A program made the position numbers and the translations under genes. Positions 1 to 32,000 of a stretch of 32,000 nt of DNA are shown in pieces; position 1 is the stretch's first letter, and every line of letters starts with the position of its first letter. The stretch is from Alkalicoccus chagannorensis DSM 18086 (lineage in GTDB: Bacteria > Bacillota > Bacilli > Bacillales > Salisediminibacteriaceae). Below the pieces are notes generated by a model. The model ran no database searches. It saw only the letters and a list, made by a program, of their open reading frames with translations, and was not told the DNA's origin. Where the stretch lies: the NCBI RefSeq assembly GCF_000429725.1, contig NZ_AUCK01000008.1, positions 61,122 to 93,121 on the forward strand, given 5' to 3'.

Positions 1-581
1 ATAGGAATGTCCATGTCCTCCGCCTCCGGCCAGAGCGCTTCCATGTTATTTAAGAGAAAGGTGTTGTGCCCCGGTACGAAATGCGTTTCTTCGTCCTTGG
101 CAGTAATCCGTACCCGGAAAGTGGTGGCGAGATCATCCGCTGTCACTTGTTCTACGGCTACCGATGCCTGATCATTCTCCACCTTTTCATCGGCTGCCAG
201 CGCCTCGCCATCGTAGACGAGGCGTTCCTGTTTATCATAAGCGAACCCGAACGTATCAGCACTGAAATAATACATCTCGTCCCACAGCAGAAGGAAAACG
301 ATCAGCAGAGCAGCTGCTGTCAGCGAAACCCAGCTTCCAGCCGCCCGCCGCGGCGGCTTTGTTTCCGGAGCGCTCGTGCCATTGGCAGCGCTGCTGCTGA
401 CGGCTTCGGGTAAATCAATCGAAGGCGCCCGCTGTTTATCAAGCTGAAAAAGCTGGAGCTGCTGCAGCTCTTCTGCCGTTTCCCTGCAGGAGGCGCAGGT
501 GTGCAGGTGTTCCGTTACTTCCGGGTCCTCTGATTGTCCGTGATACTGGAGCAGATGACGTTCCGCGTCTCTGCAGAGCAT
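1..581 (-). CDS. Anti-sigma factor, zinc-binding ZAS (zf-HC2) type, single-pass membrane protein; the 3' end runs off the window
   Basis: It is absent from the ORF track because there is no stop in the window. I checked by hand that this minus-strand frame is stop-free from 581 down to 3. The N-terminus is MLCRDAERHLLQYHGQSEDPEVTEHLHTCASC, giving C3 plus H25-x3-C29-x2-C32 (ZAS motif). A TM helix WVSLTAAALLIVFLLLW follows. The ATG (581-579) overlaps the upstream TGA (583-581) by 1 nt, suggesting translational coupling. Confidence 0.6.
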   Translation of the reverse strand, partial: MLCRDAERHLLQYHGQSEDPEVTEHLHTCASCRETAEELQQLQLFQLDKQRAPSIDLPEAVSSSAANGTSAPETKPPRRAAGSWVSLTAAALLIVFLLLWDEMYYFSADTFGFAYDKQERLVYDGEALAADEKVENDQASVAVEQVTADDLATTFRVRITAKDEETHFVPGHNTFLLNNMEALWPEAEDMDIP

Positions 582-979
582 CAGGTGGACTTTCCGCCGA
601 AGCAGGTTTGTATGTATTTAACCGAGCGGATCAGTTCTTCTTCGAGCTGCTCTACATGGAGCCCTTCCGCCGCAGCAAGGTCCGCCGCAGCGACGTCGCC
701 GTAGCTGTAGGCAGCAAGCCTGCTTCTGGCCGGTTCATTGAGCACGTCCAGCTTTTGACGTTCGCCGTCCTCCGGCTGCTGATACCCGAGATGCCTGGCA
801 ATGCTCAAGCAGGCAGCGAGCCCTTCCTGAAGGCTCTGCGGGTCTCCTTTTTGATGCCACTGCCGGAGAAATGCCTCCGTTTTCTCCTCCAGTCCGTATG
901 CATAGATGATATTTTCTACTACGTGTTCCTGGTCTTTCAACCAGGATGCTGTCGACTGTTTTAATACCACATACATCAC
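581..979 (-). CDS. Short (132 aa) ECF-sigma-like protein, putative partner of the downstream ZAS anti-sigma factor
   Basis: The C-terminal stretch LNEPARSRLAAYSYGDVAAADLAAAEGLHVEQLEEELIRSVKYI follows the spacing of a sigma-70 region 4.2 HTH. DQEHVVENIIYAY weakly resembles region 2.1. The gene is coupled to an anti-sigma gene. An SD-like GGGAG lies just upstream, and the true start may be 979, 976 or the GTG at 970. It is shorter than canonical ECF sigmas, so the call is tentative. Confidence 0.35.
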   Translation of the reverse strand: MMYVVLKQSTASWLKDQEHVVENIIYAYGLEEKTEAFLRQWHQKGDPQSLQEGLAACLSIARHLGYQQPEDGERQKLDVLNEPARSRLAAYSYGDVAAADLAAAEGLHVEQLEEELIRSVKYIQTCFGGKST

Positions 980-1074
980 TCCCTGATTCTTATGATATCA
1001 TAGAAAAGAAGCGTATTGGCACTTGATTTCCATGTACAGGAAATGACGACATGGTCACAGAAAGGAAGAAAGAT

Positions 1075-1551
1075 ATGAGCTATTTTCAGAAAATGAGAGA
1101 GAAGGTGGGCAAGGAAACGCTGCTGCTGCCGGGTGCTGCGGTGATTATTTATACACCGGACGAGCACGTGCTCCTGCAGCGGCGGGAAGAAGGAACATGG
1201 GGACTGCCCGGCGGCCTGATGGAACCGGGGGAGTCTTTCCGGGAGACGGTCAAACGTGAAACGGAAGAAGAGACCGGGCTGAAGCTTCCCGAGGACGACC
1301 TGCATATGTTCGGCACGTTCACCGGGGAACGTTATTATGTAGAAGCGCCGAACGGCGATCCTTACTATGCGGTCTCCGCTGTCTATACCGCTCCTGTACC
1401 GGACCAGCCGCTGACAGAAGGGGATGAAGAGACGCTCGCACTGGCGTGGTTCCAGCTGTCAGATCTGCCGGAAGAACTGCGGGATTCGCATCGTCATTTC
1501 TTGGCGCAGTTCCAGCAGTACGGTGTGCAGAAAAACCTTCTGGACCAATAG
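1075..1551 (+). CDS. Nudix hydrolase
   Basis: The Nudix box GGLMEPGESFRETVKRETEEETGL fits GX5EX7REUXEEXGU. I prefer the ATG at 1075 (SD AAAGGAAG about 6 nt upstream) over the track start at 1051. Confidence 0.85.
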   Translation: MSYFQKMREKVGKETLLLPGAAVIIYTPDEHVLLQRREEGTWGLPGGLMEPGESFRETVKRETEEETGLKLPEDDLHMFGTFTGERYYVEAPNGDPYYAVSAVYTAPVPDQPLTEGDEETLALAWFQLSDLPEELRDSHRHFLAQFQQYGVQKNLLDQ

Positions 1552-1555
1552 AGAG

Positions 1556-1584
1556 TTGCTAACGGAAACAACCCATTGTAAAAT
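1556..1584 (+). promoter_or_regulatory. Sigma-A type promoter for the valS T-box leader
   Basis: TTGCTA (1556-1561), an exact 17-nt spacer, then TAAAAT (1579-1584), placed just upstream of the T-box leader. Confidence 0.5.
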
Positions 1585-1589
1585 AGAGA

Positions 1590-1840
1590 CGTAACAGCGG
1601 AGATGGGGAGGAGTAAATCGGAAATTCCGCCAGAGAGGGTGCCCGGCTTTATGCCGCTGAGAGGGGATCCCGGAAGGAACGGTTGAAGGTCGCCCCGGAG
1701 CTGCAGCGGTCACATAGAGCCGCTGCCGGAGATGCCCCGTTACGGCACATGAGTGCACAGCCCATCACGCTGTGAAACAAGGTGGTACCGCGGGAGACAA
1801 CCCTCTTCGTCCTTTATACAGGGAGAAGAGGGTTTTTTAT
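1590..1840 (+). promoter_or_regulatory. T-box riboswitch leader (tRNA-Val specifier likely GUC) controlling valS
   Basis: The conserved T-box sequence AAACAAGGTGGTACCGCGGGA lies at about 1775-1795. Stem I motifs are AGAGAG (1632-1637) and GCTGAGA (1656-1662). A GTC codon at 1689-1691 is followed by a purine and then CCCC (1693-1696), which can pair with GGGG (1605-1608), as expected for a specifier loop. A terminator overlaps the T-box 3' side. The downstream gene is valS. Confidence 0.85.
1798..1839 (+). terminator. T-box leader intrinsic terminator
   Basis: AACCCTCTTC ... GAAGAGGGTT stem followed by T6 (1833-1838), about 25 nt before the valS start. Confidence 0.8.
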
Positions 1841-1864
1841 ATGCTGAAAAAGGAGGAAGATCGA

Positions 1865-4507
1865 ATGAGCAGTCAACAAAACGTCACCATGCCATCCAAG
1901 TATGATCCACAGGCGACAGAAGCGAAATGGTACTCATATTGGGTGGAGAACAAATTTTTCGAAGCGGAAGGGGAAGGGGCGAAGACGCCTTACACCGTAG
2001 TGATTCCGCCGCCGAACGTCACCGGCCGGCTGCACCTAGGCCACGCCTGGGATACGACGCTGCAGGACATCCTCATCCGGACGAAGCGCATGCAGGGCTA
2101 TGATGCCCTCTGGCTGCCGGGAATGGACCATGCGGGCATTGCGACGCAGGCTAAAGTGGAAGGCAAGCTGAAGGAGGAGGGAATCTCCCGCCACGACCTC
2201 GGGCGCGAAGCGTTTCTTGAGAAGAGCTGGGAGTGGAAAGAGGAATATGCCTCGTTTATCCGCGATCAGTGGGCGAAGATGGGGCTCTCCCTCGACTATT
2301 CCCGTGAGCGGTTTACGCTCGACAGCGGCCTCTCGGATGCGGTGCGGGAAGTTTTCGTACGCATGTATGAAGAAGGGCTCATCTACCGCGGGGAGTACAT
2401 CATCAACTGGGATCCATCCACCCAGACGGCGCTGAGTGACATTGAAGTCGTCTACGAGGAAGTAAAAGGCGCCTTCTATCACATGCGCTATCCGATGGCG
2501 GACGGCGATGGGGCGATTGAGGTGGCGACGACCCGTCCGGAAACGATGCTCGGCGATACGGCTGTGGCGGTTCATCCGGACGACGACCGCTACCGCCACT
2601 TGATTGGCCGGACCGTCAAGCTTCCGATCGTCGGCAGAGAGATTCCTGTTGTAGCGGATGACTATGTCGACATGGACTTTGGCTCCGGAGCTGTCAAAAT
2701 CACGCCTGCGCATGATCCAAACGACTTCGAAATCGGAACGAGGCACGACCTGGAACGCGTCCTCGTCATGGATGAGTCCGGAACGATGAACAGCAGTGCC
2801 GCCCATTATGAGGGGATGGACCGGTTTGACTGCCGGAAAGCCATCGTCAAGGATCTGCAGGAGGAAGGCATCCTCTTTGATATCGAAGATCATGAGCACA
2901 GCGTCGGGCATTCGGAGCGAAGCGGAGCCGTCGTAGAACCGTACTTGTCGACGCAGTGGTTCGTCAAGATGGGTCCTCTTGCAGAACAGGCCATCGAGCT
3001 GCAGCAGCAGGAGAACAAAGTCCATTTCGTCCCGGACCGTTTTGAGAAAACCTACATGCACTGGATCGAGAATATCCGCGACTGGTGTATCTCCCGTCAG
3101 CTTTGGTGGGGACACCGCATTCCGGCATGGTATCATAAAGAGACCGGAGAGCTTTATGTCGGGCGCGGCGAACCGGAAGATCCCGAGAACTGGGAGCAGG
3201 ATGAAGACGTACTCGATACATGGTTCTCGTCGGCGCTGTGGCCGTTTTCGACCCTCGGCTGGCCGGAGGAAGAAGCGGAAGACTTCCAGCGCTATTACCC
3301 GACGGATGCACTCGTCACGGGATATGACATCATCTATTTCTGGGTAGCCCGCATGATTTTCCAGGGCAGACACTTCACCGAAGAGCGCCCGTTTAAAGAC
3401 GTCCTGATCCACGGTCTTGTTCGGGATGCGGAGGGCCGTAAAATGAGTAAATCGCTCGGCAACGGGGTAGATCCGATGGATGTCATCGACCGGTACGGAG
3501 CTGATGCGCTGCGGTTCTTCCTGAGCACCGGCACCACTCCCGGCAACGATCTCCGCTTCCACTGGGAAAAGGTCGAAGCGAACTGGAACTTCGGCAATAA
3601 GATCTGGAATGCGTCCCGCTTTGCCCTCATGAACATGGACGGCATCACGTATGAAGAGATTGATATCAGCGGACAGAAAACCATCGCCGACGAATGGATC
3701 CTCACACGTCTCGATGACACGATCGAACACGTCACCAAATACATCGACGCGTATGAATTCGGAGAGGTCGGCCGGGCGCTGTACAACTTCATCTGGGACG
3801 ACTTCTGTGACTGGTATATTGAAATGGCAAAGCTGCCGCTCAACGGAGAAGATGACGCAGCCAAGCATACGACGCGCTCGATTCTTGCGTACGTCCTGGA
3901 CCGCACGATGCGGCTGCTCCATCCATTCATGCCTTTCATTACAGAAGAAGTGTGGCAGCACCTGCCGCATGAAGGGGAAACCATCACCCGAGCACCGTGG
4001 CCGAAGCCGAGCGGGCAGGGAAGCCGGACATCCGTCGAAGACATGCAGCTGCTGCAGGAAATCATCCGCTCGGTGCGTAATACGAGAGCAGAGCTGAATG
4101 TACCGATGTCCCGAGAAATCACTCTGTTCCTCAATGCCGGCAGCAGCGCAGTCGAAGCCCAGCTGCTGCGCGGCCAGAGCTATCTGGATAAATTCTGTAA
4201 CCCATCCGAACTCCGGATCGGCACCGGACTGGAAGCGCCGGAAAAATCGATGAGTTCCGTCCTCTCCGGAGTGGAGCTGTACATGCCGCTGGAAGGACTG
4301 CTGGACCTTGATGCGGAAATCAAACGTCTCGAGGATGAAAAGAAACGCCTGGACGGAGAAGTGACCCGTGTACAGAAGAAACTGGCGAACGAAGGATTCA
4401 CCGCCAAGGCTCCCGCCCATGTCGTAGAAGAAGAACGGGAAAAAGAGCGGGATTATACCGAGCAGCGGGAGAAAGTATCAGCGAGATTGGAAGAACTGAA
4501 AAACTAA
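1865..4507 (+). CDS. valS: Valyl-tRNA synthetase
   Basis: Class I aaRS motifs are present: [13 protein letters not shown] (HIGH) and KMSKSLGN (KMSKS), plus a C-terminal coiled coil. The true start is the ATG at 1865 (MSSQQN) with AGGAGG 10 nt upstream. The track start at 1772 (GTG) lies inside the T-box. Confidence 0.97.
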
Positions 4508-4518
4508 GGAGGCCCGCC

Positions 4519-5382
4519 ATGACAACGGTGGCATTTTACCGAGACCGATTTGTCGATATTCAGGAAGACGTCCTGCCGATAGAAGACAGGGGACATCAAT
4601 TCGGCGATGGCATATATGAGGTGATCCGTGTGTACAGCGGCGTCCCGTTTACGCTCGAAGAACATCTGGAGCGCCTCGAACGGAGTGCGGAAGCGATACG
4701 CATGCCGCTTCCGTATTCCATTGACGACATCCGTTCCCGAGCCCTGCAGGCATATGAAGATACGGGGCTGGAGGAAGCAGAAATCTACTTGCAGATCACC
4801 CGTGGTGCATGGACGAGACAGCATCATTTCCCGGAACCTGCGGCGCCGGTGCTGAGCATGGTAGCCGGACCTGCCCGGGAAGTGAGCAGCACCCTGCGGG
4901 CCTCCGGTGTGAAGGTGATCACGACAGAAGACATCCGCTGGAAGCGCTGCTGGATCAAATCCCTGAACCTGCTTCCGAACGTCATGGCGAAGCAGGAGGC
5001 GAAAGACCACGGAGCCCATGAAGCTGTTTTCGTCGATGGTGATGCGGTTACGGAAGGATCGAGCACGAATATTTTCAGAGTGAAAGACGGAGTGCTGGAA
5101 ACGCATCCGGCGACCGAGCGGATTCTTCATGGCATCACCCGCAGGATGGTACTGCAGGCGGCGGAACAGATCGGGCTGCCGTGCAGGGAACTGCCATTCA
5201 CGAAGCAGGAACTGCTGGAATCGGATGAGGCGTTTCTAACCTCGACGACGATGGAAGTGCTCGGCATCGACCAGATTGATGAGACGGCGCTGCCAGCAGC
5301 ACGTCCGATCACGGAGAAGCTGTTTCAGCAGTTTCAACAGATCAAGCACGAAACCCGAACGCAGGAAGGATCAACAGAATGA
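4519..5382 (+). CDS. dat: D-amino-acid (D-alanine) aminotransferase, fold type IV PLP enzyme
   Basis: EDRGHQFGDGIYEVIRVY, RWKRCWIKSLNLLPNVMAKQEA, VTEGSSTNIF and THPATERILHGITR match Bacillus Dat blocks as I remember them. AAGGAGG lies upstream, and the gene starts only 11 nt after the valS stop. Confidence 0.85.
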   Translation: MTTVAFYRDRFVDIQEDVLPIEDRGHQFGDGIYEVIRVYSGVPFTLEEHLERLERSAEAIRMPLPYSIDDIRSRALQAYEDTGLEEAEIYLQITRGAWTRQHHFPEPAAPVLSMVAGPAREVSSTLRASGVKVITTEDIRWKRCWIKSLNLLPNVMAKQEAKDHGAHEAVFVDGDAVTEGSSTNIFRVKDGVLETHPATERILHGITRRMVLQAAEQIGLPCRELPFTKQELLESDEAFLTSTTMEVLGIDQIDETALPAARPITEKLFQQFQQIKHETRTQEGSTE

Positions 5383-5410
5383 GGCCGTGACGAATCCGCC
5401 TGACATGAAC

Positions 5411-5460
5411 AAAAAACGCTTCCGATCATCCAGAATGGATCGTCGGAAGCGTTTCTTCTG
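5411..5460. terminator. Bidirectional intrinsic terminator after dat
   Basis: An A6 tract is followed by ACGCTTCCGATCATCC / GGATCGTCGGAAGCGT arms (10 bp + 2-nt bubble + 4 bp) and then TTTCTTCTG. Confidence 0.7.
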
Positions 5461-5762
5461 TCGATAGAAAAAGGCTCTAAAATAAATGTTGGGGGGAGAG
5501 GGGCCTTTCTGTTACGTTTGTTCATTCGTTTCCGGCGGACGCCTGCCAAGGGGCGTAGTCCTCCAGCGGCGCCGCCTTTCACACCTGAGAAGGTTTTTCC
5601 CTTTTAAGATGATCCTTCCTGCATTCGAGAAGCATCGGAGCGACCCTCGGTACATGAACCCCGACATGCGAATGAGAACCTGGAACAATCGAAACGGCTC
5701 CCAGGCGTCCTGTCTGACGTTCACCGCCGTGCGGGCAGCCCCGGACCTGTCGGCAGCTCGCT

Positions 5763-5786
5763 GGAAAAGACGCCCTCCCTGGGCGT
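5763..5786 (-). terminator. Weak terminator-like hairpin downstream of the ATP-grasp operon
   Basis: On the minus strand this reads ACGCCC-aggga-GGGCGT followed by CTTTTCC. A second 5-bp hairpin, CCCCG/CGGGG, lies at 5791-5806. Confidence 0.35.
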
Positions 5787-5822
5787 ACGTCCCCGTCAGA
5801 CCGGGGAAAGAACAGCGTAGCT

Positions 5823-6659
5823 CTAGGAGGAGAGGATGGTCTCCATTTCCCTGCGCACATAGGCCATCACAACAGCCGCAATGTTGATATCACTGCTGTC
5901 GTAGAGACTTCTGCATCCGACGGTATCCTCCATTTCATTGAACAGCAGCGTACCGTCCTCTGCCAGAAGAAAGTCGATACCGGCAAAATCGATCGGCAGC
6001 ATGGAGGTGACCGCCGTCACTTCTTCACGTTCTTTCCGGCTCAATGAATACAGGCGCGACGACGCACCTCCGGAAATATTCGCCTTGAAATTCGTAGCGG
6101 ACTCCCGAAGCACCGCCGCCTGAATCTCACCGCCGACAATATAGACGCGGACATCCCGTCCGCGCTGGCCGCCGACCGGCTGCAGAAGTACGTTCTCCTG
6201 CAGAGTGGAGTAGGCCAGCTGGTGCGCATGAGCGATCCACTCGACACCGGTGCCTCCGCGACCCATAGGATCTTTCGCAATAAACGGATAAGGAGGGTGG
6301 TTGTCCGGAACGGCCTGTCGATGCACCGCCCTGGATGGAAGCATCGGCAGGCCGAGCCGGCTGACACAGGCATGGCTGAGCCGTTTGTCATTCGCTATTC
6401 GGCTGAAACGGGCCCGGTTGAACACGCGGATGCCCTGCAGTTCTGCTGCTTCATTCAGCCAAGGCGTGGAGGTCCGCACCATGAGAAAATCCGGATAAAA
6501 CGTTCCCGGGCAGTGCAGACCCGAGACATCCAGAGAAAGGTCCTCGTACCGGACCACTGTCAGGCGGATCCCCTCCGACGCGGCTGCCTCCTGAAGAAGG
6601 TCGATAAAGGCTTGATTTCGTTGTTCGTCCTCTTTGTAATAAATAAGCCAGCCTCTCAT
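5823..6659 (-). CDS. RimK-family ATP-grasp ligase, paralog B (divergent metal-site motif)
   Basis: FIAKDPMGRGGTGVEWI (Lys plus Gly-rich loop), NFKANISGGASS (RimK-type F-K/R-x-N-x3-GG) and FAGIDFLL..LLFNEMED. The ATG overlaps the upstream stop in an ATGA (6656-6659). Confidence 0.8.
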   Translation of the reverse strand: MRGWLIYYKEDEQRNQAFIDLLQEAAASEGIRLTVVRYEDLSLDVSGLHCPGTFYPDFLMVRTSTPWLNEAAELQGIRVFNRARFSRIANDKRLSHACVSRLGLPMLPSRAVHRQAVPDNHPPYPFIAKDPMGRGGTGVEWIAHAHQLAYSTLQENVLLQPVGGQRGRDVRVYIVGGEIQAAVLRESATNFKANISGGASSRLYSLSRKEREEVTAVTSMLPIDFAGIDFLLAEDGTLLFNEMEDTVGCRSLYDSSDINIAAVVMAYVRREMETILSS

Positions 6660-7537
6660 TGCCGGATCGTCCTCCTTATCATGTAGTCGATCATGGCATC
6701 CTCCACGCGGATGCCGGTCGTCTCGTATGTACTCTTTATATGCGGATTCGCATTCACTTCGCAGACGAGTGGGACTCGGCCTGCAAACAGATCCACTCCG
6801 GCAAAATCAGCGCCGACCGCTGCCGCAGCGGCAATGGCCGTGTTTTTCTCCTCGGGTGTCGGTTCGTAAGGGACAGCCTTTCCGCCGGCAGTAATGTTTG
6901 CCCGGAAATCGGTGGATGAGGTACGCTTCATAGAGGCAGAAACCTGACCGCCGACGACGTTGAGGCGAAGGTCCGTACCAAGGCTGTCCGACACGGCTTC
7001 CTGGTACAGGTGGGGCACTTCCTGCAGATCTGCAGCTTTGAGCCGCAGTTCTTCAGAGGAGGCAATCCAGTACACCTGTTTTCCGAATGAACCATAGGCT
7101 TCTTTCACGATCATCGGAAAACCAAGGATGCGCTCCACTTCCTGTAAATAAGCATCATCCGTCCTGCCGACGCCTGCATATGCCATCGGAGCAAGAATGG
7201 TCTTCGGCTGGGGGATGCCGTGACGTGCAAACGCCTGATGCATTCTCCGTTTATTGTCACATAACGCGATGGCGGCCGCACTGTTGAACACAGGAATACC
7301 GAGCTGTTCGACCGCCTCGAGCAGCTCAATGTCTTTATCAAACGAGCAGAGGAAGTCAGGATGATGATCCAGCCCGACAACAGAACGGCTGCATCCGGGC
7401 GCTGCAGCGAGAGCATCGTTCGGCACCGCCGTCATATGTACCTTTTTCCGCCGGGCGGCTTCCTGGAGCAGCGCCACGTTGTCCATGAATTTCGGCGTCT
7501 GCAGGCCGCCATTATACAGCACGATTGCCTGAAGCAT
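6656..7537 (-). CDS. RimK-family ATP-grasp ligase, paralog A
   Basis: FPMIVKEAYGSFGKQVYWI, MKRTSSTDFRANITAGGKA and FAGVDLF..LVCEVNANP (D/E/N Mg site). I prefer the ATG at 7537 (MLQAIVLYNGG, parallel to the paralog B N-terminus) with AAAAGGGGGG 7 nt upstream. The track start at 7594 is an upstream extension. Confidence 0.8.
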   Translation of the reverse strand: MLQAIVLYNGGLQTPKFMDNVALLQEAARRKKVHMTAVPNDALAAAPGCSRSVVGLDHHPDFLCSFDKDIELLEAVEQLGIPVFNSAAAIALCDNKRRMHQAFARHGIPQPKTILAPMAYAGVGRTDDAYLQEVERILGFPMIVKEAYGSFGKQVYWIASSEELRLKAADLQEVPHLYQEAVSDSLGTDLRLNVVGGQVSASMKRTSSTDFRANITAGGKAVPYEPTPEEKNTAIAAAAAVGADFAGVDLFAGRVPLVCEVNANPHIKSTYETTGIRVEDAMIDYMIRRTIRQ

Positions 7538-7617
7538 CGGATGTCCCCCCTTTTCCATAAAGCATCTTCTGTATCTTGTCATGAACACGGACAAAAATCA
7601 AATGAGGAGGAACCTTT

Positions 7618-8814
7618 ATGAAGGAGTTTAAAGAGCGGCTGAATGCCGGGATCCGGTATGATCTGAACCGTATGACGAGGGTGCTGGAGCTGCTGGGGCA
7701 CCCGGAAAAAAACAGCAGCATCATTCATATCGCAGGGACGAACGGGAAAGGATCGACGGCAGCCATGTGCGAGGCGCTGCTGCTCGACGCAGACATGGAC
7801 GTGTTCCTGTTCCAAAGCCCTTCGCCAGGACCGAGATCCCATCACTACCGGTCGGGGGGCGCTTATGCGTCTGAGCAAGCATGGAGCGCGTGGCTTACGA
7901 GCGTGATGCCGGCTGTCAGACAGACCGAAGCAGAGATGGATGAGCAGATGACGCCGTTTGAACTGCTGACGGCCGCCGCCTTTGCAGGGGCTGCTGAGAC
8001 GAAGGCAGAGGTGCTGATTCTGGAAGCCGGCATGGGCGGACGGCTCGATGCCACCAATGCAGCCGCTGCATCCGCGGTATCGGTGATCACGTCGGTAGGG
8101 ATGGACCATCAGGCGTATCTCGGAGACACGCGGGAAGCCATTGCCCGGGAAAAAGCCGGTATTTTTAAACCTGGCGTTCCTGCGGTCAGCACAGCAGATG
8201 CAGAAGCGAGAAGCTGGCTGCAGGAAGAAGCGGAGGCAGCAGGTGCTGTCTGGGTGGATCTGCCGAACGTGGCGGATACGTGCAAAGAAGACCATCTTCT
8301 GTATCGAGATGAAGTGTGGCCGCTGCCGGTGAAAGGCCGGCATCAGGCGTCGAATGCACTGGCTGCCGTGATCGCCAGCGAAGTACTGAGCAGCCGGATT
8401 CGTCCAGAGGCACTCCGGCTTGCGGTGATGCCCGCCCGGGGGGAGTGGCTTGAGCCGGATCTGCTCGTCGATTCCGCTCATAACACGGAGGCAGTGGAAG
8501 CCTTGATTGACAGCCTCCCGGAAGGTCAGGACACCGTGTTTCTTCTCGCGGCGATGAAAGATAAACCGGCTGCTGCCATGCTGGAACGAATGCATACGAA
8601 AGGAACCGCTGCAGCTGTCGTCCCTGCAGGTCCGAGGTTCATGCAGGCAGCCGACTGGTACGCGGTAGACAGCAGCATGACGATGGTGGAAGATCCGGTT
8701 TCCTGGGTGTCGGCTCAGAAGGGGAAAACCGTCGTCGTCACCGGATCGCACGCGTTCACCTCCACATTTAGAGAAGAATGGAAAAACCGCGGCATGACAA
8801 AAGCGGGCTCGTAA
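7618..8814 (+). CDS. folC: Folylpolyglutamate synthase / dihydrofolate synthase
   Basis: P-loop HIAGTNGKGST, GIFKPGVPAV (carbamyl-Lys region), LVDSAHN, VVVTGSH. GAGGAGG lies upstream. The omega-loop region is atypical (see findings). Confidence 0.85.
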   Translation: MKEFKERLNAGIRYDLNRMTRVLELLGHPEKNSSIIHIAGTNGKGSTAAMCEALLLDADMDVFLFQSPSPGPRSHHYRSGGAYASEQAWSAWLTSVMPAVRQTEAEMDEQMTPFELLTAAAFAGAAETKAEVLILEAGMGGRLDATNAAAASAVSVITSVGMDHQAYLGDTREAIAREKAGIFKPGVPAVSTADAEARSWLQEEAEAAGAVWVDLPNVADTCKEDHLLYRDEVWPLPVKGRHQASNALAAVIASEVLSSRIRPEALRLAVMPARGEWLEPDLLVDSAHNTEAVEALIDSLPEGQDTVFLLAAMKDKPAAAMLERMHTKGTAAAVVPAGPRFMQAADWYAVDSSMTMVEDPVSWVSAQKGKTVVVTGSHAFTSTFREEWKNRGMTKAGS

Positions 8815-8845
8815 TGTTGCAGCCAGCCGTACAGGAAATTCGGAT

Positions 8846-8880
8846 CCGGGTTATTTCCCGGGGAATAATCCTTTCTTTCC
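8846..8880 (+). terminator. Weak terminator-like hairpin after folC
   Basis: CCGGG-ttattt-CCCGG followed by a T-rich CCTTTCTTTCC tract. The stem is short. Confidence 0.3.
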
Positions 8881-8945
8881 CCCATCGTCTGAGATAGAAT
8901 GGAAAAGAGAATACAAGTTCTGTCACAGCAGGAGGATGGATATCG

Positions 8946-9515
8946 TTGATGTACTTATTTATAGGAGCGGCATTTCTGCTGCTTTTGGGCGTGCTGCTGC
9001 TCGTCCCGTCCGTTTTTTCACGAAAAATGACCGCATTACTGGTCTCATTGGGATTACTTTACACAGTCGCAGCCTACTGGGCTTTTCTTGAGTATACATG
9101 GTGGTTGGTCGTGATCATGCTGGTTATTTTGACAGCAGGAACGTCTTATTTGATTTCCATTCGTATGCCCGAATTAGAAAACACCGAAGAAGAGACGGAG
9201 CACCCTGCCGAAGAGCCGCCGGAAGAAGCCGGTGCAGCGGAAACGGACACCGGAGCGTCAGCCGAAGAAGACCCGGGGAAGGACGAAACCTCCGAGGTTG
9301 AAACGGAAGAACACGAAGAAGAAGAAGCGTTTGCAGAAACAACGACCCGCGAACCTCTCTCTACGGAAGACGAAGAAGAGACAGACACGGATGAAGACGG
9401 GGAGGAAGCAGGCGTGACGGCAGAAGACAACGAAGAAACGACCGCAGAAGAAGACGAAGAAAGAAAAGAGAGAAGGAAGAAGCTGTTTCAGCAGCTCGAA
9501 GAAGATGACCGCTAG
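8946..9515 (+). CDS. Small membrane protein (about 3 TM helices) with a roughly 115-aa E/D/T-rich tail
   Basis: The hydrophobic N-terminus is LFIGAAFLLLLGVLLLV, LLVSLGLLYTVAAYWAF and WWLVVIMLVILTAGTSYLI, followed by EEETEHPAEEPPEE...EEDEERKERRKK. AGGAGGA lies upstream, with a TTG/ATG start at 8946/8949. I recognise no family. Confidence 0.6.
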   Translation: MMYLFIGAAFLLLLGVLLLVPSVFSRKMTALLVSLGLLYTVAAYWAFLEYTWWLVVIMLVILTAGTSYLISIRMPELENTEEETEHPAEEPPEEAGAAETDTGASAEEDPGKDETSEVETEEHEEEEAFAETTTREPLSTEDEEETDTDEDGEEAGVTAEDNEETTAEEDEERKERRKKLFQQLEEDDR

Positions 9516-9527
9516 GAGGAAACAGGG

Positions 9528-11342
9528 ATGACGAGAATTCAATGGTTTGCTGCTTCGTTTCTTGTACTGGCGGGAAGCGTAACCTTTATGCTTGTATTTG
9601 CCTATACAGCACAGCTTACATACGAGGTCTCCTTTCAGGGAGAGCGCTTTGCAGAAGATTCGGAGATTGCCGGCATAGACGTGTCAGACATGACGAGAGA
9701 TGAAGCAGTCGATGCAGTCCGAGAGAATGTGGAAGGCTGGCAGGAGGAGACGCACCTTCATCTAACCTGGTTTGATGAGGAAATCCCGGTACCACGTGAG
9801 TCGATTCAATTTCTTATCGAACCTACCGTGGACCGCCGCCTGGATGACCCGGATGCTTCGGATGAAGGAGTCATCACCGCGGTCGATCAAGGAGCTGTCC
9901 GGCAGTCAGCTGAAAGTTTTTCCTTCCGCGAAGACATGCGGACGGCCGTCGATATCGATGACCTGACCGATGATATTGAAAGGGAGACTGCCTCCTTACC
10001 CGATGACGACCTTCAGTGGATGATGCATGGTTACCTGAACGCCTCGGCGCAGCCGGAAGAAGTCGTCATTGCTGAAGCATCCCGGTCCAACGTCGTGACA
10101 CCGGAACTGCAGGAAGCACTCGACGGCGTCACGTCGGAAACTATCGAAGGCGGCACCAGCTTCTCCGTCATGGAACAGCTCAGCACCCCATCGGAGGACT
10201 GGGTGGATGAAGAACCGCTGGCGGCGCTCGGCTCTGCCGTCTTTGAAGTGGTCGCATCCAGCAACTTCAACATCGAAGAGCGACATCACCGATATGCGCT
10301 GCTGGACAGCGTACCGATGGGCTTTGATGCCCACCTGGAAGAAGATATCCGTGATTTTCAATTTACGAACCCGAACGACTACGACTATGAACTGGAGTTT
10401 AACCTGACCGGGACGAACCTGGAAGTAACGCTGGTCGGCTATGAATTCCCTTATGATATTGCCGTAGACGTCTTTGAAACAGATAATATCGGCACACGCA
10501 CGAAAATTACGTATTCTCAGACGCAGGAAACGGAAGATTCTACGACCGAACTCGATAATGGAGAAAATGGACTCCGGGTGGAAACGATCCGCACCCTTTC
10601 CTATCAGGATGCGGAACTGGATGACGAGCCGATCGGCCAGCAGGTGCTTGCCGAAGACTACTACGCGCCCGTTCATGCCCTCGAGCGCCGTTCCATTGAT
10701 CAGCGTCAGGAAGAAGAGGAAGACGAAGACGAGGACGATTTCCCTTGGTTTGACGAAGACTTCAACGGCTTTAACGACGAGGAAGAGCGCGACGAATTTG
10801 AAGACTGGCTGGAAAACGGGGAAGGCTCCGATGCTTTTGAAGACTGGCTTGATGAAGGAGCGCCGGGAGACTTCGATGATTGGCTCGAAGAAAACGGAGA
10901 CAACGGCGGCTTTGACTTCGACAACGGCAACGGCTTCGATTTTGACAATGGCAACGGCGCAGACAACGGATTCGATTTCGATACCGGCAACGGCGCGGAC
11001 AACGGATTCGATTTCGATACCGGCAATGGCGCAGACAATGGATTCGATTTTGATACTGGCAACGGCGCAGATAACGGCCTCGATTTTGATAACGGAAACG
11101 GGGACGACAATGGCTTCGATTTCGGCAATGGAAACGGGAACGGATCGAGTCCCGGAAATGGAAACGGCACCGATAACGGATTTGGTCCGGGGAACGGAAA
11201 TGGAAACGGCAACGGATTCGGTCCCGGCACTGGCAATGGCAATGGAAACGGCGCCGGCCCCGGTAATGGAAATGGCAACGGAACATTCCCAGGTGGCGGT
11301 GATCCGGGCGGAAAAGACGGCTCCTCCACTAAAGGGGACTAG
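9528..11342 (+). CDS. Membrane-anchored VanW-like protein with an acidic linker and a GN/DF tandem-repeat C-terminus
   Basis: There is an N-terminal TM helix (FAASFLVLAGSVTFMLVFAY). IAGIDVSDMTRDEAVDAVRENVEGW resembles the PG_binding_4-type domain that precedes VanW domains. Residues about 205-305 (GTSFSVMEQL..SAVFEVVASSNFNIEERHHR..VPMGFDAHL..DFQFTNPNDYDYELEF..LEVTLVG) parallel the VanW core as I remember it from YoaR-like proteins. The C-terminal 200 aa are low complexity. RBS is TAGGAGGA. Confidence 0.55.
   Translation: MTRIQWFAASFLVLAGSVTFMLVFAYTAQLTYEVSFQGERFAEDSEIAGIDVSDMTRDEAVDAVRENVEGWQEETHLHLTWFDEEIPVPRESIQFLIEPTVDRRLDDPDASDEGVITAVDQGAVRQSAESFSFREDMRTAVDIDDLTDDIERETASLPDDDLQWMMHGYLNASAQPEEVVIAEASRSNVVTPELQEALDGVTSETIEGGTSFSVMEQLSTPSEDWVDEEPLAALGSAVFEVVASSNFNIEERHHRYALLDSVPMGFDAHLEEDIRDFQFTNPNDYDYELEFNLTGTNLEVTLVGYEFPYDIAVDVFETDNIGTRTKITYSQTQETEDSTTELDNGENGLRVETIRTLSYQDAELDDEPIGQQVLAEDYYAPVHALERRSIDQRQEEEEDEDEDDFPWFDEDFNGFNDEEERDEFEDWLENGEGSDAFEDWLDEGAPGDFDDWLEENGDNGGFDFDNGNGFDFDNGNGADNGFDFDTGNGADNGFDFDTGNGADNGFDFDTGNGADNGLDFDNGNGDDNGFDFGNGNGNGSSPGNGNGTDNGFGPGNGNGNGNGFGPGTGNGNGNGAGPGNGNGNGTFPGGGDPGGKDGSSTKGD
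10794..11285 (+). repeat. In-frame coding tandem repeats: 3x (F/A)(E/D)DWL(E/D)xG units, five 36-bp GNGADNGFDFDT units (10950-11129), then a degenerate GNG hexanucleotide array
   Basis: Direct reading shows ggcaacggcgcagacaacggattcgatttcgatacc repeated head-to-tail at 10950, 10986, 11022, 11058 and 11094, with mostly synonymous differences (aac/aat, gac/gat, ttc/ttt). A ggaaac/ggcaat periodicity follows, up to about 11285. Confidence 0.9.
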
Positions 11343-11363
11343 CAGCAGGGCAGGTGAAACAAC

Positions 11364-13028
11364 ATGGCAGCACATGATCGTCGCCGTTTAGGTGATATCC
11401 TGGTTGATGCAGGAATGCTTACGAAGGAAGAGGTAGAGAAAACCGTTGCAGAAAAAGGGGATGAAAAGCTCGGAGACGCGCTGAAAAACCGGGGATTGAT
11501 CACGGAAGAAGAGCTGCTGGAACTGCTCGAATTCCAGCTCAGCATCCCGCGGATCAGACTGAATACGTTCCCGGTCGACACCGAAGCGGTCAAGCATGTT
11601 TCGCGCGCTTTTGCTGAACGAAACGACCTCATACCGGTAGAGAAATCCGGAACGACCCTGCGCGTGGCGATGGCCGATCCCATTGATTATTTCGCCCTGG
11701 ATGATATCCGGATGTCTTCTGGTTTTGAAGTAGATCCGGTTATAGCAAGCAAGATGGAGATCCGGGAAGCGGTTGCTGCCTACTATGCCGATTGGGAAGA
11801 GGCAGCGTTCCAAGTATCGGAAGCAGAAACGTCCAGCAGTATGACCCAGATCGGTGACCGGGAAGAAGACGCCCCGGTCATCCGCATGGTCAACCAAATG
11901 CTGATCAAAGGCCTTCAGAAAGAAGCGAGTGACATTCACGTAGATCCGCAGGAAGATAAAGTGCTCTTCCGCTACCGGATTGATGGCGTTCTTCATTCGG
12001 AAAGAGCGATGAGCAGGGAATACCAGAATGCGCTGACAGCGAGAATAAAGATCATGGCTGAATTGAATATCACAGAAACGAGGCTTCCGCAGGATGGGCG
12101 GGTGAAAGTGCATGTCGAGCAGAAGCAGGTGGACCTCCGCATCTCCACGATGCCGACGATCTTCGGCGAGAAGATTGTGATCCGGATTCTTGATAAAGAA
12201 GGAGCGCTGAAAGAAATCGAGGACCTCGGTTTCAACAGCATGAATTTGAAAAAATTCCGGAAGCTGATCGAGCGGCCGTCCGGTATGATACTGATTACAG
12301 GACCGACGGGCTCCGGCAAGACGACGACGCTATATGCCGCCCTGAATCGCCTGAACGGCGAGGAAGTCAATATCATTACTGCGGAGGACCCCGTCGAATA
12401 CCAGATCGAAGGAATTAATCAAGTACAGGTGAAGCCTGAAATCGGGTTGACGTTTGCCCATACACTCCGCACGATTCTCCGGCAGGACCCGGATATTGTT
12501 ATGGTCGGGGAAGTACGTGATTCAGAAACGGCGGAAATCGCGATACGGGCCGCGCTGACAGGTCATCTCGTGTTCAGTACGATTCACACAAACAGCGCGG
12601 TCGCCACCATACCGCGGCTAATTGATATGGGCATCGAGCCGTACCTGGTCACCTCCTCCGTATCCGGTATCATCAGTCAGCGGCTCGTGAGAGAGATCTG
12701 CTCGAACTGCCGCACATCCGATGTACCAACAGAGGCAGTGAAAGAAATATTCGAAGCACGGGGCATGGACGTGGAGGCGGTTTATTATGGAAGCGGCTGT
12801 GAAGCCTGCAATGGCAGTGGCTACCGCGGTCGTCTGGCGGTACATGAAATCATTGCTGTCGATGATCTCGTCCGCAAAATGATTCTCAACAATGCGGAGA
12901 TGTCAGCCATCCGCCGGTATCTCCTGGACCAGGACATGCTGTTTCTCATGGACGACGGTTTTTTCAAGGCAGCACAGGGCAAGACGACCCTGGAAGAGAT
13001 CTACCGGGTGGCGGCAGATGATGCATAA
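11364..13028 (+). CDS. pilB: Type IV pilus assembly (extension) ATPase PilB, GspE family
   Basis: Walker A GPTGSGKTTT, Asp/His boxes, and a tetracysteine cluster CSNC...CEACNGSGYRGR. The N-terminal T2SSE_N/MshEN-like domain begins RLGDILVDAG. SD AGGTGA lies upstream. Confidence 0.93.
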   Translation: MAAHDRRRLGDILVDAGMLTKEEVEKTVAEKGDEKLGDALKNRGLITEEELLELLEFQLSIPRIRLNTFPVDTEAVKHVSRAFAERNDLIPVEKSGTTLRVAMADPIDYFALDDIRMSSGFEVDPVIASKMEIREAVAAYYADWEEAAFQVSEAETSSSMTQIGDREEDAPVIRMVNQMLIKGLQKEASDIHVDPQEDKVLFRYRIDGVLHSERAMSREYQNALTARIKIMAELNITETRLPQDGRVKVHVEQKQVDLRISTMPTIFGEKIVIRILDKEGALKEIEDLGFNSMNLKKFRKLIERPSGMILITGPTGSGKTTTLYAALNRLNGEEVNIITAEDPVEYQIEGINQVQVKPEIGLTFAHTLRTILRQDPDIVMVGEVRDSETAEIAIRAALTGHLVFSTIHTNSAVATIPRLIDMGIEPYLVTSSVSGIISQRLVREICSNCRTSDVPTEAVKEIFEARGMDVEAVYYGSGCEACNGSGYRGRLAVHEIIAVDDLVRKMILNNAEMSAIRRYLLDQDMLFLMDDGFFKAAQGKTTLEEIYRVAADDA

Positions 13029-13038
13029 AAAAGGAGAG

Positions 13039-14070
13039 ATGACTGTGCTGCAGATTGATGCGCTTCTGACAGAAGCCTTTGAACGGGGGGCATCCGATAT
13101 TCATTTGACTGTCGGCATGCCTCCCGTTTTTCGTATTCACGGAGAACTTCAGAAAGCAGGGGAGGCGACCCTCAAACCGGATGATACAGAGAAAACGGCG
13201 GAAGGTATGATCCCGCCGGCGCTCTGGAATACGTTCAAGAAAAAGGGAGAGCTTGACTTCTCCTATGCGGTCCGCGGGGTGTCCCGGTTCCGGGTGAACG
13301 CGTATTTCCAGCGTTCCTGTGTCAGCCTTGCTGTTCGGGTCGTGCCAACCTCGATTCCAACGATCGATGCGCTCCAGATGCCGCAGCAGCTGAAAAACAT
13401 AGCGCTGGAACCACAGGGACTCGTGCTGGTGACGGGACCTACCGGATCGGGCAAGTCTACGACGCTCGCGTCGATGATCCGCTACATGAACGAGCAGGAA
13501 GAGCGGCACATCATCACGCTGGAAGATCCCATCGAATATCTGCATAAACATAACCGTTCCCTGATCGATCAGCGGGAGATTGGTTTTGATACCCAGTCTT
13601 TTGCCAACGGGCTCCGCTCGGCGCTCCGCCAGGATCCGGACGTGATTCTCGTCGGAGAAATGCGCGATCTGGAGACGATCAGCACAGCGATCACCGCGGC
13701 TGAAACCGGCCACCTCGTACTGGCTACCCTGCATACGACCGATGCTGCCTCTACAATCGACCGGATTATTGACGTCTTCCCATCCGGCCAGCAGGACCAG
13801 GTACGCATCCAGATGGCAAGTGTCCTGTCCGCTGTTATTTCTCAGCGGCTGTTCCGCAACCAGGACGGCAGAGGCAGAACAGCGGCAACGGAAATCCTGC
13901 GCTGCACGAGTGCGGTCAGGAACTTGATCCGCAGCGAAAAAATCCATCAGATCCCGAGCGTGATGCAGACGGGCAGATCCGAGGGGATGCACACGATGGA
14001 AATGTCCGTGCGCAGCCTCGTTCAGGACGGGACGATCAACCGGGATGCCGGCAGCTACTACTTAACCTGA
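13039..14070 (+). CDS. pilT: Type IV pilus retraction ATPase PilT
   Basis: ASDIHLTVGMPPVFRIHGEL, Walker A GPTGSGKSTT, ILVGEMRDLETI and GHLVLATLHT. The start is the ATG at 13039 or the GTG at 13045, after GGAGAG. The track start at 12892 lies inside pilB. Confidence 0.9.
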   Translation: MTVLQIDALLTEAFERGASDIHLTVGMPPVFRIHGELQKAGEATLKPDDTEKTAEGMIPPALWNTFKKKGELDFSYAVRGVSRFRVNAYFQRSCVSLAVRVVPTSIPTIDALQMPQQLKNIALEPQGLVLVTGPTGSGKSTTLASMIRYMNEQEERHIITLEDPIEYLHKHNRSLIDQREIGFDTQSFANGLRSALRQDPDVILVGEMRDLETISTAITAAETGHLVLATLHTTDAASTIDRIIDVFPSGQQDQVRIQMASVLSAVISQRLFRNQDGRGRTAATEILRCTSAVRNLIRSEKIHQIPSVMQTGRSEGMHTMEMSVRSLVQDGTINRDAGSYYLT

Positions 14071-14097
14071 TTCAGCATTAAAAAAGGAGAATCAGCT

Positions 14098-15303
14098 ATG
14101 CCTTTTTATCATTACTATGGAAGAGATGCCTATGGCGTTCCAGTCGAAGGGAAAATGAGAGGCGCGACAGAAAAGGAAGTGCGGGGAAAACTCGAAAAAA
14201 AGGCCGTTCATGCCAAGGAAGTGAAGCAGCTGGAAGGCTGGCTTTATCAGGATGTGCCCGTGCTTCAGCGGCAGAACCCGAAAGAAATGGTCCTCTTCCT
14301 CCGTCAGCTGGCGACGCTGCTGCAGGCAGGGATCACGCTGGTGGAATCCATCAAGCTGCTCGCCGGACAGATGCAGTCGAGGCAGTGGCGGGATACGCTC
14401 GCAGCCGTGGAGGAGGACATCCGGGGCGGCACCGCCTTTTCCGCAGCAGCAGAAAAACACCGGAACCTTTTTCCGCCGCTGATGACGAACATGATCAAAG
14501 CGGGCGAAGCCGGGGGAGATCTGGATGAAGTCATCGAACGGCTCGCTGTTTATTACGAAAAACAGTACCGCCTGCGTCAGAAGGTGTTATCGTCCCTGTC
14601 TTATCCATTGATCCTTGCAGGGGCTTCCATGGCGGTCGTGATCTTTCTTCTCGCTGTTGTCGTTCCGACTTTCGCTGATATGTTCGCCGGATTTCAAGCC
14701 GAGCTTCCGTGGATTACGAGATTCGTTCTCACGCTCGGTAATGTTGTATCGAGCCTCTGGTGGCTGCTGTTTCCGCTCGCCGCCGCTGGCATTGCAGCCG
14801 CCGCTCTGATCCGGAGCAGACGGGAGTACCTATACTGGTGGCACTATGTCCTGCTGCGGACGCCGATCGTCGGCGGTGTGCTGCAGAAAGCGGCGATCGC
14901 CCGCATGAGCCGCACGTGGAGCTCCTTGTTCGCAAGTTCCGTGCCGGTACTGCAGGCCGTTTCCATCGTAGAGCGAGTCGTTGGCAACGAAGTCCTGGCG
15001 ACCGTGATACGAGACTCCCGGAAGTCGCTTGAAAAAGGCGAATCGCTGGCCGACCCGATGAACGGACACTGGATTTTTCCTCCGATGGTTACGCAGATGG
15101 TAACCGTAGGAGAAAAGACAGGGTCGCTGGATCAGATGTTTGATAAGATAGCGGACTTTTATGAAGAGGAAGTGGATCAGGCCACCGACCGCATGAAAAG
15201 CATGATGGAGCCGGTGTTAATCTCCGTTCTGGCTGTCGTCGTCGGGGTCATTGTGGCTTCCGTGGCAGTACCGATGTTTGAAATTTTCGATACGATCGAA
15301 TAA
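14098..15303 (+). CDS. pilC: Type IV pilus platform protein PilC (GspF family)
   Basis: Two GspF repeats (FLRQLATLLQAGITLVESI and WSSLFASSVPVLQAVSIV), polytopic TM helices, and RBS AAAGGAGA. Confidence 0.9.
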   Translation: MPFYHYYGRDAYGVPVEGKMRGATEKEVRGKLEKKAVHAKEVKQLEGWLYQDVPVLQRQNPKEMVLFLRQLATLLQAGITLVESIKLLAGQMQSRQWRDTLAAVEEDIRGGTAFSAAAEKHRNLFPPLMTNMIKAGEAGGDLDEVIERLAVYYEKQYRLRQKVLSSLSYPLILAGASMAVVIFLLAVVVPTFADMFAGFQAELPWITRFVLTLGNVVSSLWWLLFPLAAAGIAAAALIRSRREYLYWWHYVLLRTPIVGGVLQKAAIARMSRTWSSLFASSVPVLQAVSIVERVVGNEVLATVIRDSRKSLEKGESLADPMNGHWIFPPMVTQMVTVGEKTGSLDQMFDKIADFYEEEVDQATDRMKSMMEPVLISVLAVVVGVIVASVAVPMFEIFDTIE

Positions 15304-15408
15304 CGTTTCGCTGATGCTCAGCCGGGGTATAGACTTAATAAGCACACAAATAGTCCTTTCATTCCTTGCCGGACCAGGCTGGTTTTGTATTATTGAGTCT
15401 AAATACCC

Positions 15409-15437
15409 TTACCATTGATTTTGTTTTCACATACAAT
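15409..15437 (+). promoter_or_regulatory. Putative sigma-A promoter for the pilin leader
   Basis: TTACCA (15409-15414), a 17-nt spacer, then TACAAT (15432-15437). This would start transcription about 10 nt before the proposed aptamer P1. Confidence 0.4.
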
Positions 15438-15453
15438 AAGACAAAGTGAATCA

Positions 15454-15526
15454 GAAGAAGCAAAGACACCATCATTGTATGTGGGCACTTGATGATGGGA
15501 GAGCGAGTAGTGCAACCGGCTTCCTC
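15454..15526 (+). promoter_or_regulatory. Candidate c-di-GMP-II riboswitch aptamer
   Basis: GGGCACTTGA (15483-15492) and AGTAGTGCAACCG (15506-15518) are identical to the two conserved blocks I recall from the class II c-di-GMP aptamer, with the same 13-nt spacing. They are flanked by complementary helices GAAGAAGC/GCTTCCTC, CCATCAT/ATGATGG and GCACT/AGTGC, and an AAA junction follows P1. This is from memory and has not been verified with a covariance model. Confidence 0.6.
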
Positions 15527-15558
15527 TAAAGGACTTAGAGTGCATGCCGGTTTTTTTT
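15515..15558 (+). terminator. Leader terminator (riboswitch expression platform) upstream of the pilin RBS
   Basis: Outer stem ACCGGC/GCCGGT and inner stem CTCTAA/TTAGAG (5-nt loop), followed by T8 (15551-15558). It lies 40 nt before the pilin ATG. Its 5' half overlaps the aptamer 3' end. Confidence 0.75.
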
Positions 15559-15597
15559 ATCGGCTGACTAAATATTAACGAGAAGGAGACGATCATC

Positions 15598-16065
15598 ATG
15601 AGAAAGATGTTCCAGTATTTAAAGAACCAGCGCGGGTTAACGTTGATCGAACTGCTTGCGGTCATCATCATCCTCGGTATCATCGCTGCGATTGCCGTTC
15701 CGGCGATCGGCGGTCTGATTGACAACTCACGAGAGGATGCCCACATTGCCAATGCAGAGACAGCTGTGGATGCAGCCAGGCTGGCATCGATTAGTGAGAA
15801 CGAAGAGACAGGGCAATTTGATGTAGTTGTTGATGATGATAATGATGGTGATATTAATCTTGTAGATGCAGGATACATTGAGAGTATACCTGAAGACCCT
15901 GAAAATAATGGTTACGAGGAATTCTATGTAACTATCAACGACGAAGGTGACTACACTGTTACAATGGGTAACAATGGAGATAACAATATTTTCAATGAAG
16001 TTTCTATTGAAACCATCCGCGAGGATGGGCGAGGTGCTATCGGCGCCGACGAAAGCGATGACTAG
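15598..16065 (+). CDS. pilA: Type IV (major) pilin, class III signal peptide
   Basis: MRKMFQYLKNQRG|LTLIELLAVIIILGIIAAIAVPA shows Gly at -1, Glu at +5 and a hydrophobic alpha1-N helix. The C-terminal domain is acidic and lacks Cys. RBS is GAAGGAG. Confidence 0.9.
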   Translation: MRKMFQYLKNQRGLTLIELLAVIIILGIIAAIAVPAIGGLIDNSREDAHIANAETAVDAARLASISENEETGQFDVVVDDDNDGDINLVDAGYIESIPEDPENNGYEEFYVTINDEGDYTVTMGNNGDNNIFNEVSIETIREDGRGAIGADESDD

Positions 16066-16080
16066 GAGTAACTTCTAATT

Positions 16081-16125
16081 AACACAGTGTTCCGGCTCCT
16101 GACCCGGGACACTGTGTTTTTTTAT
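16081..16125 (+). terminator. Strong intrinsic terminator after the pilin gene
   Basis: ACACAGTGTTCC ... GGGACACTGTGT stem followed by T7. Confidence 0.85.
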
Positions 16126-16154
16126 CAAAAAAGCACTTGTCCCTCTTTTTACGG

Positions 16155-16183
16155 TTTCTTCTCCTCTCCAAAAAAGCTATAAT
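16155..16183 (+). promoter_or_regulatory. Possible internal promoter for pilD-pilMNO
   Basis: A perfect TATAAT lies at 16178-16183, but the -35 is poor (TTTCTT). Confidence 0.3.
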
Positions 16184-16219
16184 AGGAAATAAGTGTAACA
16201 GCGTGGGTGGAGGTGCCGC

Positions 16220-16987
16220 ATGGAGTGGTTCTGGTACATATACATAGGCACGGCCGGACTCGCGCTCGGGTCCTTTTATAATGTGATGGGCCTGCGCTGG
16301 ACGCAGGGCGAATCGGTCGTGCATCCCCGCTCGGCTTGCCCCTCCTGCGGACATACGCTCCGAACCGGGGAGCTGATTCCGGTGTTTTCCTACCTCGTGC
16401 AGCGGGGACGCTGCCGCAGCTGCGGCAGCCGGATCTCGCCGATGTACCCGGGCATCGAGCTGCTGACCGGCCTGCTGTTTCTGGCTGCGGCCGTCTCCAC
16501 CGGCCTCACGTGGGAACTTCCGGTCGCCCTGCTGCTGATATCGATGCTGATGGTCTCGATCGTGACGGACCTTACCGAAACGTTGATTTTAGACAGGGTG
16601 CTTCTTCTTTTCGGCGTACCGCTGCTGATCCTCCGCCTGACTGCAGCCTCACTCGAGCCCTGGTGGGACGCCCTGCTCGGGGCCGGCGCGGGATTTACGC
16701 TGCTGCTGCTGATTGCCATTCTATCGAAAGGCGGCATGGGCGGAGGGGATATCAAGCTGTATGCCGTACTCGGTGCAGCGCTCGGCTTCGTTCCGATGCT
16801 GCTGTCGCTGTTTCTCGCTGCGCTCTTCGGCCTCGCGGGAACCCTCCTGCTGCACGCGAAGCAGAGGATACAACGGAAGATGGAAGTGCCGTTCGGACCG
16901 TACATCGCCGCCGGCGCGGTCACCGCTTATTTTTTCGGCAGTGATCTGCTGCAGTGGTATACTGGACTTCTGACGATGGGACAATAG
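16220..16987 (+). CDS. pilD: Prepilin peptidase / N-methyltransferase (A24 family)
   Basis: CPSCGHTL...CRSCGSRIS zinc-type Cys pairs, GGGDIKLYAVLGAALG (catalytic Asp), and polytopic membrane topology. It occupies the positional equivalent of B. subtilis comC. Confidence 0.92.
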   Translation: MEWFWYIYIGTAGLALGSFYNVMGLRWTQGESVVHPRSACPSCGHTLRTGELIPVFSYLVQRGRCRSCGSRISPMYPGIELLTGLLFLAAAVSTGLTWELPVALLLISMLMVSIVTDLTETLILDRVLLLFGVPLLILRLTAASLEPWWDALLGAGAGFTLLLLIAILSKGGMGGGDIKLYAVLGAALGFVPMLLSLFLAALFGLAGTLLLHAKQRIQRKMEVPFGPYIAAGAVTAYFFGSDLLQWYTGLLTMGQ

Positions 16988-17015
16988 ATCTTGGAGAAAA
17001 GGACGCGGATACAAC

Positions 17016-17996
17016 ATGAGAAACCTATTTTCAAAAAGCCGGCATGCGATCATCATTACCGATCATGTGCTTCGTTATGCTGAGGTGAGAAACCAGTCGC
17101 TGGATCACATCAACACGGCTGCGGAACGCTACATACCCGAAGGTGTCATGGTCCATGGACAGATCAAGGAAGTAGATACCCTGCTGTCGCTCTTGCAGGA
17201 CTGCGTGGAAGAATGGGGCCTGAAAGGGAAAGAAGTGATGTTCACGCTTCCTGATACCCAGGTCCTCGTCCGACGGCACACCATCCCGATGGATGTCGAG
17301 GAGGATCATATTCTCGGACATCTCTATATGCAGCTCGGCGAAACGCTGCACCTGCCGATTGAGCAGCCCGTGTTCGACTGGTACGAGATAGAACGGGATG
17401 AAGAAAAGCGGGATGTGCTGCTGTTTGCGGCTCCGGAACCGACCGTGACGACGATTGCACGACTGATGCGGGAAGTGAAGATGAAGCCGCGCGCGGCGGA
17501 TCTATCGGCGCTCAGCCTGTATCGGTTTTATGATACGTGGCTCGGAGAAGAAACGCCGAGTCATGTCATGCAGATGCAGGTGTTTCCGGACGCGTTTCAC
17601 GTATCGATTTTTCATGACGGCCTTCCGCTGATTGTCCGCACGATGAACCTGCAGACATCGATGGAAGACTGGGAAGTCAATCCCCATGACGATGACCCGA
17701 TCCAGTGGAACGGACCGCCGGAGAAGGTGTTCAGTTCCTGGAAAGATGCGGTAGGCGAACTGAACAAGCTCCTCCATTTTTATCAATTTAACTATCAGCA
17801 TGGAGAAGCCGCTGTGTCCCGTATCCGGATCAGCGGGGACCATCCGTATCTCGAACGAATCATTGAAGATCTGCGTGCGTCGGTAGATCTCCCTGTCGAC
17901 TATCTTTATGAGTCGGAATGGAAGACGAGTCAGGGCCACGGGCTGGAGACGAAATACTATCCTGCCGTCGGGCTCGCGCTGAAGAATGAGGTGTAG
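17016..17996 (+). CDS. pilM: Type IV pilus assembly protein PilM (actin-like ATPase fold)
   Basis: Its size, its position before pilN/pilO, and an N-terminal pattern (..PEGVMVHGQIKEVDTLLSLLQDCVEEWGLKGKEVMFTLPDTQVLVRRHTIP) typical of PilM. Confidence 0.78.
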   Translation: MRNLFSKSRHAIIITDHVLRYAEVRNQSLDHINTAAERYIPEGVMVHGQIKEVDTLLSLLQDCVEEWGLKGKEVMFTLPDTQVLVRRHTIPMDVEEDHILGHLYMQLGETLHLPIEQPVFDWYEIERDEEKRDVLLFAAPEPTVTTIARLMREVKMKPRAADLSALSLYRFYDTWLGEETPSHVMQMQVFPDAFHVSIFHDGLPLIVRTMNLQTSMEDWEVNPHDDDPIQWNGPPEKVFSSWKDAVGELNKLLHFYQFNYQHGEAAVSRIRISGDHPYLERIIEDLRASVDLPVDYLYESEWKTSQGHGLETKYYPAVGLALKNEV

Positions 17997-17998
17997 TC

Positions 17999-18616
17999 AT
18001 GCGCGTAGAAATTAATTTACTGCCGCAGAAACGTAAACGATCCGGATCGCTGCCGGTCATTCTCGCTGCGCTGCTGCTCGCAGCCGTGATGATTATCTTC
18101 ACGATGTTTTCCCTGTCCCAGTCGATCGAAAATGACCGGACCGCATCGGAAGAAGAGCTGCAGGAACTGCAGATGGAGACAACGGAACTTGAAAATCAAA
18201 TCACAGAACTGCAGAATCCGGAACAGGAAGAGCTGCAGGCGAGAATGGATGAGCTGGATGATAAAATCGTTCCTGTCTCCGTTGTTCTGGATGAAGTCGT
18301 GGCACGAATGCCCGAAGAGTCTGTGATGACGCTGTTCGACTATGTGTTTCCGGATGAAATCATCATGGAAGCGATTATCCTGAGCGTCCCGGACATCGCA
18401 CGCTATCAGCATGCGCTGGAGGATTCACCAATGATTCAGCGGGCGGAAGTGGACACGGTGCTCGGAGAAGAAATCCTGGAAGAGCTGGAGGAAGATATTT
18501 TCTGGTATGAAGACTACCTTCCCCAGTATTTTACAACGTTCGAAATCACGCTTCATCCGGATGCCGTGAGAGCGTTTGAAGAAGAACCAGAGGAAGACGA
18601 GGTGGAGCTGCCATGA
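17999..18616 (+). CDS. pilN: Type IV pilus assembly protein PilN
   Basis: MRVEINLLPQKRK (the INLLP signature), one TM helix, then a coiled coil. The C-terminus is acidic. Confidence 0.75.
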   Translation: MRVEINLLPQKRKRSGSLPVILAALLLAAVMIIFTMFSLSQSIENDRTASEEELQELQMETTELENQITELQNPEQEELQARMDELDDKIVPVSVVLDEVVARMPEESVMTLFDYVFPDEIIMEAIILSVPDIARYQHALEDSPMIQRAEVDTVLGEEILEELEEDIFWYEDYLPQYFTTFEITLHPDAVRAFEEEPEEDEVELP

Positions 18617-19467
18617 TGAACAAGCGCAGAGACAAGATTCTCGTCATTCTGAGTGCCGTGCTCGTAGCCGTCGGCCTCCTCTTTCTGTATTTTCAGATGA
18701 TCCAGCCCGAGCTCGACGAAAGGGAAGCGACGGAAGAGGAGCTGGAATCAGAAACCCAGTATGCAGCGGAGCTGGAAGCTCAGCTGGAAGAAGAAATGGA
18801 AGAAGCGGCGGAGCGGAGCGACCTTACGACAGAACACCAGCGCCGGCTGCCTGTCGTCCGTCTCACCGATCAGTTTCTGCTGGATTTGAGCATGGCGGAA
18901 GAATTATCCGAAGTGAGGATCATGGATATCGATATGACCTATGATCAGCCGGTCTATACGTACGAGACGACGGAAGTATCCGACTCTTCCGATCCGCCTG
19001 CAGCGCGGACGGATATCGACGACGTCCGTGAAGAAGAACCCGAAGAAGATGAAGAGCTCGTCGGCACCGATGACGACGTCGATGCGGAAGATACAGAAAT
19101 CGAGTCGGATCTCGAAGACCGGGAAGAAGAGACAGCCGATGCAGATGAAGCTGAACGCGGAGCGGTTCAAGGAGACGAAATCGACGGTGTGCGCCGGCAG
19201 ACGGCGCTCATCGAACTGAAGGTCAACACGTATGACCACCTGAGCGGCTTTCTCGAAGAAGTCGATGCGCTCGTGCGCGACGTGAACATTGATTCCATTC
19301 TGTTTCTCGGTCAGGATTCGGACCGGATCTTTGACGGCGAGTCCGACATCTTTTTTGAAGTAGAAGTATCTTCTTATTACTATCCGGAGCTGGAAGAGTT
19401 GGAACCGGAAGCTCCGATCGTTGACTATCCGGAAGACGAAGACCGGGATTCCCCATTCGGTGAGTAA
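18613..19467 (+). CDS. pilO: Type IV pilus assembly protein PilO-like, with an acidic insert of about 70 aa
   Basis: An N-terminal TM helix (ILVILSAVLVAVGLLFLYF) is followed by a coiled coil. ATGA overlap with pilN (18613-18616). The call rests on position and architecture. Confidence 0.6.
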   Translation: MMNKRRDKILVILSAVLVAVGLLFLYFQMIQPELDEREATEEELESETQYAAELEAQLEEEMEEAAERSDLTTEHQRRLPVVRLTDQFLLDLSMAEELSEVRIMDIDMTYDQPVYTYETTEVSDSSDPPAARTDIDDVREEEPEEDEELVGTDDDVDAEDTEIESDLEDREEETADADEAERGAVQGDEIDGVRRQTALIELKVNTYDHLSGFLEEVDALVRDVNIDSILFLGQDSDRIFDGESDIFFEVEVSSYYYPELEELEPEAPIVDYPEDEDRDSPFGE

Positions 19468-19513
19468 AAGGAGAACATTCATTCGATTTTTGCTGTTTTT
19501 TTAGAGAAGATGT

Positions 19514-19545
19514 GGTATGTTTTAACATACCCTCTTCTTTTTTTA
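19514..19545 (+). terminator. Terminator after the pil operon
   Basis: GGTATGT/ACATACC hairpin followed by CTCTTCTTTTTTT. Confidence 0.55.
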
Positions 19546-19690
19546 TCGGACAACCATGGTGCCGTGCTCCCCCGCATGCGGGCAGAAGCTGTGTCTGAAG
19601 CAGAAAAGGCCGTCGTGCCTGTTCTTTCTGCCGGCAATGACGGTAGTACCAAGGTTGGTCCTCCAATCCAGAAAGAGAGGGGCAGTAACC

Positions 19691-20257
19691 ATGAAACAGC
19701 TTATTCTGGCATCCGAGTCCCCGAGAAGAAGAATCCTCCTGGACCAGGCAGGACTGACGTATGACATCAGGCCGAGTGGGGCTGATGAGCGTATTCCGGA
19801 TGACCTGTCCGCTGCCGAAGCAGCCTCCCTGCTGGCGGAAAGAAAGGCGGCAGCCGTTCATGCGGATGCAGAAGGCGGAGCCGTCGTGCTCGGCGCAGAC
19901 ACCATCGTCGCCTGTGACGGCAGGATGATGGGGAAGCCTGCGGATGATGACGAGGCAGAAAACATGCTGCGCTATTTATCCGGCAGGACACATCAGGTAC
20001 ATACCGGAGCAGCCGTACTATCCGGTATGGGGAAAACGGTGTTTACAGAAACAGTCGATGTGACATTTTATCCTCTGACAGATGTAGAAATAAAACGATA
20101 TATCGCTTCAAACGAACCGGCGGACAAAGCCGGAGCCTATGGGATTCAAGGTCTTGGAGCTGTTCTTGTGAAGCGGATCCACGGCGACTATTATGCGGTC
20201 GTCGGGCTGCCGCTCGGAAGGGTTGTTCGTGTGCTGCAATCACACGGCATAACGTAA
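19691..20257 (+). CDS. maf: Maf-like nucleoside triphosphate pyrophosphatase (septum formation protein)
   Basis: MKQLILASESPRRRILLDQAGL, GADTIV, AGAYGIQG. The ATG at 19691 is preferred, and the track start at 19556 is an extension. Confidence 0.9.
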   Translation: MKQLILASESPRRRILLDQAGLTYDIRPSGADERIPDDLSAAEAASLLAERKAAAVHADAEGGAVVLGADTIVACDGRMMGKPADDDEAENMLRYLSGRTHQVHTGAAVLSGMGKTVFTETVDVTFYPLTDVEIKRYIASNEPADKAGAYGIQGLGAVLVKRIHGDYYAVVGLPLGRVVRVLQSHGIT

Positions 20258-20279
20258 CGGCCGTAAGAGGAGGTCCTGC

Positions 20280-20969
20280 ATGAATCAACCGATGATGGTG
20301 AAAGACGTACCGATGAGTGAACGCCCGAGAGAGAGGCTTCTGCGCGAAGGAGCAGAGCATCTTTCCAATCAGGAGCTCGTTGCCCTGCTCCTTGGATCGG
20401 GTTCGAGAGAGGAATCGGTCATCCAGCTGGCCGGAAGAGTCCTGCACCAGTTTGATGGATTAAAGCTGCTGAAGGAGACGACGGCGGCCGAACTGATGGA
20501 AATCAGAGGCATCGGCGAGGCCAAGGCCGTCCAGCTGAAAGCAGCCCTGGAACTGGGACGGCGCATCAAGCAGTATCCCGTCGAGGAAACCCACGTGATC
20601 CGCTCCCCGCAGGATGTAGCGGATTATATGATGGAGGACATGCGGCACTTGAAGCAGGAACATTTCGTTGCACTCTACCTGAATACGAAAAATGCCGTAC
20701 TTCACAAGAAAACGCTCTTTATCGGAAGTTTGAATTCGAGCCTCGTGCACCCGAGGGAAGTATATAAAGAAGCGCTCCGCTATTCGAGCGCCTCCTTCAT
20801 CTGTCTGCATAATCATCCTTCCGGTAACCCAGAGCCGAGCCGAGAGGATATCGATGTTACGAGGCGCCTCCACGAGGCCGGGAAAACGCTCGGTGTCGAC
20901 ATGCTCGATCATGTCATTATCGGAGACAGACAGTTCTGTTCGATGAAAGAGAAAGGCTACATGGGATAA
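20280..20969 (+). CDS. radC: RadC/YsxA family JAMM-motif protein
   Basis: An HhH-type N-terminus (ERPRERLLREGAEHLSNQELVALLLGSG) and the HNHPSGNPEPSREDI JAMM motif. Confidence 0.9.
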   Translation: MNQPMMVKDVPMSERPRERLLREGAEHLSNQELVALLLGSGSREESVIQLAGRVLHQFDGLKLLKETTAAELMEIRGIGEAKAVQLKAALELGRRIKQYPVEETHVIRSPQDVADYMMEDMRHLKQEHFVALYLNTKNAVLHKKTLFIGSLNSSLVHPREVYKEALRYSSASFICLHNHPSGNPEPSREDIDVTRRLHEAGKTLGVDMLDHVIIGDRQFCSMKEKGYMG

Positions 20970-21027
20970 CAGCAGCAGGCCCCCGCAGCGTCTTCAGGCG
21001 CGCCGCAGTGAGAGCGGGCCCGGAAGG

Positions 21028-21060
21028 AACCGTCTCCAGTACTTGGAAGACGGTTTCTTG
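21028..21060 (+). terminator. Terminator after radC
   Basis: AACCGTCTCC / GGAAGACGGTT form a 10 bp stem with a 1-nt bulge, and the tail is TTTCTTG. Confidence 0.55.
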
Positions 21061-21282
21061 TGCATAGGCAGCACAGGAATGACGTCCCCGGAGCAGGCAG
21101 GCGTTTCCTTTACCATCTGACACGATCAGGCAGCTGCAGCAGGCCCGGTGTGCTTCCCATGCCCGTGCTGCAGGGCCGTTCACACCCCGGCACAAGGCTT
21201 GCGGGAGGCGGGTGTACATATACATAGATACAGCGCTGTGTTAGGATAAAATAAGGATTTTTGTGAGTATTGCGGAAAACGC

Positions 21283-21311
21283 TACTCAAGCCGTGCTCGA
21301 TTCAGTATAAT
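21283..21311 (+). promoter_or_regulatory. Possible mreB promoter
   Basis: A perfect TATAAT lies at 21306-21311. The -35 is weak (TACTCA at 17-nt spacing). Confidence 0.3.
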
Positions 21312-21362
21312 GAATACTATCGGCTGTTTACCGTATTTAGAAGTTGAAGGGAGATTACATAG

Positions 21363-22403
21363 ATGTTCGGAGGATTCTCAAAAGATTTAGGTATTGACCT
21401 CGGCACGGCCAATACGTTGGTATATGTAAGAGGAAAAGGAGTGATTCTGCGCGAACCGTCCGTGGTCGCGATCCGTTCCGACACGGGACGCATCGAAGCC
21501 GTCGGAAGCGATGCGAAAAGCATGATCGGCAGAACGCCGGGCAACATTGCAGCCATTCGTCCAATGAAAGACGGCGTGATTGCGGATTTTGATACAACAT
21601 CGACCATGATGAAGCATTTCATTCAGCTTGCTTTGAAAAAACGTTCCATGCTCGCAAGAAAGCCGAACGTGATGGTCTGTGTTCCATCCGGTATCACATC
21701 GGTGGAAAAACGGGCTGTGGAAGACGCTACGAAACAGGCGGGCGCCCGGGAAGCCTATACGATCGAGGAACCATTCGCTGCTGCGATTGGCGCCGACCTG
21801 CCCGTATGGGAGCCGACCGGCAGCATGATCGTTGATATCGGCGGCGGAACGACGGAAGTTGCCATCATTTCCCTCGGCGGCATTGTGACGAGCCAGTCTG
21901 TCCGGATCGCTGGGGACGAAATGGATGAAGCAATCATACAGTACATCAAAAAGACGTACAACCTCATGATTGGGGAGCGTACCGCCGAATCGGTGAAGTT
22001 TACAATCGGAACAGCGGACGGCTCCAATGGCGAGGAAACCATGGACATCCGTGGACGGGATCTTGTGAGCGGCCTTCCGCAGACGATCTCCATTCAGGCG
22101 AAAGAAATAGCAGGAGCACTGCTGGAAACGGTCGAAGCGATTACGGCAGCGGTGAAAAACACGCTTGAAGAAGCACCGCCTGAGCTGTCCGCTGATATCA
22201 TGGACCGGGGCATCGTCCTCACCGGCGGCGGGGCACTGCTGCGGAATTTGGATAAAGTGCTGAGTGATGAAACGAACATGCCGGTGCATACGGCAGAAGA
22301 ACCGCTCGACAGTGTCGCAGCCGGGACCGGTAAAGCGCTGGAAAATCTTCACCTGTTTCATTCCAAAGCAGGAATTACTGCACGATCGAATCGAAAAGCA
22401 TAA
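21363..22403 (+). CDS. mreB: Rod shape-determining actin homolog MreB
   Basis: [62 protein letters not shown]. Confidence 0.97.
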
Positions 22404-22416
22404 GTAGGTGCCAATC

Positions 22417-23325
22417 ATGTCTTTTTTTTCTAACAGGCGCTTAATTGTACTGCTCGTCTGCCTCATTTTTCTCGTAGGCCTCGTCGGGTATTCCTTGAGC
22501 GATCAGCGGACGACCACCTGGCCGGAGCAGTTCGTGCAGGATGCTGCGGGAACGGTCCAATCGCTGTTCTCCCGACCGTCCTACATGATCTCTGGTGCGG
22601 TGGATGCAGTGCAGGAAGTACGCTACGTATATGAAGAAAATCAAATGCTCCGTGCGCACCTCGATGAGTATGCCTCGATGCGGGTGGAGCTCTCGGAACT
22701 GCAGCGGAGGAACGAAGAGCTGCAGGGGATGATCGACCAGGAACAGGATCTGCTCGATTATACGCCCCGGCAGGCGATGGTCATCCATCGATCTCCGGAC
22801 CGGTGGAACGAAGCAGTCGGGTTGAATAAAGGCGCGCAGGACGGCGTCGAGTCAGATATGGCGGTAGTGACTTCCCAGGGGCTGATCGGGAAAATCGATG
22901 AAGTCTCCCAGTTCTCGTCGACGGTCCAGCTTCTGAGCGACACGGATGTCACGAACAGAATTTCCGCCATGGCCGATGCGGAGGAGACCGTCTATGGGTT
23001 TATTGAAGGCATCGACGGTGAATCCGGATATTTGCGATTTACGAAAATTGATATTGATGTTGAAATAGAAGAAGGTCAGACGGTAGCGACATCCGGACTC
23101 GGCGGCATTTTCCCCGACGGTCTTCTGATCGGAGAGATTGTGGATGTCCAGACCGATGAATACGGACTGAGCCAGACAGCACTCGTAGAACCTGCCGCAG
23201 ACTTTTACCATCTCGATTATGTCACGATCATCGAGCGTGATGCCGACTCCCTGGATGAGCCTTTGGAAGATGATGAGCTGGAAGACGTGATGGAAGAGAT
23301 GCAGGAAGAGGGGGATGAGGAATGA
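22417..23325 (+). CDS. mreC: Rod shape-determining protein MreC with an acidic C-terminal tail
   Basis: An N-terminal TM helix, a coiled coil (ELQRRNEELQGMIDQEQ) and a beta-barrel region (VVTSQGLIGKIDEVS). The ATG at 22417 follows AGTAGGTG. The track GTG at 22408 is less likely. Confidence 0.9.
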   Translation: MSFFSNRRLIVLLVCLIFLVGLVGYSLSDQRTTTWPEQFVQDAAGTVQSLFSRPSYMISGAVDAVQEVRYVYEENQMLRAHLDEYASMRVELSELQRRNEELQGMIDQEQDLLDYTPRQAMVIHRSPDRWNEAVGLNKGAQDGVESDMAVVTSQGLIGKIDEVSQFSSTVQLLSDTDVTNRISAMADAEETVYGFIEGIDGESGYLRFTKIDIDVEIEEGQTVATSGLGGIFPDGLLIGEIVDVQTDEYGLSQTALVEPAADFYHLDYVTIIERDADSLDEPLEDDELEDVMEEMQEEGDEE

Positions 23326-23840
23326 GCCGGTATATCATTCCTGTCCTTCTTTTTATCCTCTTCGTCATGGAAGGGACGGTATTTCAAATCTTTGCTCCCG
23401 GCAGGGGAGCTGACTCCTGGCAGCTGATTCCAAGATTCATGCTGATCGGTATTCTGTTTGTCGGTATCTTCCGCGGAAGGAGCCACAGCATTTTTTACGC
23501 CGTGCTGTTCGGCGCATTGTATGACATCGTCTACGCGCCGGTGCTCGGAGTAAATACGTTTGGATTCGGGTTCGCTGCCTACTTGTTTTCCATCTCGAAT
23601 TCCTTTATTAAGCGGCGTCCGATGCTGATCGTTCTGCTGATTACAGCCGGGGTCATCCTGGTCGAATATTATATGTACGGATTGATGCTGCTGCTGGGAC
23701 TCACAGAACAACCGCATCAGGAACTGTTTCAGCAGCGTTTTCTACCTAGTTTTATCATGAATGCAGCAGTTGCCGCTGCTGTCGTTTATCCGGTCAGGTG
23801 GTTTTTTTATTCAGTTGATGGGATGGAGGAAGAACGCTGA
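23322..23840 (+). CDS. mreD: Rod shape-determining protein MreD
   Basis: A polytopic hydrophobic protein of 172 aa, with ATGA overlap with mreC and conserved position. Confidence 0.85.
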   Translation: MSRYIIPVLLFILFVMEGTVFQIFAPGRGADSWQLIPRFMLIGILFVGIFRGRSHSIFYAVLFGALYDIVYAPVLGVNTFGFGFAAYLFSISNSFIKRRPMLIVLLITAGVILVEYYMYGLMLLLGLTEQPHQELFQQRFLPSFIMNAAVAAAVVYPVRWFFYSVDGMEEER

Positions 23841-23854
23841 GTGGAGGTGAAGGC

Positions 23855-24547
23855 ATGACAAAGCATGTACAGCAGTATGTTGTTCTCCGAGGGACAAGGC
23901 AGGGCCTTGAACTGAAGCTGGATGACAAGTGTTCTTTTCATCTGCTGATGGAGGAACTGGAACGCACGCTTAAAGAAAAGCAGCAGCAGTTTGCCGCACC
24001 GGAAGGACGGGAACTGCACGTCACGGTCGATGCAGGGTTCCGTTATATCGGACCGGAAGATGAAGCAGCCGTACGGAGACTGCTGGAGGACGAATTCGCT
24101 GTCTCAATCGATGCTTTTGAATCGGATGTACTATCGAAGCAAGAAGCGGAAAACATGCTGAAAGCCCAGAAAATGACGACGATGTACCACGTCCTGCGTT
24201 CCGGCCAGGTAGTGGAGATCGAGGGCAGCGTCCTTCTTATCGGCGACGTGAATCCGGGGGCAGAGATTAAAGCGACCGGCAGTATCTACATCCTCGGCAG
24301 CCTGAAAGGAACAGCGCATGCCGGAACGGAAGGAGAAGTCCGTTCTGTCATCTGTGCCTCATTTATGGATCCCTCGCAGCTGAGAATTGCCCATATCGTC
24401 AGGCACCCTCCCGAAAATGACGAGGAAGAAGTCTGGAGGGGCATTTTTGAGTGTGCCTATGTGAACGAAGAAGGCGTTCTGACGCTGGACCGCTCCGTGA
24501 AATTAAGTGCTCTTCGACCGGAGCATGCAGGTCCTCCCGATGAATAA
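23855..24547 (+). CDS. minC: Septum site-determining protein MinC
   Basis: Its position before minD, and C-terminal beta-helix repeats (LLIGDVNPGAEIKATGSIYILGSLKGTAHAG). RBS is GGAGGTGA. Confidence 0.9.
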   Translation: MTKHVQQYVVLRGTRQGLELKLDDKCSFHLLMEELERTLKEKQQQFAAPEGRELHVTVDAGFRYIGPEDEAAVRRLLEDEFAVSIDAFESDVLSKQEAENMLKAQKMTTMYHVLRSGQVVEIEGSVLLIGDVNPGAEIKATGSIYILGSLKGTAHAGTEGEVRSVICASFMDPSQLRIAHIVRHPPENDEEEVWRGIFECAYVNEEGVLTLDRSVKLSALRPEHAGPPDE

Positions 24548-24598
24548 GAAACGAACATCTGTAATGACACTAGATCGAATCAGAAAGGGGAGAGTGCT

Positions 24599-25399
24599 GT
24601 GGGAGAAGCAATAGTTATTACCTCAGGTAAAGGCGGGGTCGGAAAAACGACGACAACAGCCAACATAGGTACAGCACTTGCACTGAATGGGTATAGAGTC
24701 TGCATGATCGATACAGACATTGGTCTTCGGAATCTGGATGTGGTGATGGGACTGGAAAACCGGATCATCTATGATCTTGTCGATGTGGCGCAGGGAACCT
24801 GCCGTCTGCAGCAGGCACTGGTGAAAGACAAGCGATTTGAATCTCTGCACCTGCTTCCTGCAGCACAGACGAAAGATAAAGATGATGTGGAACCGGAGCA
24901 GATGCTGGAGATTGTGGCAGAACTGAAAAAAAATCATGATTACATACTGATTGACTGTCCTGCCGGAATTGAACAGGGATACAAGAATGCGGTGGCCGCA
25001 GCGGACCAGGCGGTCGTTGTCACCACGCCGGAAATATCCGCCGTGCGCGATGCCGACCGGATTATTGGACTGCTGGAAAAAGAAAAACACGTCGAACCTC
25101 CGAGGCTCGTGATCAACCACATCCGCAGCAATATGATGCGGAGCGGCGAAGCGATGGAAGTGGATGAGATCGTGACGATCCTCGCGATTGATCTGCTCGG
25201 CCTTGTCCTGGATGACGATGAAGTGATCAAATCGTCCAACGCTGGAGAACCGATCGCATTGAATCCGAAGTCTAAAGTATCCATTGCCTACCGAAACATC
25301 GCCCGCCGTATTCAGGGAGAACAGGTTCCATTGATGAAACTGGACGAAGACACGGGACTAATGGCTAAAATCAAGAAATTTTTCGGCATTCGTTCGTAA
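24599..25399 (+). CDS. minD: Septum site-determining ATPase MinD
   Basis: The deviant Walker A SGKGGVGKTTTTANIG and a C-terminal amphipathic helix (MAKIKKFFGIRS). GTG start after AAAGGGGAG. Confidence 0.97.
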   Translation: MGEAIVITSGKGGVGKTTTTANIGTALALNGYRVCMIDTDIGLRNLDVVMGLENRIIYDLVDVAQGTCRLQQALVKDKRFESLHLLPAAQTKDKDDVEPEQMLEIVAELKKNHDYILIDCPAGIEQGYKNAVAAADQAVVVTTPEISAVRDADRIIGLLEKEKHVEPPRLVINHIRSNMMRSGEAMEVDEIVTILAIDLLGLVLDDDEVIKSSNAGEPIALNPKSKVSIAYRNIARRIQGEQVPLMKLDEDTGLMAKIKKFFGIRS

Positions 25400-25483
25400 C
25401 AACCGCAGCCGCTTGACGAGCACAGGAAGCCTAGAGAAAAGCAGACATCTGAAAGTGGCTAGAACAAAACGAGAATAAAAAGA

Positions 25484-25518
25484 AGCCCTTACCTTCTCAT
25501 TGGTGAGGGCTTTCTGTA
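25484..25518 (+). terminator. minD terminator
   Basis: AGCCCTTACC / GGTGAGGGCT form a 10 bp stem with one G-U pair and an 8-nt loop. The tail is TTTCTGTATG, and an A-rich tract lies upstream. Confidence 0.75.
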
Positions 25519-25730
25519 TGTAAGGGGAGTTAATCCTTCCAATGACAATCCCTTGCCGCGGGCAAGGCTTCAGCTGACCGTCGCAACTACAGCGACAGGG
25601 CATCTTCAGCCCTTGCTGTTCCCACGGGCTTGCCTTTTCATGAGCAACCCCTGATAGAGGCCGTACGGTCTTGATTTTTCCATAAAAAGGATACCTTCCG
25701 GTTCAGTTAGAACGATCAAGCCATAACAAA

Positions 25731-25775
25731 ACGGTTTCGGCGATCCCCACTTGGGTCATCGAAAGCGTTTTTTTC
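25731..25775 (+). terminator. Orphan terminator-like hairpin in the ORF-poor gap
   Basis: ACGGTTTCG / CGAAAGCGT form a 9 bp stem with 1 mismatch and a 20-nt loop, followed by T7. Confidence 0.4.
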
Positions 25776-26088
25776 GTGCTGGAAAACGATTTTATCCCAG
25801 CCTCTTTTCCAGGCCGTGTATAAAGTCATTTTTCTCTATGCGTAATTTCCGATTTCAAAGGGACCCTTTCGGAGGGAGCTTTCTCAGCTGATCCGCCTTG
25901 GGCAGGGCCAACTTCGAATCGTTCTTGATCCTCCCGGAGTTGACCTTCTGCAGCTCCAGCATCGACAAAAACGTTTCGACTTTGATGAGAAGAGAAGCAC
26001 GACAGCATGTTTTGAACAAAAGCGCGGAGCGCCTTTTGGTCTAAGAAGAAAGAGCTGTGGGGAGGCGAAGCATCCATCGACAGAGGCA

Positions 26089-26136
26089 GCGCTTCCGACG
26101 ATCTCAGATGATCGCCGGAAGCGTTATTTCTTTTTG
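26089..26136 (+). terminator. Orphan terminator-like hairpin, related in sequence to the dat terminator
   Basis: GCGCTTCCGACGATC / GATCGCCGGAAGCGT form a 15 bp stem with 1 mismatch and a 6-nt loop, followed by TATTTCTTTTT. No plus-strand CDS ends upstream of it. Confidence 0.55.
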
Positions 26137-26312
26137 TCAGTTGGAGTTATCTACTGCTTCCTGCACGTGCAGCATGAATATTTATATTATTGCAATATAC
26201 TGATTATCCCGTTTGTTCATTCGCTATACGAAGGGTAGTGCTGTTTACTCAAGCTGCTGCTTAGTATCCTGGGAAAGAATCATCCGGCTCTGTTATGGAG
26301 AAATAGAAATCT

Positions 26313-26373
26313 AAAAAAATTTAAAAAAATATTCAAAAAAGTTCTTGAAATCGTTACCACCCCCGCTTATACT
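26313..26373 (+). promoter_or_regulatory. Sigma-A promoter of the ABC sugar-uptake operon, with phased A-tracts upstream
   Basis: TTGAAA (26345-26350), an exact 17-nt spacer, then TATACT (26368-26373). A-tracts lie at 26313-19, 26323-29 and 26335-40, about one helical turn apart. Confidence 0.6.
26346..26359. promoter_or_regulatory. LacI-family / cre-like operator 1 (overlaps the -35)
   Basis: TGAAATCGTTACCA has 1 mismatch against TGWAANCGNTNWCA. Confidence 0.5.
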
Positions 26374-26380
26374 TTAGCTA

Positions 26381-26394
26381 TGAAAGCGATAACA
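26381..26394. promoter_or_regulatory. LacI-family / cre-like operator 2 (just downstream of the -10)
   Basis: TGAAAGCGATAACA is a full match to TGWAANCGNTNWCA. Confidence 0.55.
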
Positions 26395-26470
26395 GAGAGG
26401 CGTACAGGTTGTGGATTCCATTGCACAGGCACTTTCGTTTGCAGCAGGAATCCATTTCATTGTCCGTATC

Positions 26471-26484
26471 TGAAATCGTTATCA
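26471..26484. promoter_or_regulatory. LacI-family / cre-like operator 3 (in the 5' UTR, 32 nt before the ATG)
   Basis: TGAAATCGTTATCA is a full match to TGWAANCGNTNWCA. Confidence 0.55.
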
Positions 26485-26515
26485 TATCATTCATTTCTTT
26501 AAGGGGGAACTACGT

Positions 26516-27955
26516 ATGAAGATCAAGAAAAAGGTGTTGACGAGTGCCGCAGTGCTTTCCATGGCAGGGTTGATCGCCGCGTGCGGGAACAACGCAGACA
26601 ATGACAACGCAGACGCTGACATGAACAACAATGCCGGTGCCGACAACGGTGCAGACATGAATGACAACGATGATAACGACAACATGGACAACATGAATAA
26701 CGACAACGACAGCGATAACGATGCTGACGACATGGACAACGACGCCAATAACGATGAGGAAGCAGCAGGGGACGGAGAAGAAGTCACCATCACCTATGCA
26801 CGCGGACAGGACACGACCAACGCCACCGATGCGCTCATCGAAGCTTTTGAAGAAGAGCATCCAAACATCACCGTGGAAATTAGAGAAATGCCGTCCGATA
26901 CGGGACAGTCGCATGACCAGTATGTAACGGAGTTCAGTGCAGGCGATGACACCATTGACGTCTTTGATGCGGATGTCATCTGGCCGGCTGAGTTCGCCCA
27001 GGCAGGCTACGCGATGGAGCTGGACCGGTTCATTGAATCAGATGAGGATGTCGACCTCGATGAATACTTTGAAGGAACAGTAGAAGCTGGGCGTTTCGAC
27101 GGCCGCATGTGGGCGATGCCGAAGTATACAGATGCGGGGCTCCTTTACTATCGAGACGATATTGTCGAGACGCCTCCGGAAACGTGGGATGAGCTGATTG
27201 AGATGTCTGAAGAGTTGATGGGAGAAGAGGGAACGGAATTCGGCTACCTCCTTCAGGCGAACCAGTATGAAGGACTTGTCGTAAACGCCATCGAATTCAT
27301 GGGTTCCTATGGAGCTGAGGTGCTGGATGATGACCAGAACGTCACAATCAATACACCGGAAGCCGTTACCGCACTGGAAAAAATGATGGAAATTGTCCAG
27401 TCCGACATCGTCCCGGGCAACATCCTCAACTTTGATGAGCCTGCAACGGAGAATTCCTTCCTTGAAGGCCAGGCCGTGTTTGCCCGTAACTGGCCGTACA
27501 TGCAGGCGAATACGGAGAATGAGGAGATGTCTTCTGTCGTCGGCAACGTCAGCTTCAGCCTCCTGCCTGCAGGGGATGACGGAAGCGCAGCAGGTCTCGG
27601 CGGGTGGATGTCGATGATCAACCGCAACACGAATCATGCTGAAGAAGCCTGGGAGTTTGTGAAGTTCAAGTCTGGTGAAGAAGGCCAGAAGCTCTCGGCC
27701 ATGGAAGGTGGACGTGCACCGACCATCGAATCCCTCTATGATGACGAAGAAGTACAGGAAGCAGCTCCGCTCTTTGCAGACGAAGAGTTTGTAGAAACAC
27801 TGCAGAACGCGATTCCGCGTCCGGTTACACCGATCTATCCACAGATCAGTGACATCATGCAGATCGAAGTGTCCCGTGCACTTGCGGATGAAATCACAGC
27901 GGAAGAAGCAGTGGAAAACATGGAAGAGCAGATCCAGAGCGCACTCGACGAGTAA
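26516..27955 (+). CDS. ABC transporter sugar-binding lipoprotein (CUT1 family) with a 66-aa N/D-rich tether
   Basis: Signal peptide plus lipobox (LIAAC at C23), followed by GNNADNDNADAD...DEEAAGDGEE. The SBP fold blocks are VTITYARG, DVFDADVIWPAEFAQAGY and RNWPYM. RBS is AAGGGGGA. Confidence 0.9.
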   Translation: MKIKKKVLTSAAVLSMAGLIAACGNNADNDNADADMNNNAGADNGADMNDNDDNDNMDNMNNDNDSDNDADDMDNDANNDEEAAGDGEEVTITYARGQDTTNATDALIEAFEEEHPNITVEIREMPSDTGQSHDQYVTEFSAGDDTIDVFDADVIWPAEFAQAGYAMELDRFIESDEDVDLDEYFEGTVEAGRFDGRMWAMPKYTDAGLLYYRDDIVETPPETWDELIEMSEELMGEEGTEFGYLLQANQYEGLVVNAIEFMGSYGAEVLDDDQNVTINTPEAVTALEKMMEIVQSDIVPGNILNFDEPATENSFLEGQAVFARNWPYMQANTENEEMSSVVGNVSFSLLPAGDDGSAAGLGGWMSMINRNTNHAEEAWEFVKFKSGEEGQKLSAMEGGRAPTIESLYDDEEVQEAAPLFADEEFVETLQNAIPRPVTPIYPQISDIMQIEVSRALADEITAEEAVENMEEQIQSALDE

Positions 27956-28036
27956 CAAGGCACCGGGGGAGTAAACATGCCGTTTGCTCCCTCTCCTGCT
28001 TCAGGAGATGCTGAGACTGAGAAGAGGTGAGAACCG

Positions 28037-29026
28037 TTGGCAACGATCAAAGACATAGCTGAAAAAACGGGATTGTCTCCCACTACTGTATCGCGCGTCA
28101 TCAATAATCATCCTTATGTCGATCAATCGAAGAGGATCAAGGTGCAGAAGGCGATGCAGGAACTAAGCTACGTGCCCAACTCTTCTGCTCAGCGTCTCCG
28201 GGGGCAGAAGACCAACACGGTAGCCGTCATCATCTCCAGAATCATCAACCCGTTCTTCAGCCATCTCGTCGATGCGATGGGAGAAGCCGCCACCGATCGA
28301 GGATACCAGCTGCTCTTGTGCGACTCACGACTGGATGCGCAGCGCGAGCTGGAGCATTTGGAACTGCTGAAGAAAAAACAGGTCGACGGCGTGATCCTCG
28401 CTTCGCTGCAGAATACGTGGAAAGAGATAGAGCCCTACACGAAGTTTGGACCTGTCATTACATGCAATGAATACGATAAAGAGGCAGAAATGCCGATGAT
28501 CAGCTGCGATCAGCAGTACGGAGGATACTTGGCGGTCCGGCACTTGATTGAGCAGGGTCATACCCGCATCGCTTATGCAGGTGGGGTGAACCGCATTCAG
28601 TTAACCTATGACCGGCTTCAGGGGTATCGGCAGGCGATGGCAGAAGCATCCCTCCCTGTTGAAGACGCCTTCATTTTTACTGGTATTTATGGTTTGAGCG
28701 ATGGCATCCAGGTGTTCGATGAGATACGCGGGATGGAGGAGCCGCCGACGGCGATCTTTGCCGGCGGGGATGAAGTAGCAGCCGGCGTCATCAAACAGGC
28801 GAAGCTGCACCAATGGCGGGTGCCGGAAGATATCGCTGTTGTCGGTTTTGATAATCAGCCGCTGGCAGAGCTGGTCGAACCCGGCATTACGACGATTGAA
28901 CAGCCGACGAAAGTGATGGGGATCCGCGCGATGCAGCTGATGATGGATATGATTGATCATGCAGGTCCTGTTACTTATCAAAAAGAAACACTGCCTCTTC
29001 ATCTAGTCAAGCGTGGTTCGACTTGA
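28037..29026 (+). CDS. LacI/GalR-family transcriptional regulator
   Basis: MATIKDIAEKTGLSPTTVSRVINNHPYV is the HTH, followed by a periplasmic-binding-protein-like sugar domain. TTG start after AGAGGTGA. Confidence 0.92.
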   Translation: MATIKDIAEKTGLSPTTVSRVINNHPYVDQSKRIKVQKAMQELSYVPNSSAQRLRGQKTNTVAVIISRIINPFFSHLVDAMGEAATDRGYQLLLCDSRLDAQRELEHLELLKKKQVDGVILASLQNTWKEIEPYTKFGPVITCNEYDKEAEMPMISCDQQYGGYLAVRHLIEQGHTRIAYAGGVNRIQLTYDRLQGYRQAMAEASLPVEDAFIFTGIYGLSDGIQVFDEIRGMEEPPTAIFAGGDEVAAGVIKQAKLHQWRVPEDIAVVGFDNQPLAELVEPGITTIEQPTKVMGIRAMQLMMDMIDHAGPVTYQKETLPLHLVKRGST

Positions 29027-29104
29027 GAGGGCAGTCCAGCTGCAGAGATGATGAAATCGATATACTGACCAGGTGATAATGGTTTGACAAAGGGGGAACA
29101 TTCT

Positions 29105-30430
29105 ATGAGCGGGAAGAAGAAAAAAGGTTTTCAGCTGAATGAGCGCCAGCTCGGATACTTGATGGTTGCACCAGCGCTCATCCTGATTTTTGCTGTTACT
29201 CTCTGGCCGGTGGCACAGTCTTTTTATAACAGTATGTTTGACTACCGGCTGAATGATCCGACAAGAAACCAGACAACATTGAGTTATCAGATTGATCTGG
29301 AACGATATGCAGATAACTATTTTTACTTCGAGCGTGATGTTGACAGCCTTGCTGCGGCGGATGAAGAGGCTGCAGACACGGCGGAAAATATCCGCAGCAC
29401 TATTGATGATTATCATCAGCAGATCGTTGATTCTGACAGCATCGGCGACCAGTTCGCTGAGGTCGATCAGATGGTCATGGAGTTCGACCCGGTCACCGAT
29501 GATGATCTTCGATACGGAAGCATTAATAATGATTTCTCGGAATCCTACATTGATGCACTGGAAGATGTATCAGAGATGCTCACCAGTTTATCCGATCAGA
29601 CAGAAGATGAGCAGGTGCAGGAGGCTGTAAACAGCCTGGACGGCACCGTCGATCAGATTGACCGGTCGATGATCCGGCCGAACTTCATCGGTTTATCCAA
29701 TTACGCCACCTACTTGACAGAAGCAAGGACCTGGCAGTCATTATGGAACACGGTCTTCTTTACCGTCGTTTCCGTCTTCTTTGAACTGACGATCGGCCTT
29801 GCGGTTGCGCTGGTCATCAACCGCGCCTTCATTGGACGAGGCGCTGTCCGGGCAGCAGTACTGATCCCCTGGGCGATTCCGACGGCTGTCAGTGCGATGA
29901 TGTGGAGTTATCTGTACGATGGACAGTTCGGAATCATCGCCCATTATTTTGAACAGCTCGGGCTCATATCGGATGCCTCTGTGCTTCTCAGTACCGGCTC
30001 CGGAGCGATGTTCTCCATCATACTTGCAGATGTCTGGAAAACGATGCCGTATATGGCGCTGCTTCTGCTGGCAGGGCTGCAGACAATCTCCGGCTCTCTC
30101 TACGAAGCTGCGGAAGTCGATGGCGCAGGAAGATTCCAGCAGTTTTTGTACATTACCCTGCCGATGCTGAAGTCCGCCATACTGGTAGCGCTGCTCTTCC
30201 GTACACTGGATGCCTTCCGGGTGTTTGACCTGATCTACGTACTGACAGGCGGTGGGCCGGCTAACGCCACAGAGTCCATTTCGGTTTATGCCTATCAAGT
30301 ACTTTTTGCGCAGCAGAATTTCGGTGAAGGATCGGTTCTTTCCGTCATCACGTTCGTCTCTGTGGCAATAATCAGTGTCATTTTCATTAAGCTGATCGGT
30401 TCCGATCTGTTTGATGACAAAAAAGCGTAA
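29105..30430 (+). CDS. ABC sugar transporter permease (MalF/ThuF-like) with an acidic extracytoplasmic insert of about 140 aa after TM1
   Basis: The EAA-type motif is LYEAAEVDGAGRFQQFLYITLPML, and 6 TM segments are present. The ATG at 29105 after AAGGGGGA is preferred over the TTG at 29084. Confidence 0.9.
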   Translation: MSGKKKKGFQLNERQLGYLMVAPALILIFAVTLWPVAQSFYNSMFDYRLNDPTRNQTTLSYQIDLERYADNYFYFERDVDSLAAADEEAADTAENIRSTIDDYHQQIVDSDSIGDQFAEVDQMVMEFDPVTDDDLRYGSINNDFSESYIDALEDVSEMLTSLSDQTEDEQVQEAVNSLDGTVDQIDRSMIRPNFIGLSNYATYLTEARTWQSLWNTVFFTVVSVFFELTIGLAVALVINRAFIGRGAVRAAVLIPWAIPTAVSAMMWSYLYDGQFGIIAHYFEQLGLISDASVLLSTGSGAMFSIILADVWKTMPYMALLLLAGLQTISGSLYEAAEVDGAGRFQQFLYITLPMLKSAILVALLFRTLDAFRVFDLIYVLTGGGPANATESISVYAYQVLFAQQNFGEGSVLSVITFVSVAIISVIFIKLIGSDLFDDKKA

Positions 30431-30448
30431 GAAAAGGGGGTATCCGCT

Positions 30449-31270
30449 GTGAGGAAAAAAGCAGGCATCTGGTTTTATGTGTTTTTAAGTATCTTCATCT
30501 TTGTGACGATGTTTCCGTTTCTGTGGGTGTTTCTCACTTCGATCAGACCGGTAAATGAAATTTACTCCGGATTTGACTGGTTCACGACAAATCCGTCACT
30601 GCAGTCTTATATCAATGCGTTTGAAACAAGACCACTGCTGTTGTACATGTGGAACAGTATTGCTGTTTCGACGCTGACGACCGTACTCGCGATTTCTGTC
30701 GCTTCCCTGTCCGCCTATGCAGTCACCAGGCTGCCTATTAAATTCAAAGGGACCATTCTTGGTATCGTTCTGGCGGCAGCGATGTTTCCGCAGATTGCGA
30801 TCATTTCACCTATCTTTAACCTGATCCAGTCTCTCGGGCTGCGGAACAGCTATCTCGGGCTGGTCATTCCGTACATCACGATCAGTCTTCCGCTCGCGAT
30901 CTGGATCCTGGCTACCTTTTTTAAGAAAATTCCTTTTGAGCTGGAAGAGTCCGCGAAACTGGACGGTGCTACGCCGTTTCAGACGTTCCGGAAAATCATT
31001 TTCCCTCTGGCCGCTCCCGGGGTCTTTACGACGGCCATCCTTGTTTTCATTGCGGCGTGGAACGAATACCTCTTCGCCTTAACGATCAACTCGGATGACA
31101 ACTGGAGAACCATTCCGGTCGGTCTGTCGATGTATCAGTCGGAGTTCACTATTCCGTGGGGAGATATTACTGCCGCTACCGTCGTCGTGACGATACCGAT
31201 TGTCATTGTCGTACTGATCTTCCAGCGTCGAATTGTGGCAGGCTTGACATCCGGATCGGTCAAAGAATAG
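30449..31270 (+). CDS. ABC sugar transporter permease (MalG/ThuG-like)
   Basis: LEESAKLDGATPFQTFRKIIFPLAAPG is the EAA loop, and 6 TM segments are present. GTG start after AAGGGGG. Confidence 0.9.
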   Translation: MRKKAGIWFYVFLSIFIFVTMFPFLWVFLTSIRPVNEIYSGFDWFTTNPSLQSYINAFETRPLLLYMWNSIAVSTLTTVLAISVASLSAYAVTRLPIKFKGTILGIVLAAAMFPQIAIISPIFNLIQSLGLRNSYLGLVIPYITISLPLAIWILATFFKKIPFELEESAKLDGATPFQTFRKIIFPLAAPGVFTTAILVFIAAWNEYLFALTINSDDNWRTIPVGLSMYQSEFTIPWGDITAATVVVTIPIVIVVLIFQRRIVAGLTSGSVKE

Positions 31271-31481
31271 TTGCTTGGCATCAGAGACGGAAGGTGCATC
31301 CACGCACGGATGCGCTCTGTCTGGAGCCGCTCCCATTATCGGCGGGGCGGCTCTCTTTGCTGTCAGCGAAACCGGCGGCTTGCCGGTCATCGTCTGCTGC
31401 TTCGTGTTTTCGGACGTGACCCGTGTCGGTTGGGATCTGCAGCGCTTTTCATAAAGAATAATCGTTCAAGGAGGGTCATGG

Positions 31482-32000
31482 ATGTTTACAGACGAACAAG
31501 AAACATGGATTAGAGAGAAACTCCGCTTCGTATACGGAGACAGAGAAGACGCTGTCTTCCGGCGGCTGGAGACCATGCTTGCCGACCGGCCGCAGCAGAG
31601 AGCGTCAGCGGATTTTATCTCCGAAAAAGATACCATGCTGATTACGTATGGTGGAAGCATCAGAAGGAGCGGAGAGAAGCCGCTGTGGACCCTGCATCAA
31701 TTTCTGAAGAACCATACTGCAGACCTGCTTTCCGCCGTTCATCTGCTCCCCTTTTATCCATATACCTCGGATGACGGGTTTTCCGTGCAGGATTATACGG
31801 CAGTCGATCCCCGGCTCGGGAGCTGGGAGGAGATCCAGGCCATTGCCGGCGAGGTGGATGTCATGTTCGATGCTGTGATCAATCATATTTCGCAGGCGAG
31901 TACTTGGTTTCAGCGTTTCCGGGAGGGGGACCCCCGTTATCAGGATTATTTCATTGTCTCCGATCCGGAGGAGGATTATTCTTCCGTCACCCGGCCGAGG
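31482..32000 (+). CDS. GH13_18 sucrose-phosphorylase-family glycoside phosphorylase (5' part; continues beyond the window)
   Basis: It is absent from the ORF track (no stop in the window). I translated the frame by hand: MFTDEQETWIREKL...MLITYGGSI...HLLPFYPYTSDDGFSVQDYTAVDPRLGSWEEI...DVMFDAVINHIS (GH13 region I, DxxxNH). AAGGAGGG lies 6 nt upstream of the ATG. Confidence 0.8.
   Translation, partial: MFTDEQETWIREKLRFVYGDREDAVFRRLETMLADRPQQRASADFISEKDTMLITYGGSIRRSGEKPLWTLHQFLKNHTADLLSAVHLLPFYPYTSDDGFSVQDYTAVDPRLGSWEEIQAIAGEVDVMFDAVINHISQASTWFQRFREGDPRYQDYFIVSDPEEDYSSVTRPR

Follow-up and report, generated by a model that had tools for sequence, protein, structure and literature searches.

A coupled pair of RimK-type ATP-grasp ligases linked to folC in Bacillota: candidate ligases of the folate glutamate tail

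We analysed a 32,000-nucleotide stretch of Alkalicoccus chagannorensis DSM 18086 DNA (the window) and found two translationally coupled RimK-family ATP-grasp paralogues, graspA and graspB, whose homologues are tied to folC by gene linkage, by natural fusions and by co-variation with a single residue of the FolC protein, the omega-loop arginine equivalent to R82 of L. casei FPGS. On balance we favour the reading that graspA and graspB are ATP-dependent ligases that add an amino acid, most likely L-glutamate, to the glutamyl tail of folate, alongside a specialised FolC (FolC*, encoded by folC*).

The graspA open reading frame runs on the minus strand from an ATG at 7537 to a TGA at 6656-6658 with the ribosome-binding site AAGGGGGG upstream, and that of graspB, on the same strand, from an ATG at 6659 to a TAG at 5823-5825 with AAGGAGG upstream (Table 1). 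The longest open reading frame over graspA begins with a TTG at 7594, but the ATG at 7537 is the start that fits better with the aligned homologues. The preliminary description had reported an ATGA overlap between the two genes and 80 bp between the start codons at 7537 and 7618, both of which are borne out by the sequence, and its names for the neighbouring genes agree with profile searches (dat, TIGR01121, 286 bits; folC, TIGR01499, 251.5 bits against a subfamily cut-off of 162.65; valS likewise). In the window dat starts 11 nt past the end of valS, and dat and graspB are separated by a strong terminator hairpin (-35.9 kcal/mol, z = -5.6 by RNA folding), with a U run behind it on the minus strand. 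Scanning 5300-7900 for promoters revealed no consensus promoter in the 80-bp spacer, and an Rfam search covering the window together with six related loci gave no THF riboswitch near the pair or folC, the only matches being T-boxes, 6S RNA and a known c-di-GMP-II riboswitch.

Table 1. Features of the graspA-graspB and folC* locus, in window coordinates.
Feature	Position	Strand	Basis
graspA, RimK-family ATP-grasp ligase, 293 aa, core member of the pair	6656..7537	-	profiles, conserved residues, AF2 model
graspB, diverged RimK-family paralogue, 278 aa, translationally coupled to graspA	5823..6659	-	profiles, residues, AF2 model
ATGA overlap, graspA stop codon and graspB start codon	6656..6659	-	sequence
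80-bp divergent spacer between graspA and folC, containing both ribosome-binding sites	7538..7617	.	sequence
folC*, 398 aa, catalytic residues intact, omega-loop remodelled	7618..8814	+	TIGR01499 and column analysis
FolC omega-loop, residues 67-77, SPSPGPRSHHY	7816..7848	+	alignment with 1fgs and 1w78, column analysis
Strong bidirectional terminator hairpin common to the valS-dat unit and the graspA-graspB operon	5413..5455	.	RNA fold

Both proteins pass the gathering cut-off of the Pfam RimK family (PF08443, 116 bits for graspA and 55 bits for graspB, cut-off 21), and graspA also passes TIGR00768 (163.7 bits, cut-off 143.4); graspB, at 87.1 bits, falls below the latter and is, by its profile scores, a diverged member of the family that shares 29% identity with graspA over 274 columns. 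Judged by equivalog scores, the two lie below every characterised subfamily: RimK sensu stricto (NF007764, 92.1 bits for graspA and 49.2 for graspB against 331), LysX (TIGR02144, 123.4 and 50.8 against 275.6), MptN (NF040720, 96.9 and 51.5 against 350) and CofF (TIGR04443, 51.1 bits for graspA and no match for graspB against 300). Neither these scores nor the S6 tails of carrier genomes, described below, place the pair in a clade of known unrelated function such as S6 modification, a possibility that the preliminary description had raised. The RimK signatures quoted there, DFRANITAGGKA and NFKANISGGASS, are both present, and residues read in both proteins uphold the contrast it drew between a canonical D...E-V-N metal site in graspA (D249...E260-V-N262) and NEMED in graspB (D229...N241-E-M-E-D245). 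Across 23 graspA orthologues K145, D189, R191, DFRAN210-214, D249, E260 and N262 are invariant, and across 20 graspB orthologues K129, D169, R171, N194, D229 and N241-E-x-E-D245. graspB keeps the ATP-grasp Lys, D-x-R, D and E; its Asn ligand is replaced by an invariant Glu, and the FRxN arginine position varies (K in 13 of the 20, R in four, L in two and H in one). The invariance of NE(I/M)ED in all 20 marks it as a conserved feature and not as decay. AF2 models (pLDDT 93.6 for graspA and 93.9 for graspB) predict the three-domain ATP-grasp fold for both, the best PDB matches by Foldseek being RimK 5zk6 for graspA (TM 0.85) and ArgX 3vpb (TM 0.81) and RimK (TM 0.80) for graspB.

We found graspA and/or graspB in 65 of 301 sampled Bacillales genomes, and the system spans 307 clusters (50% identity, E <= 1e-30). 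Twenty loci were drawn from different Bacillales families, and in 14 of them the pair fills the slot between valS and folC. Whether its linkage to folC is conserved had been posed as a check, and it is: folC lies directly beside graspA in 50 of 80 named species, across many genera, in counts where related genomes are not independent. Some of this adjacency is inherited, since valS and folC form an old synteny block, and about 16 of the 80 loci have no folate gene within 6 kb. Folate-gene linkage recurs independently in other lineages. Clostridia show the order FtsK-A-(B)-FTHFS at 11 loci, with the pair just upstream of the formate-tetrahydrofolate ligase gene (fhs), and FTHFS also adjoins fused A-B forms there; in Paenibacillus, purU lies directly upstream of the pair. 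Sutcliffiella has an A-B-FolC2 operon. In a natural fusion protein of 853 aa, an A-type domain (179 bits with rimK_fam) is joined to a FolC proper (340 bits with TIGR01499), whose omega-loop reads ...SEC..., without the arginine. This fusion surfaced only in an exhaustive search; a profile search for longer proteins returned A-B fusions and RNase-H-like-A fusions and no FolC fusion with the A profile, and no matches with the B profile.

As to the earlier suggestion of a heteromer or two sequential steps, the A-B single-chain fusion proteins, some of them clostridial, show that graspA and graspB act together, whereas the existence of both A-only and B-only lineages rules out an obligate heteromer as the sole model and makes one unlikely.

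We then considered the FolC encoded beside the pair. FolC* is the sole FolC match in the genome, which also carries folP, and it keeps the GTNGKGS P-loop together with E136, H164, K179, D285, H288 and N289. At the omega-loop arginine site (motif S-P-x6-(E/D)-R) it has H76. The arginine is present in 23 of 23 FolCs from pair-less genomes versus none of 16 pair-adjacent FolCs, and is kept by 15 further low-scoring FolCs from genomes without A or B; in all, it is found in 38 of 38 FolCs inspected from complete genomes lacking A, B and a second FolC. Among the 62 columns that are invariant in pair-less FolC, the arginine column alone is lost in all 16 pair-adjacent proteins, and within-genus contrasts (g40, g14 and g64) agree with loss beside the pair. 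In the named species with folC beside graspA, the arginine is absent from 49 of 50 (replaced by Q in 23, H in 19, S in three, E in two, and Y and P in one each), the exception being Peribacillus kribbensis. Where only B is present, an Arg-less FolC adjoins it. FolCs without the arginine, or with Lys, also occur in two cases without A or B (f39 and G111), and there a second FolC paralogue keeps it. Because the pair coexists, non-adjacent, with a normal Arg-bearing FolC in f2, f24, Paenibacillus thermotolerans, Mobilisporobacter and Alicyclobacillus, the coupling between pair and arginine loss is one-way. Literature searches on RimK together with folC or folate, and on what R82 does in FPGS, turned up no relevant study.

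The preliminary description had proposed folylpolyglutamate as one possible acceptor, and this idea gains support from the folC adjacency, the arginine loss, the A-FolC fusion and A-B-FolC2 operon, and the linkage to fhs and purU; from these we infer that folate is the substrate, as we do the added amino acid, its linkage and the FolC activity lost. FolC*, with its catalytic residues intact, would still make dihydrofolate from dihydropteroate without the arginine. graspA would activate a carboxylate of the folate glutamate tail as an acyl phosphate, by standard ATP-grasp chemistry, and then add glutamate. graspB, with its altered active site (NExED for ExN, and Lys or a variable residue for the FRxN arginine), may carry out a second, related ligation that differs in chain length or in linkage, alpha versus gamma. 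Together the two would supply the polyglutamylation that an Arg-less FolC presumably no longer gives. A precedent is L. reuteri, in which DHFS and FPGS functions are divided between two genes (PMC5061717).

By function, the closest analogy lies with CofF (gamma-F420-2:alpha-L-glutamate ligase) and MptN (tetrahydromethanopterin:alpha-L-glutamate ligase), both of them members of the RimK family that extend a cofactor tail with glutamate. CofF works after another glutamyl ligase, CofE, in F420 synthesis, which parallels the proposed action of A and B after FolC. The pair differs from both in its scores (51 and 97 bits for graspA against the cut-offs of 300 and 350) and in its proposed acceptor, folate; these Bacillaceae are not known to use F420 or methanopterin as cofactors. 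LysX/ArgX (amino-group carrier protein ligases; 1uc8, 3vpb, 5k2m), which include the best fold match of graspB, are RimK-family enzymes able to activate the gamma-carboxylate of a terminal Glu. Here the differences are the scores (123 and 51 bits) and the carrier: no LysW-like gene or other conserved small ORF was found beside the pair, and B abuts valS in several loci. FolC/FPGS (folylpoly-gamma-glutamate synthetase; 1fgs, 1w78) uses ATP to add glutamate to folate, and A and B are proposed to catalyse this class of reaction, but it has a Mur ligase fold unrelated to ATP-grasp; FolC is a partner of the pair and no relative, and beside the pair it has undergone a lineage-specific loss of the R82-equivalent arginine. 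The folylpoly-alpha-glutamate synthetase activity of E. coli (Ferone, Singer and Hunt 1986, as cited in PMC1971073) offers a further precedent: it accounts for distal alpha-linked glutamates in E. coli folates and, like the proposed ligases, acts on the folate tail and is distinct from FolC, but it is known solely as an enzyme preparation.

Folate polyglutamylation is regarded as an exclusive task of FolC/FPGS; it governs cofactor retention and enzyme affinity, and bears on antifolate action. We know of no RimK-type enzyme for building the folate glutamate tail, and of no gene assigned to the folylpoly-alpha-glutamate synthetase activity of E. coli. If the favoured reading is true, the textbook pathway gains a widespread ATP-grasp system that shares or takes over polyglutamylation, the many Bacillaceae 'FolC' sequences lacking an otherwise invariant residue are accounted for, and the annotations 'S6--L-glutamate ligase' and 'F420 ligase' that some homologues carry in public databases would be corrected; two long-standing puzzles, alpha-linked folate glutamates and folC-less, folate-using bacteria, would gain a testable candidate. 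The FolC arginine would then be a simple sequence marker to predict genomes dependent on the A/B system.

More tentatively, RimK-type ATP-grasp ligases might form a second class of folate polyglutamate synthetases, so far unrecognised, which in many Bacillota would have taken over tail synthesis and left FolC as a dihydrofolate synthase only, with arginine loss as the mark of that change. Such a class could correspond to the 'novel type of FPGS gene' earlier postulated for folC-less Mycoplasma (PMC1971073), and alpha-linked folate glutamates could be the product of an enzyme of this kind.

The E. coli precedent (as cited in PMC1971073) would also suit a different division of labour, which we regard as unlikely, in which FolC* itself makes the gamma-polyglutamate chain and A and B only cap its end with alpha-linked glutamate, a single residue or a few, or with some other residue. 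The arginine loss would then be an adaptation to the modified product, with FPGS activity kept. RimK, CofF and MptN, going by their family names, all form alpha-linkages, and the taxa in which a normal FolC accompanies the pair (f2, f24 and several more) are consistent with such capping. However, capping does not account for the restriction of Arg-less FolC to genomes that have A, B or another FolC paralogue, nor for the ability of a FolC paralogue to replace A and B, as in f39.

We consider it improbable that A and B, with FolC-like Mur ligases, make a free oligo- or poly-glutamate or another small peptide (a polymer, osmolyte or storage compound) on an acceptor other than folate. Many carriers are halophilic or alkaliphilic Bacillaceae, and a PGA_cap (CapA-like) gene occurs in a FolC/FolC2/B cluster (f30). 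Four-gene cassettes at some loci add an FGase-family hydrolase and a protein of about 600 aa, and the FGase fold also includes poly-gamma-glutamate hydrolase. RimK itself makes poly-alpha-glutamate in vitro (PDB title of 5zct). Nevertheless, FolC* is the sole FolC in a genome that has folP and so has to function in folate synthesis; linkage to fhs and purU is folate-specific; and non-halophilic Peribacillus and Clostridia of the rumen or gut are among the carriers too.

Still less probable is C-terminal glutamylation of ribosomal protein S6 or another protein in the manner of RimK (E. coli and Pseudomonas; 4iwx, 5zct, 5zk6, 7qyr). RimK shares with graspA the catalytic Lys, D-x-R, FRxN and D/E/N metal motifs as well as fold and TIGR00768 membership, the best sequence and fold matches of graspA are RimK structures, including a RimK-RpsF complex, and some homologues bear the S6 ligase annotation. 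Identity is only 26-28%, though, and 92 and 49 bits are far under the RimK equivalog cut-off. RimK needs a terminal Glu on S6, its acceptor being a C-terminal Glu-Glu, whereas the S6 of A. chagannorensis ends ...REDD and that of other carriers in K (Sutcliffiella) or Q (g40, g17), tails unsuited to such a reaction. Moreover, S6 is near-identical in carriers and non-carriers of one genus, and its tails do not co-vary with the pair. graspA and graspB, unlike RimK, occur as a pair linked to folate genes; neither rimA nor rimB was seen beside them in the loci examined, no small acceptor gene is conserved there, and several loci leave no room for one between B and valS.

A D-amino-acid or peptidoglycan-bridge ligase fed by Dat, the other earlier proposal, is scarcely credible, since linkage of dat to the pair is not conserved. 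In a few genera dat travels with valS, and nowhere outside the window does it directly adjoin the pair. Its convergent position in the window is all that speaks for the proposal, and there the terminator sets it apart from B; in Alkalicoccus urumqiensis and Salipaludibacillus it lies behind valS, some 4 kb away from B; and in 20 Bacillales loci no dat was found near the pair. Many carriers have directly cross-linked meso-DAP peptidoglycan, and gene linkage revealed no conserved D-amino-acid or cell-wall neighbours that would indicate a D-aspartate or peptidoglycan-bridge ligase.

The approximately 600-aa cassette protein has no homologue in the A. chagannorensis genome and received no name from an atlas search, which for the FGase-like protein gave none beyond the FGase family; the latter has a 34%-identical homologue on contig C6, in an uninformative context. 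A c-di-GMP link, as in Pseudomonas RimABK, was set aside: GGDEF/EAL genes lie near three loci and are too common to carry weight.

We checked coordinates, domain scores and the 80-bp gap between the pair and the folC start on the opposite strand, and found the preliminary description of two ATP-grasp genes, their families, overlap and neighbours correct in every particular. GraspA (A) and graspB (B) scored 116 and 55 bits against the Pfam RimK ATP-grasp domain, share 29% identity, and were the only RimK-domain genes found by a genome-wide domain search (3.5 Mb); A lies above the cut-off of the broad 'RimK family' model TIGR00768 and B below it. AlphaFold models of both (pLDDT ~94) best matched RimK for A (TM 0.85) and ArgX/LysX (TM 0.81) and RimK (TM 0.80) for B. 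Public databases label these proteins 'RimK family', 'S6 ligase' or 'F420 ligase', and literature searches found no paper on them. The valS and dat genes converge on the pair from the side away from folC, and a search of the gap between the graspB stop and the terminator found no conserved ORF or Rfam match.

Features in the window and at related loci (L, loci; P, proteins)
Feature	Position	Strand	Remarks
graspA	7537-6656	-	293 aa, good ribosome-binding site
graspB	6659-5823	-	278 aa, good ribosome-binding site
Strong bidirectional terminator	5413-5455		between dat and pair; computed
Gap, graspB stop to terminator	5456-5822		~370 nt
Small hairpin and T-run	~5765-5786		directly 3' of graspB stop
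dat	4508-5382		begins 11 nt after valS
FolC omega-loop	7816-7866
Diverged FolC paralogues	L040:5774-7105, L157, L173, L211; L114/L127; L128, L131	- (L040)
Four-gene cassettes	L038:8881-11421, L039:8882-11495, L043, L051, L058:7336-8004 and 9769-11445	- (L038, L039)
RNase H-like extension and A	L105:7001-9697		P0130, P0132, P0133, P0135, P0136, P0140
GGDEF/EAL genes near pair	L035:4798-6477, L048:9186-11009, L050:10381-11670

Judged by their conserved residues, A and B both look like active enzymes. The nucleotide Lys, D-x-R, DFRAN and the D/E/N metal ligands were invariant in 23 orthologues of A, as were Lys, D-x-R, the Asn of FRxN and D229 in 20 orthologues of B, where the FRxN arginine position varied (Lys, Arg, Leu or His). 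In B, Glu replaces the Asn of A in the terminal metal motif, N-E-x-E-D; because this altered motif was invariant across the same 20 orthologues, B is a conserved enzyme with a differently built active site, not a decaying copy.

Single polypeptides of ~575 aa in metagenomes join an A-like N-terminal half to a B-like C-terminal half (11 of 17 long homologues), indicating that A and B act jointly. Of 301 genomes sampled from the Bacillales, 65 carried A and/or B: both genes in 50 (always adjacent), A only in 6 and B only in 9. The pair had been suggested to form a heteromer or to catalyze two sequential steps; joint action is supported by the fusions, an obligate heteromer is unlikely because single-gene lineages occur, and a better fit is a pair of related ligation steps with partial redundancy. 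Some Clostridia-type A proteins are extended at the N-terminus by ~280 aa that weakly match RNase H/RVT_3, and a separate B gene follows.

Linkage to folC was conserved, with the valS/folC slot occupied in 14 of 20 loci drawn from different Bacillales families, and folC directly beside A, almost always divergently, in 50 of 80 named species. Away from this slot, other folate genes accompany the pair: gene order was FtsK-A-(B)-FTHFS (formate-tetrahydrofolate ligase, fhs) in 11 loci from Lachnospiraceae, Eubacterium, Herbinix, Anaerocolumna and Mobilisporobacter, fused A-B genes lay 80 nt upstream of FTHFS, and in Paenibacillus thermotolerans the cassette comes after purU.

We then found that nearly all FolCs adjacent to the pair lack an arginine in the omega-loop (motif S-P-x6-(E/D)-R; residue 82 in L. 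casei FPGS, numbered by alignment), a loop that Sun and colleagues in 1998 reportedly found to contribute to both active site and domain interface. This Arg was present in 23/23 FolCs of pair-less genomes and in 0/16 pair-adjacent FolCs (nine Gln, five His, one Met, one Ser; His76 in FolC*, the FolC of the window genome). The pair-less set had 62 invariant columns; all 16 pair-adjacent FolCs kept 37 of them, including the P-loop, Mg ligands, carbamylated Lys and D-x-x-H-N motif, and the Arg was the sole column missing from all 16, so FolC* is a ligase left intact but for a single specific change. Arg was absent in 49 of the 50 named species with folC adjacent to A, the single case retaining it being Peribacillus kribbensis. 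The unusual loop of FolC* resembles those of congeners (e.g. TPSPGERHEQL, SPSFSGREEQF) and, being common in kind to them, is a lineage feature and no artefact of sequencing or of a frameshift.

Counter-examples were sought among the lowest-scoring FolCs from genomes without A, the likeliest exceptions. Fifteen of these kept the Arg, and those that did not are informative. Lys replaces it in family f30, where a B-only ligase lies divergently beside folC, and in genome G111, where a second FolC is adjacent; Gln replaces it in family f39, whose second FolC paralogue retains Arg, and in both tandem FolCs next to B in two B-only genomes. One FolC lacked the Arg in the absence of both A and B; it came from a 75% complete genome, in a genus with the pair in 4/5 members. 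In complete genomes, no Arg-less FolC stood alone: each came with A, B or a further FolC-type ligase. This coupling is one-way, as the pair does not entail an Arg-less FolC: families f2 and f24, and three of five carriers that are more distant, combine the pair with an Arg-bearing FolC, and in none of them does the pair adjoin folC. In the FolC tree, Arg-bearing FolCs formed one clade (99% support) with Arg-less ones outside; genera g40 and g14 (Sutcliffiella) contained both types, matching pair presence, and pair-less genome G084 had the Arg within an otherwise Arg-less clade. These several within-genus contrasts agree in direction, relatives being non-independent counts.

Sutcliffiella species carry an A-B-FolC2 operon divergent from an Arg-less FolC1. 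An exhaustive protein search also recovered a natural 853-aa A-FolC fusion, whose A-type domain shares 36% identity with A (rimK_fam, 179 bits) and whose FolC part is genuine (TIGR01499, 340 bits); its omega-loop reads ...SEC..., also without Arg. Diverged FolC paralogues (P-loop GSKGKGS or GSCGKGS, omega-loop Arg retained) lie in the pair's operon in Sutcliffiella and beside valS in family f39; in G111, an f30 genome, one adjoins FolC1 and a CapA-like PGA_cap gene.

Because the genome carries folP and FolC* is its sole FolC homologue, we infer that FolC* must still supply dihydrofolate synthase (DHFS) activity. The simplest reading of these sequence patterns is that FolC would use the omega-loop arginine for polyglutamylation, and that A and B may take over this function, as may a second FolC, which would leave the arginine free to be lost. 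Published background fits: E. coli folates carry distal alpha-linked glutamates (PMC1971073), for Mycoplasma lacking folC the possibility of a 'novel type of FPGS' was at one time raised (PMC1971073), and L. reuteri divides DHFS and FPGS roles over two genes (PMC5061717). Comparative genomics supports this reading well, and it would extend an established enzyme family to a new function. In a weaker variant, FolC would still build the chain, and A and B would do no more than add alpha-linked residues as a cap, by analogy with CofF acting on F420.

It is possible that A and B instead produce a free glutamyl peptide or polymer, as the CapA-like gene and FGase-type hydrolases in some cassettes might suggest, but this leaves the FolC co-variation and the fhs and purU links unexplained. 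The four-gene cassettes, found in several Bacillales and Paenibacillus, add to the pair a ~220-aa FGase-family protein (N-formylglutamate amidohydrolase-like) and a protein of ~560-640 aa that weakly matches double-psi-barrel domains (Molydop_binding/CDC48_N); a search of the window genome found no copy of the large protein, and one distant FGase-like homologue lies on contig C6.

Glutamylation of ribosomal protein S6 is unlikely. Profile scores of A and B fall far short of the S6-RimK, LysX, MptN and CofF equivalogs, and do not place the pair in a clade of known unrelated function such as S6 modification; the window genome's own S6 ends in REDD. Carriers have an S6 with Lys or Gln at its C-terminus, and within one genus carriers and non-carriers share the same S6. 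Three lineages have GGDEF or EAL genes no more than a few kb from the pair, which recalls how c-di-GMP controls RimK in Pseudomonas; genes of this kind are too widespread for a c-di-GMP link to carry weight.

The proposal of a Dat-fed D-amino-acid or peptidoglycan ligase has nothing left in its favour, as dat was near the pair in 0 of 20 Bacillales loci from different families and follows valS where present. Among the 80 named species, dat was near the locus only in Alkalicoccus urumqiensis and four Salipaludibacillus species, directly after valS and ~4 kb from B; it belongs with valS, not with the ligase pair. Because dat follows valS in these species and in the window (loci L140-L142, L153 and L154, and the window), the valS-dat pairing is conserved in these genera in its own right, irrespective of the ligases.

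Follow-up and report, generated by a model that had tools for sequence, protein, structure and literature searches.

As judged from its sequence, the leader of the type IV pilin gene of Alkalicoccus chagannorensis carries a genuine class II c-di-GMP riboswitch, which probably works as an ON switch by blocking a terminator. The whole explanation we propose, to which we give a probability of roughly 85%, is that the class II aptamer heads a separate pilin transcript, that transcription would terminate when no ligand is bound, and that c-di-GMP would cause readthrough and turn the pilin on. Table 1 lists the features concerned within the window, by which we mean the whole stretch of 32,000 nucleotides that was analyzed; its G+C content is 50-57%. 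The riboswitch had been proposed in an initial annotation of this DNA, and the segment coordinates given there all proved exact when checked against the sequence.

Table 1. Positions of the features of the pilus region in the window
Feature	Position	Strand	Remarks
pilB assembly ATPase, N-terminal MshEN	11364-13028	+	T2SSE, E 2.6e-135; MshEN, E 2.2e-19
pilT-type retraction ATPase, 341-aa gene call	13045-14070	+	T2SSE (Pfam); gene call L017 1948-2973
pilC platform protein	14098-15303	+	T2SSF, E 2.9e-64; 100% identical to the protein named by NCBI as from Alkalicoccus chagannorensis
Candidate sigma-A promoter	15409-15437	+	TTACCA, 17-nt spacer, TACAAT; matches consensus at 9 of 12 positions
c-di-GMP-II aptamer, full length	15447-15530	+	RF01786 match; same position in 15 related loci
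P1 5' strand GAAG	15454-15457	+	pairs with CUUC 15520-15523; model alignment
P2 5' strand GC	15460-15461	+	pairs with GC 15503-15504; adjoins the GA dinucleotides of the kink-turn region
P3 hairpin	15469-15498	+	CCAUCAU 15469-75 / AUGAUGG 15492-98; loop with conserved UGUAUGUGGGCACUUG
Pseudoknot strand GCACU	15485-15489	+	pairs with AGUGC 15509-15513
Conserved 3' block AGUAGUGCAACCGG	15506-15519	+	columns invariant or nearly so in the ortholog alignment
Intrinsic terminator	15515-15558	+	ACCGGC/GCCGGU outer stem, CUCUAA/UUAGAG inner stem, then U8
Shine-Dalgarno AAGGAG of the pilin gene	15583-15588	+	9 nt before ATG 15598
Major type IV prepilin, 155 aa	15598-16065	+	N_methyl PF07963, E 4.4e-8; leader MRKMFQYLKNQRG / LTLIELLAV
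Strong terminator after the pilin gene	16081-16118	+	15-pair stem, then T run
pilD prepilin peptidase	16220-16987	+	Pfam
pilM	17016-17996	+	Pfam
pilN-like	17999-18616	+	Pfam
pilO-like	18613-19467	+	Pfam

When the whole window was scanned with Rfam 15 at gathering thresholds, two matches were found, a T-box leader and RF01786 (c-di-GMP-II). The T-box leader (RF00230 at 1591-1817, 99.1 bits with a gathering threshold of 93) is an ordinary one directly 5' of valS (ORF 1772-4507). RF01786 lies at 15447-15530 on the plus strand with 62.5 bits against a gathering threshold of 53.5 and an E-value of 7.6e-12, and the match covers model positions 1-84 of 84, full length and untruncated. The initial annotation had named a search with the Rfam c-di-GMP-II covariance model as a check on its proposal, and the result is above the curated threshold, although the score is among the lowest in the ortholog set. 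Of the 34 strongly conserved (upper-case) positions of the RF01786 consensus, 33 are kept in the window; the sole departure is U18 to A, at a position that is variable among the relatives too.

Variant ligand specificities are known for the class I (GEMM) fold, which is unrelated to class II, and RF01786 belongs to clan CL00127 together with related variant motifs. Both points would favor a class II fold that senses a different dinucleotide or a related ligand. Within the clan, however, canonical RF01786 is the best match for the window and the conserved core is unchanged, and we consider such a change of ligand extremely improbable. The RNA at 15447-15530 is predicted to recognize c-di-GMP, and its affinity for this ligand is a prediction as well.

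The segments described in the initial annotation are GAAGAAGC at 15454-61, the loop block GGGCACUUG at 15483-91, the 3' block AGUAGUGCAACCG at 15506-18 and GCUUCCUC at 15519-26. In the family the P3 loop carries UGUAUnUGGGCACUU, and the corresponding loop of the window is closed by a stem of seven perfect pairs. The family's 3' block AGUnGUGCAACCGnC is present at 15506-15520 together with the pseudoknot to the P3 loop, a duplex that contributes roughly -6.6 kcal/mol; GCGC/GCGC variants of this pseudoknot occur elsewhere in the family, for example in B. pseudofirmus (Table S3, PMC4933901). P2 and the kink-turn region (GA...GC...UGA facing GAG) can also be recognized in the sequence with the GA dinucleotides kept, and the UGA is replaced by AGA, a variant that the window has in common with three relatives (L023, L026 and L027). 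In the family register P1 has only four contiguous pairs, GAAG/CUUC, with mostly mismatched outer positions and a bulged A12. The P1 of the initial annotation was an 8-bp helix between GAAGAAGC and GCUUCCUC, which is in the wrong register. It gives a slightly better fold in isolation (-11.5 vs -7.4 kcal/mol), but it was rejected as the family P1 because it would break P2 pairs kept unchanged in 15-16 of the 16 orthologs.

The relatives used for comparison came from two sources. A PilC scan of the genome collection gave only proteins of at most 45% identity and missed Alkalicoccus, and ten closer loci were obtained by a protein search and exact-protein look-ups. RF01786 was found in 15 related pilC-pilin spacers with 54-79 bits. 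Together with the window this makes 16 aptamers in 8 genera, all at the same orthologous site and with a patchy distribution. All six Terribacillus loci have the aptamer (73-79 bits), some 90 nt past pilC and with the pilin gene directly after it. Nine of the ten closer loci also carry it in the pilC-pilin spacer (54-72 bits), namely those of three more Alkalicoccus, Alteribacter aurantiacus, 'Bacillus' shivajii, Salisediminibacterium selenitireducens, Anaerobacillus arseniciselenatis, Salibacterium salarium and Halalkalibacter nanhaiisediminis. The spacer of Paenalkalicoccus suaedae (L021 4207-4400) is unrelated and contains no c-di-GMP-II aptamer. Likewise, seven Halobacillus and Thalassobacillus loci (L001-L006 and L016) gave no RF01786 match at gathering thresholds nor any match with our own covariance model, and three of the loci from these two genera gave no RF01786 match even at permissive E-value thresholds. 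The order of the pil genes is nevertheless the same in these aptamer-free loci of Paenalkalicoccus suaedae, Halobacillus and Thalassobacillus. Among close relatives, the riboswitch has repeatedly been gained or lost. A match of 19 bits over 52 nt in a Clostridia MAG (L014), from the first search with our own model, was treated as noise and excluded. In one Thalassobacillus locus without the riboswitch, the region 3' of pilC (L005 5826-5967) has a sub-threshold match to the S. aureus sRNA tsr24 (33.9 bits, gathering threshold 50, E 6.6e-4).

The alignment of orthologous leaders and the search for covariation, also named in the initial annotation, were carried out on these 16 sequences. Two alignments were used. 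A1 is a plain MAFFT alignment scored with the Rfam structure and the pseudoknot, in which the Salisediminibacterium row is shifted by one column owing to a P3 bulge; A3 is a refit with our own covariance model, which mends this shift but leans towards the structure. In A1, 77% of the cells are paired compared with 64% in shuffles and 33-45% for slid partners, with a covariation score of 0.40 (shuffles, 0.16). The corresponding values in A3 are 79.6% of cells paired and a score of 0.59, where shuffles give 0.21 and the slid controls no more than 0.18. The shuffle counts are not probabilities, because the sequences are interrelated and include six near-identical Terribacillus. The P3 helix is the most informative part: both sides change at 8 of 8 pairs, with CG, GC, AU and UA swapped between genera and 92-94% of the cells paired, and as a pattern in aligned sequences this covariation is still unambiguous. 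In P1, 68% of the cells are paired in A3 and the inner pairs covary at columns 9/79 and 11/77, the former with AU 6, UA 6, GC 1, GU 1 and UG 1. For P2, columns 15/60 are G-C in 16 of 16 sequences and columns 16/59 are C-G in 15 of 16 (A3). The pseudoknot GCACU/AGUGC is uninformative within this set, because its five pairs are invariant in all 16 sequences and show no covariation. The orthologs thus keep both conserved blocks and change the helices in a compensatory way, as would be expected of the class II aptamer that had been proposed.

A match to a covariance model is not proof of function, because 5 of the 16 predicted c-di-GMP riboswitches of C. difficile were reported to be non-functional (PMC6366702). 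The same might apply here if the aptamer had decayed and no longer bound a ligand; 15515-15558 would then be a constitutive attenuator or a leaky terminator, and the promoter alone would set pilin expression. The 62.5 bits near the low end and the short P1 with several outer mismatches would fit such a relic. On the other hand, the conserved core nucleotides are intact except for one, and a short P1 is what a design that competes with a terminator requires. Furthermore, four Alkalicoccus species keep the aptamer with compensatory substitutions in P3, which indicates selection on the structure. We therefore regard decay as quite unlikely and return to the functional ON switch.

The terminator claimed in the initial annotation, with its U tract and its share in the aptamer 3' end, was confirmed by sequence and folding. 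Its outer stem pairs ACCGGC (15515-20) with GCCGGU (15546-51), and T8 occupies 15551-58. The hairpin reads AACCGGC-UUC-CUCUAA-AGGAC-UUAGAG-UGCAU-GCCGGU and folds with -13.8 to -15.3 kcal/mol, followed by U8. A simple terminator scan overlooked it because of the internal loops in the hairpin. The terminator 5' half and the aptamer have 16 nt in common (15515-15530), which comprise the conserved ACCGG, the P1 3' strand and the last model positions. The unconstrained minimum free energy (MFE) fold of the leader contains the terminator, and the secondary structure of the aptamer without pseudoknot or ligand reaches -7.4 kcal/mol compared with about -15 for the terminator. We account for these values by taking OFF as the default state. 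With termination as the default, the 5' arm can be withheld only by a tertiary structure that the ligand stabilizes, and ON logic follows; and because the terminator hairpin starts inside the conserved ACCGGC of the aptamer, ligand binding should prevent termination. The ON logic of the initial annotation is thus supported by anatomy only, in that the 5' arm and the inner stem of the terminator lie within the 3' block and the P1 3' strand, here and in nine relatives. The direction of the regulation is predicted in this way, and its size would likewise be a matter of prediction.

It was found that all nine relatives outside Terribacillus have a hairpin that starts at ACCGRC or GGCC within the aptamer 3' end. 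These hairpins fold with -9.8 to -29.9 kcal/mol and are followed by 5-8 U in 10 nt, and their stems are otherwise unrelated in sequence. In the window and these nine relatives, the final 16-17 nt of the aptamer are shared with the terminator. Such a design, kept while the sequence is not, is the best computational support for the proposed mechanism. In some relatives, leaders of 170-290 nt lie between the riboswitch terminator and the pilin start, for example L025 (about 4640-4760), L022 (4440-4670) and L023 (4430-4570). The first of these, from Anaerobacillus, has a second terminator-like hairpin, AAAGGCGGATGATTTC...GAAATCGTCCGCCTTTTT, and therefore control elements may be in tandem there.

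The terminator design is not universal, because the six Terribacillus orthologs keep the aptamer and have no terminator U tract. Their spacers (L007-L012, about 5358-5420) have two mutually exclusive conserved hairpins, CCGGCCA...UGGCCGG, which uses the aptamer 3' end, and GUUUCC...GGAAAC, and this pair lies about 20 nt ahead of the Shine-Dalgarno sequence. Sequestration of the Shine-Dalgarno sequence was tried as an explanation and rejected, as the 'free' and 'bound' folds of the leaders gave no consistent difference in accessibility. From the exclusive hairpins without a U tract, it follows that other outputs exist in the lineage.

One may then ask whether the aptamer of the window, too, is functional but has another output. 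It might turn expression off, act on translation or on the stability of the RNA, or govern transcripts that read in from pilC and not those of a pilin-specific promoter. Besides the Terribacillus hairpins, the fact that the promoter in the window is a consensus match only would leave room for this. The hairpin in the window, however, is a canonical terminator with U8 that shares 16 nt with the aptamer 3' end, which is the geometry of an ON switch, and the Shine-Dalgarno sequence, 25 nt past the U tract, is not involved in the alternative folds of the leader. Another output in Alkalicoccus is very unlikely in our estimation, and the terminator-based ON switch is retained for the mechanism below.

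The pilC stop at 15303 and the pilin ATG at 15598 leave a spacer of 294 nt. The promoter-like site TTACCA-17-TACAAT that had been pointed out there is indeed present, but it is not significant on its own: the promoter scan of the region gave 3 sites compared with 2.0 +/- 1.6 in shuffles. Most relatives have -10-like boxes (TATAAT or TATACT) 8-20 nt 5' of the aptamer, namely all six Terribacillus and L020, L022, L023, L026 and L027. We infer the promoter and the transcription start of the pilin transcript from these matches. An antisense ORF at 15399-15878 (159 aa) was treated as spurious, because it overlaps the conserved pilin gene and has no family support (TauE at 16 bits, under the cutoff).

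According to the proposed mechanism, a separate pilin transcript would be initiated at a promoter inside the pilB-pilT-pilC-pilA-pilD-pilMNO cluster, with the aptamer at its 5' end. Without ligand, the aptamer 3' end ACCGGCUUCCUCUAAA (15515-30) would pair with 15534-15551 to form the intrinsic terminator with U8, and transcription would end about 40 nt ahead of the pilin start codon. When c-di-GMP is bound, 15515-30 would be kept in the pseudoknot/triplex core and P1, and no terminator would form. The pilin mRNA could then be completed, and high c-di-GMP would turn pilin production on.

The gene order around the riboswitch, as assigned by Pfam, begins with NUDIX, valS with its T-box and a class IV aminotransferase, followed by a pair of minus-strand RimK-like ATP-grasp genes and, at the folC position, a Mur-ligase-like gene. 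It continues with a small ORF, a VanW-domain protein, pilB, pilT, pilC, the riboswitch and the prepilin gene, and ends with pilD, pilM, pilN-like, pilO-like, maf, radC and mreB. This order bears out the earlier statement on the comC position: compared with the Bacillus valS-folC-comC-maf-radC-mreB region, the pil cluster stands in the place of comC. Because of the strong terminator after its gene, the pilin seemingly forms a regulated unit of its own in the cluster. The C-terminal globular part of the pilin is extremely acidic, with runs of D and E such as DVVVDDDNDGD and GADESDD at the end, and acidity of this kind is typical for proteins facing high salt. The large VanW-domain protein (9528-11342) directly 5' of pilB is kept in most related pil loci; Pfam finds VanW, sometimes weakly, in 9 of the 11 loci L017-L027, the exceptions being L021 and L022. 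The RimK-like genes are adjacent (5823-6659 and 6656-7594) and are adjoined by the Mur-ligase/FolC-like gene (7618-8814, plus strand), and an antisense ORF at 7579-8751 (390 aa) has no family match and is probably spurious.

Among the known c-di-GMP receptors of pilus ATPases are MshEN domains, and the presence of one on PilB fits a control of the pilus by c-di-GMP. By our own reading, PilB has two RLG/KLG...Q motifs, RLGDILVDAGMLTKEEVEKTVAEK-GDE-KLGDALKNRGLITEEELLELLEFQ (window 11364-11530), with a linker of 3 residues compared with the published 5. Because of this shorter linker, binding of c-di-GMP by PilB is only plausible; if it occurs, c-di-GMP may act on the same pilus a second time through this domain, at the protein level. 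More tentatively, the observations on the cluster can be joined in a wider reading that we regard as possible but doubtful: the riboswitch would split the cluster and leave only the major pilin under RNA-level control by c-di-GMP, the PilB MshEN domain would supply the second input, and in Terribacillus the terminator would be replaced by the exclusive hairpins as a platform with another mechanism. That platform would use neither intrinsic termination nor obvious Shine-Dalgarno sequestration.

Members of the family have already been listed in related hosts. Table S3 of Tang et al. 2016 (PMC4933901), derived from Rfam, gives c-di-GMP-II in B. cellulosilyticus, B. coahuilensis, B. halodurans, B. 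pseudofirmus and Caldalkalibacillus, as well as 'Bacillus selenitireducens MLS10 CP001791.1 1643284-1643367'. The last entry is identical in coordinates and sequence to the aptamer of our locus L024 (locus 1638871-1646079, aptamer 4414-4497). The MLS10 aptamer, now assigned to Salisediminibacterium, is a true ortholog in the pilC-pilin spacer with the same terminator overlap, and the Alkalicoccus aptamer differs from it in the sequences of the P1 and P3 helices. For MLS10 the table gives the coordinates and the sequence only and is silent on gene context, expression platform and function (PMC4933901). The initial suggestion that such a riboswitch was undescribed in Bacillaceae therefore goes too far, in view of MLS10 and the other entries of Table S3. 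No discussion of an association between class II riboswitches and pilin genes in Bacillales was found in the literature searched.

The family is already known, as are its members in Bacillaceae and the pilin-ON paradigm, and the description at the level of the locus (site in the cluster, terminator platform and distribution) may be new but is routine annotation. The regulation of type IV pili through a class II ON riboswitch, for which experiments exist only in C. difficile, would be extended to aerobic halo-alkaliphilic Bacillaceae, in an arrangement kept across at least 8 genera at one site of the pil cluster. The prediction is that these Bacillaceae couple piliation to high c-di-GMP, and A. 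chagannorensis would presumably possess c-di-GMP turnover enzymes. Ten different terminator platforms on one aptamer also offer natural variants for riboswitch engineering. What is known of the family is unchanged, as standard Rfam-based annotation would detect the Alkalicoccus member and an ortholog is already in published Rfam-derived lists.

Smith et al. are said to have reported, in 2011, the crystal structure of the Clostridium acetobutylicum class II aptamer as PDB 3Q3Z. The likeness to this aptamer had been pointed out in the initial annotation, and it agrees with the C. acetobutylicum entry in the published Rfam-derived table, which has the same 3' block, AGTAGTGCAACCGA, and reads ...TTGGGCAC.TGAG...GAGTTAGTAGTGCAACCGACC in a noisy OCR text. 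By covariance-model comparison only, the elements follow one another in the same order and the conserved blocks of the loop and the 3' side agree, whereas the helices have different sequences and position 73 has G in place of A. In Bacillus thuringiensis, the riboswitch Bc2 upstream of the collagen adhesin gene cap is likewise a c-di-GMP ON switch (PMC4933901), and it resembles the present case in its Bacillaceae host, a surface adhesion factor as target and transcription read-through. It differs in its unrelated class I (GEMM) fold and its different target gene.

The closest known system is Cdi2_4 of C. difficile, a species whose four functional class II switches are all ON (PMC6366702). According to that review, which draws on Bordeleau et al. 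2015, Cdi2_4 lies upstream of pilA1; transcription stops there when c-di-GMP is absent and continues when it is present. The window follows the same plan, with a terminator 5' arm that overlaps the aptamer 3' strand upstream of an N_methyl prepilin gene. The aptamer family, the type of target (a major type IV pilin) and the predicted logic are all the same, while the host here belongs to another order, being an aerobic haloalkaliphile of the Bacillales. The arrangement is also different: the riboswitch of the window stands in the middle of its cluster, between pilC and pilA, with a strong terminator after pilA, whereas Cdi2_4 heads pilA1 with read-through into the pilB operon, according to PMC6366702. 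Finally, the logic of Cdi2_4 was shown by experiment according to the same review, and that of the window element is predicted from sequence.
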